64,000 bases of DNA, from contig JAFUJB010000016.1 in assembly GCA_017473865.1 (NCBI GenBank), positions 135,476-199,475 of the forward strand. The letters run 5' to 3'. Below the pieces are notes generated by a model. It made no database searches. It worked only from the letters and a program-made list of their open reading frames with translations, and had not been told where the DNA came from. Source of the DNA: Clostridia bacterium. Lineage in GTDB: Bacteria; Bacillota; Clostridia; Oscillospirales; CAG-272. Positions 1 to 64,000 of this stretch are shown here, one piece after another; position 1 is the stretch's first letter; each line of letters begins with the position of its first letter. A program made the translations under genes and the position numbers.

Positions 1-1
1 C

Positions 2-355
2 GTGCTGAGCTGTAACGTTGAAAGTGCCAACGGAAAAATAACGAAATTTGCACTTCTCAAAAGGGATATTACAAAGCTTACCTGCCCTGAAACGAGTGTG
101 GTTGGCGAATATTTGGAGATAGGTTTTAACTTTGGAGAAAAGGCGAAGCTTAACGAGGTGCTGACGGCAGCTTCATATTTCGGGTTTGAATTGAATAAAA
201 TCAACTCCCTTCCCATATACTACTCTGAAAAAGAATATTATTTTGACGTAGTATTTAACGGAGAAGGCGATCTTGAAAAGCTTATATACTGGCTGGAGCT
301 TGAAATTCCAAGGTATGAGATACTGGGAATATATACAGAGATAAAAACAATATAA
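2..355 (+). CDS. 3' fragment of a gene whose 5' end lies outside the window; ACT-like C-terminus resembling prephenate dehydratase tails
   Basis: Open from the window edge to the stop at 353-355. The tail NKINSLP..YYFDVVFNGEG..ILGIY resembles PheA-type regulatory ends (recollection, weak). Confidence 0.35.
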   Translation: MLSCNVESANGKITKFALLKRDITKLTCPETSVVGEYLEIGFNFGEKAKLNEVLTAASYFGFELNKINSLPIYYSEKEYYFDVVFNGEGDLEKLIYWLELEIPRYEILGIYTEIKTI

Positions 356-374
356 AAGACAAACGGAGGGTAAT

Positions 375-2096
375 ATGTTAGACTACAAAGCAGAATTTTT
401 AAGATGGAAAGAATACGAAGGCCTTGACGCAGACGTAAGAAAGGCACTTGAAGCAATGGAGAATGACGAAGACGAAATTAAAATGTGGTTTTCGTCTGAC
501 ATAGCGTTTGGAACTGCGGGACTTCGCGGAGTTATGACTGCGGGTACAAATGCAATGAATGTATATACCGTAGGCAGAGCAACGCAGGGGCTTGCAAATC
601 TTATTAAAGATGAAAAGGCAGCGGAAAGAGGCGTTGTAATAGCATACGACTGCAGAAACAACTCGGAGCTTTTTGCAAAAGTATCGGCTGAAGTTCTTGC
701 AGCAAATGGGGTTAGAACATATATTTTCGAGTCGCTTCGTCCTACACCCGTACTCTCGTTCGCACTCAGAGAACTGAACTGTATTGCGGGTATTAATATT
801 ACAGCGTCGCACAATCCGAGTAAATACAACGGATATAAGGCATACTGGGAAGACGGTGCTCAGCTCGGTGTAGAGCAGGCAAAGGCAGTTGCGGAATATA
901 TGGGCAAAACCGACGTATTCAATGATATAAAGAGAATTGATTTTGATTCGGCGGTTAAGGACGGCAAGATAGAAGTAGTGGGAAGAGCTCTTGACGAAAT
1001 CTACGTAGGAAAAGTAAAAGAGCAGGCGATTTACCCTGAACTTTTTGAAAAGGTTGCAGAAACTCTTAAGATCGTATATACTCCCCTTCACGGTGCCGGT
1101 AAGATACTCGTTCCCGAGGTTTTGAAATCCTGCGGACTTAAGCATCTTTATACCGTTGACAGCCAGATGGAGCCTAACGGCAACTTCCCCGGTACCCCCA
1201 ATCCCAACCCCGAATTTCCCGAGGTTTTTGAAGAGGGCATCAAGCTTGCCGAAAAGGTAAACAGCGATCTTATCATTGCTACTGACCCCGATGCAGACAG
1301 AGTAGGCATTATGGCGAGAACAAAGAGCGGAGAATTCAAAACTCTGACAGGTAACCAAGTAGGTTCTTTGTTGCTTGATTATATACTTACAGCATACAGA
1401 GAAAAGGGCATAAAGCTTGACAATCCTTATGCTGTTAAGACCATTGTATCAACAGAGCTTGCAACCAAGATCGCAAAAGAAAACGGTATTACTCTTCATA
1501 ACGTGCTTACGGGCTTTAAGTTTATCGGTGAAGTAATCAAAAACTACGAGGCAAAGGGCTACGGTGAATTTGTACTCGGATTTGAAGAAAGCTACGGATA
1601 TTTGAAGGGAACATACGCAAGAGACAAGGATGCTGTCGTTGCATCAATGCTTATTTGCGAAATGGCGGCTTACTATATGCAGAAGGGCATGACGCTCTAC
1701 GATGCCTTGATAAGCTTGTATGAAAAGTACGGTTATTATTTTGAAGGCGTACAGAATATTTATATGGAAGGCGTCGACGGCAAAGATAAGATGGACGCTT
1801 TAATGGAAAAACTGAGAAATGATCCTCCCAAAGAGCTTGGCGGTATCAAGGTCGTTTCGGTCCGCGACTATAAGTCGGGAATAATCACAGACCTCGAAAC
1901 AGGCAATACAGAGCCTACGGGTCTTCCTTCTTCAAACGTTCTCTATTTTGTAAACGCGAACGGAGACGTAGTTGTTGTTCGTCCTTCTGGAACAGAGCCT
2001 AAGCTTAAGCTCTATTTCCTTGTCAACGGTCAAACGGCAGAGCTTGCAAACAAAGCGCTTGACGGATGCAAGGCGACAATGCAGAAATATCTTTAA
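375..2096 (+). CDS. pgcA: alpha-phosphoglucomutase / phosphomannomutase family (PgcA type)
   Basis: 573 aa. Active-site loop TASHNPSKYNGYK, metal loop TDPDADR, GFEESYG, and C-terminal RPSGTEPKLK. Confidence 0.85.
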   Translation: MLDYKAEFLRWKEYEGLDADVRKALEAMENDEDEIKMWFSSDIAFGTAGLRGVMTAGTNAMNVYTVGRATQGLANLIKDEKAAERGVVIAYDCRNNSELFAKVSAEVLAANGVRTYIFESLRPTPVLSFALRELNCIAGINITASHNPSKYNGYKAYWEDGAQLGVEQAKAVAEYMGKTDVFNDIKRIDFDSAVKDGKIEVVGRALDEIYVGKVKEQAIYPELFEKVAETLKIVYTPLHGAGKILVPEVLKSCGLKHLYTVDSQMEPNGNFPGTPNPNPEFPEVFEEGIKLAEKVNSDLIIATDPDADRVGIMARTKSGEFKTLTGNQVGSLLLDYILTAYREKGIKLDNPYAVKTIVSTELATKIAKENGITLHNVLTGFKFIGEVIKNYEAKGYGEFVLGFEESYGYLKGTYARDKDAVVASMLICEMAAYYMQKGMTLYDALISLYEKYGYYFEGVQNIYMEGVDGKDKMDALMEKLRNDPPKELGGIKVVSVRDYKSGIITDLETGNTEPTGLPSSNVLYFVNANGDVVVVRPSGTEPKLKLYFLVNGQTAELANKALDGCKATMQKYL

Positions 2097-2103
2097 TAAA
2101 TAA

Positions 2104-2143
2104 AGAGAGTGAGTGCATACAGCACTCACTCTTTTTGTTTTTG
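2104..2143 (+). terminator. rho-independent terminator after pgcA
   Basis: Stem AGAGTGAGTGC / GCACTCACTCT with loop ATACA, followed by a T-run. Confidence 0.8.
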
Positions 2144-2158
2144 GGGGAAAAGCACAAA

Positions 2159-2427
2159 CAGTCAGGGTTTCACCCTGAAACCCTCCCGCTTTTTGTAAAA
2201 AGCGGGGCAAAAACTTCATACATTGGATCTGTATAAACAATAATATTCTCGCAAACCTCACTGTCTGTACACTCCCATGTTGCCCTGCCGCGTGGCGGCC
2301 TTTTTGAAAAAAGCTCCTCTTGACTCCGCAAAAACTTTTCTTATGGGTTCAGCGAAACATTATTGTCTCCGCAAATCCAATGTTGCAAGGTTTCTTTGCC
2401 TACTTTCTTTCCTCAAAAGAAAGTAGG
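2159..2427. repeat. mosaic cluster of palindromic intergenic modules (BIME-like)
   Basis: Modules CAGTCAGGG..CCCTGA, CCCGCTTTTTGTAAAAAGCGGGGCAAAAACTT and ATGTTGCAAGGTTTCTTTGCCTACTTTCTTTCC..AAAGAAAGTAGG recur at 23394-24080 and 49391-49860. Confidence 0.75.
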
Positions 2428-3656
2428 TCGATTGCGCTTCGCATAATGTCGCCTTCTTTTACTTCAAAAGGCGTTTTTACGTATACGTACATACCGGGGT
2501 GTTGCGCCGAATCAATGGGTTCATTCTTTTCGTTATAAATTTCCTGAACGGTAAATGGGCGTCCCGTTTTTCCGGGGGATAGTATTTCGACCTTATCGCC
2601 GATTTTAAATTTGTTTCTCTGTCTGAAATATGCCATACCTTTTTCAGAGTTATAGCCCTCGGCTACAGCAAAATACGATTGTTCGCATACGTTTTTGTTG
2701 CCCGAGCTTATGTTTGGAACTTCGTTAACCTTGTCGTAGAAATAGCCGGTATGGTATTCGCGGTGGCTGACCGATTCAAGCTCTCTCTTCCAGAGCGGGT
2801 TATATATATAGTTTTCTTTATCTTTGTTGTAGGTGTCAATAGCCATTCTGTATGCATTCGTAACGCAGGCTGTGTAGTAGGCGCTTCTCATTCTGCCCTC
2901 AATCTTAAAGCAGTTTATGCCGCACTCCATAAGGTCGGGAATGTGTTCGATCATACACATATCTTTCGACGCCATAATAAACGTACCCTCATCGGTTTCA
3001 ATAACAGGCATTCTTTCGTTTGGACGCTTTTCTTCCTCGATCTCGTACATTTTATAGTTCCAACGGCAAGGCTGAGAGCAAGCGCCTCTGTTTGCATCGC
3101 GGTTGTTCAGATTGCCTGAAATAAGACATCTGCCGCTGTATGAAATGCACATAGAACCGTGTATAAAGCACTCAAGTTCAAGTTCTTTTGGAATTCTCTG
3201 TCTGATAGCTTTAATTTCGTCAAAGTTAAGCTCTCTGGCAAGAACTATTCTCGATGCGCCCAGCTTGTGCCAAGCATTACAGGCTGCGTGGCTGACCGAG
3301 TTTGCCTGAGTGGATACGTGTATTTCCATATCGGGCAATATTTTTCTGACCGTTTCAAAAACGCCGAGGTCGGAAACGATTAATGCGTCAATATTTGCGT
3401 CTTTTATATCATACAGATATTTTTCGAGTATTTCGTACTCATACCAATGGGGCATCGTGTTTACTGTCAGATAGATCTTTTTGCCTAAAGAATGGGCGTA
3501 AGTCGTTGCTTCAAATATCTGCTCTGTGCTGAAATTTGTTGCAGCAGCGCGCATACCGAATACGTTACCAGCCATATATACGGCGTCGGCTCCGTAGAGA
3601 AGGGCGCTTTTCAGTTTTTCCATATCGCCGGCAGGCGACAGAAGCTCAATACTCAT
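2400..3656 (-). CDS. peptidase U32 family protein
   Basis: N-terminus MSIELLSPAGD..ALLYGADAVY is typical of U32. Start set at the ATG 10 nt after AAGGA; the ORF is open up to 3728. Confidence 0.8.
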   Translation of the reverse strand: MSIELLSPAGDMEKLKSALLYGADAVYMAGNVFGMRAAATNFSTEQIFEATTYAHSLGKKIYLTVNTMPHWYEYEILEKYLYDIKDANIDALIVSDLGVFETVRKILPDMEIHVSTQANSVSHAACNAWHKLGASRIVLARELNFDEIKAIRQRIPKELELECFIHGSMCISYSGRCLISGNLNNRDANRGACSQPCRWNYKMYEIEEEKRPNERMPVIETDEGTFIMASKDMCMIEHIPDLMECGINCFKIEGRMRSAYYTACVTNAYRMAIDTYNKDKENYIYNPLWKRELESVSHREYHTGYFYDKVNEVPNISSGNKNVCEQSYFAVAEGYNSEKGMAYFRQRNKFKIGDKVEILSPGKTGRPFTVQEIYNEKNEPIDSAQHPGMYVYVKTPFEVKEGDIMRSAIDLLSFEERK

Positions 3657-3708
3657 ATTCTTCATATCCTTAAATATATCCCCGCGTGATACGCGGGGAT
3701 ACGTTGTT

Positions 3709-5208
3709 TTAGCCGTTTTTAAGTGCATCCCATTCTTTGTCTATCTTCGCCTTGTTCGCAAGGTGCTCGTTATAGGTCTTGGAAAATACCATATGTCCTT
3801 CAATGTCATTGACAAAGAAATAGTAGCTTGTTTGTTCGGGATAGAGCGCAGCTCTTATTGCCTTTAACGTAGGGTTGGTAATAGGACCGGGGGGAAGACC
3901 TGCGTTTCTGTACGTGTTATAGGGATTGTCTATCTGTGTATCTTCGTTGGTGATTCTGTCTTTTCTCTCGGGGAGAATGTACTGAATGGAAGCGCAGCTT
4001 TCAAGCTTTCTGCCGTAATAGCTGCTGTTTAGTCTGTTATGAAGAACGGATGATACGGTCGTATATTCATCAGTAAACCTTGCTTCCATTTGTATAAGTG
4101 ATGCGAGATTAACTATTTCATCGACGGTCATACCCGACTTTTCACATTCCTGCTTATATTCCGCGCTGAACTTTGAGTGGAAGTTTGCCAGCATCTTTTC
4201 GATAATGGTGGTTTCTTCCGATTCTTTGTAGATATAGTAGGTGTCGGGATACAGATAACCCTCAAGCCTGTATTTTCTGTTGGGGTTAAGGTCTTTCAGA
4301 TCCTGAACGAACCAGTAGTCGTATTCGGTGTTCTGAATTGCATCGATAAAGCCTTCCTTGGTTCCAACACCCTTTTCGTTTACAAGAAGATTAATTATAT
4401 CGTCGACGGTGTAACCCTCGGGGATAGTAACCGATATTTCTGTAAGCCCCATTGATTTCTTTTCAATAAAAGTGTACAAAAGCTCGTCAAAGTTCTGAGA
4501 GGGAGATACTTTGTATACACCCGACAAATACTTTCCGGGGTCGTTTCCTCTTATCATGGTATACAGAACGAAGATTTTGGGGTATTTGATTACATTTTTG
4601 TCGTGAAGCTCTTCTGCAATCTGGTCGAGTGTGGCATATTCTGGGATTACGACCTCAACCTGCGCGTCAGACTTTACAAATGCAAATACGTCGTTTGAAA
4701 CAACGATGATATAGTATGCACAAATACAAGAAACAATGAGTACGCAGGCAATATAAATAAGTGCCTTCGACAAAACGACGACAGGGTTTGCGCCCCTCGT
4801 TTTTTGTTCTGCCGGAACGAAGGTCTTTTGCTTCTTTTCTTTTACTGTTTTGGTTCTTCTCGGCTTGGGCAATCTCTTTGATTGAGCTGCAGAATCAAAA
4901 ACGACTTTGTCGGGTTTTACGTCGGTGATACGGTCGGTTTTAGGCGCAGGTCTTCTCTGTTGAGGTTGTCTTGGTTCTGCGCTTTGGGGGTTAACACCCG
5001 ACGGTACACGCTGTGACGGCTGAGGATCTCTCTGCACGGGCGTTTTTTTCGCTTCGGAAGCGGGAGTTGAAGGGGGAGTCTGTGCATTTTTAGATTTGCG
5101 AATCGCGTCGATGTCGAACACTTCGAAATCCTCGTATACCGTTTCTTTTTTCGTAGAAACCTTAGGTTCGTTCGGAGTATTATTATTCTTGATTTCGTTT
5201 TCGTTCAT
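3709..5208 (-). CDS. mltG: endolytic murein transglycosylase MltG (YceG-like), with a long Pro/Gln-rich N-terminal tail and one TM segment
   Basis: 499 aa. YceG-like C-terminal domain (LASLIQMEA, SCASIQY, NPYNTYRNAGLPPGPITNP, YYFFV). Confidence 0.8.
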   Translation of the reverse strand: MNENEIKNNNTPNEPKVSTKKETVYEDFEVFDIDAIRKSKNAQTPPSTPASEAKKTPVQRDPQPSQRVPSGVNPQSAEPRQPQQRRPAPKTDRITDVKPDKVVFDSAAQSKRLPKPRRTKTVKEKKQKTFVPAEQKTRGANPVVVLSKALIYIACVLIVSCICAYYIIVVSNDVFAFVKSDAQVEVVIPEYATLDQIAEELHDKNVIKYPKIFVLYTMIRGNDPGKYLSGVYKVSPSQNFDELLYTFIEKKSMGLTEISVTIPEGYTVDDIINLLVNEKGVGTKEGFIDAIQNTEYDYWFVQDLKDLNPNRKYRLEGYLYPDTYYIYKESEETTIIEKMLANFHSKFSAEYKQECEKSGMTVDEIVNLASLIQMEARFTDEYTTVSSVLHNRLNSSYYGRKLESCASIQYILPERKDRITNEDTQIDNPYNTYRNAGLPPGPITNPTLKAIRAALYPEQTSYYFFVNDIEGHMVFSKTYNEHLANKAKIDKEWDALKNG

Positions 5209-5259
5209 AATCGTTTCCTTTTTTGATAAATTATGATGAATTTGAAGGGTTATATTCTT

Positions 5260-6174
5260 TTATAGAAAGAGCGTAACAATGAGGAATATCAAAAGACAGG
5301 CAATAAAGCTTGGTGAAACGAGCGCTTCAAAGAGCAGTTTTATGCCGCCTTCCTGTTTTTCAGCTTCGGGGGGAGAGTCTTCACCCTTAACTCCTGAGAG
5401 ATAAAGAATTTTTTCCGCCCCACTAAATGATATCATCAGAAAGATAATAAATAATGTCGTAACTACGAACAAAAAGAAAATTAAGCTGTTCGGAGATTTG
5501 ATGGCTTTCCAGAGTGTAGACTCAAAGAAGAAAGCGTAGAGGTTGTTCAGCAGGTGTAAAGCCATACCTGCAAATACCGAGCGGGTTATATACACGGCGT
5601 ATGAAGCAATAACTCCGAAGAAAAAATATACGATAAACTGATTTAAGTTAAAGTGGAGCATTGCAAACATAAGAGATGACATAAGAATGGCGACTCCCAC
5701 TCCGTAGTCGGAATATTCCGACTGCAGAATACCTCTGAACACAAACTCTTCGGTAATTGCGGGAATGACTGCAAGCGCGATTATAATGTATACAACGTTG
5801 GTCAGAGACGATGCTCCGAGCGGGGAATACGTCTCATACATCGAGGTCTGCGACTCTGCGCCGAAAATATAAAACGTTGCCGTATTGAGAAGCGTGCTTC
5901 CGAAAACAAGTACGCCGAAGGTGGATATAATAAAACCTATCTTATGTCCCGACAGTTTTTTGCAGGGAAGTTTCTTTGTAAGTTTTTTGCCCCTTAATTT
6001 GCAGTAAAAGACTGCGGGAAGAACAAATATAAGCAACTGAAGAATTATCATCGAGAGAAAGATGTTGTCTTTCATTTGCAGCGAGTCAAGGTCGATATAT
6101 CTCGATGAAACCAAGAGCGCGTATATTACAAGCACAAGCAATGGGGCTGAAAAAGAACTTTTAATTCTTGGCAA
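5260..6174 (-). CDS. CPBP family intramembrane glutamic endopeptidase
   Basis: Polytopic membrane protein with EEFVFRG, FAMLHF and HLLNN motifs. Confidence 0.8.
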   Translation of the reverse strand: MPRIKSSFSAPLLVLVIYALLVSSRYIDLDSLQMKDNIFLSMIILQLLIFVLPAVFYCKLRGKKLTKKLPCKKLSGHKIGFIISTFGVLVFGSTLLNTATFYIFGAESQTSMYETYSPLGASSLTNVVYIIIALAVIPAITEEFVFRGILQSEYSDYGVGVAILMSSLMFAMLHFNLNQFIVYFFFGVIASYAVYITRSVFAGMALHLLNNLYAFFFESTLWKAIKSPNSLIFFLFVVTTLFIIFLMISFSGAEKILYLSGVKGEDSPPEAEKQEGGIKLLFEALVSPSFIACLLIFLIVTLFL

Positions 6175-6748
6175 ATGAAATCACTCTCTTTTCGGTAATA
6201 ACAATATCTGAAGGCAGATCATATCTGCCGATGGGAATTTCGCTGATAATAAAATCGTTGTAAACAAGTCCCACCTTTACACCGTTGAAAGAGGACAGAA
6301 ATCTGTCGTAATAACCCTTTCCGTAGCCGAGGCGGTATCCTTTTTTATCATAAACAATGGCTGGAAGGACGCAGATTGTATGCCCGGTTTCGTTTTTATA
6401 GACGGGAAGGTCTTCTGTCGGCTCCATAATGCCGTATTTACCCGATTTAAGCTGCTCAAGTGAAGTTACGAAGTGATATACCATTTCATTGCCTTCTATG
6501 CAGCGAGGAAAAGCAAGTTTTTTACTTTTTGACAGCGCGTCTTGTGCAATCGGATATGTGTTTATCTCATTTTGCAAAGGCGCAAACAGAAGTACTGTGT
6601 CGGCAAAACGGTAAGAACTTAAGGAAAGAAATCTTTTACAGATGTTTTCATCCATTAGTTTTTTTTGTTCTAAGGGAATGTTCTTTCTTTTTTCTTTGTA
6701 TTCGTTTCTTATATTGTTTTTGACTTCTTTTATGTTTATGCGGTTCAT
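6161..6748 (-). CDS. 5-formyltetrahydrofolate cyclo-ligase
   Basis: 195 aa with the GYGKGYYDRFL motif. Overlaps the downstream CPBP gene by 14 nt. Confidence 0.8.
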   Translation of the reverse strand: MNRINIKEVKNNIRNEYKEKRKNIPLEQKKLMDENICKRFLSLSSYRFADTVLLFAPLQNEINTYPIAQDALSKSKKLAFPRCIEGNEMVYHFVTSLEQLKSGKYGIMEPTEDLPVYKNETGHTICVLPAIVYDKKGYRLGYGKGYYDRFLSSFNGVKVGLVYNDFIISEIPIGRYDLPSDIVITEKRVISFAKN

Positions 6749-6759
6749 ATATACCTGTT

Positions 6760-7299
6760 TTATGCAAATATTGAGTTTTTAATTCTTTTTGCAGTTTCAG
6801 AGTCTTTTAAAGCGGAAATAATTTCAGTTGAAAAATCGACCGCCTTTCCCATGCTTTTTGCGGTAATAACGTTGCCGTCGCGAATACAGCCGTAGTCGCC
6901 TGCAAAAGCTCCCTCAAGATATTTTTCAAAACCGGGAAAGCAGGTAGCTTTTTTCTCTTTGAGAAGACCTTTTTCGCCTAGGATACGGGGCGCGGCGCAA
7001 ATGGCGCACAAGAGCTTGCCGTTTTCCGCTGCTTTATCAATGAATTCGTTGACCGTTTTATCCATACGGAGATTATCTGCACCGGGGAGTCCGCCCGGAA
7101 GAATAACGGCATCAATATCGACGGGACTTACTTTGTCGGCAGTAGTGTCTGCAATAACTTTAATTCCGTGAGCTCCGTTAACTGTAGCAGTTTCGTTAAT
7201 GGATACAGTGGTAACGTCAATGCCTGCTCTGCGGAGCATATCGACGGGTGTCAATGCTTCGATTTCTTCAAAACCGTCTGCAAGAAATAAATATACCAT
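6760..7299 (-). CDS. DJ-1/PfpI family protein
   Basis: 179 aa. LADGFEEIE start, LPGG, and nucleophile elbow AICAAP. Confidence 0.8.
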   Translation of the reverse strand: MVYLFLADGFEEIEALTPVDMLRRAGIDVTTVSINETATVNGAHGIKVIADTTADKVSPVDIDAVILPGGLPGADNLRMDKTVNEFIDKAAENGKLLCAICAAPRILGEKGLLKEKKATCFPGFEKYLEGAFAGDYGCIRDGNVITAKSMGKAVDFSTEIISALKDSETAKRIKNSIFA

Positions 7300-7313
7300 T
7301 TTTATAGTTCCTT

Positions 7314-7976
7314 TTAAAGTTCGAGTTTGGTGAGTATGTCTGCGAATATGTCTTTTATCGATCTGAGGTTGTTGTTTTCATCACAGCAGTGGATAATATC
7401 CCAGCCCAGCTTTTCGCTTGAATAGAGAGCGGCTTTATAGCTGTTTACAAGATGATTGCTGTCAGCTTCGTGTATGTCTTTTACTCTGCCTGTCTGCTGC
7501 GAGCGGCTGTTAATAAGAGACATCGACACTTCAGGTCTCATTTCGAGATATATAACTTTGTCGGGGCAGGGGAGTCCGATCTTTTTAAATTCGAAATCCC
7601 ACAGCCAGCTGAGAAAACTGTCCCATGTATCGCGCGGGAGCTTTGAAAGCTGGTGGACTGCATTAGCCGACGTATAGCGATTGGCGATAATATACGTGTC
7701 TTCATCGTAATAGTCTTTTGACCAGTCTGTGCGAAAACTGTAATATCTGTCCATTGCAAAAAAGACGGAAGCGGCGTACGCGTTGGTGTCTTCGGGGTTC
7801 TTTCCGAGTTCGCCTTTTAAGTACATATCGACAAAAGCAGAGCCCTTTCCGTCATAGGTGGGGAAAGAGAGCAGTCTGACTTTTTTGCCCTTTTCTTCAA
7901 GATATTTGACAAGCTGTTTGCTTTGCGTTTCTTTTCCCGAGCCGTCAAGCCCGTCGATCGCGATAAACTTTGCCAT
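7314..7976 (-). CDS. thymidylate kinase-like / deoxynucleoside kinase family protein
   Basis: P-loop IAIDGLDGSGKETQ at the N-terminus, 220 aa. Exact substrate not assignable. Confidence 0.6.
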   Translation of the reverse strand: MAKFIAIDGLDGSGKETQSKQLVKYLEEKGKKVRLLSFPTYDGKGSAFVDMYLKGELGKNPEDTNAYAASVFFAMDRYYSFRTDWSKDYYDEDTYIIANRYTSANAVHQLSKLPRDTWDSFLSWLWDFEFKKIGLPCPDKVIYLEMRPEVSMSLINSRSQQTGRVKDIHEADSNHLVNSYKAALYSSEKLGWDIIHCCDENNNLRSIKDIFADILTKLEL

Positions 7977-7999
7977 ATTCTCAGAACTCTCCTGTTTAT

Positions 8000-10474
8000 T
8001 TATTCTTCATTCTTGAATGCCATTTCGAGATATTCTTCACGGGAAATAAGCACCGTACGGGGTTTCTGACCCTCGGGAGGACTTACAATACCCTTTGTCT
8101 GCATTTTGTCTATGAGTTTTGCGGCTCTTCCGTAGCCGACCGACAGTCTTCTCTGGAGCAGAGAGGTCGATATCTTACCTGATTCAATAGCAAGCTCAAT
8201 TGCTGCACGGAGCAACGGATCTTCGCCTTCTTCGCCGTCTTCGTCAAGGACGCTTCCCTTGCTTTCTCCGCATTTGAGAGCTTCTTTTTCGATTCTTTCA
8301 ATTACGTTAGCGTCATAAGAGCTTACGCCGCTCGTTTCTTTTATAAAGTTTACAATCTTTTCGATTTCAACGTCGGTTACGAATGCGCCCTGTACACGCG
8401 CGGGCTTTGAGAAGCCTACGGGAGCGTAGAGCATATCGCCTCGTCCGATAAGTTTTTCAGCACCCGCAATATCAATGATCGTACGCGAGTCAACCTGAGA
8501 AGCCATAGTGAAAGCGATTCTTGAAGGAACGTTTGCTTTGATAAGACCTGTAACTACGTCGACCGAAGGTCTCTGTGTACCGATTACAAGGTGCATACCT
8601 GCGGCTCTCGCCTTCTGAGCAATTCGGCAGATGGAATCTTCTACTTCTTTGGGGGCTGTCATCATAAGGTCAGCCAACTCGTCGATTACGATAATTATCT
8701 GAGGCAGGAATTCTTTTTCGGGGTCGTCTTTGGTAATTCTGTTATAGCTTGCGACGTCTCTTACGCCTACTTCTTCAATAAGCTCAAAACGTCTGTCCAT
8801 TTCAGATACTGCCCAATGGAGCGAGCCTGCCGCCTTCTTGGGATCGGTTACGACGGGGATAAGCAGATGGGGAAGCCCGTTATACATACTGAGTTCTACT
8901 TTTTTGGGGTCAATGAGGATAAGCTTGACCTCGTCGGGAGTCGCTTTGTAAAGCAAGCTTACGATCATTGAGTTGATGCATACCGATTTACCCATACCCG
9001 TTGCACCCGCGATAAGCAAGTGGGGCATTTTTGCTATGTCGACGTATATGGGAGTACCTGCAACGTCCATACCGAGAGCAACTGTTACGCGGCTCTTGGC
9101 GTTAATAAAGAGCTGATTATCGAGCAGTTCTCTCAAATGAACGATTGATACGTTTTTGTTGGGAACTTCGATACCGACTGCCGCCTTGCCGGGAATGGGG
9201 GCTTCGATTCTTACGCCCGATGTCGCAAGGCTAAGTGAGATATCGTCAACAAGGTTGGCGATGGTACGAACTCTTACGCCCTCCTCGGGAGTAAGCTCGT
9301 ATCTGGTAATGGAGGGACCGCGTGAAATATGGTGTATCTGCGTCTTAACCTTAAAGCTGCGGAGTGTTTCAACGAGCTTGTGAGCCGTTGAACGCATTTC
9401 TTCGCTTATGTCTTCGTTGTTTACGTTTGACGGCGCAGGAAGAAAACTGAGAGGCGGGAATACGTATTCTTTTACGGGCTGTATTTCTTTTACCGGAGCT
9501 TTAATCTCCTCGCCTATAACGGTGCGCTCAACCTCAAGCTCGATTTCTTCGTCTTCCGTATCTTCTTCGTCTTCGCTTTCGTCTTCTTTAGTTTCTTCGT
9601 TTACTTTTTTGACGATATCGTCAAGAGAAACTTCGCCGTCCGTCTCATTTTTCGTAGAGTTTTCAAGGTCCTTCATCGCCTCGTCAAATACGTGAGAGTC
9701 AACGATAATCTCTTGTTCAGGTTCCGTCTCTTCTTCGGGCTCAAGCGCCTCTTCGTTTATGGTAAGCTTTTTCTTGTCGCGGGGGCTGTGCCATACCTTA
9801 GGCTCGCCCTCGTATTCTTCGATAACTTCTTTTGCGTGGCTGAGCTTGTCCTTAATTGTCATAAACGCCGTATAGGGCGTATAACCGCAAAGGAAAGTAA
9901 CGAAAACGAGTGTCAAGGGAATAAATATGCAAAGGGTAAGTATCTTTCCGGTAAATTTAACAAGGAAAGCGGCAATAATTCCGCCCAGCACACCGCCGCC
10001 GTTCCAGTCGTTGCCGTTTTTCCACAGCGTTTTTAAATTCATCGTAAGCTGTGCTTCTGAGGTTGAAAACGAGTGTACAATAACTGCAAACGAAATAAGA
10101 ATAATGATAAAAGAAACTGCTTTAAGCGTTAATGAGTCGTCTTCAATGCTCTTTCTCCACAAAAATGCAATAATTATGAGCATAGGAGATATTATAGCCG
10201 CGCCCCAACCGTACATACCGCAAAGGAAGGGGGTTATGATTTTTCCCGCAAATCCCGAGCTGCCGGGGAATACAAGACAGAAAATAATAGCAAAAGCAAG
10301 CAGTCCCCATACGTAAGGCAATACCTGATGAAGAACACTGTTAGGGTTGGCTTTTTTCTTTTCTTTCTTCTGCGGTGGTTTTTTATCTATTTTCTTTTCG
10401 GTGTCTTTTTTAGCCTTTACGTTTTTACTTGACGTAGTTTTGGGTCTTGATCCTGTTTTTTTGTAAGTAGACAT
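8000..10474 (-). CDS. ftsK: DNA translocase FtsK/SpoIIIE
   Basis: 824 aa. N-terminal TM segments, acidic linker, Walker A GATGMGKSV, DELADLMM, and a C-terminal gamma winged-helix (LLQRRLSVGYGRAAKLID). Confidence 0.9.
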   Translation of the reverse strand: MSTYKKTGSRPKTTSSKNVKAKKDTEKKIDKKPPQKKEKKKANPNSVLHQVLPYVWGLLAFAIIFCLVFPGSSGFAGKIITPFLCGMYGWGAAIISPMLIIIAFLWRKSIEDDSLTLKAVSFIIILISFAVIVHSFSTSEAQLTMNLKTLWKNGNDWNGGGVLGGIIAAFLVKFTGKILTLCIFIPLTLVFVTFLCGYTPYTAFMTIKDKLSHAKEVIEEYEGEPKVWHSPRDKKKLTINEEALEPEEETEPEQEIIVDSHVFDEAMKDLENSTKNETDGEVSLDDIVKKVNEETKEDESEDEEDTEDEEIELEVERTVIGEEIKAPVKEIQPVKEYVFPPLSFLPAPSNVNNEDISEEMRSTAHKLVETLRSFKVKTQIHHISRGPSITRYELTPEEGVRVRTIANLVDDISLSLATSGVRIEAPIPGKAAVGIEVPNKNVSIVHLRELLDNQLFINAKSRVTVALGMDVAGTPIYVDIAKMPHLLIAGATGMGKSVCINSMIVSLLYKATPDEVKLILIDPKKVELSMYNGLPHLLIPVVTDPKKAAGSLHWAVSEMDRRFELIEEVGVRDVASYNRITKDDPEKEFLPQIIIVIDELADLMMTAPKEVEDSICRIAQKARAAGMHLVIGTQRPSVDVVTGLIKANVPSRIAFTMASQVDSRTIIDIAGAEKLIGRGDMLYAPVGFSKPARVQGAFVTDVEIEKIVNFIKETSGVSSYDANVIERIEKEALKCGESKGSVLDEDGEEGEDPLLRAAIELAIESGKISTSLLQRRLSVGYGRAAKLIDKMQTKGIVSPPEGQKPRTVLISREEYLEMAFKNEE

Positions 10475-10495
10475 AATTTCTCCTTTAGTTTTGAC

Positions 10496-11323
10496 TTAGC
10501 CGAATATAATTGCAAGAATACCTACCGCCCAGCAGTAGTACGAGAACATTCTGAAGTTTGATTTTTTTGAGATATAGATAAGAAGCTTCATTGCGATTAT
10601 GCCGACGACTGCCGCCGCGACGGCACCTGCTATGTAGGGGAGTATGTAGCTTGACGGAATGGGGTTTTCAAATACGTCGGCTACAGAAAGGATGTTTGCG
10701 CCGATGATTGCGGGAATGGAGAGAATAAACGAAAATTTAACAGCGTGTTCTCTCTTGAATCCCATAAGCAGACCGCCTGTAATGGTTGAGCCCGAACGGG
10801 AAAGACCGGGAACAATGGCGCACATCTGGCAAAGTCCTACGAATAATGCGTGGCGCGGTTTTTTGTTTTCGAGTGTTACCGTACCCTTTTCAAGCTTGTC
10901 GGAAATAAACAGTACAACGCCGTTAAGAAGGAGTATACCTCCGATAATCTTCGTGTAGTTTCCAAGCATTTCAACGTAGTCTTTGATAAATACTGCAGCT
11001 ACAAGGGGCAGGGTTGCTATTATAACGAAAATTACAAATCTTTCGGTTTCGGTGTATTCGGACAGCTTGAACTTACCCTTGAACACCTTGCCGAGCATAG
11101 TGAAAAATGCAGGGACAAGCTCGAATATGTCTTTGTAATAAACAATAAACACGGCAACGAGTGTTCCAAGGTGCAGGAGAATATCGAAGGTAAAGTGAGA
11201 AGATTCGATGTTTTCCATATTAAATATGTTCTGCGCAATAGCCAGATGGGCAGAACTTGAAACGGGCAGAAACTCGGTTATGCCCTGAATTATACCGTAA
11301 AAAATTGCCATAAATATATTCAT
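10496..11323 (-). CDS. uppP: undecaprenyl-diphosphate phosphatase
   Basis: 275 aa. BacA/UppP motifs GITEFLPVSSSAHL and PGLSRSGSTI. Confidence 0.9.
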   Translation of the reverse strand: MNIFMAIFYGIIQGITEFLPVSSSAHLAIAQNIFNMENIESSHFTFDILLHLGTLVAVFIVYYKDIFELVPAFFTMLGKVFKGKFKLSEYTETERFVIFVIIATLPLVAAVFIKDYVEMLGNYTKIIGGILLLNGVVLFISDKLEKGTVTLENKKPRHALFVGLCQMCAIVPGLSRSGSTITGGLLMGFKREHAVKFSFILSIPAIIGANILSVADVFENPIPSSYILPYIAGAVAAAVVGIIAMKLLIYISKKSNFRMFSYYCWAVGILAIIFG

Positions 11324-11429
11324 GATGACACCTCATAATAATTGTAACTATATTTAATATATAATAACATAAATTCAATAAAATTACAAGTAGGAAACGC
11401 AATAAAAGAGAGGAAGGGAAAATATCAGA

Positions 11430-11798
11430 ATGTCAAAGGTGTGGTGGATATGCGTGTGCGGAGTTTTGGCAGGGTTTATAAACGGTCTGCTCGGGACGGG
11501 CGGCGGTATAATATTGGTGTTTGCGCTGTGTGCTCTAAATAAAAGACAAGACGGAAAGGACGTGTTTGCCAACGTACTTATCGTAACGGCATTTTTGTCG
11601 GTCATCTCGTTGTTTGTGTATTATATGAAAGGCAGCTTTGAGGTAACGAATAGCGGACTTGTTTACGCTCTGTCTGCCGCGCTTGGCGGACTGCTCGGAG
11701 CATTTATGCTTGATAGGTTTAATGCGGGGGTGGTAAAAAAGATATTCGTTTGTCTTGTAATATTTGCAGGCCTTAATATGAGCGGGGTGTTTAAATGA
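11430..11798 (+). CDS. TSUP (TauE/SafE) family half-size membrane protein, 4 TM
   Basis: 122 aa with GLLGTGGG near the N-terminus. Its stop overlaps the next start (ATGA). Confidence 0.65.
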   Translation: MSKVWWICVCGVLAGFINGLLGTGGGIILVFALCALNKRQDGKDVFANVLIVTAFLSVISLFVYYMKGSFEVTNSGLVYALSAALGGLLGAFMLDRFNAGVVKKIFVCLVIFAGLNMSGVFK

Positions 11799-12154
11799 TA
11801 GTCGATTTTATTGCGGGGACAGCGGTTGCCGCGCTTTCGGGAATGGGCGTCGGCGGTGGGGGACTTCTCGTTCTGTACCTCGTGTTTGTAAAAAATATAG
11901 GGCAGATCGAAGCGCAGGGAACTAATCTTTTGTTTTTTATAGTGTCAGCAACAACAGCGTTTATATATAACGTAAGGAAAAGAAAGATTAATATACGCCT
12001 ATGTGTTTTGCTCGCGGCGTGCGGACTTTTCGGCGCCGTTTTCGGCGCATTGTGCGCAAATATGATACCGCCCAACACGGTCAGAAAGATATTCGGCTGG
12101 CTTCTTATTGCATCGGGGGCGTGGTCTATAATATCGGATAAAAAGAAAAAATAA
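11795..12154 (+). CDS. TSUP (TauE/SafE) family half-size membrane protein, 4 TM
   Basis: 119 aa with GMGVGGGG near the N-terminus. Translationally coupled to the previous ORF. Confidence 0.65.
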   Translation: MIVDFIAGTAVAALSGMGVGGGGLLVLYLVFVKNIGQIEAQGTNLLFFIVSATTAFIYNVRKRKINIRLCVLLAACGLFGAVFGALCANMIPPNTVRKIFGWLLIASGAWSIISDKKKK

Positions 12155-12172
12155 AAATTTTGCCAAAATAGG

Positions 12173-12201
12173 TTGACAAAACAAATTGTTTGTGGTAATA
12201 T
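12173..12201 (+). promoter_or_regulatory. sigma-A type promoter of the rplJL operon
   Basis: TTGACA (12173-12178), a 17-nt spacer, then TAATAT (12196-12201). Confidence 0.7.
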
Positions 12202-12202
12202 A

Positions 12203-12343
12203 CTTGGGTAACCCAAAGACAGCAGGTGCAAAAATAAATCCTGCCGAGGTGAACAAACATTCAAATATTGATTGGTTTGCTTTCTTTCGGTGCGTTTATT
12301 TTGGACACTGCGAGAAAGCATTTTTTATCAGGAGGTGAAAATA
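12203..12343 (+). promoter_or_regulatory. ribosomal protein L10 leader (autoregulatory 5' UTR with a terminator-like hairpin)
   Basis: About 140-nt structured leader (AGACAGCAGG..CCTGCCGAGG). Hairpin TGCTTTCT..AGAAAGCA followed by TTTTTTA just before the rplJ RBS. Position matches the known L10 leader class. Confidence 0.6.
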
Positions 12344-12877
12344 ATGCCGAGTACAAAAATATTGGAACAGAAGAAAGCAGTTGTAGCTGACCTTACAGAA
12401 AAACTTAAGAAAGCTACCGCAGGTGTAGTAGTAAACTACTCCGGTATCACTGTTGAAAACGATACAAAGCTTCGTGCAGAACTCCGTAAAGCGAACGTTG
12501 AATACAAGGTATATAAAAACACTTTGACAGCAAGAGCGTGCGAAGAAGCAGGTCTTGGCGGACTTAAAGAACAGTTCGAAGGAATGACCGCAATCGCAAT
12601 CAGTGAAGAAGATCCGATCGCTCCTGCAAAGATCCTCAAAGAGTATGCTGAAAAGATCGAAACATTCGAAATTAAGGCAGGCTTCCTTGACGGAGAAATC
12701 ATGGACAAGGATCAGGTAATCGCACTTGCAGAAATCCCCTCGAAAGAAGTTCTCATTGGACGTATCGTGGGCAGCCTTATGTCTTCTCTTTATGGCTTCG
12801 CATACGGTTTGCAGGCTATTATCGACAAGAACGGCGAAGGCGAAGCAGCACCCGCTGCAGAAGCAACAGAAGCATAA
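12344..12877 (+). CDS. rplJ: 50S ribosomal protein L10
   Basis: GGAGG RBS at 12331-12335, then ATG at 12344. The upstream part of the track ORF lies in the leader. Confidence 0.9.
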   Translation: MPSTKILEQKKAVVADLTEKLKKATAGVVVNYSGITVENDTKLRAELRKANVEYKVYKNTLTARACEEAGLGGLKEQFEGMTAIAISEEDPIAPAKILKEYAEKIETFEIKAGFLDGEIMDKDQVIALAEIPSKEVLIGRIVGSLMSSLYGFAYGLQAIIDKNGEGEAAPAAEATEA

Positions 12878-12940
12878 TTGTTGCTTAGATGTAATTAAAA
12901 ATAATAAAACAAACAATAATATTTTGGAGGTATATTTAAA

Positions 12941-13309
12941 ATGGCAAACATTGAAAATATCATAGAAGAATTAAAGTCTCTTACAATTCTTGAACTCGCA
13001 GACCTCGTAAAGAAGGTTGAAGAAGAATTCGGCGTATCCGCAGCTCCCGTAGCAGTAGCAGGCGCAGCAGCACCCGCTGCAGCAGCTGCAGAAGAAAAGA
13101 CAGAATTTGACGTTGTACTTAAGAGCGCAGGCGCTAAGAAGCTCGACGTTATCAAGGCTGTTCGTGAAATCACAGGTCTCGGTCTTAAGGACGCTAAGGA
13201 CCTCGTAGAAGCAGCTCCCAAGGTAGTTAAGGAAGCAGCTCCCAAGGAAACAGCTGAAGGCATCAAGAAGCAGCTCGAAGAAGCAGGCGCTGAAGTAGAA
13301 CTTAAGTAA
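12941..13309 (+). CDS. rplL: 50S ribosomal protein L7/L12
   Basis: 122 aa. Ala-rich hinge and C-terminal domain [19 protein letters not shown]. Confidence 0.95.
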
Positions 13310-13390
13310 GTTCAAAAACATACGTATATTGACTTGGCGAGTTCCGCTATGACGGAACTTGCCGAGTAAAATATATAAAAAATTTAATAT

Positions 13391-13482
13391 GCAGAGATGG
13401 CTGAGCTGGTCTAAGGCGCACGACTGGAAATCGTGTGAACGCTAATACCGTTCCGAGAGTTCGAATCTCTCTCTCTGCGCCA
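13391..13482 (+). tRNA. tRNA-Ser (anticodon GGA) with a long variable arm and encoded CCA
   Basis: Acceptor GCAGAGA/TCTCTGC, anticodon loop CTGGAAA, T-arm GAGAG-TTCGAAT-CTCTC, discriminator G plus CCA. Confidence 0.9.
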
Positions 13483-13526
13483 AAACGAAAATCCTGTCGA
13501 TTATTTCGGCAGGATTTTCGTTTTGT
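13483..13526 (+). terminator. rho-independent terminator after tRNA-Ser
   Basis: 14-bp stem AAACGAAAATCCTG / CAGGATTTTCGTTT followed by a T-run. Confidence 0.85.
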
Positions 13527-13627
13527 ATTATTCACTATTCATTATTCATTATTCATCATTCATTCGACAGGATTTTCAATGAATAATGAATAATGAAATC
13601 GCTTACGCTGATGAATAATGAATAATT
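13526..13627. repeat. heptamer-type AT-rich repeats forming a long inverted repeat
   Basis: (A/T)TTATTC units at 13526-13565. Inverse copies AATGAATAATGAATAATGAA at 13578-13597 and 13611-13626. CGACAGGATTTTC (13565-13577) is a perfect complement of the terminator left arm (13487-13499). Confidence 0.7.
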
Positions 13628-13812
13628 TCGGTGTCGGCTTCGCCGTGATTTAATATGTAGAAGTTTAATACGTAGGCAAAAACAAGTAAAGGCGTCTGAT
13701 CCTCTCAAACATCGTCCGAGAGGGCGATGTTTTTTGTTGTATCCCGAAAACCACGCGATAGTGGCGTGGTTCAAAATAGGTTTTACCGTTGAGTAATCCC
13801 GCCGCAGCGGAA

Positions 13813-13964
13813 GGCTCCCTCCGGGAGGGAGCTGGATTTTGCGAAGCAAAAGACTGAAGGAGAGCGCGACACAGTAAAATTTGTAATTAGCATAAGTTTC
13901 GCAGGCTCCTTCCACCACTTCGTGGTCCCCCTTCCTCCCGGAGGAAGGCTTTTATTACAACCCG
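13813..13964 (+). repeat. 152-bp multi-hairpin module, copy 1 (direct repeat of 20649-20800)
   Basis: About 50 nt at the 5' end and 65 nt at the 3' end are near-identical to copy 2. The central ~35 nt differs. Contains hairpins GGCTCCCTCCGGGAGGGAGC, TTTTGCGAAGCAAAA and CCTTCCTCCCGGAGGAAGG. Confidence 0.8.
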
Positions 13965-14136
13965 TTAACGGGTAACTAATATCAATTGCATAGCTGGCAG
14001 GCAAACAAAAAGCGCACTTGTGCGCCGCCAGTATCGGATAGGGCTATGCCCGAAAAATGAATACCACCCGATATGTGTGGATTTTTATTTGTATACAAAA
14101 GAGAGTTGGTATGCTCTGCAGACCAACTCTCTTGTT
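13960..14136 (-). repeat. 177-bp duplicated 3'-UTR module, copy 1 (see 14934-15109)
   Basis: Differs from 14934-15109 at only a few positions. On the minus strand it holds two terminator hairpins (GCGCACAAGTGCGC+T-run; CAAGAGAGTTGGT..ACCAACTCTCTTTTG). Confidence 0.85.
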
Positions 14137-14160
14137 GTAGCCATTATTCATTGCTGAAGC

Positions 14161-14275
14161 AATGTCATATATACCTGATTTTACGTAACTGATTCGCTTA
14201 CTTAGATGTTTGCAGGAGCTTAGATATAATAAGCAAAGCACCGCAACACAGCTCACACAAAAGCCATACTATCGG
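14161..14275 (-). pseudogene. remnant homologous to the 5' (signal/lipobox) end of CDS 15133-15696, now fused to the 3' end of CDS 14198-14641
   Basis: 14161-14260 aligns by eye with 15578-15660 (..atatacctgattttacgtaa(c/t)tgattcgct..gcaggagctta..). The rest of the parental gene is deleted. Confidence 0.55.
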
Positions 14276-14641
14276 AAGAAGAAGTAGAACGTCGCTATTT
14301 AAAATATTTAAAAGACCCATAACAAAAAGATAGAATGAGATTGTTGCTATCGCAGAAAAACAAAGGGCGGAAATCCTCTTTCTTTTAAGCTTTACATCCG
14401 TACAACGAAAAACAGCACGTAATGATAAGAACAATATTGTCGCAGTGATAATTCCAGCCACTGCAGTAATAATAAACCAATTTGATATACCTTTTGCTAT
14501 TGCGAAATCTAACGAATCCCATTCGGGTGGAGGGGTACTATTTATGAATTTAAACTTTTCCACCACACTTACAGGAAGAAAAATTACCCAAAGAATTAGA
14601 TGTACAACTGATGCAATGGTTATTCCTTTTTTGATTTTCAT
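14198..14641 (-). CDS. hypothetical small membrane protein (about 4 TM)
   Basis: 147 aa and hydrophobic. GGAGG RBS plus a consensus promoter. No recognisable motif. Confidence 0.55.
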   Translation of the reverse strand: MKIKKGITIASVVHLILWVIFLPVSVVEKFKFINSTPPPEWDSLDFAIAKGISNWFIITAVAGIITATILFLSLRAVFRCTDVKLKRKRISALCFSAIATISFYLFVMGLLNILNSDVLLLLPIVWLLCELCCGALLIISKLLQTSK

Positions 14642-14676
14642 TTAATTTTCCTCCTTGTATTATGATTTCTGTGTAT

Positions 14677-14705
14677 ATTATACCACATATTACATGGTGT
14701 GTCAA
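14677..14705 (-). promoter_or_regulatory. consensus sigma-A promoter (extended -10) for CDS 14198-14641
   Basis: Minus strand: TTGACA (14705-14700), 17 nt, TGgTATAAT (-10 at 14682-14677). Part of a module repeated at 19534-19642. Confidence 0.75.
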
Positions 14706-14933
14706 TGAAATTATGTTAAATTGCGGGAAAATTAACATAAGGTGTGTTTCGCCCCAAACTGTAAGTGGGACGATTATTGTATTCCGAAAACCGCGCGACT
14801 GTAGTGGTGTAGTTCGATAGAGGTTAATGGATGAAAAGAAACAACCTCATCCGTCTCGGCAGCAAAGTTAGCAGTGGATTGTGATTTAGCGGCCGCCGAG
14901 CCACCTTCCCCCACCGGAGAAGGCTTTAGTAAA

Positions 14934-15109
14934 CCCGTTAACGGGTAACTAATATCAATTGCATAGCTGGCAGGCAAACAAAAAGCGCACTTGTGCGCCG
15001 CCAGTATCGGGTAGGGCTATGCCCGAAAAATGAATACCACCCGATATGTGTGGATTTTTATTTGTATACAAAAGAGAGTTGGTATGCTTTGCAGACCAAC
15101 TCTCTTGTT
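14934..15109 (-). repeat. 177-bp 3'-UTR module, copy 2 (parental copy downstream of the toxin-like operon)
   Basis: See 13960-14136. Confidence 0.85.
15066..15109 (-). terminator. rho-independent terminator of the 19341-15133 operon
   Basis: Minus strand: CAAGAGAGTTGGT-loop-ACCAACTCTCTTTTG. Confidence 0.8.
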
Positions 15110-15132
15110 CATTTTTGAAGCAATGGTATATT

Positions 15133-15696
15133 TTACGTTGTTAACCTAATTCCATGATACCATTTTCCTGATATTTTTTTAAAATAAGCTTTATCGGGCT
15201 TATCGGGGGAAAAAAGATAGTCCGGACGAGAGAAACCCTTAACACGAATAATAGCATAAGGAACTTTGCCAGAAGCAAATGCAATCTGCTTATCGGTTAC
15301 CGTAACAAACCACAGACCTTCGTTAGAAGATGAGCGAAACGCTTCCTTGATAATTGAAGTTGCACGTCCCACATCCTCTGTCAGAGTGATGGTAATTTCA
15401 TATTTTTCACTTTCGTTCATATAGCAATCTATTATCCACGTATCCTCCAACATCCCAGACAACATCATTTTGGTAATATCATTTTTTTCCTTTTCGGCAT
15501 AATAACACTCCCACAGTTTGTCAGACACTAATTCAAATGATTTTTTATAATCTTTAAAATCGCGTATCTCATACTCAAATATACCTGATTTTACGTAATT
15601 GATTCGCTGACTTATATATACGCAGGAGCTTACAACTACCAAAACGATTAACGCTATGGGGAGTATCTTTTTGAAAATTTTCTTAAATTTCTTCAT
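15133..15696 (-). CDS. hypothetical lipoprotein; candidate immunity protein
   Basis: 187 aa from the ATG preceded by AGGAAGGA. Signal peptide with lipobox VVVSSC. No known domain. Lies 33 nt downstream of the 1203-aa gene. Confidence 0.6.
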   Translation of the reverse strand: MKKFKKIFKKILPIALIVLVVVSSCVYISQRINYVKSGIFEYEIRDFKDYKKSFELVSDKLWECYYAEKEKNDITKMMLSGMLEDTWIIDCYMNESEKYEITITLTEDVGRATSIIKEAFRSSSNEGLWFVTVTDKQIAFASGKVPYAIIRVKGFSRPDYLFSPDKPDKAYFKKISGKWYHGIRLTT

Positions 15697-15729
15697 TGTA
15701 AATCCTTCCTTATACAATTAATAAAGATT

Positions 15730-18700
15730 TTATAGTGTTCCAGAAAATTGTACGGTATATGATGCAATTGTCACATATGGCTTAGGTTGAGGTGTTGCCC
15801 CCAAACTATCCCAATGTTGTAAAATATACCATTGTCTAAAACCAGAAAATATTCCAGGGGTATAGTTAAGAAATTTTTCTTCAGTTAAATCTAGAGTATC
15901 TAATCCAAAATGATCATAGAAAACAACTCTTATTGTACCAGAGTACGAGTTTCCATTTGTCGTGTAAGACTCAATTTCTATTTTATTTCCATGCCATCCA
16001 TTAATTGCAAGTGTTAATCCAGGAACACCATTGCTAAGTCCATACGTTGGGAGCAATAGTCCCTCATCTATCATTCTAGAAACTAATCTGTGGTTTTTTC
16101 TCTGGATTGGATGTACCCAAAGGTCAGGATCATAATATAAACCACTAATATCACCGTTGTTTTGCGCAAGATATTCCTTAATTAAATCAACAACCCCATC
16201 AATATAATTAACTGTATTCGCATGAGTTTTTACGGCGTACGTCAAATCGGAATTCGAATAATCGTTTCCGCTTCCTTCAACAAAGTGATCAACCATTTCA
16301 TCCAAAATGCTTCCAAAGGTGCCATCATAGGATATTTGGATGTTAAAAAAGGTTTTAATTATCTCTATACGTTCTGACAAAGGAATAATAGTCCCGTTGG
16401 TGTACAAATCAGACATTGATATCGACGTTCCGTTGGAGGTTATTGTTTCTGTGCTTTTTTCACCATATTCTAAATCTTCTGCTATAATAGGGGTAATATC
16501 ATTATCATCTTGTGAATCATTAAAACCTAGGCGTTCTCTATTTCTTGTTTGGTATACTAGCAAATTTGATACAGTAACGGTAAATGTTAAAATACGACCT
16601 GTAACTTTGTGTGTGGCTGTAACTGTAACAAGCCCCTGTGCTTCAGCTAGAATTTCGCCTGAACTAATTGAAATATTCCCGACCGGCGTAATCGAATAGG
16701 AAAAATCAGATGCGGTGCTACACCATAGCTCGTTACCTAAAAATTGATCTACATAAAAAGATTTTGTTTCGCCTACACATATTGTTGTGTTTGGAATACT
16801 ACTATGTATGCTTAACTCTGCATTCGTGGTTGAACCATTGTTGCCATAGAATGTTGTGCTTGCGATTCTCCACACACAACTATCATACGCTGTTGTGCCG
16901 GATGTTCCAAGGGAAGAAGCGGCAGATACGGTATTAGTTCCGGTTTGCTTAAGATAAGCTTGTGTCGCAACATTCTGTATCAGTATTCCTCCGCCAGGAG
17001 CATTATAAATCGTCCATAAGTAATTATTCGTTATAGAAGACATTGTTGTAAGCGAGACGCTCGTCGAATTGCCAGAATACAAGTACTTTGTCAAGTCATC
17101 ACTGGATTGAATCGTGTATGCATCGTTTCCAACATGAGTGATTTTCCATCGAATCGTATTTTCGTAAGTGGATATTAGACCTGATACTGCGTCGGCTACA
17201 TATGTGCTGGATTTGTGCAGATATTTTCCATAATTTTTGTTATTTAAGTAATATGTTCCGTTTTGCACAATTTGAGATGATCCAAGCATCAAGTTGCCGT
17301 TTTCATCTTGTATCATCCATTTCTGATAGTCGTTGGTATCATTATAGGTTGAGACAAAGATATTACCGACTGACGTAGTCGTTGTGCCTGATGAACTTCC
17401 GTCTCCGCCCGGACAAACCGTGAGCGCAAGCGACATATCAGTACGAGGAACAATCTTAAAGGTATAATCGCCTGTGCCAATGATAAACCAATGTTGCGCA
17501 AGGGGATCATTAGCTGCATATATCTGTACATTACCGCCATTGTTTACGTATCCGTTGCTCTTTACGATGTCAAGAACTCTGTTTGTTCCCCCTGAACTAC
17601 ACATAGCGCGGAGATAATAACCTCCCGTCGATGGAACATATTCAAGTTTAAATTTATGTTGTGCACCCAAGTTTGATGCAGGATACACGTCTTGCTGATA
17701 TACATTCACATCGTTGGCATTGCTTCCGTTATGAACGGTCATATATGAGTAGCTGCCATAATTCTGGAAGGAATATACGCTGCCATTTGTCAGAGAAGAA
17801 GGGAGTGCATATCCATAATTTATTGTAATAACCGGACGACTCGAAGTAGTCGTGGATTCTATTGAATGGAATATATTATAGTCCGGGTTTACGGTCGATT
17901 CGTCACCATATTTTACGACGTATCCGTTATTTACTGCTGCTTGGAATTCATCATAGAGTGCGGTAACGTCCTGCGTAAGATCAAACGTCAAATATGATAG
18001 GGACGAATTATATGCACAAGTGGTGAGCAAATTCGATGAAAGAATTGATGGCTGGTTGGCATAGGTAAGAGTGCTTGCGTTCCAAGCTGACGATACCTTG
18101 TAAACCTGTGCTGTTTTTCCTGTTGTTGTTCCGGAAACAAAATTTAGTTGCATAGTGGCATCAAGTACAGGCATATTCGCATCAATATTGGGAAGGTTAT
18201 TGATCTTGATATAGATGCGGTATACTTTTCCGGATTTTACACCATAGTATAATCTCTGTTCAGCGGAATGGTTAGCTGTATTTCCTTCGTAAACATAAGT
18301 ATCAATAATGTTTGAATTGTATTCTTTTGTTGTTATAGAAGGATCCAACAGAATCGGATAAGCTCTGGCATCCGAAGTTAACCATTCTGCGTCAGGCGTG
18401 TAGGTAACTGTATAATTATTTCCTTTCTGATTTACAGTAACCTCAATATCGTTCAACACTTCATGGTTGGCATCTTCCATGTAAGGAATGCCGATACGAT
18501 ACTGCATATTTCCATTTTCGTCAAGAAAGTCTACTGAACCGTCATCATTCAGACGGGCAACAAGCCCACCCGCTTGTATGTTCATAGTAAACGCACGAAG
18601 ATCGGTCGGAGCGTTAATAAAGATATCTTCCTCGATTTTGTTGTGATATACAGAATATTCAACGGAAAGTTCCGGAGCATCTTCAAAAAGATTGCCATAG

Positions 18701-19341
18701 CCGAGTTTTCCGGTTAGTTTATCACTTGTAAACACATCGGTATCATTTAATTTCTTTCCTATAACAGAAGTGTTTGAAACAGACAAACTTTTGGAATGTG
18801 CTGAGACAAGAGAATCGTTTTTTTCAATAACAATATTAGCTTTATTGGAAGAGAAGGTATTTAGTTGTGTCATCTTTCCGTTTTCAAGTTTTGTTGCGGA
18901 AAGTCCCCACGAAAATACCTTGCCATTATACATTAGGGATGCAAGGGAGTTGGATGTTGGACTGTTTGCAAATGATACGGGGAAGTTGCTTGCTTCGTTA
19001 ATAATGCGAGAAGACTTACTATCAAGCGAAAGGCGGTTATCAACCTCTTCCCACGTTCCGTTTTCATTTAAATAGTGTACTGCTTCCGGATAAGAAACTG
19101 CAACAAAACTGCCGTCAGACAGAAGGTAGTGTTTTTCAAATTCTCCTCGTCTTGAGGTGTCCTCTGCTATAATGACCGCATCATTAAGTTCGCTTGGGGC
19201 GGCTGTAGATATATTTGAGCTTCCCGTTGAGGCGATTGCATAACCTGGGAACGATGTTAGCAGAAGTGAAAAAAGAAGCGTTATTATTACACTTTTATAT
19301 AGTACACGCTTTTTGTGTGAATGGTAATTTTTATTAATCAT
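15730..19341 (-). CDS. secreted multidomain protein: DNRLRE-type module, two ricin-type beta-trefoil lectin modules, a Big_2-like Ig domain, and an uncharacterised C-terminal domain (polymorphic-toxin-like)
   Basis: AGGAGG RBS and Sec signal ..LLLTSFPGYAIA. AQVYKVSSAWNASTLTYANQPS; QxW-type motifs AQHWF, YQKWM, IRWKI, CVWRI; VTVTATHKVTGRILTFTVTVS. The last 277 aa are unassigned. Confidence 0.75.
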   Translation of the reverse strand: MINKNYHSHKKRVLYKSVIITLLFSLLLTSFPGYAIASTGSSNISTAAPSELNDAVIIAEDTSRRGEFEKHYLLSDGSFVAVSYPEAVHYLNENGTWEEVDNRLSLDSKSSRIINEASNFPVSFANSPTSNSLASLMYNGKVFSWGLSATKLENGKMTQLNTFSSNKANIVIEKNDSLVSAHSKSLSVSNTSVIGKKLNDTDVFTSDKLTGKLGYGNLFEDAPELSVEYSVYHNKIEEDIFINAPTDLRAFTMNIQAGGLVARLNDDGSVDFLDENGNMQYRIGIPYMEDANHEVLNDIEVTVNQKGNNYTVTYTPDAEWLTSDARAYPILLDPSITTKEYNSNIIDTYVYEGNTANHSAEQRLYYGVKSGKVYRIYIKINNLPNIDANMPVLDATMQLNFVSGTTTGKTAQVYKVSSAWNASTLTYANQPSILSSNLLTTCAYNSSLSYLTFDLTQDVTALYDEFQAAVNNGYVVKYGDESTVNPDYNIFHSIESTTTSSRPVITINYGYALPSSLTNGSVYSFQNYGSYSYMTVHNGSNANDVNVYQQDVYPASNLGAQHKFKLEYVPSTGGYYLRAMCSSGGTNRVLDIVKSNGYVNNGGNVQIYAANDPLAQHWFIIGTGDYTFKIVPRTDMSLALTVCPGGDGSSSGTTTTSVGNIFVSTYNDTNDYQKWMIQDENGNLMLGSSQIVQNGTYYLNNKNYGKYLHKSSTYVADAVSGLISTYENTIRWKITHVGNDAYTIQSSDDLTKYLYSGNSTSVSLTTMSSITNNYLWTIYNAPGGGILIQNVATQAYLKQTGTNTVSAASSLGTSGTTAYDSCVWRIASTTFYGNNGSTTNAELSIHSSIPNTTICVGETKSFYVDQFLGNELWCSTASDFSYSITPVGNISISSGEILAEAQGLVTVTATHKVTGRILTFTVTVSNLLVYQTRNRERLGFNDSQDDNDITPIIAEDLEYGEKSTETITSNGTSISMSDLYTNGTIIPLSERIEIIKTFFNIQISYDGTFGSILDEMVDHFVEGSGNDYSNSDLTYAVKTHANTVNYIDGVVDLIKEYLAQNNGDISGLYYDPDLWVHPIQRKNHRLVSRMIDEGLLLPTYGLSNGVPGLTLAINGWHGNKIEIESYTTNGNSYSGTIRVVFYDHFGLDTLDLTEEKFLNYTPGIFSGFRQWYILQHWDSLGATPQPKPYVTIASYTVQFSGTL

Positions 19342-19413
19342 AATATCCTCCTAAAAATTTGTTTAATTATCTCTTGTGATAGGTGAACATCCCTCGTCTT
19401 TTTGGGGAATAAA

Positions 19414-19455
19414 AAACGCACACCTAACCGCGTCAATGCGCGGTAGATGTACGTT
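19414..19455 (-). terminator. intrinsic terminator between a leader sORF and the 1203-aa gene
   Basis: Minus strand: ACGUACAUCUACCGCG-CAUUGA-CGCGGUUAGGUGUGCGU followed by UUUUUUAUU. Confidence 0.7.
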
Positions 19456-19533
19456 TTATAAAACAAATTTCGGAAAATATTTTTGAAAAGGTAGATGTGT
19501 AGCTCTGTGAATAGTCGGACCTCGAGTTGTCAT
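19456..19533 (-). CDS. 25-codon leader sORF (MTTRGPTIHRATHLPFQKYFPKFVL); may be a gene remnant
   Basis: Starts at the same distance from the same RBS/promoter module as CDS 14198-14641. Not in the ORF track because it is under 60 aa. Confidence 0.3.
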   Translation of the reverse strand: MTTRGPTIHRATHLPFQKYFPKFVL

Positions 19534-19568
19534 GCTAAATTTCTCCTTGTATTATGATTTGTGTGTGT

Positions 19569-19597
19569 ATTATACCACACATTCTATTGCTTGTCAA
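19569..19597 (-). promoter_or_regulatory. consensus sigma-A promoter (extended -10) upstream of the leader sORF and toxin-like operon
   Basis: Minus strand: TTGACA (19597-19592), 17 nt, TGgTATAAT (-10 at 19574-19569). The module 19534-19642 is homologous to 14642-14751. Confidence 0.75.
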
Positions 19598-19744
19598 TGA
19601 ATTTATGTTAATTTGTGGCAAAAATAACACAAAGGGGTGTTTCTGGTCTTTTGAGAACAAAAATACTACCAAGGGATTTTGTATAAACCCCTTTTCGGCA
19701 ATATATTTTGGCTCGCGCCTTTATTATTTTTTGTCCTATTATCA

Positions 19745-19792
19745 AAGTTTTGAGGGAGTCAAGAGGGTACTTTTTCAAAAGTGCCCTCTTGT
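19745..19792. repeat. hairpin module AAGTTTTGAGGGAGTCAAGAGGG.AC-TTTTTCAAAA-GT.CCCTCTTGT
   Basis: A second copy lies at 49782-49829. Confidence 0.7.
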
Positions 19793-19912
19793 ATATTTAA
19801 TAAAAAGTTGGTATAATAACCGTAGTTAACCCAAAACATCCCCACTCAACCAACGGTGTGTAGACTGTTTGCACCCAAAGTGTTACACTTATTACAGAAA
19901 GGAGTGAGCGCA

Positions 19913-20524
19913 ATGGATCAAGTAAAAATCGGAAGATTTATTGCCGAAAGAAGAAAGACGAAGGGACTTACCCAGATGCAGCTGGCGGAAATGCTGAACA
20001 TAACCGACAGAGCGGTATCAAAATGGGAAACGGGAAAGTCGATGCCCGATTCGTCAATAATGCTTGAATTGTGCAAAATTCTTGGAATAAGCGTAACTGA
20101 ATTGTTATGTGGGGAGGTTATTGAAATGGAAAATTACGACAGGGAAGCCGAAAAAAACCTGCTTGAAATGGTAAGGCAAAAAGAAGAGGCGGACAAAAAA
20201 CTGCTTCGTATGGAAATTATAACGGGTATAATTTGCCTTATCCCGTTGCTTGTTGCAGTAATAATTGTTTCAGCGGTTCAAATGGAGGAATGGCTCGGAG
20301 GGGTAATCGCCGGCACGAGCGTTATTCCGTTATTGGTCGCAACGCCTTTTATGATCCGTATCGAGCAGACGGCAGGATATTACAAGTGCCAAAGATGCGG
20401 ACACGTGCACATACCGAAATATTCAAGCGTATTTATGGCGATGCACATGGGCAGAACGAGATATATGAAATGCCCCGAATGTAGAAAATGGTCGTGGCAG
20501 AAAAAAGTTATATCGAAAGATTAA
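19913..20524 (+). CDS. membrane-anchored XRE-family HTH regulator with a C-terminal zinc ribbon
   Basis: AGGAG RBS then ATG at 19913. HTH LTQMQLAEMLNITDRAVSKWETGKSMP, two TM segments, CQRCG..CPEC. Confidence 0.75.
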   Translation: MDQVKIGRFIAERRKTKGLTQMQLAEMLNITDRAVSKWETGKSMPDSSIMLELCKILGISVTELLCGEVIEMENYDREAEKNLLEMVRQKEEADKKLLRMEIITGIICLIPLLVAVIIVSAVQMEEWLGGVIAGTSVIPLLVATPFMIRIEQTAGYYKCQRCGHVHIPKYSSVFMAMHMGRTRYMKCPECRKWSWQKKVISKD

Positions 20525-20558
20525 AAAAGACGTATGGGTTTGCCCATACGTTTTTTTG
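20525..20558 (+). terminator. rho-independent terminator
   Basis: ACGTATGGG-TTTG-CCCATACGT followed by T7. Confidence 0.85.
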
Positions 20559-20648
20559 TAAAATAAAAACCACGCTAAGTCTATGTGGTTTGACAGAGGT
20601 TAACTGTTGAGGGAAAAAATAATACAAATAAAAAGGGTTTGTGTCAAA

Positions 20649-20800
20649 GGCTCCCTCCGGGAGGGAGCTGGATTTTGCGAAGCAAAAGACTGAGGGAGAG
20701 CGCGTTATGTTGAAAATATTATATACTGTAAGTTGCGCAGGCTCCTTCCACCACTTCGTGGTCCCCCTTCCTCCCGGAGGAAGGCTTTTATTACAACCCG
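20649..20800 (+). repeat. 152-bp multi-hairpin module, copy 2
   Basis: Direct repeat of 13813-13964. The track ORF 20641-20910 lies inside it. Confidence 0.8.
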
Positions 20801-21090
20801 CTATGCAGGAAGTTTTTTATTCATGCAACAAAATACGGACAGTATATGAAAACTGTAATAAAATAAAGAGTAGGATGTGTTTGTTTTTTTACTACATATT
20901 GTTGGTGTAAACAATGGTTTACAAAATCACACTAAAAGCTTGGCGAATTGTAAGGAAAATTGTAGGTTATTTAAGCCTATGACAACTTTCATTGACAAAA
21001 ACATTATACAAAAGTTGATTGAATTCGCGGCGTTTTTTTGGTAATATAAAAGTGTTATATTATAATAACTAAACAAGGAGAGGTTTTGAA

Positions 21091-22701
21091 ATGACTATAG
21101 GACAAAAAATTACGCAGTTGCGCGAGAGTATGAATATGTCGCAGGAGCAGCTTGCTGAGAAAATTGATGTGTCAAGGCAGTCTGTTTCAAAATGGGAAAT
21201 GGATCATTCAACACCACAGATGGATAAGGTGTTGCAGATGTGCGAGCTTTTCAACGTAACGGCTGACGAGCTCTTGAGAGAATCTGTTTCTCTTGCAAAA
21301 AGTGAAATTAAGAATAAATACTTTGGAACTGACGGCTTCAGAGGAGAGGCAAACGTCGGTCTTACCTCAATGCAGGCTTACAAGGTTGGCCGTTTCCTCG
21401 GATGGTATTACGCAAATTCCCTTTCGGGATGTACAAAATCGGGCTACCGTCCGAGAATAGTAATTGGTAAGGATACGCGCCGTTCAAGCTATATGTTTGA
21501 ATATTCAATTGTCGCAGGACTTATCGCGTCGGGCGCAGATGCTTATATGCTTCACGTAACAACTACACCGAGCGTATCTTATATTACGCGCGCGGATGAG
21601 TTTGATTGCGGAATAATGATTACAGCATCCCATAACCCGTTCTATGATAACGGTATAAAGGTTATAAACAGATGGGGTGAAAAGCTCGACGACAGATCAA
21701 CGGCTTTGATCGAGGCTTATATCGACGGAAGATTGGGTGAGCTGGGCGTATCGGGAGCAGATCTTCCCCTCGCACAGCGTGAAAGAATCGGATGTATCGT
21801 GGATTACGTTTCGGGCAGAAACCGTTACGTAGGATATTTGATTTCCTTGGCAAGCCATTCGTATAAAAATCTTAAGATCGGTCTTGACTGTGCAAACGGA
21901 GCGTCATGGATGATTGCCCGCGCGGTTTTTGATGCGCTGGGAGCTCAGACTGTTGTAATCGGCGATCAGCCCGACGGTCTCAACGTAAACGAAAATTGCG
22001 GTTCAACGCATATCGAAAGACTTTGCGCCCTTGTCAAAGAACAGCACCTTGACGTAGGCTTTGCTTTCGACGGCGACTGCGACAGATGTATTGCCGTAGA
22101 TGAAAACGGCGCTATTGTCGACGGCGACGCTATAATGTACATTCTCGGAAAACGTTTGCAGTCTAGGGGTATGCTCAATCAGAATACCGTCGTTGCTACG
22201 ATAATGTCAAACAGCGGTCTTTTCTCGGGCTTGAAAAAATTGGGCATAAAGTGCGAACAGACGGCTGTAGGAGACAGATTTGTATACGAGTGTATGCAGG
22301 AAAATGATTATAGTCTCGGCGGCGAGCAGTCCGGTCATATTATATTAAAGAAATATGCAACTACAGGCGATGGAATACTTACGGCAATTATGCTTACCGA
22401 GGAAATATGCGACAGTAAGCAGAAGTTGTCCAAGCTGAGAGAAGCGGTAGTGCTTTATCCTCAGTACATTAAAAACGTCAGAGTCAAGGACAAAGAAGCT
22501 GTAATGAACGACAGCGAAGTTAAGCTTGCTTTCGAACAGGTACAAAGTGAAATAGGCGAAAACGGCAGAGCTCTTTTGAGAAAGAGCGGTACAGAACCCG
22601 TTGTACGTGTAATGATTGAGTTTGAAGATGAAGAAAAATGCGTAGAATACGCAGACAGAATTTGTCAGGTTATTGCACAAAGGGGGCATACAGTTGAATA
22701 A
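21091..22701 (+). CDS. glmM: phosphoglucosamine mutase with an N-terminal XRE-type HTH domain (fusion protein)
   Basis: AAGGAGAGG RBS. Residues 1-65 form the HTH (MSQEQLAEKIDVSRQSVSKWE). From KYFGTDGFRGEAN onward it is a full GlmM: TASHNPFYDNGIK, FDGDCDR, GGEQSGH, RKSGTEPVVRVMIE. Confidence 0.85.
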   Translation: MTIGQKITQLRESMNMSQEQLAEKIDVSRQSVSKWEMDHSTPQMDKVLQMCELFNVTADELLRESVSLAKSEIKNKYFGTDGFRGEANVGLTSMQAYKVGRFLGWYYANSLSGCTKSGYRPRIVIGKDTRRSSYMFEYSIVAGLIASGADAYMLHVTTTPSVSYITRADEFDCGIMITASHNPFYDNGIKVINRWGEKLDDRSTALIEAYIDGRLGELGVSGADLPLAQRERIGCIVDYVSGRNRYVGYLISLASHSYKNLKIGLDCANGASWMIARAVFDALGAQTVVIGDQPDGLNVNENCGSTHIERLCALVKEQHLDVGFAFDGDCDRCIAVDENGAIVDGDAIMYILGKRLQSRGMLNQNTVVATIMSNSGLFSGLKKLGIKCEQTAVGDRFVYECMQENDYSLGGEQSGHIILKKYATTGDGILTAIMLTEEICDSKQKLSKLREAVVLYPQYIKNVRVKDKEAVMNDSEVKLAFEQVQSEIGENGRALLRKSGTEPVVRVMIEFEDEEKCVEYADRICQVIAQRGHTVE

Positions 22702-23353
22702 CATAAAGACTCAAGATCTTTTTGATTGTAAAAATGAGTATATTAAGCCTCTGTTAGAAGAATCTGTATATCCTTGGGAAGTGCTTCCGAAGATTAAAGC
22801 ATATATAGCTATGCTTGTGGAAAACGGAATAGAAGGATTTACTCTGTACCAAGAGGGAGTGCTCGTCGGAGAAGGTGTAAAGATACACAAAAGCGCTGTC
22901 ATAGAACCGCCTGCTGTTATCGGAGCCGGAACAGAGATAAGACCGGGCGCGTATATACGCGGAAACGTTATCGTAGGCGAAAAATGTGTAATAGGTAATT
23001 CAAGCGAATTGAAAAACTGCGTTCTTCTCGATCGCGTACAGGTTCCGCACTATAACTACGTAGGAGATTCCGTTCTCGGAAATTACTCTCATATGGGCGC
23101 GGGCTCAATATGCTCAAACCTTAAGGCAGACGGCAAAAATATAGTAATCCACGGAGAAACGGAAATTGAAACGGGACTGAGAAAAATCGGCGGAATACTT
23201 GGTGATCACGCTGACGTAGGCTGCTCCTGTGTGCTTAACCCCGGAACTGTTATCGGTAAAAATACTACGGTATATCCGCTTACTTCGGTTAGAGGCGTTA
23301 TTCCCGCGGATTCTATTGTGAAAAGTATGAATAATATCGTAAAACGAATTTAA
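22694..23353 (+). CDS. left-handed beta-helix (hexapeptide repeat) protein, GlmU C-terminal/acyltransferase-like
   Basis: Hexapeptide repeats (IGAGTEIRPGAYIRGNVIVGEKCVIG..). TTG at 22694 follows GGGGG by 7 nt. An alternative TTG lies at 22673. Confidence 0.6.
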   Translation: MNNIKTQDLFDCKNEYIKPLLEESVYPWEVLPKIKAYIAMLVENGIEGFTLYQEGVLVGEGVKIHKSAVIEPPAVIGAGTEIRPGAYIRGNVIVGEKCVIGNSSELKNCVLLDRVQVPHYNYVGDSVLGNYSHMGAGSICSNLKADGKNIVIHGETEIETGLRKIGGILGDHADVGCSCVLNPGTVIGKNTTVYPLTSVRGVIPADSIVKSMNNIVKRI

Positions 23354-23383
23354 AAAAGTGTGGGTTTTCCCACACTTTTTTTA
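23352..23383 (+). terminator. rho-independent terminator
   Basis: GTGTGGG-TTTT-CCCACAC followed by T7. Confidence 0.85.
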
Positions 23384-23393
23384 TATGGTGCAA

Positions 23394-24080
23394 AGAGTCA
23401 GGGAGTTGCCCTGAACCCCTCCCGCTTTTTGAAAAAAGCGGGGCAAAAACTTTACAACATTGGTTTATCTAAACATTATTGTCTATGCAAACCCATTATC
23501 CCTGCGGAGTGGCGGCAAAAGTACCCTTTTGAAACCGCAAAAACTTTTCAATACGGCTTCTGTAAATATGGTAGGGGGTTAACGGGGCGTCGAAATAGGG
23601 GTTCCCCGAAACGCACGAAGTAAGTTTTGGGGGTTCTCGTGTGCGTCGCCCCCTACAAATCAGGTAATATTGTCTCCGCAGACCCATAGGTCGTGCGGCG
23701 TTGCCGCCTTTCCTTAAAAGAAAGTAAGTGCCAAGCTTTTTTTAAGGAATATGGGGATGTAATAGGTTAATTAAACAACAAAAAAGGTATGGCGTAAAAG
23801 GATACACCATACCCATGTTGCAAGTTTTTTTGCCCCGCTTCGCTTTAAATGGGGCGTCGAGGACGTCGCCCCCTACCAATTAGGCAATATTATCTCCGCA
23901 GATCCATAGGCCCTGCCGCGTGGCGGCCTTTCCTTAAAAGAAAGTAGGTGTCAAGCTTTTTTAAGGAATATGGGGATGTAACAAGTAAATTAAACAACAA
24001 AAAAGGTATGGCATAAAGGGATATGCCATACCCAAGTTGCAAGTTTTTTGCCAAGCTTTTTTTCAAAAAAGCGGGAAAGT
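23394..24080. repeat. BIME-like mosaic repeat cluster including two tandem ~190-bp units (23644-23834 and 23864-24052, period 220 bp)
   Basis: Shares modules with 2159-2427 and 49391-49860. Contains REP copies and hairpins GGTATGGC..GCCATACC. Confidence 0.8.
23851..23876 (-). repeat. REP-like element, variant 1 (GGGGCGTCGAGGACGTCGCCCC+CTAC)
   Basis: Imperfect palindrome (8 bp plus a T:T mismatch, loop AGGA) with a GTAG/CTAC foot. Same 26-mer as inside the RayT genes at 26.5 and 34.8 kb. Confidence 0.75.
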
Positions 24081-24083
24081 AGA

Positions 24084-25121
24084 TTAGTTTCTGCCCCAGA
24101 TGCAGTCTTCAGCGAACTGTTCAGCGATAACGCCTTCGGGAATGCCTGTAGACTTAGACTCAGTAAGGATACGTTCAACGGTATTGTAGATATTGTAAAC
24201 CTTCTTAAGAACTTCTTCTTCGTTGTAGTTGCCTGCAGCTTCGCCAGCCGCGTTAATTACGCCGCCTGCGTTAATGATGAAGTCAGGAGCGTAAGCAATG
24301 CCTCTTGCCTTAAGAGCTTCGCCGGAAGCGAGGTCAAGGATAACGTTGTTAGCGGCACCTGCAATTGCCTTACAGTTGAAGTTAGGAATTGTTGTGGGGT
24401 TAACAACTGCGCCCATAGCACAGGGAGCGAGGATATCGCATTCCTGAGAAAGAATCTTGTCTGCGGGAACAATTTCTGCACCGAACTTATCGCGGAGCTC
24501 TTCGAGGGGAGCCATATTGTTACGGTTAGAAACGTAGAGTTTTGCACCTTCTTTTGCGAGGTGGTGGCAAAGGTCGAAACCAACCTTACCGATACCCTGA
24601 ACGGCAATCTTCATACCATTGAGGTTATCTGTGCCGAAAACTACCTTTGCGGTAGCCTTAATACCCTGCCAAGTACCGATAGCGGTATAGGGCGAGGGGT
24701 CGCCGCTGATGTGGGGAAGACCGCAGATGTATTTGGTCTTTCTAGCCATAATGAGAGCGTCGTCGCAGTCTGTGTTAACGTCTTCAGCTGTGATGTAGCA
24801 GCCGCCGAGAGCGTTTACAGCTTCAGCGAAAGCTTCGAACATAGCTTCTGTCTTCTGTGAGGGGTCAGCAATAATAACACCCTTACCGCCGCCGAAGTCA
24901 AGACCTGCAGCAGCATTCTTGTGAGACATACCGCGCGAGAGACGAAGTACGTCAAAGAGAGCATCGTCGCTTGATGCATAGGGATAAAGTCGGCAACCGC
25001 CGATGGCAGGGCCTCTCACTGTATTATGTACTGCAATAATTGCCTGAAGGCCTGCTTTTTCGTTGTTTACGAACAATACTTTTTCATGTCCGCGTTCAAC
25101 CATAGTTTCCATAAGTTTCAA
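24084..25121 (-). CDS. leucine (Glu/Leu/Phe/Val family) dehydrogenase
   Basis: GGCRLYPY, GLDFGGGKGVI, Rossmann GIGKVG. Start uncertain: TTG at 25121 after GAGGTG; the ORF is open to 25130. Confidence 0.8.
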   Translation of the reverse strand: MKLMETMVERGHEKVLFVNNEKAGLQAIIAVHNTVRGPAIGGCRLYPYASSDDALFDVLRLSRGMSHKNAAAGLDFGGGKGVIIADPSQKTEAMFEAFAEAVNALGGCYITAEDVNTDCDDALIMARKTKYICGLPHISGDPSPYTAIGTWQGIKATAKVVFGTDNLNGMKIAVQGIGKVGFDLCHHLAKEGAKLYVSNRNNMAPLEELRDKFGAEIVPADKILSQECDILAPCAMGAVVNPTTIPNFNCKAIAGAANNVILDLASGEALKARGIAYAPDFIINAGGVINAAGEAAGNYNEEEVLKKVYNIYNTVERILTESKSTGIPEGVIAEQFAEDCIWGRN

Positions 25122-25461
25122 AGGAATCACCTCTTAGAAAAAATTAAAATCATATCAAAGATATGGAAAAACAAGCGTAATTAAACGTCAAATAAAGCTA
25201 TTAAGTAATACTGATTTCTTCCATACAAAAAATATGGAAATATTTTATCACAACTTTTTTTATATTGCAATATTTTTTGCGTAAAAAAATTGCAATTTTT
25301 CTATGTTTTTTGTGATTAACAACCGTATATATGATATAATGGAATTGCTCATAAAACTGAGCAGTAAAATTAACGAAAAACGGTTAAATTAAAATTACGT
25401 ATCAATTTGAAATTATTTTGTTTTTATAGTATAATATAAAAACAATAAGGAGGTAATACAA

Positions 25462-26325
25462 ATGGATATAAAGATAACAGACGTAAGATGCCGGAAGGGC
25501 GATGCGGCTTTTTTGATTGATGACGGCAAGACAAGCGTTTTGTACGATACAGGCTTTGGGTTTACCGGATATGCTGTTGCAGAAAATATAAAGAAGGTTT
25601 TGGGAGACCGTGAACTTGATTATATTTTTCTGACACATTCGCACTATGACCACGCTCTCGGATGCCCATATATTTTGAGAAAATACCCGTCGGCAAAGGT
25701 AGTAGCGGGAAGCTACGCGGAGGGTATTTTCAAACGCGACGGGGCTAAAAGAACAATGAAGGAGCTTGATGCGAAATTTGCCGAAAAGTGCGGAGTTACG
25801 GATTATGAGTTCCTTGGTGATGAGCTTAAGGTCGATATTGCCGTTGACGACGGAGATATTATTCAAGCGGGCGATATGGAATTTAAGGTTTTAAGTCTCC
25901 CCGGTCATACCCGCTGCTGTGTTGGCTATTATTGCGAGAAAGAGGGTTTGTTCCTTTCGTGCGAGTCGCTTGGCGTATATGACGGGAAAGATACGATTCT
26001 TCCGTCATACCTTGTTGGTTATGAGGCGTCAATCTCGTCGATTGAAAAGGTTGAAAAACTTAATATAGATTCTATGGTTGCGCCGCATTTTGGATTGCTG
26101 GATAAAAACCAAACGGAATACTTTTTAAATAATATGAAATCAGCTGCAGAGAAAACTGCACAAGAATTACTTAACAATATTAAAAATGGTTACAGCGACG
26201 AAGAGATAATACAACAACTTAAAGATAAGTATTTGCACGGATATATGAAAGAGATATACCCTGAAGACGCATTTAACCTTAACGTATCAATTATGATCAA
26301 ACTCATAAAAAACGAGCTTTTATAA
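25462..26325 (+). CDS. MBL-fold metallo-hydrolase
   Basis: THSHYDH motif, 287 aa, AGGAGG RBS. Confidence 0.75.
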   Translation: MDIKITDVRCRKGDAAFLIDDGKTSVLYDTGFGFTGYAVAENIKKVLGDRELDYIFLTHSHYDHALGCPYILRKYPSAKVVAGSYAEGIFKRDGAKRTMKELDAKFAEKCGVTDYEFLGDELKVDIAVDDGDIIQAGDMEFKVLSLPGHTRCCVGYYCEKEGLFLSCESLGVYDGKDTILPSYLVGYEASISSIEKVEKLNIDSMVAPHFGLLDKNQTEYFLNNMKSAAEKTAQELLNNIKNGYSDEEIIQQLKDKYLHGYMKEIYPEDAFNLNVSIMIKLIKNELL

Positions 26326-26415
26326 TGAAAATCGGACACATCATAAGGGAAACCCTAAATGATGTGTCCATTTTTGTTGCGAACATCTTAATGCTATGAT
26401 ATAATAACTGTGGTG

Positions 26416-26940
26416 ATGCAAATGGAAGAAAAAAGACCGGAAAGAAAACCGACGAGGATAAAGAATTACGATTACAGCAGAGTCGGTGCATACTTTATAA
26501 CCATATGCACGAAGAATCGAGCAGAGATTTTATGTAACATTGTAGGGGGCGACGTCCTCGACGCCCCGATAAAAGTAAGATTATTACAATACGGAGAAAT
26601 AGCGGAAAAATACATAAAACAATTAAATGAATATTACGAAAATATTTCGGTCGAAAAATATGTAATAATGCCGGATCATATACATATATTAATTGTCGTA
26701 AAAAAGGAAGAAGATACAATACTAAAAGGCGGGGCGTCGAGGACGTCGCCCCCTACAAGACAACATTCGTCTGTGTCAAGATATGTTTCTACATTTAAAA
26801 GGTTTTGTAACAAGGAATACGGAGAAAATATATGGCAAGAATCATTTTTTGACCATATAATCAGAAACAACGAAGACTATGAAGAACATATAAAATATAT
26901 ACACGAAAATCCGACAAAATGGTATTACGAGAATAAATAA
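26416..26940 (+). CDS. REP-associated tyrosine transposase (RayT) / IS200-like Y1 transposase
   Basis: YDYSRVGAYFITICTKNR, HUH motif MPDHIHIL, catalytic-Tyr region FFDHIIRNNEDYEEHIKYIHENP. Start ambiguous (26410/26416/26422). The TGaTATAAT -10 ends 10 nt upstream. Confidence 0.8.
   Translation: MQMEEKRPERKPTRIKNYDYSRVGAYFITICTKNRAEILCNIVGGDVLDAPIKVRLLQYGEIAEKYIKQLNEYYENISVEKYVIMPDHIHILIVVKKEEDTILKGGASRTSPPTRQHSSVSRYVSTFKRFCNKEYGENIWQESFFDHIIRNNEDYEEHIKYIHENPTKWYYENK
26542..26567 (+). repeat. REP variant 1 inside the RayT CDS (GTAG+GGGGCGACGTCCTCGACGCCCC)
   Basis: Exact reverse complement of 26731-26756. Encodes ..VGGDVLDAP.. Confidence 0.8.
26731..26756 (-). repeat. REP variant 1 inside the RayT CDS (inverted partner)
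   Basis: GGGGCGTCGAGGACGTCGCCCCCTAC. Encodes ..GASRTSPPT.. Confidence 0.8.
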
Positions 26941-26992
26941 AACTGGACACATCATGGAATAAAACTCCAAAATGATGTGTCCATTTTTATTG

Positions 26993-27030
26993 ACAAAATG
27001 CTACACACGGGCGGAGCCCGTGTGTAGCGT
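26993..27030 (-). terminator. terminator of ldh
   Basis: CTACACACGGGC / GCCCGTGTGTAG hairpin, with a U-rich tail on the minus strand. Confidence 0.7.
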
Positions 27031-27033
27031 ATA

Positions 27034-27975
27034 TTATATTTTAATATTTTTAATTACATTTTTTAAGCTGTCTGCGCTGTTGTGAAGCTTCATAATTTCT
27101 TCATCGTTCAAAGGAAGCATAACTTTTTCTATAACGCCATTGTTTCCCAGTATATTAATCAAGCTAAGACAAACATCGTGTATACCGTATTCTCCGTGTA
27201 ACATTGTTGATACTGTTAAAGCGGTATCCATTCCGCTTAAAATACACTTGCAAAGATGAGTTACCGATGAAGATACTGCATAAAAAGTAGCACCTTTTTT
27301 ACTTATAATTTCTGCTCCGGATTTGTGTACATATTCCTCTACGCTGTTTTTGTTAAACGCTGGAGTGATAGATGAATTGATGGCAATTCTCTGGTAGTCT
27401 TCAACAAGAACGTTGGAAATATTTGCGGTTGACCAAGGAACAAAAGACGTATCACCGTGTTCACCTAAAACATAAGCGTGAACATTCTTTTGGTTAACAG
27501 AAAAATATTCAGCTATTCTTGATCTCAAACGCGATGTATCAAGAATAGTACCGGAACCAATTATTCTATGTTCAGGAAGACCGGTATGCTTGCAAAAAAC
27601 ATAGGTCAGAACATCAACGGGATTGCTGACAATTACATAAACAGCATCGGGAGCGTATTTTACCACCTGATCTGCAACTTTTTTTAAAACGTCGACATTC
27701 GCTTGAGCAAGGTCGAGTCTTGACTGATCCGCCTTTCTCGCCATTCCCGATGTTATAACAACAATATTTGAATTTTTTGCGTCAGCATAAGTACCCGCAT
27801 AAATATTTGAAGGATGGCAAAAAGGCACCCCTTGCCGAATATCAAGCGCTTCGCCAAAAGCTTTCTCTTCATTTATATCTATAAGAACGATTTCTGAGGC
27901 TAATCCAATTACCATCATCGTATAACCAATGGTTGCCCCCACACTACCGGTGCCAACAATCGTAATTTTGTTCAT
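27034..27975 (-). CDS. ldh: L-lactate dehydrogenase
   Basis: ITIVGTGSVGAT, ITSGMARK, GEHGDTSFVPWS; 313 aa. Confidence 0.9.
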   Translation of the reverse strand: MNKITIVGTGSVGATIGYTMMVIGLASEIVLIDINEEKAFGEALDIRQGVPFCHPSNIYAGTYADAKNSNIVVITSGMARKADQSRLDLAQANVDVLKKVADQVVKYAPDAVYVIVSNPVDVLTYVFCKHTGLPEHRIIGSGTILDTSRLRSRIAEYFSVNQKNVHAYVLGEHGDTSFVPWSTANISNVLVEDYQRIAINSSITPAFNKNSVEEYVHKSGAEIISKKGATFYAVSSSVTHLCKCILSGMDTALTVSTMLHGEYGIHDVCLSLINILGNNGVIEKVMLPLNDEEIMKLHNSADSLKNVIKNIKI

Positions 27976-28431
27976 AACATTACTCCTTCAACCTATTTTC
28001 CGATTATTATATGTAATCAACGAAAGCAAATCCGAAATACTTTTTTCAAATGCTTATTCTATGTATTCATCTAAATTATACTTACTTTTTTTGTTATGTC
28101 AATAATATCTGTTATAAAAGATTTTATTCGATATATCGCCAAATGGGCGGTTATAAACGCAAAAAAACGGGCATGCAAAGCAGCACTTGACACTGTCAAG
28201 TACAATTTTCTTTACAATTTCCTGCATATAGAGTATAATTGTACTTGCTGAACGATACAGTACAGTATCCTTACATCAAGAACAAACCAAAAGAGTAATT
28301 TTGTGAAAAATTTATTATTTATCTTGTCTCTTGTGCTTGTCCTTGACTATAATCATTATATATATTATACTATTGATGTAAAATAATTTACATAGATTTT
28401 ATTATTACACCATCAGAAAAGAGGAATTATT

Positions 28432-30129
28432 ATGCTTTGTAGAAATTGCGGTTTCGATTTTGAAGACTCTGCGACTTTTTGTCCCCAGTGCGGTGCTCCC
28501 GTGCAGGCTCAGACAAACACGCAACAAACCGCTGAAGATGTTGCCACTCAGGTTCAGACTGAACAACCGGTAACTAATCAGCAGCCACCTAAAAAATCTA
28601 AAAAAGGTCTTATTATTGGTATTGTTGCTGCAGTTGTTGCTGTAATTGTTGCTATACTCGCATTCAACGCATCATCGCTTTCAAATTATTTCAAAAAGAC
28701 TTTTTCATCCGACAAAGATTATCTGAAATCAGTTGTCCAGGACTCAAGTTCTGAATTTGCAGAAGACCTCGGTTCATATTTTGAACTGCTTAGCACGACG
28801 GACACTACCATTCCCTCACAGAATATTAAATATGAAATCAACCTCGGCAAATCAGGCGCTAACCTTATAGGTCAGGTTCTTGGAATGGACGTATCTTGGG
28901 CTAAAAATGCAGTCATAGATATGAATATGCACTTTAAAGATAACGTATATGCAGTCGATATGGCTCTGAAGCTTAACAGCAAGCAAATAATAATGTTTAA
29001 TTATGTTATCGATATGGAATCATATACAGTGTACTTTAAACTTCCTGAATATAATGAGGAATACGTTTCACTTACTTCATCAACAGGAATGGAGGGTGCA
29101 TTTTCTTCCCAAGAAATGCAGAAGACACTTAATGACGTTATAAACGTACTTCCCGACACGAAGACTCTTGAAAGAATAATTACCCGTTACGTAGGTATTG
29201 TTTTTGATTGTATGGAAGATGTACAAAAAGAAACGGTTACAGTTGACGTTAAGGGAGTAGCTCTGAAGTGCGATAAGTACTCGGTTGAATTAGACGGAGA
29301 GTTTCTTGCAAAAGCCTTCACTGCTGTGTTTGAAGAAGCTAAGGATGATAATGATATTAAGAAAATTGTGATTGATATCGCTAAGGCAGAATCCTTGAAC
29401 ATTGAAGACGCAGACGCATTTTACAAGAATTATCAGGCTTCTCTGGATACTGCTATACAGAGTATTAAAGAGTCAGAAAATCCTGCAGTAGAATTGACGT
29501 ACAACACCTGGATAAACAATAAGGGAGACATTATCGGCATTGAATTTGAACATAAAGATTTTGTTTTCTCATACTTTAACGTCGAAAAAGGCAAAAACTA
29601 CGCTGTTGAAGCTTCAATAGAGGTTGACGGAAATAAATTTTCTTTTGAAGGCGAAGGAAAAATATCAGGTTCAAAGAAATCGGGAGAATTTGTCGTTAAG
29701 GCCATGGGCGTGGACTTTGTGGAAATTACAATGAAGGATTTCGATACAAAGTCTTACGAAAAAGGCTATACAAACGGAACCATTGAGATCAAGCCCTCTT
29801 CGGCAATGTTGTTATCTATGCTGGACAGCGTTCCTTCTGAGATCAGCTCGCTTATCGATGACCTTTCTCTCAGGTTGGATATAAAAACATCCGAAAAAGA
29901 GGCAGATCTTAAGTTGTCGTTATATCAGGATGATGACATTCTCGCTGATTTGAATCTTATCGGAAGTACTATAGATAATAAGGGAGCAACTATTCCCTCA
30001 AACTCTATTTCTGCAAACGATGAGGCAGCTATGGAAAAATGGGCAGAAAAAATTGACATCGTCAAAATTATTAACGCTCTTAAGGAAGCAGGCGTTCCGG
30101 CTGAATTGCTCCCGAGCTTTGAAGGATAA
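28432..30129 (+). CDS. zinc-ribbon membrane-anchored protein with a large extracytoplasmic domain (unknown function)
   Basis: CRNCG..CPQCG at the N-terminus, a Gln/Thr-rich linker, one TM (LIIGIVAAVVAVIVAILAF), then about 480 aa with no motif I recognise. Confidence 0.6.
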   Translation: MLCRNCGFDFEDSATFCPQCGAPVQAQTNTQQTAEDVATQVQTEQPVTNQQPPKKSKKGLIIGIVAAVVAVIVAILAFNASSLSNYFKKTFSSDKDYLKSVVQDSSSEFAEDLGSYFELLSTTDTTIPSQNIKYEINLGKSGANLIGQVLGMDVSWAKNAVIDMNMHFKDNVYAVDMALKLNSKQIIMFNYVIDMESYTVYFKLPEYNEEYVSLTSSTGMEGAFSSQEMQKTLNDVINVLPDTKTLERIITRYVGIVFDCMEDVQKETVTVDVKGVALKCDKYSVELDGEFLAKAFTAVFEEAKDDNDIKKIVIDIAKAESLNIEDADAFYKNYQASLDTAIQSIKESENPAVELTYNTWINNKGDIIGIEFEHKDFVFSYFNVEKGKNYAVEASIEVDGNKFSFEGEGKISGSKKSGEFVVKAMGVDFVEITMKDFDTKSYEKGYTNGTIEIKPSSAMLLSMLDSVPSEISSLIDDLSLRLDIKTSEKEADLKLSLYQDDDILADLNLIGSTIDNKGATIPSNSISANDEAAMEKWAEKIDIVKIINALKEAGVPAELLPSFEG

Positions 30130-30228
30130 TTTTACTGTCTTATAAACTACAAATATACTTGACACAGCGTCTCGAAAAGGCTATAGCCTCTTTGCTGACG
30201 CTGTTCAGTTATTTTGGAAAGGAAATAT

Positions 30229-30897
30229 ATGAAGCTTGAACTCGTTAACATTAGTAAATCATACGGAAAGAAAAATATACTGTCAGATATAACTCTTACG
30301 GCAGAAAGCGGGAAATGCATAGGTATTCTCGGTTCAAACGGATGTGGGAAGTCGACCCTTTTCGGCATACTTGCAGGAGTAACCAAGTCTGACAGCGGAA
30401 GTTTTCTTTGTGACGGCGAAAATTTATTAAAAAACACGAACAAGAGAGCAAGCACCGTAGGATACGTTCCGCAAGGAACACCGCTTTTTGAAGAACTCAG
30501 TGCTTATGATAATCTTTTGCTTTGGTATCCTGCCGAAAAAATTAAAAACGAGCTTCAAAACGGAATACTCGGAATGCTTGGTATTGATGCTTTTTTGAAA
30601 ACACCGGTATGCAAAATGTCGGGCGGTATGAAAAAAAGACTTGCCATAGGCTGTTCTGTAGCACATAACCCAAGTGTTTTACTTCTTGATGAGCCTTCAG
30701 CTGCCCTGGACCTTGTGTGCAAAGAACGTATATCTAACTACCTTAAGAGCTTTAAAGATAAAGGCGGAATTATTCTTATAGCTACTCATGATGCACAGGA
30801 AATAGAAATGTGCGACGAGATTTTTATTATAAAAAACGGTAAATTACAAAAATACGAATATGACGGGAATATACACAGACTGGTAGGCAGATTATAA
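30229..30897 (+). CDS. ABC transporter ATP-binding protein
   Basis: Walker A GSNGCGKST, signature MSGGMKKRL, Walker B LLLDEPS. RBS GGAAAGGAAA. Confidence 0.9.
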   Translation: MKLELVNISKSYGKKNILSDITLTAESGKCIGILGSNGCGKSTLFGILAGVTKSDSGSFLCDGENLLKNTNKRASTVGYVPQGTPLFEELSAYDNLLLWYPAEKIKNELQNGILGMLGIDAFLKTPVCKMSGGMKKRLAIGCSVAHNPSVLLLDEPSAALDLVCKERISNYLKSFKDKGGIILIATHDAQEIEMCDEIFIIKNGKLQKYEYDGNIHRLVGRL

Positions 30898-30898
30898 T

Positions 30899-32137
30899 AT
30901 GAAAACAAAAAGATATTTAAACCTGCAGATTAAAAGAGGGCTAAAGCATCTCCCTTCCATACTGGCAATTACACTTCTTCTTGCAGTTTGTATTTCTCTT
31001 GCATGTGCGCTTATTATTACGCAGAATAATGAGAACGAAAGCCAAAAAAAGATAAAAATCGGTATAACGGGAGACCTTTCTCAAACCTATCTCGGCATTG
31101 GTATTACGGCAATAGAAACTATGGACACCTCAAGATTTTCAATTGAGTTCATAACAATGGATGAAGAACAGGCACAAAAAGACGTAAGGGCAGGAAATCT
31201 TTCAGGATATATAAGAATTCCCGACGGTTTTGTGGAATCTATTGTGAAAATGGATAATATTCCGATTGTATACGTTACCAGCGACAGCCCGACAGGCTTC
31301 GGCAGTATATTAATGAATGAGGTTGCAAAAACCATATCCGATACCGTGGCTGAAACACAAAAGGGCATCTACGGTATGCAAAAAATATCCAAGGAATATA
31401 AAAAGACTGAAAACTACAAAGAAAATACCGACAAGATCAATATTGAATATATAGAAACGGTCTTAAACAGAACAAGTGTTTTTGAAACAGAATATCTCGG
31501 TATGTCCGACGGTGTATCTATGGGCGCATATTTTGTATGCGGCGGCATAATGATGTTTCTTTTGCTTTGGGGAATAACATGTAATTCATATCTTTATAAA
31601 AAAGATCGTTCAATGGAAAAACTGCTTGTATCAAAGGGAAGTTCGGTGTTTTCTCAGGTAATATGCGAATATCTATCGTTCATTTTTATTACAGTAATGG
31701 TATTTATGCTTTTTGCATTTACAGCAGGACTTGCTCTGCAAAATATTAAAATTGGTATTATTGAAATAGACAGCGTTTATCCATCAGATTTTATTTCATA
31801 TATTATAAAGATACTTCCGGTTATTTTAATGATAACCTCTGTTCACTTTTTGTTTTATGAATGTATCTCAGGGTACGTAGGTGTTATACTCATTCAGTTT
31901 ATTTTTGCAATTGGTACGGGTTATATATGCGGATGTCTTTATCCCAGCTATTATTTTCCCGAATCAATTCAGAAAGTTTCTTCATTTTTACCAACCGGAC
32001 TTGGCGTAACGTATATGCGTCAATCAATTTCAGGCACTCTCTCGTTAAAAAGCATAATTGGAGTTATCTTATTTACCGTTGTTTTTCTTGCCCTGTCCGT
32101 TGTATTTCGAGCATACAGAATCGGGGGTAAGGAATAA
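30899..32137 (+). CDS. ABC-2 type exporter permease
   Basis: 412 aa. N-terminal TM, large loop, then a C-terminal cluster of 5 TM. Abuts the ATPase gene. Confidence 0.7.
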   Translation: MKTKRYLNLQIKRGLKHLPSILAITLLLAVCISLACALIITQNNENESQKKIKIGITGDLSQTYLGIGITAIETMDTSRFSIEFITMDEEQAQKDVRAGNLSGYIRIPDGFVESIVKMDNIPIVYVTSDSPTGFGSILMNEVAKTISDTVAETQKGIYGMQKISKEYKKTENYKENTDKINIEYIETVLNRTSVFETEYLGMSDGVSMGAYFVCGGIMMFLLLWGITCNSYLYKKDRSMEKLLVSKGSSVFSQVICEYLSFIFITVMVFMLFAFTAGLALQNIKIGIIEIDSVYPSDFISYIIKILPVILMITSVHFLFYECISGYVGVILIQFIFAIGTGYICGCLYPSYYFPESIQKVSSFLPTGLGVTYMRQSISGTLSLKSIIGVILFTVVFLALSVVFRAYRIGGKE

Positions 32138-33276
32138 TGAACACAATTAAAAAAACGTTTGTAAGGCTGTTTTTGCTCAACAAAAGAATGCTCAAAAAAA
32201 TAAGCTTTTTGCTCATTCTGTGTCTTATTCCCATTCTTACGGTTGCGATGACTTTTTTTGCTCGCGAAGAAAGCGGTGTCTTAAATATCCTTCTTTGTAC
32301 TCAGGACAAAAACGATGCAGTTTCAAATGAAATAATTAACGGTCTTTTAGACGGTGATAATATTATTTCTTTCAGCAAGTGTGACGACATTGGAGAGGCT
32401 TATGACCGTGTAAAAACGGGAGCTGCAGACGCTGTATGGATATTTAAAGATAACTTACAGCAAAGAATAGACAAATATGTTTCTGATGGAAAAGAAAACA
32501 ATGCATTCGTAACAGTTGTTGAAAGGGAAACGAATATATCTCTCCAACTATCCCACGAAAAACTGTGCGGTGCCGTTTTTCCGTACGTTTCTTATTCAGT
32601 GTTTGATAATTTTCTCTATACGGAAATTTTCACGGTAGATGAAATAACAAAAGAACAGGTAAAAAAAGCATACGACTCAGCAATAGGCGGCGGGGACCTT
32701 GTTACTTTTGAAAGCGTAAGCGGAGAAACTAAGGGCGCTAAAACAAACTACCTGACCGCTCCTCTTCGCGGACTTTTATCACTTGTCATTGTTCTTTGCG
32801 GACTTGCATCGGTTATGTATCATCAGTCAGACAGAGAAAACAGAATATACGACTGGATGCCCAAAACCAAGCATATAGAGTTTGGATTTGCAAGCTGCAT
32901 ATCCGCCGTTTTTGATTCCGCTGTATTTGTTGTTTTAGCCCTGACAATTTCAGAGCTTAGTATGGGAGCATACGAAATATTGTCGGCAATAGTGTTTATG
33001 TTTGCAACAACAGCGTTTTGTTTGTTGGTGGGGTGTATAACAAAAAAATCATCTGTTACGGGGAAGATAATGCCTTTTCTGATGATAATACTTCTTGTGG
33101 TATCCCCTATATTTTTCAACCTTAACAGTTTGCAGGGAATGCAAATGCTTTTTCCAACCTACTATTATCTGTACTCGGTATACAGCCCGATTCATATTTT
33201 GTATATGGCAATATACTCGGTTGTTGTGTATGTTATAGTTTTTGCAGTAAACTACGTAACTGAAAAAAATGCGTAA
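32137..33276 (+). CDS. ABC-2 type exporter permease (second subunit)
   Basis: 379 aa with the same topology. Start overlaps the previous stop (TAATG). Confidence 0.7.
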   Translation: MNTIKKTFVRLFLLNKRMLKKISFLLILCLIPILTVAMTFFAREESGVLNILLCTQDKNDAVSNEIINGLLDGDNIISFSKCDDIGEAYDRVKTGAADAVWIFKDNLQQRIDKYVSDGKENNAFVTVVERETNISLQLSHEKLCGAVFPYVSYSVFDNFLYTEIFTVDEITKEQVKKAYDSAIGGGDLVTFESVSGETKGAKTNYLTAPLRGLLSLVIVLCGLASVMYHQSDRENRIYDWMPKTKHIEFGFASCISAVFDSAVFVVLALTISELSMGAYEILSAIVFMFATTAFCLLVGCITKKSSVTGKIMPFLMIILLVVSPIFFNLNSLQGMQMLFPTYYYLYSVYSPIHILYMAIYSVVVYVIVFAVNYVTEKNA

Positions 33277-33406
33277 AATGGTATTTTTACCTTGTAAAAA
33301 TGTTCGCGAAGAATATATAAACTTTTGTTGCATTTTGAAGTAAATAATGTTATAATTAGTAAAAATAACATAACATCAAGTTGCGATGCAGCTATAGGAG
33401 GAAAAT

Positions 33407-34471
33407 ATGAAAGGTTTTGGAATGATTTCGGTAAATAATGTGGGATGGATAGAAAAGGAGCGCCCTGTATGCGGTCCTATGGATGCTATTCTTCGCCCTA
33501 TTGCCGTTGCTCCCTGTTCAAGTGATACACACGCAAGTCACGGAGGCTCCGGAGTTCAAGAGAATCTTATTTTAGGACACGAATCGATTGCAGAGGTAGT
33601 GGAAGTGGGCAGTATGGTAAAATACTTTAAGCCCGGCGATGTAGTTGTAGTACCTTGCTGTACACCCGATTGGACGGAGAAGGCAATGCAGCAGCGCAAT
33701 TCAAACAATGCGCACGATTCCGGTATGATGAAAAGCTTTAAGCTTCTCGGCGCTTGGGACGGGGTTTTTGCAGAGTTCTTCAAAATCAATCAGGCTGATG
33801 CAAACCTTGTATTAAAACCCGAAAACGTATCTATCGAGGCAGCTTTAATGACTGTTGATATGATGTCAACAGGCTTTTACGGAGTTGAGATGGCAGACGT
33901 ACAGTTTGGTGATACTGTAGTTGTATTTGGTATAGGCCCCGTAGGACTTATGGCTGTTGCAGGCACAGCGCTCAGAGGCGCAGGCAGGATCATTGCTATC
34001 GGAACTCGTCCGAACTGTGTTGAGCTTGCAAAAGAGTACGGTGCAACTGATATAGTGAGCTATAAAGACGGAGACGTTGTTCAGCAGATACTTGCCATTA
34101 ACGGCGGTCAGGTTGACAGAGTAATTATTGCAGGCGGTAACTGTGCAACGATGAATCAGGCGCTTTCGATCGTTAAGCCGAACGGTACTATTTCAAGCGT
34201 AAACTTCTATGACGTTATGGATAAATTCGAATATCCCGCATATTTGTGGGGGCTCGGAATGAGTGACGTAACAATACGCGGCGGTTTCTGTCCCGGCGGA
34301 GCTCTTCGTATTGAAAAGCTTTTGAACATTATTTCGTCCGGAAGATTCAATCCTGAAAAAGTGTTGAACTACAAATATCAAGGCTTTGATAAGATAGAAG
34401 AAGCATTTAAAGTTATGGACGAAAAGCCCAGAGACCTTATTAAGCCTATCGTTTATATTGATTGGAACTGA
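33407..34471 (+). CDS. zinc-dependent NAD(P) alcohol dehydrogenase (TbADH/CbADH-like secondary ADH type)
   Basis: MKGFGMISVNNVGWIEKERP.., GHESIAEVVEVGS, GIGPVGLMAV; 354 aa. Confidence 0.8.
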   Translation: MKGFGMISVNNVGWIEKERPVCGPMDAILRPIAVAPCSSDTHASHGGSGVQENLILGHESIAEVVEVGSMVKYFKPGDVVVVPCCTPDWTEKAMQQRNSNNAHDSGMMKSFKLLGAWDGVFAEFFKINQADANLVLKPENVSIEAALMTVDMMSTGFYGVEMADVQFGDTVVVFGIGPVGLMAVAGTALRGAGRIIAIGTRPNCVELAKEYGATDIVSYKDGDVVQQILAINGGQVDRVIIAGGNCATMNQALSIVKPNGTISSVNFYDVMDKFEYPAYLWGLGMSDVTIRGGFCPGGALRIEKLLNIISSGRFNPEKVLNYKYQGFDKIEEAFKVMDEKPRDLIKPIVYIDWN

Positions 34472-34582
34472 AATAATAAAACATAAACAAAAAATGGACA
34501 CATCATGGAGGAAACCCCCAAAATGATGTGTCCAAGTTTTTGTTGTATATAAGGGTTTTATGTGATATAATTTATTATGGTG

Positions 34583-35083
34583 ATGAGCGTGGAAGAAAAA
34601 AGACCGGAAAGAAAACCGACGAGGATAAAGAATTACGATTATAGCTCTGCCGGTGCATACTTTATAACGATATGTACGAAAAATCGAGCAGAGATTTTAT
34701 GTAACATTGTAGGGGGCGACGTCCTCGACGCCCCAATAAAAGTAAGATTATTACCATACGGAGAAATAGCGGAAAAATACATAAAACAATTAAATGAATA
34801 TTACGAAAATATTTTGGTTGAAAAATACGTTATAATGCCTGACCATATACATATATTGTTGCGTGTGAAAAAAGGGGCGTCGAGGACGTCGCCCCCTACA
34901 AGACAACATTCGTCTGTGTCAAGATATGTTTCTACATTTAAAAGGTTTTGTAACAAGGAATACGGAGAAAATATATGGCAGGAATCATTTTTTGACCATA
35001 TAATCAGAAATAACGAAGACTATGAAGAACATATAAAATATATACACGAAAACCCGACAAAATGGTATTACGAGAATAAATAA
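34583..35083 (+). CDS. REP-associated tyrosine transposase (RayT) / IS200-like Y1 transposase
   Basis: Same motifs as copy 1. Start ambiguous (34577/34583). The TATAAT -10 sits at 34566-34571, so the mRNA may be leaderless. Confidence 0.8.
   Translation: MSVEEKRPERKPTRIKNYDYSSAGAYFITICTKNRAEILCNIVGGDVLDAPIKVRLLPYGEIAEKYIKQLNEYYENILVEKYVIMPDHIHILLRVKKGASRTSPPTRQHSSVSRYVSTFKRFCNKEYGENIWQESFFDHIIRNNEDYEEHIKYIHENPTKWYYENK
34709..34734 (+). repeat. REP variant 1 inside the RayT CDS
   Basis: GTAGGGGGCGACGTCCTCGACGCCCC. Confidence 0.8.
34874..34899 (-). repeat. REP variant 1 inside the RayT CDS (inverted partner)
   Basis: GGGGCGTCGAGGACGTCGCCCCCTAC. Confidence 0.8.
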
Positions 35084-35171
35084 AACTGGACACATCACAA
35101 TGGAAAACCCCAAAATGATGTGTCCGAACTTTTTTTAATAGAGTTTTTGCGGAGCTTTTTTCAAAAAGCGA

Positions 35172-35205
35172 CAAAAAAAGGATGTATGGATTCTCCATAC
35201 ATCCC
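35172..35205 (-). terminator. terminator of the pduL / IscU-like / GGGtGRT operon
   Basis: GGATGTATGGA-GAA-TCCATACATCC followed by T7 on the minus strand. Confidence 0.85.
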
Positions 35206-35215
35206 TTAATTATGC

Positions 35216-36214
35216 TTATTTAGAAGCTTCTTCGATAGCAACTGCAACAGCAACAGTCATACCAACCATGGGGTTGTTACCTGCGCCGATGAGACCCATC
35301 ATTTCAACGTGTGCGGGAACCGATGAAGAACCTGCAAACTGTGCGTCAGAGTGCATACGTCCCATAGTATCTGTCATACCGTAGGAAGCAGGACCTGCAG
35401 CCATGTTGTCGGGATGGAGTGTACGTCCTGTACCGCCGCCCGATGCAACTGAGAAGTAGTTTACGCCGTTTTCAACACACCACTTCTTGTATGTTCCTGC
35501 AACGGGGTGCTGGAAACGAGTGGGGTTGGTGGAGTTACCGGTGATGGAAACGCCTACGTTTTCTTTTCTCATAATTGCTACGCCTTCGGGTACGTTGTTT
35601 GCGCCGTAGCATTTAACCTTAGCACGAGGACCGTTGGAGAAGGGAACTTCTCTTACAACGGAAACGTCTTCTGTAGCAGGGTCAAATTCGGTTTCAACGT
35701 ATGTGAAGCCGTTAATTCTGGAAATGATGTATGCAGCATCTTTTCCGAGACCGTTGAGGATAACGCGGAGGTCTTTTGAACGAACCTTGTTTGCGTTAAG
35801 AGCGATTTTGATAGCGCCTTCAGCAGCAGCGAAGGACTCGTGGCCTGCGAGGAAGCAGAAGCATTCTGTTTCTTCGGAAAGAAGCATTTTGCCGAGGTTA
35901 CCGTGGCCGAGACCAACCTTACGGTTTTCAGCAACGGAGCCGGGGATACAGAAAGCCTGAAGACCGATACCGATTGCGGCAGCGGCGTCAGCAGCCTTTG
36001 TGCAGCCCTTTTTAATTGCGATTGCAGCGCCAACTGTGTATGCCCATTTTGCATTTTCAAATGCGATAGGCTGTGTTTCTTCTACGATCTTGTAGGGGTC
36101 GATACCCTTTGCAGCGCATATTTCCTTACATTCATCAATGGAGGAAATGCCGTATTCTTTAAGAGCCGCGAGGATCTTTGCCTCACGTCTTTCATAACCT
36201 TCAAAATGTGCCAT
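35216..36214 (-). CDS. GGGtGRT family protein (function unknown)
   Basis: 332 aa containing the family-defining SGGGTGRT. Confidence 0.75.
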   Translation of the reverse strand: MAHFEGYERREAKILAALKEYGISSIDECKEICAAKGIDPYKIVEETQPIAFENAKWAYTVGAAIAIKKGCTKAADAAAAIGIGLQAFCIPGSVAENRKVGLGHGNLGKMLLSEETECFCFLAGHESFAAAEGAIKIALNANKVRSKDLRVILNGLGKDAAYIISRINGFTYVETEFDPATEDVSVVREVPFSNGPRAKVKCYGANNVPEGVAIMRKENVGVSITGNSTNPTRFQHPVAGTYKKWCVENGVNYFSVASGGGTGRTLHPDNMAAGPASYGMTDTMGRMHSDAQFAGSSSVPAHVEMMGLIGAGNNPMVGMTVAVAVAIEEASK

Positions 36215-36232
36215 TACGTTTTCCCTCCTTAA

Positions 36233-36949
36233 TTATTCATGTCTGGGGTCGATATACTTAACAGCATCAGCAAATCTGCCGTAAGTACCCATAGACTGTT
36301 TGTATGCTTCGTTGGGTTCAACACCCTTCTTGATGAGGTCGGTCATTTTTCCGAGAGATACGAATTCATAACCGATTACTTCATCGTTTGCATCAAGAGC
36401 CATTCTCGTGCAGTAGCCCTCGGTCATTTCGAGGTAACGAACGCCCTTAGCCTTTGTGCCGTACATTGTGCCAACCATTGAACGAGCGCCTTTACCGAGG
36501 TCTTCCATACCTGCGCCGATTACCAAGCCGCCTTCGGAGAAAGCTGACTGTGTTCTGCCGTATACGATCTGCAAGAAGAGTTCGCGCATAGCAGTATTGA
36601 TGGCGTCGCAAACAAGGTCAGTGTTGAGAGCTTCGAGAAGTGTCTTGCCGGGGAGGATTTCTGCCGCCATAGCTGCAGAGTGTGTCATACCCGAGCAACC
36701 GATTGTTTCAACGAGAGCTTCTTCAATAATACCGTTCTTTACGTTGAGGGAGAGCTTACAGCCGCCCTGCTGAGGTGCACACCAGCCGATACCGTGTGTG
36801 TAACCGGAAATGTCAGTGATCTGTTTTGACTGGATCCATTTGCCTTCTTCCGGAATGGGAGCGGGACCGTGATCGCAGCCTTTTGTGACGTTGCCCATGT
36901 GAGCAACTTCTGTGCTCATGGCATATTCACAAGAAAATTCTTTGCTCAT
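36233..36949 (-). CDS. NifU/IscU N-terminal-like Fe-S scaffold-like protein
   Basis: ETIGCSGMTHSAAMAAEILPGKTLLEAL resembles the IscU GC(G/S)..A core. Further Cys in GWCAPQQGGC and LVCD. Confidence 0.6.
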   Translation of the reverse strand: MSKEFSCEYAMSTEVAHMGNVTKGCDHGPAPIPEEGKWIQSKQITDISGYTHGIGWCAPQQGGCKLSLNVKNGIIEEALVETIGCSGMTHSAAMAAEILPGKTLLEALNTDLVCDAINTAMRELFLQIVYGRTQSAFSEGGLVIGAGMEDLGKGARSMVGTMYGTKAKGVRYLEMTEGYCTRMALDANDEVIGYEFVSLGKMTDLIKKGVEPNEAYKQSMGTYGRFADAVKYIDPRHE

Positions 36950-36995
36950 GATTAGATCTCCTTATATAAGATATGTTTAATTGAATACAGGGGAA

Positions 36996-37568
36996 TTATT
37001 TAACGATTTCGCCGTAGCAAAGACCGAAAGCGCAAGCGGCGTTAGCTTCGTCTGTGTCGATGTGCATAGCGGGAGCAAACTTTTCGCTTACTCTGATTAC
37101 AACGTCGTCAAAAATAGTTGTTCTTTCGGAATCAATCTTAACCTTTACGATCTGCTTGTCCTGAACGTCAAACTGTGCAGCAGCTTCGGGAGTAAGGTGG
37201 ATGTGTCTCTTTGCGATGATAACGCCTTCAGCGAGATCTACTTCGCCTGCAGGGCCAACAAGCTTAAGACCGGGAGTAGCAGCAACGTCGCCGCTTTCTC
37301 TAACGGGAGCTGTAACGCCGAGTGTACGAGCGTCTGTGAAAGAAATTTCAACCTGTGTAGCAGGACGAGCGGGACCGAGGATGATTACGTTTGCAATCTC
37401 TTTCTTGGGGCCGACGAGCTTAACTCTTTCTTCACAAGCAAACTGACCGGGCTGGCTGAGTTCCTTTTTGTTTGTAAGTGTTGCACCCTTGCCGAACAAT
37501 GCCTCGATGTGTTCTGCAGAAAGGTGTACGTGTCTTGCGGAAGTTTCAACAAGAACTTTGTTTTCCAT
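36996..37568 (-). CDS. pduL: phosphate propanoyl/acetyl-transferase PduL
   Basis: Duplicated PduL motifs SARHVHLS and AKRHIHLT, plus MHIDTDEANAA. GGAGG RBS before the ATG at 37568. Confidence 0.85.
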   Translation of the reverse strand: MENKVLVETSARHVHLSAEHIEALFGKGATLTNKKELSQPGQFACEERVKLVGPKKEIANVIILGPARPATQVEISFTDARTLGVTAPVRESGDVAATPGLKLVGPAGEVDLAEGVIIAKRHIHLTPEAAAQFDVQDKQIVKVKIDSERTTIFDDVVIRVSEKFAPAMHIDTDEANAACAFGLCYGEIVK

Positions 37569-37690
37569 ATCTATTATCCTCCATGTAATTAAATAATATT
37601 TGCATAATTCCAATCAAAATCAATTATACTATAAAAAAAGCCAAAAGTAAAGAGAAATAATTATATTTTTACTATATTTTACTAACAAAA

Positions 37691-38431
37691 ATGGAAGGGA
37701 AAACAGAAGTAATTATGTCAGATAAAGAAAAAAACGAAGAAAATAAAGAGCTAGATAAAGAGAAGGCGGAGAACCTACATCTTGAAAATATACAGATGAG
37801 CAACGCCGTAACGACCGAGTCAAACGGGAAAAGATTTCACTGTATGACGATAATCGGGCAGATCGAGGGTCATTATCTTTTGCCTAACGACCAGAAAGCG
37901 ACAAAATACGAGCAGATAATACCCTTACTTGTTTCGGTAGAAGAGGATGACGATATGGACGGTCTGATTATAATACTGAATACGGTAGGCGGTGACGTAG
38001 AGGCAGGGTTGGCTATATCTGAAATGATAGCGAGTATGAGCAAGCCGACGGTGTCTCTGGTGTTAGGCGGAGGGCACTCTATCGGAGTGCCCCTTGCGGT
38101 GTCGGCGAAAAAATCATTTATCGTGCCTTCGGCGACTATGACCGTGCATCCTGTAAGGACGACGGGGCTTGTTGTGAGTGCGCCGCAGACCTACAATTAT
38201 TTTAACCGTATGCAAGATAGGATATTAAAATTTGTGTGCGATCATTCAAACGTAGAAATGGACAAGCTACGCGAAATGATGCTTGCAAAGGACGAGCTTG
38301 CGACTGATATGGGCACGGTTTTGGAGGGAAAAGAAGCCGTAGAATGTGGTTTGATTGACGAAGTCGGGGGGCTTAGCGATGCCATACGTGTTTTAGACGA
38401 AATGGTAAAAAATATAAAAGAAAATAAATGA
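37691..38431 (+). CDS. ClpP-family serine protease, TepA-like
   Basis: 246 aa. ClpP-like core (ILNTVGGDVEAGLAI, GGGHSIGV) with an acidic N-terminal extension. Start could be 37715. Confidence 0.6.
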   Translation: MEGKTEVIMSDKEKNEENKELDKEKAENLHLENIQMSNAVTTESNGKRFHCMTIIGQIEGHYLLPNDQKATKYEQIIPLLVSVEEDDDMDGLIIILNTVGGDVEAGLAISEMIASMSKPTVSLVLGGGHSIGVPLAVSAKKSFIVPSATMTVHPVRTTGLVVSAPQTYNYFNRMQDRILKFVCDHSNVEMDKLREMMLAKDELATDMGTVLEGKEAVECGLIDEVGGLSDAIRVLDEMVKNIKENK

Positions 38432-38648
38432 AAAAAAGACTCGGCTGAATAGTCTATCATTCGGTCAAGTCTTTTTTATTCTCATAATACTGTTTTATTG
38501 GGTTATCGTGAATATATTTCCGTCTTGTTTCGTAATCCTCTCTGTCGCGGATTATGTGGTCTGCAAATGAACGTTGAAAAATATTGTATCCAATCTCTTT
38601 GTTACAAAACCTTTTGAACGTAGAAACAATATGTGGCAGCATTTCATT

Positions 38649-38675
38649 GGTAGGGGACGGCGCCCTCGACGTCCC
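38649..38675 (+). repeat. REP variant 2 inside RayT copy 3
   Basis: GGTAGGGGACGGCGCCCTCGACGTCCC. Confidence 0.75.
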
Positions 38676-38818
38676 TTTTGGCTTTGAATCTTTACCGATA
38701 AATATTATTGCGTGTATGTGGTCGGGCATAATAACATATTCATCGATTTTTACACCTTGAATATTTTCACTTGACAATAAATATTTCTCAACAATTTTGC
38801 CTATCTGTGTCAAATTTT

Positions 38819-38844
38819 GGGACGTCGTGGGCGCCGTCCCCTAC
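38819..38844 (-). repeat. REP variant 2 inside RayT copy 3 (inverted partner)
   Basis: GGGACGTCGTGGGCGCCGTCCCCTAC. Confidence 0.75.
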
Positions 38845-39021
38845 CGCGTAATTGTTCGTTTCGCTTACGGAGGGATTATTTGTACATATTATTTCTGACA
38901 ATATTTGTTTTCTGTCTTGCGTACATATCGTTACAAAATATGCACCAACAGAGCTGTAATCGTAATTTTGTATTCTTGTTGGTTTTCTTTCGGGATAATT
39001 AATATCCATAAATATTCCTTT

Positions 39022-40074
39022 TTATTTTACTGCATAGATGTTGAGGTCCCACGCGGGAACGTACTTAAATTTGCGTAAAATGAGCTTATAATCAGGGTTT
39101 AACTCATTAATCAGCAGGGGAAGATCAAACAGGTCCTCGTTTCTGTGATAGGCCGAAACGAGCAAGTCGGGACGGCTGTTTTTTATAAGCTCTTTACTGC
39201 CGATAAGGGCTTTTCTTTCCGCGCCCTCAACGTCATATTTGATATAGTCGGCGGTAGATGCTATACCGTCGATTTTTTTGGCTTCAACGTCGACTGTTTT
39301 TTTGGTATTAAGCGAGAACGTGTTTGCGTTTCTGTTACCGCTTGCATCAAAAACAAGGGTAGTATCTTCATCCCACGCGGCAACGTTTCGGGGGATTATC
39401 TTAGGATTATCTTCGGAATATGCAGCCAGCTTTTTGTAGTTTCGTTTGTCGGGTTCGAGGGCGTATATTAGTTTAATATTCGAGCACTTATCAAGCATTT
39501 GTCTTGCGGTATCGCCGTTATATGCACCCGCGTCGATGCATATTTCATAACTGTCGGGAGAAAGAATACTTTCCCATTGTTCATCGGGGGAGGTTTCGAT
39601 TTCGCGCAGGTATGATATCTTGCCCGTAAGCTTATATTTTATAACGTTGTCAAAAACCTTTTTCGACCATTCATCAAAGAAAAGCTGTCTTGCGCTGTCA
39701 AATGCCTCTTTATGTTCTTCGTAATAATCAAGCGTAAACGTACCGTCGCCCGTAACCGGTACGTCGGGAGCATACATTTCATAGGCTTCGTCAAGCTGAT
39801 AAAAATAATCAAGAACGTTATCGAGGCTGGACGCAAACGAAAGAATTATTATAAAATCACCGTATTTTTCTTTTATCTCGCTGAACGAAAGTACTTTCTT
39901 TCCGTGAAAAAAGTGGCCGCGTACAAAGCCGTCGCTTGCAAAAAAATCGGCTGCTTGGATACCGAGTTTATCAAAGCGCTCAATAATTTTGTCCGCGCCG
40001 TTGCCCATGCCGTACATTACGATAGGTTTTTTGGCGGTCTGAAGATACCCCCAAAGGTCTTGCTTTATATCCAT
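39022..40074 (-). CDS. FkbM family methyltransferase
   Basis: 350 aa. SAM-binding IDAGAYNGDTA and ALEPD. Confidence 0.65.
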   Translation of the reverse strand: MDIKQDLWGYLQTAKKPIVMYGMGNGADKIIERFDKLGIQAADFFASDGFVRGHFFHGKKVLSFSEIKEKYGDFIIILSFASSLDNVLDYFYQLDEAYEMYAPDVPVTGDGTFTLDYYEEHKEAFDSARQLFFDEWSKKVFDNVIKYKLTGKISYLREIETSPDEQWESILSPDSYEICIDAGAYNGDTARQMLDKCSNIKLIYALEPDKRNYKKLAAYSEDNPKIIPRNVAAWDEDTTLVFDASGNRNANTFSLNTKKTVDVEAKKIDGIASTADYIKYDVEGAERKALIGSKELIKNSRPDLLVSAYHRNEDLFDLPLLINELNPDYKLILRKFKYVPAWDLNIYAVK

Positions 40075-40237
40075 AATATTTCACTCCGAAATAAGAGTAT
40101 ATCTACTATACAATTATACACGTGTACACAAAAAAGTCAAAGTTTTAAAAAGATAAAATAAAAAATAAGCAAAAAATGTTGTAGATTGCGCAAATATATG
40201 TTATAATCAGTAAAGAAAACACGGTAAGGAGAAACAA

Positions 40238-40624
40238 ATGACACCCGAAACGTTAAACGGAGCGACTTTAGCATATCTCGGGGACGCCGTTCTTGAGATA
40301 ATGGTGCGGGAAAAAGTTATTGAAAGCGGTGTTACTGACGTTGGCAGACTTAACGATATGGCGAGAACGTTTGTCAGAGCTACCGAGCAGAGCAACGCAT
40401 TAAACAATATAATCGACCTGCTCGACGAGGAAGAAATGAGCTTTTTCAAGAGGGGCAGAAACTCAAAAGGGCATACCCCGAAATCTGCGTCAACGGTTGA
40501 ATACAGAAGAGCTACGGGGCTTGAATCGCTGTTTGCTTTCCTTTATATGAAGGGTAGAAAAGACAGACTGAAGTTCCTGTTTGAAAAGGCGTACAACGAC
40601 CATTTTGACAATCTTTTAAAATAA
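40238..40624 (+). CDS. mrnC: Mini-ribonuclease 3
   Basis: 128 aa. LAYLGDAVLEIMVRE RNase III-like signature. Confidence 0.85.
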   Translation: MTPETLNGATLAYLGDAVLEIMVREKVIESGVTDVGRLNDMARTFVRATEQSNALNNIIDLLDEEEMSFFKRGRNSKGHTPKSASTVEYRRATGLESLFAFLYMKGRKDRLKFLFEKAYNDHFDNLLK

Positions 40625-40654
40625 ATTTTTATAAATAAAAAGGAGACAAAAACT

Positions 40655-41134
40655 ATGTTCAAAAAATTTAAGGCTTTTGCATTCAAAGGCAACGTAATCG
40701 ATATGGCAGTCGGTGTAGTAGTCGGCGGCGCATTCGGAAAGATCGTTACGTCTCTCGTAAACGACCTCATCACACCTTTCATCAGCCTTCTTACAGGCGG
40801 AGCAAACTTTAGCGAGCTTTTCGTTATTCTCAACAAGGCTAATGCACCTGCGGGTACGGATTTCGACGCGATTAAAACAATTGCAGACGCAAAGGCGCTC
40901 GGACTTGCTACTCTTAACTGGGGTAATTTCGTTCAGACCGTTATCGACTTCTTCATTATCGCGATTTCGATATTCCTTTTCGTAACCCTCATCCAGAAGG
41001 GCAGAGACAAGCTTGAAGCGAAGAAAAAAGCTGAAGAAGCTGCAAAAGAGGCAGAAAAGGCTGCTGAGCCTCCCAAGCCTACGACAGAAGAACTCCTTGC
41101 TGAGATCCGCGATCTTCTTAAAGAAAATAAATAA
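40655..41134 (+). CDS. mscL: large-conductance mechanosensitive channel
   Basis: FKAFAFKGNVIDMAVGVVVGGAFGKIV; 159 aa. Confidence 0.9.
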   Translation: MFKKFKAFAFKGNVIDMAVGVVVGGAFGKIVTSLVNDLITPFISLLTGGANFSELFVILNKANAPAGTDFDAIKTIADAKALGLATLNWGNFVQTVIDFFIIAISIFLFVTLIQKGRDKLEAKKKAEEAAKEAEKAAEPPKPTTEELLAEIRDLLKENK

Positions 41135-41155
41135 CCTTACTTAATTCAAAGAAAA

Positions 41156-42103
41156 ATGTACAGAATAGGCATAGATCTCGGCGGCACCAATATTGCCGTC
41201 GGTATCGTGGATAGTGATAATAATATCATAAAGAAGGAAAGTATTCCTACAAAAGCGGGACGCAACCCTGACGAAATTATAAAAGATATGGCGGCTCTTT
41301 GCGAAAAAATGCTTGCCGAAAAGGGCATAATGCTATGTCAGGTTGAGTTTGTGGGTATCGCATCTCCCGGCTCTATCGAGCCTAAAAAAGGTGTCGTTGG
41401 TTTTTCCGCAAACCTCAATATGATTGACTATCCAATCGTAAAAAAATTCAAAGAATATCTTGCAGTAAATAGAGTGTTTGTTGAAAACGACGCGAATGCG
41501 GCGGCAATGGGCGAAGCCATCGCAGGCTCCGGAAAGGGCGTTAATACATTTATAATGGTAACGCTTGGAACGGGGGTCGGCGGAGGAATAATCATCGACG
41601 GCAAGATCTATTCCGGATTTAACAATGCGGGCGGCGAGCTCGGCCACATGGTTATCGAGCATAACGGAAGGGCGTGTACCTGCGGCAGAAACGGTTGCTG
41701 GGAGACTTACAGCTCGGCAACGGGTCTTATCACTATGACCAAGGAATATATGATGACCAACAAGAAATCGCTTATGTGGAAGCTTGTTGACAACGATATT
41801 GACAAGGTCGGCGGAAAGACTGCGTACAAAGCGGCGGGAATGGGCGATATGACGGCGAGAGCAGTATGCGCTGAATACACCGACTATCTTGCTTGCGGAC
41901 TGGCGAATATAATAAACATATTCCAGCCTGAAATCATAAGTATCGGAGGCGGAGTATCAAACGAGGGAGAAAATCTTATGGCTCCCCTTCGCGAACTTGT
42001 TGAAAGTATGCAGTATACGAGCAGGAATACGAAAAAGACACAGCTGCGCATCGCGACTCTTAAAAATGACGCGGGAATTATAGGCGCGGCAAACATAGGT
42101 TAA
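41156..42103 (+). CDS. glcK: ROK family glucokinase
   Basis: IGIDLGGTNIAVG, and GHM..CTCGRNGCWE zinc motif. Confidence 0.85.
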   Translation: MYRIGIDLGGTNIAVGIVDSDNNIIKKESIPTKAGRNPDEIIKDMAALCEKMLAEKGIMLCQVEFVGIASPGSIEPKKGVVGFSANLNMIDYPIVKKFKEYLAVNRVFVENDANAAAMGEAIAGSGKGVNTFIMVTLGTGVGGGIIIDGKIYSGFNNAGGELGHMVIEHNGRACTCGRNGCWETYSSATGLITMTKEYMMTNKKSLMWKLVDNDIDKVGGKTAYKAAGMGDMTARAVCAEYTDYLACGLANIINIFQPEIISIGGGVSNEGENLMAPLRELVESMQYTSRNTKKTQLRIATLKNDAGIIGAANIG

Positions 42104-42109
42104 TTAAAC

Positions 42110-42153
42110 AAGAATGTGTGTGGGTTTTTCCCGCACACATTCTTTTGTATTTT
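42110..42153 (+). terminator. rho-independent terminator
   Basis: AAGAATGTGTGTGGG-TTTTT-CCCGCACACATTCTT followed by a T-rich tail. A second hairpin AGCGCACGG..CCGTGCGCT+T6 follows. Confidence 0.85.
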
Positions 42154-42214
42154 ATTGAAAATAGCGCACGGTTTATACCGTGCGCTGTTTTTTCAGCAAA
42201 AAACTGTATATTCT

Positions 42215-42457
42215 TTATTTCCCGTATTTAACAGCAGCGTCTGCAATGAGCGCGCCGCAAAAGACGAGAGTGTAGCTCATCATAGCATATTCAATCATTT
42301 CGGGGACAGACACCAAAAGCCATGGAATCTCATTTTCGGGGGCTTCTATAAGTAGTTTTAATATGTATAAAAAAACAAGTGTAATAATCGGGAGTCCGAT
42401 TTTGAATATCATTGCGGATAACTTGGAAAGCGGAGTAATCACTAATTTCTTTTTCAC
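42215..42457 (-). CDS. small membrane protein (2 TM), hypothetical
   Basis: 80 aa and hydrophobic. No motif. Confidence 0.4.
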   Translation of the reverse strand: MKKKLVITPLSKLSAMIFKIGLPIITLVFLYILKLLIEAPENEIPWLLVSVPEMIEYAMMSYTLVFCGALIADAAVKYGK

Positions 42458-42776
42458 TTGAATACGTCCTTTCTTGGTATATTATTTTGTTTCAAGTATA
42501 TTATACAGTAAAGAAAACAGCCTGTCATTAATGAATTATTGTTATTTGAGGTGAATTTTGCCGAATAAATTTTCGACAAAATTCGACAAAGTTTTACCAA
42601 AATAATCAGTTTTTGCACAATAAAACGCATTTTTAAAAAACATAACTTAAAAAAGTAGGTAAAAACCTGTTTTTTTGTGCGATAAATTGTCGAATTATTA
42701 AGACAAAATTTTCTTTACAATTTGTTTTTCTGTTTGTATAATGAAAAAACTCTGTAATAATGCTTTGGAGGTGTTT

Positions 42777-43064
42777 ATGAAAAATCATACTTTGGTAAGC
42801 AAACAGACGTCTATTGGGAGTAAAGATAAGATATATCTTGATTACAGCTTGATACTGACTGACAGTAAAGAAGTTGATCTATTTACGGAAAATACGGTTT
42901 ATTCCATACTAATTTTACAGATTGAGGGAGGAATAACTACACAGTATGATTTTTTGTACGACGTCGCAAGAGACAAGGAAAATGCTGTTGCAATATTTGA
43001 AATGATGGTCTATAATAATGTTATGCCAAGCAACGCGAGGGACATTCTCGTCGATTGCTTATAG
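42777..43064 (+). CDS. hypothetical protein (95 aa)
   Basis: GGAGG 6 nt before the ATG at 42777. The track's upstream ATG at 42741 overlaps a TATAAT box. Confidence 0.5.
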   Translation: MKNHTLVSKQTSIGSKDKIYLDYSLILTDSKEVDLFTENTVYSILILQIEGGITTQYDFLYDVARDKENAVAIFEMMVYNNVMPSNARDILVDCL

Positions 43065-43084
43065 ATTTTTGGGGTGTATCGTTT

Positions 43085-43783
43085 ATGGACAGAGAAAACA
43101 GAAAGTGGCTTGAAAGACAGGATTCGCTTATCGGGAAAGAAAACACCGATATTCTATGCGGACTGTCGGTTATGTTATTCGGAGTCGGCGGAGTGGGCGG
43201 TTTTACTGCCGAAGCGCTTGCGCGTTGCGGAGTAGGCAAAATTATCCTTGTCGATTTTGATACGGTTTCTCTGTCGAATATAAACAGACAGATAATTGCA
43301 GATACTACTACAGTCGGTATGAAAAAGACTGCAGTTATGGCGGACAGAATAAAAAAAATTAACCCCGAATGTGAAGTTATCGAAAAAGATATTTTTGTTA
43401 ATGCCGAAAACGCGAGAGAGATTATTGAGTCGGAAAACGTTGATTACGTCATAGATGCAATTGATAACGTAACGGCGAAAATTGCAATTATCAGCTGTTG
43501 CAAAGAACTAGGCATCGGCATTATTTCTTCAATGGGCACGGGCAATAAGCTCGATTCTTCGCGGTTTAAGATATGCGATATACATAAAACGTCGGTATGT
43601 CCTTTGGCAAAGGTGGTCAGACACGAGCTTAAGGTCAGAAATATAAAAAACGTACCGGTGCTTTTCAGCGACGAAGAACCGCTTTTAAAGGGAGAAAGAG
43701 TGCCCGCATCCGTAGCATTTGTGCCCTCTGTTGCGGGGCTTATGATCGCAGGCTACGTTGTCCGTCAGGTTATTGAAAAATAG
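43085..43783 (+). CDS. tcdA: tRNA threonylcarbamoyladenosine dehydratase (ThiF/E1-like)
   Basis: FGVGGVGGFTAEALARCGVGKIILVDFD.V..SNINRQ. Confidence 0.8.
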   Translation: MDRENRKWLERQDSLIGKENTDILCGLSVMLFGVGGVGGFTAEALARCGVGKIILVDFDTVSLSNINRQIIADTTTVGMKKTAVMADRIKKINPECEVIEKDIFVNAENAREIIESENVDYVIDAIDNVTAKIAIISCCKELGIGIISSMGTGNKLDSSRFKICDIHKTSVCPLAKVVRHELKVRNIKNVPVLFSDEEPLLKGERVPASVAFVPSVAGLMIAGYVVRQVIEK

Positions 43784-43879
43784 CTTTACATACACAGCCA
43801 AAAAATATTTCCCGTCTTGCATAATTATTTGATTTACTGTCAAGAATAGTCTTGAAAATCAAATAAAGGTGGGAAAACA

Positions 43880-44629
43880 ATGAATAACGCAAAAAGAAAT
43901 AAAACCAATCTTGCGTTATACATAGTACTGGCCCTTATTATTGCGGCGGTAGTATGTATGACGGTATTCAGTATAGCCACGGCTTCTAAAAGAAAAGGAC
44001 AGAATCCTCCTGTTGACCGTACTGAGTCTGACAAGTACACGGACAGTCAGAAAGACAGCGACAAACCGCAGGATACCGGTACCCCGGACAGCTCGGGAAA
44101 CGATGACGAGCAGACGACGGCTCCTTCTACAGACGGGCCCAGTCTTGACGTAAGCGTACCCACAAAGATCAATATTACCGAGCCTATCAAAAACGGATAC
44201 TTGCTTAAGCGCTTTGAAATCGATATTCCCGTATATTCCTTGACGATGAACGACTACCGCGTTCATACGGGAATAGACATTCTTGCCGAGCCGGGCGAGC
44301 CCGTAATGGCGATTGCAGAAGGAACGGTTCAGAATATTTATGAAGATCCGATGATGGGTAAGTGTATCACCATCAGCCATTCGGGCGGGTTGACTTCATA
44401 TTATATGGGTCTTTCGGATGAGGTATGTGAGGGCATTGAAGAGGGCGCTCCCGTATATTGCGGACAGAATATCTCGTCGGTGGGCGACAGTACTCTTATC
44501 GAAATTGCCGAGGAATCGCACTTGCACTTCGAGCTGAAGAAAAACGGAAAATACGTTGACCCTATGGCGTATTTTAACTATAAAGCTACAACGTCGGAAG
44601 GCGTTATAGACGAAAACTACGAAGGATAA
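43880..44629 (+). CDS. M23 family metallopeptidase, membrane anchored
   Basis: N-terminal TM. HTGIDI and HLHFE motifs. Confidence 0.8.
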   Translation: MNNAKRNKTNLALYIVLALIIAAVVCMTVFSIATASKRKGQNPPVDRTESDKYTDSQKDSDKPQDTGTPDSSGNDDEQTTAPSTDGPSLDVSVPTKINITEPIKNGYLLKRFEIDIPVYSLTMNDYRVHTGIDILAEPGEPVMAIAEGTVQNIYEDPMMGKCITISHSGGLTSYYMGLSDEVCEGIEEGAPVYCGQNISSVGDSTLIEIAEESHLHFELKKNGKYVDPMAYFNYKATTSEGVIDENYEG

Positions 44630-44748
44630 ACAAAAATGGCTGTATGCGTTTTTTACGCATACAGCCATTTTGTCCGGTAACGTATATTCTTAGCAGATTT
44701 ACGCCAAAATAAATATACCGAAAAAAACAGGAAGGCGGTATAGTAATT

Positions 44749-44895
44749 ATGGATAATCAAGAAAAAAACAATAGTTCCGAGAAAATTTATACAAACGTTG
44801 CTCTTCCCGAAAAACTGGCTGAAAAAAGCGACAGAATATTTATTCATCAGGAAAAAGAGCGCAAGGAACCGGAATTATCGAACAATATTGAATAA
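44749..44895 (+). CDS. 48-aa hydrophilic sORF (MDNQEKNNSSEKIYTNVALPEKLAEKSDRIFIHQEKERKEPELSNNIE)
   Basis: Sits between two terminator hairpins (about 44636-44672 and 44903-44935). Weak and distant AGGAAGG. Not in the ORF track. Confidence 0.3.
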   Translation: MDNQEKNNSSEKIYTNVALPEKLAEKSDRIFIHQEKERKEPELSNNIE

Positions 44896-44979
44896 CAAGA
44901 AGGCTATACACGGGCTTTGCCCGTGTATAGCCTTTATCAAATGCAAGAGAGTGTGTGCGGAGCACACACTCTCTCTTGT

Positions 44980-45666
44980 TTATCCGTTTATCATTTTGAG
45001 AATACCGATAGTCTTATTATTTGTAAAAACATAGCTTTCACAAAGGTCGATGTCAACGCTTTTTAAGTGGAAGGCAATCTTCTTTGTGGCGACAATATCG
45101 TTTGTTGAAATCGGTGAATTGTCTGGGTGATTGTGGGATATTATAACCTGAGATATGTTTCTGGTGTTTGCAATTTTTACGATATCTCCGATCTTGACCT
45201 CGCTTACGCTTTCAGTGCCCTCGTGCAGTTTTATGCAGTCGGTTATGCGGTTTTGGTTTTCAACGAGAAATAAGAATACGGTCTCTTTGTCAAGCGTCGC
45301 ATATTGCTTTTTCAGAAATTCGCACAGCTTTTCCTCGCTGTCAATTATCTCTTTGAAAAATTCGTCGTTGACGTAATATTTATATGAAATATCTTTAATT
45401 AACTTGAGCAGAAATGAGGCGTTTGCCGTCATATTTTTGAATGATTTGAGATATTGGGGGTTGGCGTTTAACACGTTTGGCAGTGAGCCGAATTCGTTTA
45501 AAAGCTCGTGCGCTATTTCGTTTGTGTCTTTGCGCGGCACCGCGAAAAACAAAATGAGCTCTAACAACTCGTGTTCCTGAAAGCTTGATATTCCGTTATT
45601 CAAATATCTTTTTTTAAGCCTTTGCCGATGTCCCTTGTGCAAATCAGATTTCTTTTTTCTTTCCAA
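44980..45666 (-). CDS. radC: RadC-like JAB domain protein
   Basis: HKGHRQRL..ELLELIL N-terminus and JAMM-like ISHNHP..S. Confidence 0.8.
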   Translation of the reverse strand: MERKKKSDLHKGHRQRLKKRYLNNGISSFQEHELLELILFFAVPRKDTNEIAHELLNEFGSLPNVLNANPQYLKSFKNMTANASFLLKLIKDISYKYYVNDEFFKEIIDSEEKLCEFLKKQYATLDKETVFLFLVENQNRITDCIKLHEGTESVSEVKIGDIVKIANTRNISQVIISHNHPDNSPISTNDIVATKKIAFHLKSVDIDLCESYVFTNNKTIGILKMING

Positions 45667-45916
45667 AATTTTTACACCTTTTGTTTATTATGTTTCCAGC
45701 ATTTTAACACATATTACAAAAGAAAACAAGATGCAAAAAAAGCTTTTACACAATATTTTATTATGTTTTACAATTCAATCATACATATTTAGGGAGTGCG
45801 TTATATAATTGTTGCATAGAACATTTGGAAAATTATTGATTATTTTGAGAAAATATAGTATAATAAACTATCTATGGACAAAAATTATTAATGGCTTTCT
45901 CACGGAGGAGTAAAAA

Positions 45917-47566
45917 ATGGCAATAGTTTTGAAAAAATCTGAAAAATTTGAAGGCGTAAAGGGTCCTATCCTTACAATTGTAATGGACGGCGTCGGAATT
46001 GCTCCCGACAACGCTGCAAATGCTTTTGCAAAGGCTTATACGCCCACTCTTGACAGACTTATGAAAGAATATCCCACGTTGGTTATTAAGGCTCACGGTT
46101 CGGCTGTAGGCCTTCCCAGCGATGACGATATGGGTAACTCAGAGGTTGGACACAACGCTCTCGGTTCAGGACAGGTATTCAGTCAGGGTGCAAAGCTTGT
46201 TTCCGAATCTATCGAAAGCGGAAAAATGTTTGCAAGCGAAACTTGGCAGACGCTCACCAAAAACGTTCTTGACAACAATTCAACCCTTCATTTCCTCGGA
46301 CTTTTCTCTGACGGAAACGTACATTCGCATATAAATCATCTCAAAGCAATGATTGAGCAGGCAAAGACCATAGGCGTTTCAAAAGTAAGAATACATATTC
46401 TTCTTGACGGAAGAGACGTCGGTGAAACGTCGGCTCTTGACTATATTGAACCCTTTGAAGCATTCATTGCGGACCTCAGAGATGCATCTTTTGACATTAA
46501 GATAGCATCAGGCGGCGGCAGAATGAAAATTACAATGGACAGATACGAAGCAAACTGGGCAATGGTCGAAGAGGGCTGGAAAACACACGTTCTCGGTGAA
46601 GGCAGATACTTTGCGTCGGCGGCAGAAGCTGTCAAAACGTACAGAGAAGAAACGGGCGTTATTGACCAGGACCTTCCTCCTTTCGTAATCGCTGAAGGCG
46701 GCAAGCCCGTAGGAACGATCGAGGACAACGACAGCGTAATTTTCTTTAACTTCAGAGGCGACCGTTCTATTGAGATTTCAACCGCTTTTGACTCAAAAGC
46801 ATTTACGAAGTTTGACAGAGTGAGAGTTCCCAACGTAATGTACGCAGGTATGCTCGAATACGACGGCGACCTCCACATTCCCTCACGTTTTTTGGTAAAT
46901 CCTCCCGAAATTACAAATACAATGGGCGAATATCTTTCAAATACGGGTATTTCCCAGTTTGCTCTCTCCGAAACACAGAAATACGGCCACGTTACGTATT
47001 TCTGGAACGGAAACAAGAGCGGCAAGTTTGATGAAAAGCTTGAAACTTACGTTGAAATTCCTTCAGACGTAGTACCATTTGAACAGCGCCCCTGGATGAA
47101 GTGCGCAGAGATTACGGATAAGCTTATTGAGGCTCTTGAAAGCGGTAAGTATAAGGTGCTGAGAGTTAACTTCCCCAACGGCGACATGGTAGGCCACACG
47201 GGTAATTTCCACGCCACAAAGATTAGTCTTGAAGCTCTCGACCTTTCAATTAAACGTATTCTTGAAGTTCTCGATAAGGTAGGCGGAACTGCTATTATTA
47301 CCGCTGACCACGGCAACTCCGACGAAATGTACGAAATGGATAAGAAAACGGGCGAACCCAAGGCAAACAAGGACGGCTCTTTGAAGGCAAAAACAAGCCA
47401 TACGCTCAACCCTGTTCCCATGATTATTTACGACAACAATACAAAAGACGCATATACGGTTAAGGAAGGCAAGTTCGGTCTTTCAAACGTTGCGGCAACT
47501 GTTGTAAATCTCCTCGGCTACGAAAAGCCTGAAATGTGGGACGAATCGGTTATCGAATTTAAATAA
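45917..47566 (+). CDS. gpmI: 2,3-bisphosphoglycerate-independent phosphoglycerate mutase (long form)
   Basis: DGVG, MGNSEVGHNALGSG, ADHGN; 549 aa. Confidence 0.85.
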   Translation: MAIVLKKSEKFEGVKGPILTIVMDGVGIAPDNAANAFAKAYTPTLDRLMKEYPTLVIKAHGSAVGLPSDDDMGNSEVGHNALGSGQVFSQGAKLVSESIESGKMFASETWQTLTKNVLDNNSTLHFLGLFSDGNVHSHINHLKAMIEQAKTIGVSKVRIHILLDGRDVGETSALDYIEPFEAFIADLRDASFDIKIASGGGRMKITMDRYEANWAMVEEGWKTHVLGEGRYFASAAEAVKTYREETGVIDQDLPPFVIAEGGKPVGTIEDNDSVIFFNFRGDRSIEISTAFDSKAFTKFDRVRVPNVMYAGMLEYDGDLHIPSRFLVNPPEITNTMGEYLSNTGISQFALSETQKYGHVTYFWNGNKSGKFDEKLETYVEIPSDVVPFEQRPWMKCAEITDKLIEALESGKYKVLRVNFPNGDMVGHTGNFHATKISLEALDLSIKRILEVLDKVGGTAIITADHGNSDEMYEMDKKTGEPKANKDGSLKAKTSHTLNPVPMIIYDNNTKDAYTVKEGKFGLSNVAATVVNLLGYEKPEMWDESVIEFK

Positions 47567-47644
47567 TTATATTACAAATGATTGGTATGGGGCATTTTGC
47601 CCCATACTGATATAAAGTATGTTTTTTTAAAGAAAGGAGAAAGT

Positions 47645-48643
47645 ATGGAAAACAACGAGAATAAAAAAAATAAAAACGTTGTAAATAACGGCAAAGCCGA
47701 AGAATTCGAGCCATCGGACTTTCTCTCTTCTTTGGATAATCATACGGTGGATAAAAACGGCAAAGCTATCGCGAAAAAAAAGAGAACGAGATCTTATCGC
47801 TTGTGGGTGGCAACACTTATACTTTGTATAACGGTTTTCGTTGTTTCGGCGGTTATGCTTGGGCTGAATATTTATGAAGGCTATTCGTCGAAAAAGATAA
47901 ACGAGGAGCTTAATCAGGTTTTTTTAGGCGTGTCCGTAAGAAAAGATTTTATGCCGTATCTTTCCCCCGTCGTTCTTCAGTCTCCGCTGCCCAGATACGG
48001 CAGTGTGAGTACGCCTGACACCGACAAGGACTATCAGACGGTTGAATCGAATAACCCCGTTCACGACCAGTTAAAGCAGAAGCTTACCGAATTTCAGCAG
48101 ACTAACCCCGATATATTCGGCTGGATACAGGTGGATGGAACCAATATAAGCTACGCGGTAGTAAAAGGAAATGATAACAGCTATTATCTCAACCATACCG
48201 TAACAAAGAAATATAATGCCAACGGAGCTATATTTGTTGATTACAGGTGCGAGGACAATATACTCGATAATCCGAACCTTGTTATATACGGTCATAATTC
48301 GCCCTATCTTAAGCAAATGTTCAATCAGTTGCATTTATTTCTTGACAAGTCTTTTTTTAAGCAGAATAAGTATATAACGATGTATACGATAGACGGTGTG
48401 TACAGATATGAGATCTTTGCAATATATGAGACCTATTCGACGTACAAATACAGTGAGATAAATTTTGAATCAAACGACACGTTTGTAAACTGGTGCAAAG
48501 AGATGAAAGAAAATTCACTTTATAATAGAGATTCGGAAGATTTTACTCCGGAATCAAGGATAATAACTCTTTCTACCTGTACAGGCGGTTATTACACGAG
48601 AAGATATTCGCTTCAAGGCAGACTTGTCAGGGTGGAAAAGTAA
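47645..48643 (+). CDS. srtB: class B sortase
   Basis: AAGGAG RBS. N-terminal TM, GHNSP, and catalytic TLSTC..R. Confidence 0.8.
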   Translation: MENNENKKNKNVVNNGKAEEFEPSDFLSSLDNHTVDKNGKAIAKKKRTRSYRLWVATLILCITVFVVSAVMLGLNIYEGYSSKKINEELNQVFLGVSVRKDFMPYLSPVVLQSPLPRYGSVSTPDTDKDYQTVESNNPVHDQLKQKLTEFQQTNPDIFGWIQVDGTNISYAVVKGNDNSYYLNHTVTKKYNANGAIFVDYRCEDNILDNPNLVIYGHNSPYLKQMFNQLHLFLDKSFFKQNKYITMYTIDGVYRYEIFAIYETYSTYKYSEINFESNDTFVNWCKEMKENSLYNRDSEDFTPESRIITLSTCTGGYYTRRYSLQGRLVRVEK

Positions 48644-48674
48644 GCTGTTAAAAAAACAAATGGAAGGCAAAAAA

Positions 48675-49388
48675 ATGAAAGTATCCGTTGTAATACCTGC
48701 ATATAACGAAGAAAACAGAATAGAAGAAAGCGCAAAAATACTTGACGGATACCTGAAAGACCTTTATGACGACTATGAGATAATCTTTTGCAGCGACGGC
48801 AGTACCGATTCTACATTTGAAAAGGCGAAGGCGCTTGAAAAGGGTAATCGGAACATAAAGGCGGTCGGTTATGAACTTAACAGGGGAAAAGGATGCGCTG
48901 TAAGAACGGGTGTGCTTGCCTCCGACGGAGATATTGTCATATTTACGGATTGTGACCTTGCTTACGGTACTGACGTAATAAAGAAAGCGGTCGATAAGTT
49001 CGAGGAAACGGGCGCACAACTGGTAATAGGCTCAAGAAATCTTGACTCAGAGAGCTATAAAGGCTATTCGTTTGCACGAAAGCTTATGTCAAGGGTGTAT
49101 TTTAAACTTATATCGCTTATGACGGGGTTCAAGCAGACTGACAGCCAATGCGGATTTAAGTGTTTTACCAAAGATGCGGCGCATACGATTTTCAGCGAGT
49201 GCAAGATAGACAGCTTTGCATTTGACCTTGAGGCGTTGCTTAAGGCGCAAGATAAGGGATACAAGATCGAGGAGATTGCTGTCAGGATTATTAACAACGA
49301 CAATCGCAATACGAAAGTTAAGATGGTTTCGGACTCTGTAAGAATGCTTAAGGACATAAGACAGATCAAGCGTAACCAAAAATCTTAA
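48675..49388 (+). CDS. family 2 glycosyltransferase (dolichyl/polyprenyl-phosphate glycosyltransferase-like)
   Basis: VSVVIPAYNEE, SDGSTD, DCD. Confidence 0.75.
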   Translation: MKVSVVIPAYNEENRIEESAKILDGYLKDLYDDYEIIFCSDGSTDSTFEKAKALEKGNRNIKAVGYELNRGKGCAVRTGVLASDGDIVIFTDCDLAYGTDVIKKAVDKFEETGAQLVIGSRNLDSESYKGYSFARKLMSRVYFKLISLMTGFKQTDSQCGFKCFTKDAAHTIFSECKIDSFAFDLEALLKAQDKGYKIEEIAVRIINNDNRNTKVKMVSDSVRMLKDIRQIKRNQKS

Positions 49389-49474
49389 AAGGCGGTCCCT
49401 ACTTTCTTTTAAGGAAAGAAAGTAGGCAAAGAAACCTTGCAACATGGGTTTGCAGAGGCAATATTGCCTAATTG

Positions 49475-49499
49475 GTAGGGGACGGCGCCTCGACGTCCC
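49475..49499 (+). repeat. REP variant 2 (GTAG+GGGACGGCGCCTCGACGTCCC)
   Basis: Same variant as inside RayT copy 3. Confidence 0.75.
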
Positions 49500-49732
49500 G
49501 TTTAAAGCGAAGCGGGGCAAAGAAACCTTGCAACACGGGTTTGCGTAAGCCGTGAAGCATATTAAATAATGGTAGGGGAGGGGCTTGCTCCTCCCGCTTT
49601 ATTTTTTGGGAAAGAAAGTAGGCAAAGGCGGCAACGCCGCACGACCCCGCTTTTTTGTAAAAAAGTGGGGCAAAAAACTTCAAACATGGGTTTAAATAAG
49701 CCATAATGTATAATTAACATTGGTAGAAACGG

Positions 49733-49757
49733 GACGTCGAGGCGCCGTCCCCTACCA
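49733..49757 (-). repeat. REP variant 2, inverted partner
   Basis: GGGACGTCGAGGCGCCGTCCCCTAC. Confidence 0.75.
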
Positions 49758-49861
49758 AATTTACAAAACTCGTTAAGAAAAGTTTTGAGGGAGTCAAGAG
49801 GGCACTTTTTCAAAAGTACCCTCTTGTGTGGTTTCGGGAGCGAAGCTCCTGACTGTTTATA

Positions 49862-49908
49862 CAATAAATAAAATGGCTACACACCGGCGTCGCCCGTGTG
49901 TAGCCATT
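49862..49908 (-). terminator. terminator of the GH gene
   Basis: AATGGCTACACAC..GTGTGTAGCCATT followed by TTTATTTATT on the minus strand. Confidence 0.75.
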
Positions 49909-49911
49909 ATT

Positions 49912-52900
49912 TTAATAACCTTTAATCATATTTAAGAAGATGGTGTTGATCTTCCACTTATATCCGGGGATAGTGGATATTCTGAGTTTGATATATTCAT
50001 CGTCGCTTTCGTTGACCAAGGGGAGAAGCTTGCATTGGTATCTTCCTTTTTTAACTACCTCACCGCCGGCTTTTCTGCCGTTAACAGCTTCAACGATGGT
50101 TACGCTGTCTTCTTCATTATCTCCAGAGACGACAAGCATTTCGTACTGACCGCGGGGATTTTCAATAATAAATTCAACAGGCTCAGTACCTTCAACAAAG
50201 TCGCGTCTGAGTATATCGTCGGTACCTCTGTCAACCGCTTTAATGTTTTCTTCGGTGTTAAAGCCAAATCCGCGTTTGTATGTAAACGCCAGACTGTCTT
50301 CATCGATATGAATAAACGGCAGGCTGAATATAGCGCGTCTGTCTGCAACGTAAGCCTGACGCATAAATGCCCAAGCGTATTTTTTATCCTTGACTGGTCC
50401 GAAATCGAACTTATAGAGCGTATGGTTATCCATACGGGTATTTCCGAGATACCAGCTTCGAATAAAGTTGTCGATTGCTTTATAATACTCTGTATCTTCG
50501 TTCTCGCCCACGAAAAGTCTGCGTTTGGTATATGATTCTCTTTCGAGGACTTCGGTGTTGTATTCGTTACCGAACGTAAAGGGAGTGTACGCGCTGGCGT
50601 CTGCAGATACGGTGTAGCTCTTGCCCTCTTCGGTTTCAAAGGTAATTACGTTGTTTTCAAGGCTGAATTCAACCGGCTTACCATCGCAGAATACTTTAAG
50701 GGTATTATCCATAAAGGGAGAGGTAAGTCTGACAGAACCGCCCTTATTGCTTGTGATATATACCCAAGCAAGCTTGTTATCTTTGAGTTCTGCACTGATT
50801 TCAAAAGCACCCTTAGCAAGCAGGCGGTCAAAGCGTGCGTTTTCCCAGGCATCGTACTTGTTGTAACGGTCAATGTATTCCGCATAGGGATAACCCTTTT
50901 TATGCATACGCTCCATTTCGGGATCGCCGTCGGGAATAGCAGGGAATATGCGTATAATGCCGTTGTGGGACTGGAGCAGCATTTCGTTTACTGCCGCGAG
51001 CATTTCACCGGTAAATTCCATCATACAGGGATAGTAGAGCATCTGACGGGGCATAAGACAGTAGTTTATAAAGTGGTCTGTCTCTTCTGCAGTAAGTCCG
51101 TTTGAACGGAGCATATGATCTATACCTCTTTCGTATAACAAGCGCAAAGCGGTCTGACCTCTGCCCAATCTTGCTGCCGCTGCTGCCAACCAGCTGCAAG
51201 CAAATATGCTTATTTCGGAATTGTCTTCGATATGGTCAACGGTGTTTGACCAGTACTGATATGCCTCTTTGTCTGTATCGAAATCGAATTCGCCGATAGG
51301 ATAGAGGGGCATAAGTAAGCTCGGATGGCGGAGCCACTGGTTGTCGGGTGTGTCGGGAGAATCGTTGTAGTGTACTCCGTGCATATTGTTAGGTTTGCTT
51401 AAAGCATACTTAGGCAGTCTCTCCATAAGGTGTCTGAATTTTTCGAGAAGGGGAGAATTGTCTCCGAGTATTTTTGCGGATTCAAGAGTAAACTTAAGGA
51501 GATATTTTGCGGAAGCTACCGTAATTGTCGTATTGTGAGCAAGGGGTCCTTGTTCGGGAGAAATGTCGGGATATACGTTATACGTGTCGGTCTCTTCGTC
51601 GTATTCAAATACCTGAAGAAGATTTTCAGCTATCTGTACGAAGAGAGGATACGCGTCATTTCTCAGATATTCGGTGTCAAGACTGTATTCGTAAAGGAAC
51701 CACATATACTGAGCGCACCAAGGCATAAGGCTGTAATAGAAGGGGTGCGGATAGTCTGCAGCAACGCCTGTGAAATTATGTTTGTCTCTTGCAAACTTTT
51801 TCGCATTTTCGACATAACAAAGAAGTCCGTCGGAGAATATCTTTGCCCAGTCAAGTCTGTTTGACGAAAATGCACCTGCAAACGATGCCTGAATATTTGC
51901 GTCCCAGTACCACTTACTGCCCCAAAGATTAGGACGTTTTACGTCCCACAGACCGTTAAGACCGCAAGCCTGATGCTTCATAATGCCGTCTTTGCCCGAG
52001 GAGCAGTCGAGCGTATACATATTTACGTAATAAACGTTTTCAAGGAATTTGTCGGGGATGGAAATATTGCCGCGCGTAAAGAAGTCGTCCCAGTATTCTT
52101 TGTGTTCTTTGTACATTTCCTGCAAATTACTTTCGTATTCGCGGATTGCAGTTACTACGTCGTTTTCGGGATCTGAATATTTCCACTCGGTAACAACAGC
52201 GGTGAGCATAGTAAAGTCTTTGCCCGCTTTTGTAATTTTTATATCCGCGCCAAACTCGCTTTCAACAAGCGTACCCTCAGCTCCGATAAGGTTGATTGCA
52301 CCCGAGAAAACGAATGTTTTCGACGAGGAGTCGGGACCTTGAATTTCGTTTGTTACGGTATATACAAAAGTATGGTTGTCTACCTGTTTATAGTCAACTT
52401 TCGGCAGATCGAGATCGCGGAAGGGGTTAAATACAACGTGTACAGTATCAACAAGGCCTTCGTCGCTCTGCTTGAATTTGTTGATAATACAGTCTTTTCT
52501 TGCTACGATGGTTTCTATATCGAGCTTTTTCTCGTCTTTTTCAAGAGAGAGAACGGTTTTTGCATCCTGTACGAACAGGGAGAGATTGCTGTCGGCTTTG
52601 TCGAGGTCTTTGCTGAACGTAAATTCAACGTCGCCTGTAAGAGGGAAGCTTGCAGAAAAACTGCCTATGGCATAGTAGTCGCGGTTAAAAGCGCCTCGCT
52701 TCCACGTGCCGTAAAACGTGTATGGCTCGTTTCCGTTAGGAATATTATGGTCAGCCTGCTCTTTTCTCTGTCTGTGGTAGGCACCCGGATCTTTTTCAAT
52801 AGCACCGTTTGCAAGATATTGGCTCGGCAGAACGTGCTTTCTTATGTTATAGTATATTTCGTAGTGGTTCATGGGCATAAACAGACGGTTATTTTCGTAA

Positions 52901-52989
52901 TAAAGCATACAGCCGAAAATGCTGTTTCCCAAAGGAAGTGCATTGTCCCATTTGTTTACGGTGTTTTTAAAGATTACTGAATGTTTCAT
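49912..52989 (-). CDS. large cytoplasmic glycoside-hydrolase-like protein (GH95-like N-terminus)
   Basis: 1025 aa from the ATG after AAAGGA. No signal peptide. WDNALPLGNS.FGCM resembles the GH95/Glyco_hyd_65N_2 start (recollection). Confidence 0.5.
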   Translation of the reverse strand: MKHSVIFKNTVNKWDNALPLGNSIFGCMLYYENNRLFMPMNHYEIYYNIRKHVLPSQYLANGAIEKDPGAYHRQRKEQADHNIPNGNEPYTFYGTWKRGAFNRDYYAIGSFSASFPLTGDVEFTFSKDLDKADSNLSLFVQDAKTVLSLEKDEKKLDIETIVARKDCIINKFKQSDEGLVDTVHVVFNPFRDLDLPKVDYKQVDNHTFVYTVTNEIQGPDSSSKTFVFSGAINLIGAEGTLVESEFGADIKITKAGKDFTMLTAVVTEWKYSDPENDVVTAIREYESNLQEMYKEHKEYWDDFFTRGNISIPDKFLENVYYVNMYTLDCSSGKDGIMKHQACGLNGLWDVKRPNLWGSKWYWDANIQASFAGAFSSNRLDWAKIFSDGLLCYVENAKKFARDKHNFTGVAADYPHPFYYSLMPWCAQYMWFLYEYSLDTEYLRNDAYPLFVQIAENLLQVFEYDEETDTYNVYPDISPEQGPLAHNTTITVASAKYLLKFTLESAKILGDNSPLLEKFRHLMERLPKYALSKPNNMHGVHYNDSPDTPDNQWLRHPSLLMPLYPIGEFDFDTDKEAYQYWSNTVDHIEDNSEISIFACSWLAAAAARLGRGQTALRLLYERGIDHMLRSNGLTAEETDHFINYCLMPRQMLYYPCMMEFTGEMLAAVNEMLLQSHNGIIRIFPAIPDGDPEMERMHKKGYPYAEYIDRYNKYDAWENARFDRLLAKGAFEISAELKDNKLAWVYITSNKGGSVRLTSPFMDNTLKVFCDGKPVEFSLENNVITFETEEGKSYTVSADASAYTPFTFGNEYNTEVLERESYTKRRLFVGENEDTEYYKAIDNFIRSWYLGNTRMDNHTLYKFDFGPVKDKKYAWAFMRQAYVADRRAIFSLPFIHIDEDSLAFTYKRGFGFNTEENIKAVDRGTDDILRRDFVEGTEPVEFIIENPRGQYEMLVVSGDNEEDSVTIVEAVNGRKAGGEVVKKGRYQCKLLPLVNESDDEYIKLRISTIPGYKWKINTIFLNMIKGY

Positions 52990-53309
52990 ATCAATAATTC
53001 CTTTCATCGCGGCACAAGCCATAATTATATATAAACTATGCTAATTATACAGTAAAAAAATATTGTTTACAATGGAATATTACGGCGTAAAATATAATTA
53101 TATCCGTACTTGCGCTATACAGAAAGGAAGCGGGCGAACAAAATACGAGCGTTTTAAATGTGTGCAGCTTCCTGCGGGGTAATTTTTTTGTTGCAATAAA
53201 AGAAAATACTTGCAAATGGTTTATTAATATGATACACTGATACCGATAGAAAAGAAAATAATAATTCTTTCATTTTTGATAAAAAAATATAATGATACCG
53301 AGGTGTATT

Positions 53310-54215
53310 ATGGTCGATCCAAAAATTGAATCTTTGTTGACCGTGGTAAAGTACGGCAATTTTACGAGAGCGGCTGAGGTGTTGTCTTTGACACAGCCTG
53401 CGATCAGCCATCATATAAAACAGCTGGAAAACGAGCTTGGAGTAGTTATTTTCTCGCGCAAAAAAGGCGATCTTAAGCTGACAAAAGCGGGGGAAATAGT
53501 TGTAAAATACGCTTTGAGAATAAATGCCGTGTATGACAGAATGAAAGAGGTTCTGTCCGACAGAGAGAACAATATCGAAAGACTTCGAATAGGCATAACG
53601 CATACTGCGGAAAGTAATGTTATAGCTGAGGTTCTTGCAAAATACGGAAACGATAATCCCGATATAATCATAACTATTATAACGGACTCGATAAAAAATC
53701 TTTATAGTATGCTTGAAAATTATGAAATAGATTTTGCTATAGTCGAGGGTATGTCGGGTAATACGGAAACGAATTCGCTTCTGCTTGACACAGACTATCT
53801 CGTATGCGCTGTTGCAAACGAAAATCCCATTTCGAAACAGTCCATGATCACAATTGAGGAACTGAGAAAACAGAGGCTTATTCTTCGTTTGCCTATGTCG
53901 GGAACGGTAAACTTGTTCGTCAGCAGTCTTGAGAGCATTAACCGCTCGATAGATGAGTTTAACGTAATTCTGGAGGTTGACAATATTGACACCATAAAAA
54001 CGCTTATCAGAAAGAATCTGGGCGTTTCGATACTGCCGAAATCAACCTGTATGGACGAGGTCCGCAAGAAAAAAATGACTATTCTTCCAATTGAAAACCT
54101 GAGTATGATCAGAGAGACAAACATCGTATACCTGAAGGATTTCAGACATACGGAAGTGTTGCAGGATATAACCAAGCTTTACAATAAAATTTTAAAAATG
54201 CAGGTAGTGAAATAA
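53310..54215 (+). CDS. LysR family transcriptional regulator
   Basis: N-terminal HTH FTRAAEVLSLTQPAISHHIKQLE. GAGGTG RBS. Confidence 0.85.
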   Translation: MVDPKIESLLTVVKYGNFTRAAEVLSLTQPAISHHIKQLENELGVVIFSRKKGDLKLTKAGEIVVKYALRINAVYDRMKEVLSDRENNIERLRIGITHTAESNVIAEVLAKYGNDNPDIIITIITDSIKNLYSMLENYEIDFAIVEGMSGNTETNSLLLDTDYLVCAVANENPISKQSMITIEELRKQRLILRLPMSGTVNLFVSSLESINRSIDEFNVILEVDNIDTIKTLIRKNLGVSILPKSTCMDEVRKKKMTILPIENLSMIRETNIVYLKDFRHTEVLQDITKLYNKILKMQVVK

Positions 54216-54394
54216 ATAACGGCTGTATGTGGGCAGAGCCCATATACAGCCGTTATTGTTTTGTAAGACGCCTTTTTGTGTGAATTGTAGAAAAAAGGTG
54301 GCTTGTATTGATTTTTACAGCTGTATGATATATAATGTTACTGTGTATATGGTCAAACTGAGGGTAGATTACATTTTGCTATTAAAGATACGGG

Positions 54395-55579
54395 GTGGTA
54401 TTCATAAAAATTTGTTTTATACTTCCAAAGGGGCTGCCTATGCCGCCTGTAAAAGGCGGGGCGATCGAAACGCTGATTAACGATATAATTGAACAAAACG
54501 AGAAAGAAAAACAACTGGATATTACGGTTGTTTCCGTGTATGATGAAAAAGCTGAAGAAGAGTCGAAAAAATATTCTTATTCCAAGTTTCTTTATGTGAA
54601 AAAGAACCTGGAATACTATTTAACGGCTTTTTGCGTGAGAATAAAAAATATGCTTGGGAAAGTACTCAATACCTATAATGAGGTCGTTCTGCGCAAAATA
54701 AGAAAAATGAAATTTGATTATGTTGTAGCAGAAGATGGCGCATTTATGTCTTTTGAGAACTATCTCAAATATTTTGATAAAGATCAGATGATAGTTCATT
54801 TTCACCACAATCAGACTGAAGAAGTGTGTTTGGAAAACGTTTTTTCCATGTATATTGGAGTAAGCAGTTTTGTTGCAAATAATTTTAGAAAATTTACCCG
54901 AATAAAAGATGTTCGTGTGTTAAAAAACGGAATAAAGACCGAAAACTTTATGAAAAAGACAGATGAACAGGAAAGATTGACTTTGAGGGAAAAGCTTGGT
55001 TTTTCAAAGGATGATTTTATTGTTATGTTCTGCGGCAGGTTGATCCCTGAAAAGGGCGTTTTGGAACTTGCGAAAGCAGTAAACAGGATCGATAAGAAGA
55101 ATATCAAGCTTATGATAATCGGTTCTGTGAATTTCGGAGATAACACAAAAAATAACGAATATGTTTGTGAAATCCAGAATGAGATAAAAGCGTCTGACGG
55201 AAGAATTGTTGTAACGGGATTTGTTCATAACACGGAAATATTCAAATATCATCAGATCTCCGATGTTGGTGTTTTACCGTCTATGTGGGAAGATGCCGCA
55301 CCGCTTTCGCTTATAGAAATGCAGGTATCGGGGTTGCCTATAATTACGACAAGGTCCGGCGGGGCGCCCGAATACGTTGCTGAAGATGCGATTGTGATTG
55401 AAAAAGATGAGACGGTTGTTGATGGGTTGAAGGACGGAATTCTCAGACTGTACAATGATGATGAATTCAGGACGAAAATGTCTGAAAATGCAAGACAGAA
55501 CGCGCTGAGGTTCAGCACGGAAAACTTCTATAAAGATTTTATCAACATTCTAAGGACAAAAAATAATGACAAAGAGTAA
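54395..55579 (+). CDS. GT4-family (GT-B) glycosyltransferase
   Basis: PPVKGGAIE N-terminus and the E..PLSLIEMQVSGLP C-terminal motif. GTG start is tentative. Confidence 0.7.
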   Translation: MVFIKICFILPKGLPMPPVKGGAIETLINDIIEQNEKEKQLDITVVSVYDEKAEEESKKYSYSKFLYVKKNLEYYLTAFCVRIKNMLGKVLNTYNEVVLRKIRKMKFDYVVAEDGAFMSFENYLKYFDKDQMIVHFHHNQTEEVCLENVFSMYIGVSSFVANNFRKFTRIKDVRVLKNGIKTENFMKKTDEQERLTLREKLGFSKDDFIVMFCGRLIPEKGVLELAKAVNRIDKKNIKLMIIGSVNFGDNTKNNEYVCEIQNEIKASDGRIVVTGFVHNTEIFKYHQISDVGVLPSMWEDAAPLSLIEMQVSGLPIITTRSGGAPEYVAEDAIVIEKDETVVDGLKDGILRLYNDDEFRTKMSENARQNALRFSTENFYKDFINILRTKNNDKE

Positions 55580-57101
55580 GCAGCTTTTTATAAATTTGTC
55601 GACCACTTTGGTGGGACTTGTTATAAATACTCTGATTAGTTTTGGACTGTCAAAGTATATTGTTGCGACGATAGGAGAAGAAGCGTACGGTTTTGTTTCT
55701 CTGGCGAACAGTTTTATTATGTACGCAACCATTCTTACCGTTGCGGTAAATTCTATGGCAAGCCGTTTTATAACGTTGAGTATGCAACGAGGAGAAATAG
55801 AGACCGCAAATAAATATTTCAGCTCCGTTCTTATATCAAATGCAGTCATTATCGGTGTTCTGATAGTTCCTGCGACGGTGCTTATCGCTTGGCTGGAGAA
55901 TATAATAAACATTTCCTCCGAACTTGTAACTGATGTGAAGCTTTTGTTCTTTTTCATTATTCTAAATTTCTTTGTCTCTTTGATCGGCGGGGTCTTCTCG
56001 GTTGCAACCTATTGTACAAACAAACTGCATTTGACTTCTTTGAGAACGATGGAGTCCAACGTGATAAAGGCGTTAGTGATCGTCAGTTTGTTTGTTCTTT
56101 TCAAACCTGCAGTGTTCTATATAGGGGTAGCAACACTGATTTCCGGAAGTTACGTTGTTTTGTTTAATATGCGATATACAAAACAGCTTTTGCCGGACAT
56201 AAAAATAAAATCAAGAAATTTCGAGCTCAATAAAATCAAGATATTGCTTTCTTCTGGAGTATGGAATTCCATTACAAATCTGGGAAACGTACTGTCTGAT
56301 GGGCTTGATTTGATTATAAGTAATCTTGCGGTGAATCCCGCCACTATGGGTATTGTTGCGCTCGCGAAAACACCGGGAAACGTTATCAACACGGTTATGT
56401 CTTCGATTTCCAATGTTTTTCAGCCGCAGATAATTAGTTTTTATTCGCAGAATGATATAGACGGCGTTTTGGCGGAAACGAAGCAAAGTATGAAAATAAC
56501 CGGTGTATTCGGAAATATTCCTTTTGCGTATATCGTGGTCTTCGGATATGCTTTCGGGAGAATATGGGTTCCTGAAGTCGACGCTGTTTTGCTTCACCGT
56601 TTGCTGATACTTACGTTTTTGAATATTTTTTGCGGCGGAGTTATTTCATCGCTGTACAATGTTTTTACGATAACCAATCGAGTCAAAGGGAATGCAATAC
56701 TAAACGTAGGAAGCGGATTTCTTTCTACGGTGTTGGTCTTTTTGCTTATCAGTGTAACAAATCTCGGAGTATACGCAATTGTCGGAGTGAGCGCCTTTGT
56801 AGGTTTGCTGAAAGGCTTTTTGGTAATTCCTGTACTTGCAGCGAGATGTCTGAAAGTTCCAAACAAAACATTCTTTGGGGTAATCATAAAATACTTTTTT
56901 TCTACCGCGATTTTGGTTGCAATACTATATGCGCTGAAATGTTTTATGGTTATTGATGGTTGGATCCCGCTTATCATATCGGTTCTTGTTTCCGGTATCC
57001 TGGGTGTTCTTGTGGACTACTTTGTTTTGTTTTCCGGTTCAGACAGAAAGCGTTTTATGTATATTTTTATATCAAAATTTAAGGAGAAGGGTAATGAGTA
57101 A
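55566..57101 (+). CDS. oligosaccharide flippase (Wzx / polysaccharide biosynthesis protein family)
   Basis: 511 aa with about 12-14 TM. Overlaps its neighbours within a GT cluster. Confidence 0.7.
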   Translation: MTKSKQLFINLSTTLVGLVINTLISFGLSKYIVATIGEEAYGFVSLANSFIMYATILTVAVNSMASRFITLSMQRGEIETANKYFSSVLISNAVIIGVLIVPATVLIAWLENIINISSELVTDVKLLFFFIILNFFVSLIGGVFSVATYCTNKLHLTSLRTMESNVIKALVIVSLFVLFKPAVFYIGVATLISGSYVVLFNMRYTKQLLPDIKIKSRNFELNKIKILLSSGVWNSITNLGNVLSDGLDLIISNLAVNPATMGIVALAKTPGNVINTVMSSISNVFQPQIISFYSQNDIDGVLAETKQSMKITGVFGNIPFAYIVVFGYAFGRIWVPEVDAVLLHRLLILTFLNIFCGGVISSLYNVFTITNRVKGNAILNVGSGFLSTVLVFLLISVTNLGVYAIVGVSAFVGLLKGFLVIPVLAARCLKVPNKTFFGVIIKYFFSTAILVAILYALKCFMVIDGWIPLIISVLVSGILGVLVDYFVLFSGSDRKRFMYIFISKFKEKGNE

Positions 57102-58011
57102 CAAAGAAGTAACGATTGTAACTGCTTTTTTTGATATTGGCAGAGAGAGTTTTGGAAGCGAGTTGTCCAGAAGCAACGAAAAATATCTGAATTTTTTCAG
57201 GTTTTGGGCAAGGATGAAAAATAAATTGGTTGTTTATACTTTCAGCGCCATGGCTCCAAAAGTTGAAGAAATACGCAGAGAGTTCGGGCTTGAAGACCGA
57301 ACAAAAGTAGTGGTCGTGGACAATGTTTTTGCCATTGAGGCCGAGTTGCATAAAAAAATGACTTCGATTTCTGAAAATCAGGAATTTTTGAAGTTCAGAT
57401 ATATGCCTAATCCTGCTGACAATAACGCTGACTATAATTATGTAATGTTGATGAAAAGCTGGTTTTTGATGGATGCGGCGGAAAAGAAATATGCGGACGG
57501 CATGCTTTGTTGGATGGATTTTGGTTTTAACCACGGGGGAGGCGTATTTACAAATGCAGAAGAGTTTGATTTTACTTTGTCTGTGGATTTCCCGGACGAC
57601 AAAATTACATTGTTCAGTATAAGTGACTATGATGACAAGCCCGTATTTCATATCATTCAGGATTATTCGGTATACATTATGGGTTTTCTTATGTATGTTC
57701 CTTCAGAAATGGCGAAGAATTTGTGGTTTGACGTGAAGACAGCGATGGAGTCTTTGGTCGATGTAGGCTTTATTGATGATGACCAAACGTTGTATTTGAT
57801 GGCAAGAAACAGACATCCCGAAAACTATAATGTTATAAAAAGCGGATGGTTTATGCCTCTCAAAGAATACGGTGGAGAGCATTTGACAATTAGGAAGTTC
57901 AATACGGCACCGTCATTTAAAGATAGATTGCTGAAGAATTACCGGGTATTTAAACGAAACAGAAGATGTATTAGAAATTTGAAGTCAATGTTTATGAAAC
58001 GAGATTACTAA
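57094..58011 (+). CDS. HtrL/YibB-like putative glycosyltransferase
   Basis: AAGGAG RBS. VTIVTAFFDIGR start is typical of this family (recollection). Confidence 0.5.
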   Translation: MSNKEVTIVTAFFDIGRESFGSELSRSNEKYLNFFRFWARMKNKLVVYTFSAMAPKVEEIRREFGLEDRTKVVVVDNVFAIEAELHKKMTSISENQEFLKFRYMPNPADNNADYNYVMLMKSWFLMDAAEKKYADGMLCWMDFGFNHGGGVFTNAEEFDFTLSVDFPDDKITLFSISDYDDKPVFHIIQDYSVYIMGFLMYVPSEMAKNLWFDVKTAMESLVDVGFIDDDQTLYLMARNRHPENYNVIKSGWFMPLKEYGGEHLTIRKFNTAPSFKDRLLKNYRVFKRNRRCIRNLKSMFMKRDY

Positions 58012-58027
58012 TGCGAGGATGTCGTTT

Positions 58028-58960
58028 ATGAAATTCAGTGTTATAGTTCCTGTATACAATGTTGAAAAGTATATAGCAAATTGTCTTGACAGTATTTTAA
58101 GTCAGAGCTACGCAGATTATGAAGTGCTTGTAATAAACGACGGTTCTCCGGATAACAGTCAAGAGATTATCGATGGATATGTTGAGAGAAATCCTGAAAA
58201 AATAAAAGCGTTTGTAAAAGAAAACGGCGGTCTTTCCGATGCAAGAAATTACGGAATTGAAAGGGCGGTCGGAGATTATCTGTTGTTTGTTGATTCCGAT
58301 GACTATATTGACAGCGGACTGTTACAGGCGATTGCCTCATTACTGGAAGAAGACGAGGTTGACATTGTAAGATTTTCTGCGCAGATCGTTTATGATAATG
58401 GGCAAAAAGGCGAGGTGATATCGGCGCCAAAACTCCTTGGTGTAAACGGCGTAAGGGCAATCGACGCCCTCATCGACAATAAATATTATTTTGAACCCGC
58501 ATGGTTATATGCCTATAAAACGAGTTTTTGGAGGGAAAATGGTTTTTCGTTTGCTTTTGGGAAATATCACGAGGATTTCGGAACTACTCCCAAGGTGATA
58601 ATGAAGGCGGAAAGTTTCAGTACTGTTGATATGGTGGGCTATTATTATGTCCAGTCGCCGTCAAGCATAATGCGTACAGTATCCGAGGAAAAAGAAAGAA
58701 AACGTGCATTTGACTGCATATACCATTATGACTCTCTTTTGGCGAATGCAGAGAGGGAAATAAAAGATGAAAAAATAAAGATGAAGTTTAGGAGCTACCT
58801 TGCAAACAGTATGATAAGCAAACTTGGGTTTCTTTCGGGAGAAACCAAAAATGAATATTTGAAGGCAATCATAGAGAGAGATGTTTTTGAACTGATGTTG
58901 GATGATACCTTAATGCGTAAGTTGAAAAAACTACTGATGAAAATCAGATATTGCCATTGA
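58028..58960 (+). CDS. GT2-family glycosyltransferase
   Basis: FSVIVPVYNVEKYI, NDGSPD, DSDD. Confidence 0.8.
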   Translation: MKFSVIVPVYNVEKYIANCLDSILSQSYADYEVLVINDGSPDNSQEIIDGYVERNPEKIKAFVKENGGLSDARNYGIERAVGDYLLFVDSDDYIDSGLLQAIASLLEEDEVDIVRFSAQIVYDNGQKGEVISAPKLLGVNGVRAIDALIDNKYYFEPAWLYAYKTSFWRENGFSFAFGKYHEDFGTTPKVIMKAESFSTVDMVGYYYVQSPSSIMRTVSEEKERKRAFDCIYHYDSLLANAEREIKDEKIKMKFRSYLANSMISKLGFLSGETKNEYLKAIIERDVFELMLDDTLMRKLKKLLMKIRYCH

Positions 58961-59009
58961 AACATTGTTTTTTTGAACCATATAATTTTCTAATCGTAAG
59001 GACTTAAAA

Positions 59010-60137
59010 ATGAAAAAAATTTCGATTCTTATGTTGCATCTTCAGCATGGCGGTATTGAAAAACAGACCATTACTTTGGCAAATGAGCTGTCAAAAAAAT
59101 ATGAGGTTGAGATTATTTCAACCTACAGTATGCTTTGCGATCCGGCTTATGACGTTGATGAAAAAGTTAGAATTAAATATCTTATGGATGACAGGCCGAA
59201 CAGAGATGAGTTCAAATCTGCAATAAAAAGTAAAAACATTGCAAAAATCATAAGACAGGGCATAAAGGCAGTAAAAATCCTGTTTTTGAAAAGAAAGCTT
59301 ATGATAAAGGCTATAAAGGCGCTTGATTGCAATTACGTGCTCTCGACACGTATAGAATTTGCCGAATTGCTTTCAAAATATGCTCCAAAGAATGTGGTAA
59401 CAATGACACAGGAGCATATGCATGATGGCAGCTGCCGATATATAGACAGGGCGAGAAAAGCGTTCAAAAATTTGGACTATTTGTTGGTTTTATGTGATTG
59501 GTCGAGGGAAAATTTTTCGGAGTGGCTGAAGGATAACAAGAAAATAAAAATTGTTCAGATTCCGAATATTCTTGAAGAAATACCCGAAGAAAGCGCATGT
59601 CTTGCAGGTAATAAAATCGTATCGGCGGGCAGACTGCATCCCGTAAAAAACTTTAGAACACTTATTGAGGTTTTTGATATCGTAAAGGAAAAAATTCCGT
59701 CGGCAGAGCTTACGATCATAGGCGGAGGAGATGAATACGCTCGATTAAACACCTTTATCAAAGAAAGAGGTCTAGAGCAAAGCGTAACTATTACCGGAAT
59801 GGTTTCGGCAGAGGATGTAAAAAAACACATGCTTTCGTCGGATCTTTACGTCATGACATCGCATACAGAGTGCTTCCCAATGGTGCTTCTTGAAGCTTCG
59901 TCGGTCGGAATTCCGCTTATTGCATTTGATGTGCCGGTGGGACCGCGCGCAATAATCAGTAACGGTTTTAACGGTTATCTTGTCGAATATATGAATATTC
60001 GAGAAATGGCTGATAGAGTGATCGAGGTTTTGACTTCGAGAGAAAAGCTCAAAGATTTTGGAAATAACGCTAAATTATCATCAAAGCAATATCTTGCGGA
60101 GAATATTATGCCACAATGGTATGCTCTGTTTGATTAG
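59010..60137 (+). CDS. GT4-family glycosyltransferase
   Basis: GGIEKQ N-terminus and E.FPMVLLEASSVGIP motif. Confidence 0.75.
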   Translation: MKKISILMLHLQHGGIEKQTITLANELSKKYEVEIISTYSMLCDPAYDVDEKVRIKYLMDDRPNRDEFKSAIKSKNIAKIIRQGIKAVKILFLKRKLMIKAIKALDCNYVLSTRIEFAELLSKYAPKNVVTMTQEHMHDGSCRYIDRARKAFKNLDYLLVLCDWSRENFSEWLKDNKKIKIVQIPNILEEIPEESACLAGNKIVSAGRLHPVKNFRTLIEVFDIVKEKIPSAELTIIGGGDEYARLNTFIKERGLEQSVTITGMVSAEDVKKHMLSSDLYVMTSHTECFPMVLLEASSVGIPLIAFDVPVGPRAIISNGFNGYLVEYMNIREMADRVIEVLTSREKLKDFGNNAKLSSKQYLAENIMPQWYALFD

Positions 60138-60155
60138 TTGTTTGGAGGAAAATTT

Positions 60156-61022
60156 ATGTTGACGATTTTTACACCTGCATATAATCGCGAAAAAGAATTA
60201 AAACGTTTGTATGAGTCTCTTTTGGAGCAGGATTTTTTAAATTTTGAGTGGCTTATTGTTGACGATGGCTCCGTCGATAATACCGAGCAGGTCGTCAGTA
60301 AAATGGTAAAAGATAAAAAAATAGCGATACGTTATGTTAAACAAGAAAACCGCGGAAAAAGCTGTGCTGTAAATCACGGAATAGATCTTGCGGAAGGAGA
60401 ACTTTTCTTTTGTATAGATTCCGACGACTTCTTTGTCCCCAATGTTTTGAAAAAAGTATGGGAAGAATATGAAAAAATAAGAGACGATGAGGAAATTGCA
60501 GGAATAGGTTTCTTGCACTGGCATACGGGAACGGAAAATGTTGTTGGAACGGAATATCCTTGTGATGGAATGGTTGACACATATTTTAATATTTACAATA
60601 AACACGGTGTCAAAGGTGATAAACAGTTTGCTTTCAAAACCTCTGTTATGCGAAAGTATAAATTCCCGGAGATTCCGAATGAAAAATTTGTTCCCGAGGC
60701 GCTGTTATTTAACAGAATATCAAACGAGTATAAAATGGTATTTTTTAATACCTCAATCGTTTATAAAGAATATCTTGAGTCCGGCTATACTTCAAGATAT
60801 TTTGATCTTGCAAAGAGAAACCCGCAGGGACAGGCTCTTTACTATAAAGAACTGTACAAGCTTTGTCCGACTCTATACAACGTTGCAGCATATGATATGT
60901 TTTGTATCTACGCAAAAAAGAGAATGTTTGAGGCTGTGAAAGAACACCCGAACAGGTTGCTATCTTTGCTTATGTACTTTCCTGCTTATATAAAGTATCT
61001 TCAGAAAGAGAGTAAAAAATGA
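60156..61022 (+). CDS. GT-A fold glycosyltransferase (GT2-like)
   Basis: GGAGGA RBS. IFTPAYNRE, VDDGSVD, DSDD. Confidence 0.75.
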   Translation: MLTIFTPAYNREKELKRLYESLLEQDFLNFEWLIVDDGSVDNTEQVVSKMVKDKKIAIRYVKQENRGKSCAVNHGIDLAEGELFFCIDSDDFFVPNVLKKVWEEYEKIRDDEEIAGIGFLHWHTGTENVVGTEYPCDGMVDTYFNIYNKHGVKGDKQFAFKTSVMRKYKFPEIPNEKFVPEALLFNRISNEYKMVFFNTSIVYKEYLESGYTSRYFDLAKRNPQGQALYYKELYKLCPTLYNVAAYDMFCIYAKKRMFEAVKEHPNRLLSLLMYFPAYIKYLQKESKK

Positions 61023-62110
61023 AAAAACTTTTGTTTTTCGGGTATACGATGGATATGGGCGGCGCCGAAAAGGTCTTGGCGGACTTTTTGAAGGTATTGA
61101 AACCGCACTATGAAATAGATCTGGCGCTCTTGAAAAAACAGGGAGAACTTTTGTCGGAAATTCCCGAAGGAATCCGTGTTATACAAATGCGTAATAATAT
61201 TTTTTCGTATATTCTTTTCAGATACATTCCTTTTTTTCGCAAATTAAAAATTAACAAAATTGCCAATCAAGAAGACTATTACGCGGCGATAGGTTTTATC
61301 GAAGGGCGTAGTGCAACGTGGGTTGCCGACATAAAAAAAGACGTCAGAAAGATCGTATGGGTACACAACGACGTGGATTATTTTGATATTGGCATCAGCG
61401 AAAAAGAGATAAAAAGCAGTTATTCAAAGGTTGACAAGATTATAACTGTTGCCGAGCAATCAAAAGAGAGTTTCTCGAGGAAATATGGTTTTCCGAAAGA
61501 CAAGATTGAGGTTTTGTATAACCTTATTGACGAAAAGAGCATAGAAGAAAAAGCAAAAGAAAATGTCGAAAAAAACGACTGTTTTACTTTTGTAAACGTT
61601 GGCAGAATGCGACCGCAGAAAAGACAGGACAGGCTTGTTGAAATTGCAAGACGTTTAAAAGAAAAAGGTTACAGGTTTAAAATTCAGATACTCGGAAACG
61701 GCCCCGAAGAAGAGAAGATCAAGTCTCTTATAAAAGAAAAAAAAGTCGAAGACGTTGTTGAACTTAAAGGACTTGTGTTAAATCCCTACCCGTATATTAA
61801 GCAAGCTGACTGCGTTGTTATGTCGAGTGATTTTGAAGGGTACAGTATTGCAGTAAAAGAAGCTTTGTTTCTTGGCAAAGCAATGATATCGACGGACGTG
61901 TCGGGGGTCAGGGAAATATTCTGCGACAACAAGTATGGTATTGTTACGGAAAAAAGTACGGATGATCTTTGTGAGAAAATGGAAATGGCACTTAACGGAG
62001 AAATTGACCTGAACAAGATTGAGACCGCGCTTAAAAGCTTTGATGGTTCAAACCAAAGAATAGTTAACCAACTTTTCTCGATTATTGAAGGGAAAACTGA
62101 TAATGTTTAA
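61019..62110 (+). CDS. GT4-family glycosyltransferase
   Basis: MGGAEKV N-terminus and SDFEGYSIAVKEALFLGK motif. ATGA overlap with the upstream gene. Confidence 0.75.
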   Translation: MKKLLFFGYTMDMGGAEKVLADFLKVLKPHYEIDLALLKKQGELLSEIPEGIRVIQMRNNIFSYILFRYIPFFRKLKINKIANQEDYYAAIGFIEGRSATWVADIKKDVRKIVWVHNDVDYFDIGISEKEIKSSYSKVDKIITVAEQSKESFSRKYGFPKDKIEVLYNLIDEKSIEEKAKENVEKNDCFTFVNVGRMRPQKRQDRLVEIARRLKEKGYRFKIQILGNGPEEEKIKSLIKEKKVEDVVELKGLVLNPYPYIKQADCVVMSSDFEGYSIAVKEALFLGKAMISTDVSGVREIFCDNKYGIVTEKSTDDLCEKMEMALNGEIDLNKIETALKSFDGSNQRIVNQLFSIIEGKTDNV

Positions 62111-63590
62111 AAAATATCCACTGGAGAACAACAAATTTTATTACATATTAATGAATATAACGATGGCTTTCGTTTGTGTTCAGCCGATTTTTGACCTTTT
62201 GTCTTTCCTATATATAAGAGGATATATTCCCATTGGAATATCTACGTTTGGAAAGCCTCTAATAATCGGAGTAATTAACATTATACTTATCCTGACGTAC
62301 AAAAAGAACATAGTAAAACACATCATCAGCTATGGAGCCTATGGTATTCTGATGGTGGCACATCTGTTGTTGTTGTACGGAATGGATGTTGATATGTCGG
62401 TTATCTTGCACGAAGCAAGGTTTATGCTTAATATTCTTTATATGTTGATCTGCTTCTTTACTTTTAAGATTCTTTATAACGAGGCGCCCGACAAGGATTT
62501 GTTTATAAGATGTTTGAAAAAAACTTTGCTGTTTACGTTCTTTGGGTTTATATTTATTTATTTCATCGCGCTGGCAACGGGAACATCAGAAAAAACATAC
62601 GAATATGCAGACGCGCTGAAGCGCGGTTACAAAGGATGGCTTGACTCAGGACAAATTTTCGGACATGCAATGAGTATGTGCTTGCCGTTCTTGATGTGTT
62701 ATCTTCTGAATAACAAAGCGGAAAATAAAACGGTCAGAACTATACTTAAACTGTCTATTGTTTTACCTATAACTGTTCTTTGTCTTCTCGGAACCAAGGT
62801 GTCTTATTATATGGCGGTGCTGGTTTTGTTCTCTCAATTGGTATTGGAATTGTATTTTGCAATAAAAGACAAAGAGAATACTCATTATATAAACAGCGCT
62901 ATATGTATTGTGCTTTTTGCAGTATGCTTATTGGTTTATCCTATCACTCCGGTGAAGCACAATATCGATATAAATAATAGCGTTACTTCGATACAGTATG
63001 AAGAAGATGAGATATCGAATATTGTTGAAAAAGAGAAAAACAACCTTGTTTCGGACAAGAAGAACGAAAATGACAAAAACGATAATGATTCTGTCGGTGA
63101 TGATAAAATAAGTGAAGCCGAGAAAAATGATATGTGGACGACGCAGGCTTTTGAGAAGCTTGAGCAAAAATATATCAGCGGTGAGATTCATCCCGCAGAT
63201 ATGAGAAACAAGCAGCTATTCTATAACCTGGAAAAATTTAAACTGTCTGATTTTAAATATAAGATATTTGGAATCGGGTATTTGAACCAGAAGGAAATGG
63301 CGATTGAAAGAGACGTGCTTTGCGTACTTTTCAGTTTTGGTATTTGGGGATTTGCTTTAATACTTGCAAGACCGGTTTTGCTTTGGATTAAGTCAGCATT
63401 TTTGGTTTTGAAAAACTTGTTTAAGTGCGATATATATACGTTATGTTTGTTTGAATCCTTCTCGGTGTTCTTTTTCATAAGTTGGTTTGCCGGATATACG
63501 TTTATTTATACCAATTTTTCAATATATCTTGGGATTATTATGGTATTGTTAATTGACAGCTGTCAAAAATTATCAATAAAAAGAAGTTAA
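62103..63590 (+). CDS. O-antigen polymerase/ligase-like (Wzy-type) membrane protein
   Basis: Polytopic protein with a large hydrophilic Asn/Asp/Lys-rich loop. Position in the Wzx/GT cluster supports the call. Confidence 0.6.
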   Translation: MFKKYPLENNKFYYILMNITMAFVCVQPIFDLLSFLYIRGYIPIGISTFGKPLIIGVINIILILTYKKNIVKHIISYGAYGILMVAHLLLLYGMDVDMSVILHEARFMLNILYMLICFFTFKILYNEAPDKDLFIRCLKKTLLFTFFGFIFIYFIALATGTSEKTYEYADALKRGYKGWLDSGQIFGHAMSMCLPFLMCYLLNNKAENKTVRTILKLSIVLPITVLCLLGTKVSYYMAVLVLFSQLVLELYFAIKDKENTHYINSAICIVLFAVCLLVYPITPVKHNIDINNSVTSIQYEEDEISNIVEKEKNNLVSDKKNENDKNDNDSVGDDKISEAEKNDMWTTQAFEKLEQKYISGEIHPADMRNKQLFYNLEKFKLSDFKYKIFGIGYLNQKEMAIERDVLCVLFSFGIWGFALILARPVLLWIKSAFLVLKNLFKCDIYTLCLFESFSVFFFISWFAGYTFIYTNFSIYLGIIMVLLIDSCQKLSIKRS

Positions 63591-63619
63591 AATAAACTGA
63601 ATTTTGAGAGGCATATACA

Positions 63620-63650
63620 AAAACACGAGGTAAACCCTCGTGTTTTTTGT
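63620..63650 (+). terminator. rho-independent terminator of the polysaccharide cluster
   Basis: ACACGAGG-TAAAC-CCTCGTGT followed by T6. Confidence 0.85.
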
Positions 63651-63786
63651 CTTATGCTATTGAAATGCAGAGGATTGTGCTATATAATTTTTGTAAGAAA
63701 ACTATATGAACACAAAGTTTTGAGGCAGCATATCATATAGAAGTACATATAAAAATGTAAATAATCCGAAACAGAGAGGACACTGT

Positions 63787-64000
63787 ATGCAGATAGTTTT
63801 GCTTACGGCATTGGGAGTCGGGGGAGCGACGGTTGTCGGTTCATTGCTCGGCTTTTGTTTTAAAAAAATCAGCCACAAATTCAGCGATATCGTACTTGCC
63901 TTTGCAGCGGGCGTAATGCTTGCCGCGGCTATGATCGGTCTTGTTTTGCCATCGCTTGAATACGGCGGTAAATACGGAATAATCATAACGATTTTGGGCG
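63787..64000 (+). CDS. ZIP family metal transporter (5' part; continues beyond the window)
   Basis: MQIVLLTALGVGGATVVGSLLGFCFKKISHKFSDIVLAFAAGVMLAAA.. is a typical ZupT/GufA-like N-terminus. Preceded by a TTGAAA-17-TATAAT promoter. Not in the ORF track because it has no stop in the window. Confidence 0.65.
   Translation, partial: MQIVLLTALGVGGATVVGSLLGFCFKKISHKFSDIVLAFAAGVMLAAAMIGLVLPSLEYGGKYGIIITILG

Follow-up and report, generated by a model that had tools for sequence, protein, structure and literature searches.

Based on the analysis of a 64,000-nucleotide stretch of Clostridia DNA (hereafter the window) and of related loci, we report that rayT-like genes carry an inverted pair of GTAG-footed hairpins inside the reading frame, and we propose that these 26-nt elements are probably the enzyme's own GTAG-type REPs, placed within the gene in two surface loops as an 'inside-out REPtron'. 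Few bacterial repeats are as abundant as REPs, whose spread and co-evolution with RAYT proteins are still unsettled. Judged from sequence comparisons, a large clade of rayT-like genes from Clostridia is normally built in this way, and the internal inverted pair is no local accident.

Three rayT-like paralogues lie within 64 kb (Table 1), of which copies 1 and 2 share 91-96% identity, and two of the related loci (L003 and L078) hold two rayT-like genes apiece. RAYTs are reportedly present in a single copy per genome as a rule, with domesticated behaviour (Bertels 2017); the several paralogues per genome seen here, two of them near-identical in the window, thus set the system apart from the REPtron. 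By far the top-scoring family model is NCBIfam REP_Tyr_transpos (NF047646), with 75.5 and 79.4 bits in the window genes, just below the curated cut-off of 80, whereas transpos_IS200 reaches only 21 bits (cut-off 55). Pfam Y1_Tnp scores 22.9 bits in copy 1 and matches the C-terminal part of copy 3. The sole PDB sequence match of the copy 2 protein is 4er8 (TnpA_REP, E 3e-9), in agreement with the structure model of the same protein, which has 4er8_A (E. coli TnpA_REP) as its top fold match (E 1.8e-7), followed by the TnpA proteins of ISDra2 and IS608. In the homologue alignment, the HUH motif (H90 and H92), Y155 and N159 are invariant, Y155 pairing with Y115 of 4er8. On the best sequence and fold match, the window genes are predicted to encode a RayT/TnpA_REP-like HUH tyrosine nuclease.

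Table 1. Positions of rayT-like genes, GTAG-footed hairpins and bounding hairpins in the window.
Feature	Position	Strand	Description
rayT-like gene copy 1	26422..26940	+	ORF; 172 aa from ATG; HUH/Y1 nuclease
rayT-like gene copy 2	34577..35083	+	ORF; 168 aa; structure model made
rayT-like gene copy 3, divergent paralogue	38457..39009	-	two overlapping ORFs
type-1 REP, arm 1 of copy 1	26542..26567	+	GTAG + GGGGCG-A-CG TCCT CG-A-CGCCCC; encodes VGGDVLDAP
type-1 REP, arm 2 of copy 1	26731..26756	-	GTAG foot antisense; sense strand encodes GASRTSPPT
type-1 REP, arm 1 of copy 2	34709..34734	+	exact 26-mer
type-1 REP, arm 2 of copy 2	34874..34899	-	exact 26-mer
type-2 REP, arm 1 of copy 3	38819..38844	-	GTAG-GGGACGGCGCCCACGACGTCCC; encodes VGDGAHDVP
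type-2 REP, arm 2 of copy 3	38650..38675	+	GTAG-GGGACGGCGCCCTCGACGTCCC; gene strand encodes GTSRAPSPT
extragenic type-1 REP, exact 26-mer	23851..23876	-	within mosaic intergenic repeat cluster
extragenic type-2 REP	49475..49499	+	loop one base shorter; left arm of intergenic inverted doublet
extragenic type-2 REP	49731..49755	-	loop one base shorter; right arm of intergenic doublet
bounding hairpin GGACACATCAT..ATGATGTGTCC, left boundary of copy 1 unit	26334..26369	+	
bounding hairpin, right boundary of copy 1 unit	26945..26982	+	
bounding hairpin, left boundary of copy 2 unit	34496..34533	+	
bounding hairpin, right boundary of copy 2 unit	35088..35125	+	

Nine GTAG-footed hairpins were identified in the window, six in the rayT genes and three intergenic. 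Those in the genes are in frame and stand on both sides of the P-D-H-I-H codons, bearing out the original prediction of an in-frame inverted pair around the HUH codons of all three genes. The exact 26-mer GTAGGGGGCGACGTCCTCGACGCCCC is found at five sites (starting at 23851, 26542, 26731, 34709 and 34874), with 0 matches expected from dinucleotide shuffles. Identical 26-mers had been anticipated throughout; this is correct for copies 1 and 2, both with an exact reverse complement as second arm, and for the intergenic site at 23851, whereas copy 3 and the doublet at 49475 represent a second type. Two positions are also revised, the right arm of the doublet from 49733-49757 and arm 2 of copy 3, to those listed in Table 1. 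In copies 1 and 2, the inverted arms are 100% complementary over 28-29 nt, the intervening segments measuring 161 nt and 139 nt; in the intergenic doublet, full complementarity runs over 32 nt, with the arms 223 nt apart. The arms of copy 3 differ from each other at one loop base, and the intergenic type-2 copies are not identical to the arms of any gene. One and the same extragenic context holds type 1 at 23824-23907 but type 2 at 49444-49526.

At the level of sequence, it is the DNA of the arms, i.e. the GTAG foot, the hairpin and the internal mismatch, that is shown to be held constant per strand, and not the peptide. GPSRTPVPT is written in 2 DNA versions in 14 genes, differing in the last base only, as compared to 54 versions in 61 genes for the control motif TFKRFCNK, and GC3 amounts to 0.75 in the arms vs 0.39 in the remaining gene. 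These data bear on the idea that VGGDVLDAP and GASRTSPPT are functional loops under protein-level selection, the reverse-complement relation being a by-product. The near-invariance of the peptides in the closest homologues would agree with it, but the frozen synonymous sites and the GC3 comparison contradict protein-level conservation as the cause. Moreover, the peptides are wholly different between types, yet always compatible with reverse-complement coding, and the loops are modelled with low confidence, TnpA_REP and the homologues L057 and L071 having shorter loops or none. We give this idea next to no credence; the nucleotide motif itself is conserved, not the peptides alone.

Across 49 distinct arms, 99.2% of the cells in the stem alignment are paired and five of the eight pairs have changed on both sides (65 cells), a covariation reached by 0/500 shuffles, with slid controls at no more than 49%. 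G1, T2, A3 and G4 are invariant in the same arms on both strands, the DNA of a second subfamily also begins with GTAG, and the DNA folding energy of the arms is -8 to -11 kcal/mol. An invariant GTAG foot followed by a covarying hairpin is the sequence definition of GTAG-type REPs, and the elements display both features, so that the initial identification of GTAG plus an imperfect palindrome as REPs stands, in line with the extragenic 26-mers. A frozen arm sequence could also come from repeated re-copying (gene conversion) and not from a benefit to the gene.

Arms of the same gene differ mostly in the loop, with 0-1 mismatch in most genes. In heterotypic genes (L038, L048, L070, L078, L165 and L166), each arm retains its own compensated stem, and because differing arms do so, sequence comparison points to the local hairpin as the selected unit. 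This is of importance for an explanation at the mRNA level, in which the arms pair together or fold locally and throttle a potentially harmful nuclease, as an RNase III substrate or through a translation block. The sense transcript of 34690-34920 is indeed predicted to form a perfect long-range helix of 28 bp (MFE -85.5 kcal/mol, z = -9.1), and the few mismatches between arms would suit such a role. However, GTAG is invariant on both strands, and in arm 2 is present in the antisense only, while a duplex requires complementarity alone; the heterotypic arms (6 mismatches in L078; also L165, L166, L038 and L048) break the long helix and retain local hairpins; the arm mismatches have no G-U bias in the sense RNA (24 sense-compatible, 18 antisense-only, 22 neither); and the same 26-mer is also spread in extragenic DNA. 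No Rfam family reached the gathering score, and the long hairpin drew only noise-level matches to miRNA precursors below the threshold. Considering the retained local hairpins, the lack of G-U bias and the GTAG on both strands, a long-range RNA duplex was rejected as the main constraint, and we regard control through mRNA structure as improbable, although the predicted long helix may have a regulatory side effect.

The family survey covered 80 related genomic loci plus the window, with 82 gene instances, all from metagenome assemblies. In 74 of the 82, the HUH codons are preceded by exactly one GTAGGG and followed by exactly one CCCTAC, and 71 of 72 genes have the GTA in frame 0. The second subfamily, at 42-47% identity, fills these two slots and loops with an unrelated perfect hairpin, GTAG-GGGCCGATG CCCA CATCGGCCC. 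More widely, among 147 cluster representatives (50% identity), the peptide pair is compatible with reverse-complement coding in 61, the peptide-pair score is 8/8 in 33 vs 0 in the null, and the pairs of the wider family all begin with VG and finish with PT, equivalent to GTNGG / CCNAC. REPs are thus inside the ORF in the window and about 90% of the homologous loci. Homologues without internal REPs retain the catalytic residues, and L057, L071 and L074 still bear a '..PT' remnant. L071 alone has REP doublets on both flanks; L074 and L076 have a doublet and L057 a single REP upstream of the gene. Sequence common to the upstream and downstream flanks, as expected for a classical REPtron, was detected only in L071 and, in the form of an unrelated hairpin, in the window. 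By these comparisons, the two slots are fixed and frame-locked, common to both subfamilies, and not recent insertions; describing the elements as inserted, as originally done, therefore understates the case.

Recurrence of the slots also weighs on the view that the arms are selfish insertions tolerated in two permissive loops, favoured by enzyme action close to the enzyme's gene. On this view, they have no role for the gene, and their uniformity stems from repeated copying or gene conversion, with either the genomic REP pool or the partner arm as the source. In-frame REPs are already known from other genes (PMC3733652), and array length varies freely in those relatives with in-frame REP arrays (P0129, P0127, P0241, P0152, P0170 and L050). 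Homologues without internal REPs keep their catalytic residues, the switch of type in both arms between two 86%-identical proteins resembles a cassette replacement, and the extragenic context that harbours either type in the window is also compatible with this view. Independent insertions would, however, be expected to scatter; that the same codon positions and frame recur in two subfamilies, and in no fewer than 41% of the diverse clusters, counts against this view. Furthermore, very few arms have decayed (about 4 of some 150), many genes have few or no extragenic donors in their vicinity, and the arms of heterotypic genes each have their own compensated stem. On balance, we consider selfish insertion unlikely.

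The inverted-repeat geometry around the catalytic segment additionally resembles that of invertible switches, and is repeated in the extragenic doublet 49475/49731, raising the question of site-specific inversion or excision, by which the HUH-coding segment flips or drops out to turn the gene off or on. Yet the segment is forward in all 73 gene instances scanned, a weak test given that consensus assemblies would conceal minority states; the inverted orientation meets stop codons in the copy 1 sequence; and HUH/Y1 enzymes, whose substrates are single strands, are not known to flip segments of duplex DNA. With no inverted allele among the 73 gene instances, the switch was rejected as a candidate and appears highly improbable.

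The hairpins also exist outside the genes. In metagenomes, the exact 26-mer lies in extragenic DNA of many contexts at 51 of the 59 resolvable sites, in agreement with the expected enrichment beyond the rayT-like genes. Extragenic GTAG-footed hairpins number 77 in 1.17 Mb vs 4-14 for control feet, and cognate REP types near the genes give 15 matches vs 4 for about 13 control cores per locus. Dense cognate REPs surrounding the genes were rejected, as extragenic cognate copies within +/-10 kb occur in only 11 of 68 loci, with none in L164-L166. The REP type is at most loosely linked to the protein: the same type is shared by proteins just 45% identical, while L004 and L008, at 86% identity, have a different type in both arms. 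Strict co-evolution of the type with the rest of the protein is accordingly weak, with an identity of 0.63 for same-type vs 0.56 for different-type pairs and clear exceptions. Recognition may ignore the variable stem bases; otherwise, specificity must reside elsewhere.

Copies 1 and 2 form a duplicated unit of 630-650 bp with the same hairpin in direct orientation at both boundaries (Table 1). The bounding hairpins have a terminator-like look and no relation to the GTAG REPs. As a general IS end, GGACACATCAT..ATGATGTGTCC was rejected, being absent from 162 other loci and from the flanks of other homologues.

The structure model and alignment place the arm-encoded peptides in two low-confidence loops that are shorter or absent in E. 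coli TnpA_REP, L057 and L071, as had been suspected. The arm 1 loop is located between strand beta1 and helix alphaA, with the GTAG foot in sense, and the arm 2 loop follows the HUH strand, with the foot in antisense. With an arm on either side, the HUH segment constitutes the spacer of an intragenic REP doublet. We propose that whenever the gene becomes single-stranded, during replication or transcription, each arm would fold into a GTAG-footed hairpin, which the encoded enzyme would then bind and process, as extrapolated from E. coli TnpA_REP (PMC3479197, PMC3333891, PMC8266576). Binding and cleavage of the arms by the encoded protein are presumed by analogy to the E. coli, Stenotrophomonas and Marinomonas homologues. 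As a consequence, recombination or transfer could not part the enzyme from its substrate, and the internal arms could seed extragenic REPs of the same sequence, a role left weakly supported by the sparseness of extragenic cognate copies near the genes. The gene itself would also be a target, limiting the enzyme's own activity, and this would account for the in-frame REP arrays as well as for the lesions at the arm edges. The latter, in keeping with the original prediction, comprise the sole indel separating copies 1 and 2, 24 nt immediately 5' of arm 2, and the split of copy 3 into ORFs 38788-39009 and 38457-38813, where the frame shifts at an A4T3 run directly 3' of arm 1.

A more speculative extension, which we consider a long shot, is self-referential specificity, i.e. 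that the arm-encoded loops help to read the stem, so that the hairpin DNA encodes part of its own recognition surface. In TnpA_REP, R21 contacts GTAG and K82 of helix alphaC the hairpin (PMC3479197); aligned to 4er8 and these contacts, the arm-encoded loops adjoin the R21-equivalent just after beta1 and helix alphaC with K82. Such specificity would account for the 86%-identical proteins with different types in both arms, and for the coexistence of paralogues of different types in one genome.

In the REPtron, a tnpA_REP/RAYT gene lies between flanking REPs or BIMEs, as in E. coli yafM, Pseudomonas and Stenotrophomonas (Nunvar 2010, PMC2817692; Ton-Hoang 2012, PMC3333891; Messing 2012, PMC3479197; Corneloup 2021, PMC8266576). 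The system described here shares with it the HUH/Y1 nuclease with TnpA_REP as best sequence and fold match, two inverted REPs tied to the gene, further copies of the hairpin in extragenic DNA and, in L071, the classical flanked layout; the 5' GTAG-footed hairpins, with internal mismatch or perfect stem, correspond to the two REP groups of Corneloup et al. (PMC8266576). Unlike in the REPtron, the inverted REPs are within the ORF, translated in two loops and positioned around the HUH segment only and not the whole gene, nearby extragenic copies are few, and the 26-mer is common to many species. As in REPINs, two inverted, RAYT-associated REPs can pair as one long hairpin in single strands, but the spacer is 113-235 nt of essential coding sequence and not the short non-coding linker of an element that replicates as a unit. 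The intragenic doublet is not known to move as such, no dispersed copies of the whole internal doublet unit were seen, and, outside the genes, copies frequently stand alone or are spaced differently.

Intragenic REPs and Rickettsia palindromic elements inserted in-frame in ORFs (Di Nocera 2013, PMC3733652) are likewise GTAG-tagged palindromes that are translated and tolerated in permissive regions, with arrays of tens of residues. Their hosts are, however, unrelated genes (uvrA, dnaE2 and others) with species-specific sites that are not conserved across homologues, whereas the elements described here reside in the gene of the REP nuclease itself, with both slots and the frame conserved in a large family. 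IS200/IS605 elements have the same fold (ISDra2 and IS608 TnpA), and the shared hairpin in direct orientation that bounds copies 1 and 2 on both sides is reminiscent of them. In contrast to their subterminal hairpins LE and RE, the REPs here are inverted, not direct, and intragenic, the transpos_IS200 score is far below its cut-off, and the bounding hairpin is not found at the other loci. The published descriptions that we found place REPs beside the gene, and none with REPs inside rayT was encountered in a search that covered subscription journals thinly; the internal pair, as defined by sequence, thus represents a new variant of the REP/RAYT system, and the novelty originally supposed holds as far as this literature reaches.

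In conclusion, we here present a compact, self-contained unit of enzyme plus presumed substrate, about 500 bp in size and open to synthesis and direct assay, together with a natural 'cassette swap' series for mapping the hairpin features read by the enzyme. Should self-referential specificity be true, exchanging one REP cassette would alter the substrate and the specificity of the enzyme at a stroke. The annotation of gut metagenomes is affected as well, in that GC-rich arms, in-frame arrays and arm-edge frameshifts will mislead gene callers and repeat finders. A large, mostly uncultured branch of gut Clostridia keeps REPs inside an ORF under clear DNA-level constraint, one DNA stretch being doubly constrained by coding and by single-strand structure on both strands. 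This double constraint may account for the persistence of the 26-mer across species with enzymes 45-70% identical.

The rayT-like genes of the window belong to a TnpA_REP-like gene family in which each strand carries one genuine GTAG REP hairpin. The two hairpins lie on either side of the HUH segment in loop slots whose position and reading frame are fixed, are under constraint at the DNA level and also occur outside genes. A weak Y1_Tnp hit is the sole Pfam match of the encoded proteins, the NCBIfam REP_Tyr_transpos scores (75.5 and 79.4 bits) do not reach the cut-off of 80, and the IS200 model gives 21 bits (cut-off 55). A profile of 24 homologues found a single sequence match in the PDB, E. 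coli TnpA_REP (4er8, E 3e-9), which is also the top fold match of the AlphaFold model of copy 2 (pLDDT 76; 4er8_A, E 1.8e-7), followed by IS200/IS605 TnpAs. HUH (H90, H92), Y155 and N159 are invariant, with Y155 aligned to the catalytic Y115. In the model, the peptides encoded by the hairpins before (arm 1) and after (arm 2) the HUH codons form the lowest-confidence loops bar the disordered N-terminus, i.e. the beta1-alphaA loop (residues 45-53, slot 1) and the loop following the HUH strand (residues 100-108, slot 2). GASRTSPPT lies opposite a gap in the TnpA_REP alignment, directly N-terminal to alphaC, the hairpin-binding helix of TnpA_REP (PMC3479197).

The family comprises 4,639 proteins at E <= 1e-5 in a 90%-identity collection, and 29,835 clusters at E <= 1e-3 (728 at E <= 1e-30) in a 50%-identity collection. 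The loci sampled, 80 in all, represent different species bins of Clostridia (Oscillospiraceae, Acutalibacteraceae and others) and come from metagenome assemblies throughout. When the best inverted repeat spanning these genes' HUH codons was sought blindly, about 70 genes yielded a 26-33 nt pair that starts with GTAGGG, arm 1 lying ~126-131 nt before these codons and arm 2 ~35-60 nt after them. Of 82 gene instances, 74 have a single GTAGGG upstream and a single CCCTAC downstream; GTA occupies frame 0 in 71/72 genes, and the frame of arm 2 is always the same. Among 147 diverse cluster representatives, a dynamic-programming test of reverse-complement compatibility gave 8/8 peptide pairs in 33 and 7/8 in 20 (null, 0 and 5), and 61 of the 147 have an anchored VG.../...PT pair. 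The pairs are highly diverse, e.g. VGEDIILP/GKMISSPT, VGDGSPVP/GTGDPSPT and VGADAHIG/PMWASAPT. For the last pair, the DNA of both slots consists of GTAG followed by a perfectly paired 9-bp hairpin (GGGCCGATG-CCCA-CATCGGCCC), and the genomes have 48-62% GC.

Selection in the arms acts on DNA. The peptides GPSRTPVPT (14 genes), GASRTSPPT and VGTGVLDCP (11 genes each) are encoded by two DNA versions apiece, those of the first differing solely in the base after the element, and the control motifs TFKRFCNK and MPNHIHL have 54 versions in 61 genes and 21 in 22, respectively. Synonymous sites are thus invariant within a REP type and vary freely in the controls; arm codons have a GC3 of 0.75, the other codons of the gene 0.39. 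All 49 distinct arms keep GTAG, and their hairpin ....((((((.((....)).)))))). is paired in 99.2% of cells (slid controls, at most 49%), five of eight stem pairs having changed on both sides (65 cells), which none of 500 shuffles reached. One position inside the stem stays unpaired (A.A or G.A), reminiscent of the bulge or mismatch required by E. coli TnpA_REP in its REP (PMC3479197).

Arm 1 and the reverse complement of arm 2 are identical in 30 genes and differ by one base in 24, two in 11, three in five, four in two and more in four, with differences clustering at one loop base and the outer edge. Where the stems of a gene's arms differ, each arm carries its own compensating change (e.g. loci L038, L048, L070 and L078; L165, with GGCACGATG..CATCGTGCC and GGCGCGATG..CATCGCGCC, and likewise L166), so constraint acts on each strand's local GTAG hairpin. 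The long-range helix of 28 bp predicted in the transcript may matter too; however, it explains neither the conservation of GTAG on the antisense strand nor heterotypic arms, and the sense RNA has no G-U bias (of the mismatches between arms, 24 are compatible with the sense RNA, 18 with the antisense only and 22 with neither). The predicted helix is a consequence of the local hairpin constraint. At L078:9500-10504, two tandem rayT-like genes each have arms of two different REP types, the arm-2 type being common to both except for one loop base.

The arm elements are real REPs, beyond a feature of the gene alone. The exact type-1 26-mer of copies 1 and 2 occurs in at least 82 metagenome stretches; among the matches listed, 51 of 59 resolvable sites lie outside any rayT homologue (a class assigned by tblastn with a single query) and eight inside, with 26 further sites too close to contig ends for classification. 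The extragenic sites occupy many different contexts, often next to other GTAG hairpin types. In the 80 loci (1.17 Mb), 152 stable GTAG-footed hairpins fall in rayT genes and 77 outside, and five control feet give 4-14 hairpins. Cognate types near their gene are enriched yet sparse (15 matches in 11 of 68 loci, versus four for ~13 control cores per locus). The GTAG foot and the covarying stem fit the sequence definition of GTAG-type REPs, which supports the original identification of these elements.

REP hairpins in the window and flanking doublets at locus L071
Element	Position	Strand	Context
Type-1 26-mer GTAGGGGGCGACGTCCTCGACGCCCC	26542	+	arm 1, copy 1
Type-1 26-mer GTAGGGGGCGACGTCCTCGACGCCCC	26731	-	arm 2, copy 1
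Type-1 26-mer GTAGGGGGCGACGTCCTCGACGCCCC	34709	+	arm 1, copy 2
Type-1 26-mer GTAGGGGGCGACGTCCTCGACGCCCC	34874	-	arm 2, copy 2
Type-1 26-mer GTAGGGGGCGACGTCCTCGACGCCCC	23851	-	intergenic
Type-2 arm GTAG-GGGACGGCGCCCACGACGTCCC	38819-38844		copy 3, gene on minus strand
Type-2 arm GTAG-GGGACGGCGCCCTCGACGTCCC	38650-38675		copy 3, gene on minus strand
Type-2 REP, loop shorter by one base	49475-49499		intergenic
Type-2 REP, loop shorter by one base	49731-49755		intergenic
REP doublet	L071:9867-9964		flanks gene
REP doublet	L071:10491-10588		flanks gene

In the window, hairpins of types 1 and 2 number six in rayT-like genes and three outside, and each type has both a matching gene and matching extragenic copies. 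Shuffles predict none of the five type-1 sites. The inverted arms of copies 1 and 2 are fully (100%) complementary over 28-29 nt at spacings of 161 and 139 nt; those of copy 3 (minus strand, 38457-39009) differ by a single loop base. One 26-mer had been expected in all three genes, which holds for copies 1 and 2, but copy 3 carries the type-2 variant; likewise, of the supposedly identical intergenic copies only the first is type 1, the others being a perfect 32-nt inverted type-2 doublet, 223 nt apart. The indel and frameshift placed at REP edges are indeed there: a 24-nt indel between copies 1 and 2 adjoins arm 2, and the frameshift of copy 3 falls in an A4T3 run directly 3' of its arm 1. Extragenic type 1 (23824-23907) and type 2 (49444-49526) share the same flanking context, so that the hairpin acts like a cassette that can be exchanged.

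Several further repeats were observed. Intergenic clusters at 2150-2430, 19730-19830, 23390-24080 and 49390-49830 contain the REPs and share short modules in both orientations, including CCTTAAAAGAAAGTAGG and GCAAAGAAACCTTGCAACATGGGT, resembling BIME-like mosaics. At 49571-49596, GGTAGGGGAGGGGCTTGCTCCTCCC is a perfect GTAG-footed hairpin of a further type, without a matching gene in the window, and GGTAGGGGG and CGTCGCCCCCTAC, separated by ~70 nt of unrelated sequence (23570-23656), look like a split or decayed type-1 REP, or a doublet. A third palindromic family, GCTACACACGGGC..GCCCGTGTGTAGC, with CTAC/GTAG within the stem, lies at gene ends (26995-27038, 44898-44941, 49871-49914) and may be a family of terminators or a further class of REP. 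Copies 1 and 2 form a duplicated unit of 630-650 bp (26334-26982 and 34496-35125; 91-96% identical) bounded exactly, on both sides and in direct orientation, by the hairpin GGACACATCAT..ATGATGTGTCC followed by T-runs; it resembles an IS200-style unit, or else a gene trapped between two terminator copies, and the bounding hairpin has four sites in the window and none in 162 other loci. Unrelated direct repeats of 157-178 nt (89-99% identical; 13811-15109 and 20647-20803) lie downstream of a tRNA-Ser gene (13391-13482).

The close homologue L071 lacks internal REPs and has shorter loops, and the same REP doublet flanks the gene on both sides, as in a classical REPtron; its locus is dense in GTAG REPs of several types (also 1545-1770 and 3003-3440). 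A doublet immediately precedes the gene in L074 and L076, and a single REP lies upstream in L057. Other homologues carry in-frame tandem arrays in the slots, adding up to ~100 residues with the ORF unbroken (protein P0129, ~6 copies in slot 1 and ~5 in slot 2; also P0127, P0241, P0152, P0170 and L050, 4698-5351); L003 and L026 have two arm-1 copies, and P0123 an opposite-orientation REP peptide in slot 1. No inverted allele was found among 73 gene instances in the assemblies. REP type is only loosely coupled to the remaining protein sequence: pairs of proteins that share a type have a mean identity of 0.63 and those that differ in type 0.56, one type persists down to 45% identity, and L004 and L008, 86% identical, differ in type in both arms. 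At L020:10001-10513, an otherwise intact homologue has a TAG stop for CAG inside arm 2; like the frameshift of copy 3, this hints at a tendency of inactivating changes to fall in or beside arms.

In the REP/RAYT literature consulted, REPs are described beside RAYT genes (Nunvar 2010, PMC2817692; Ton-Hoang 2012, PMC3333891; Messing 2012, PMC3479197; Corneloup 2021, PMC8266576; Bertels & Rainey 2011; Bertels 2017; Quentin 2018), and intragenic REPs only in unrelated genes (Di Nocera 2013, PMC3733652); a search for the arms' literal sequences, with subscription journals mostly outside its reach, found nothing. In the main alternative, a less likely one, the arms would be selfish passengers that the gene tolerates and that re-copying keeps uniform; against this, slots and frame are fixed across distant subfamilies, and decayed arms are rare. 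We instead propose that the encoded enzyme binds and processes the arm hairpins while the gene is single-stranded. The product would then have access to its own gene, and this would explain the arrays as well as the indel and frameshift at arm edges. Enzyme and substrate would also be kept inseparable, and the internal arms could seed extragenic copies.
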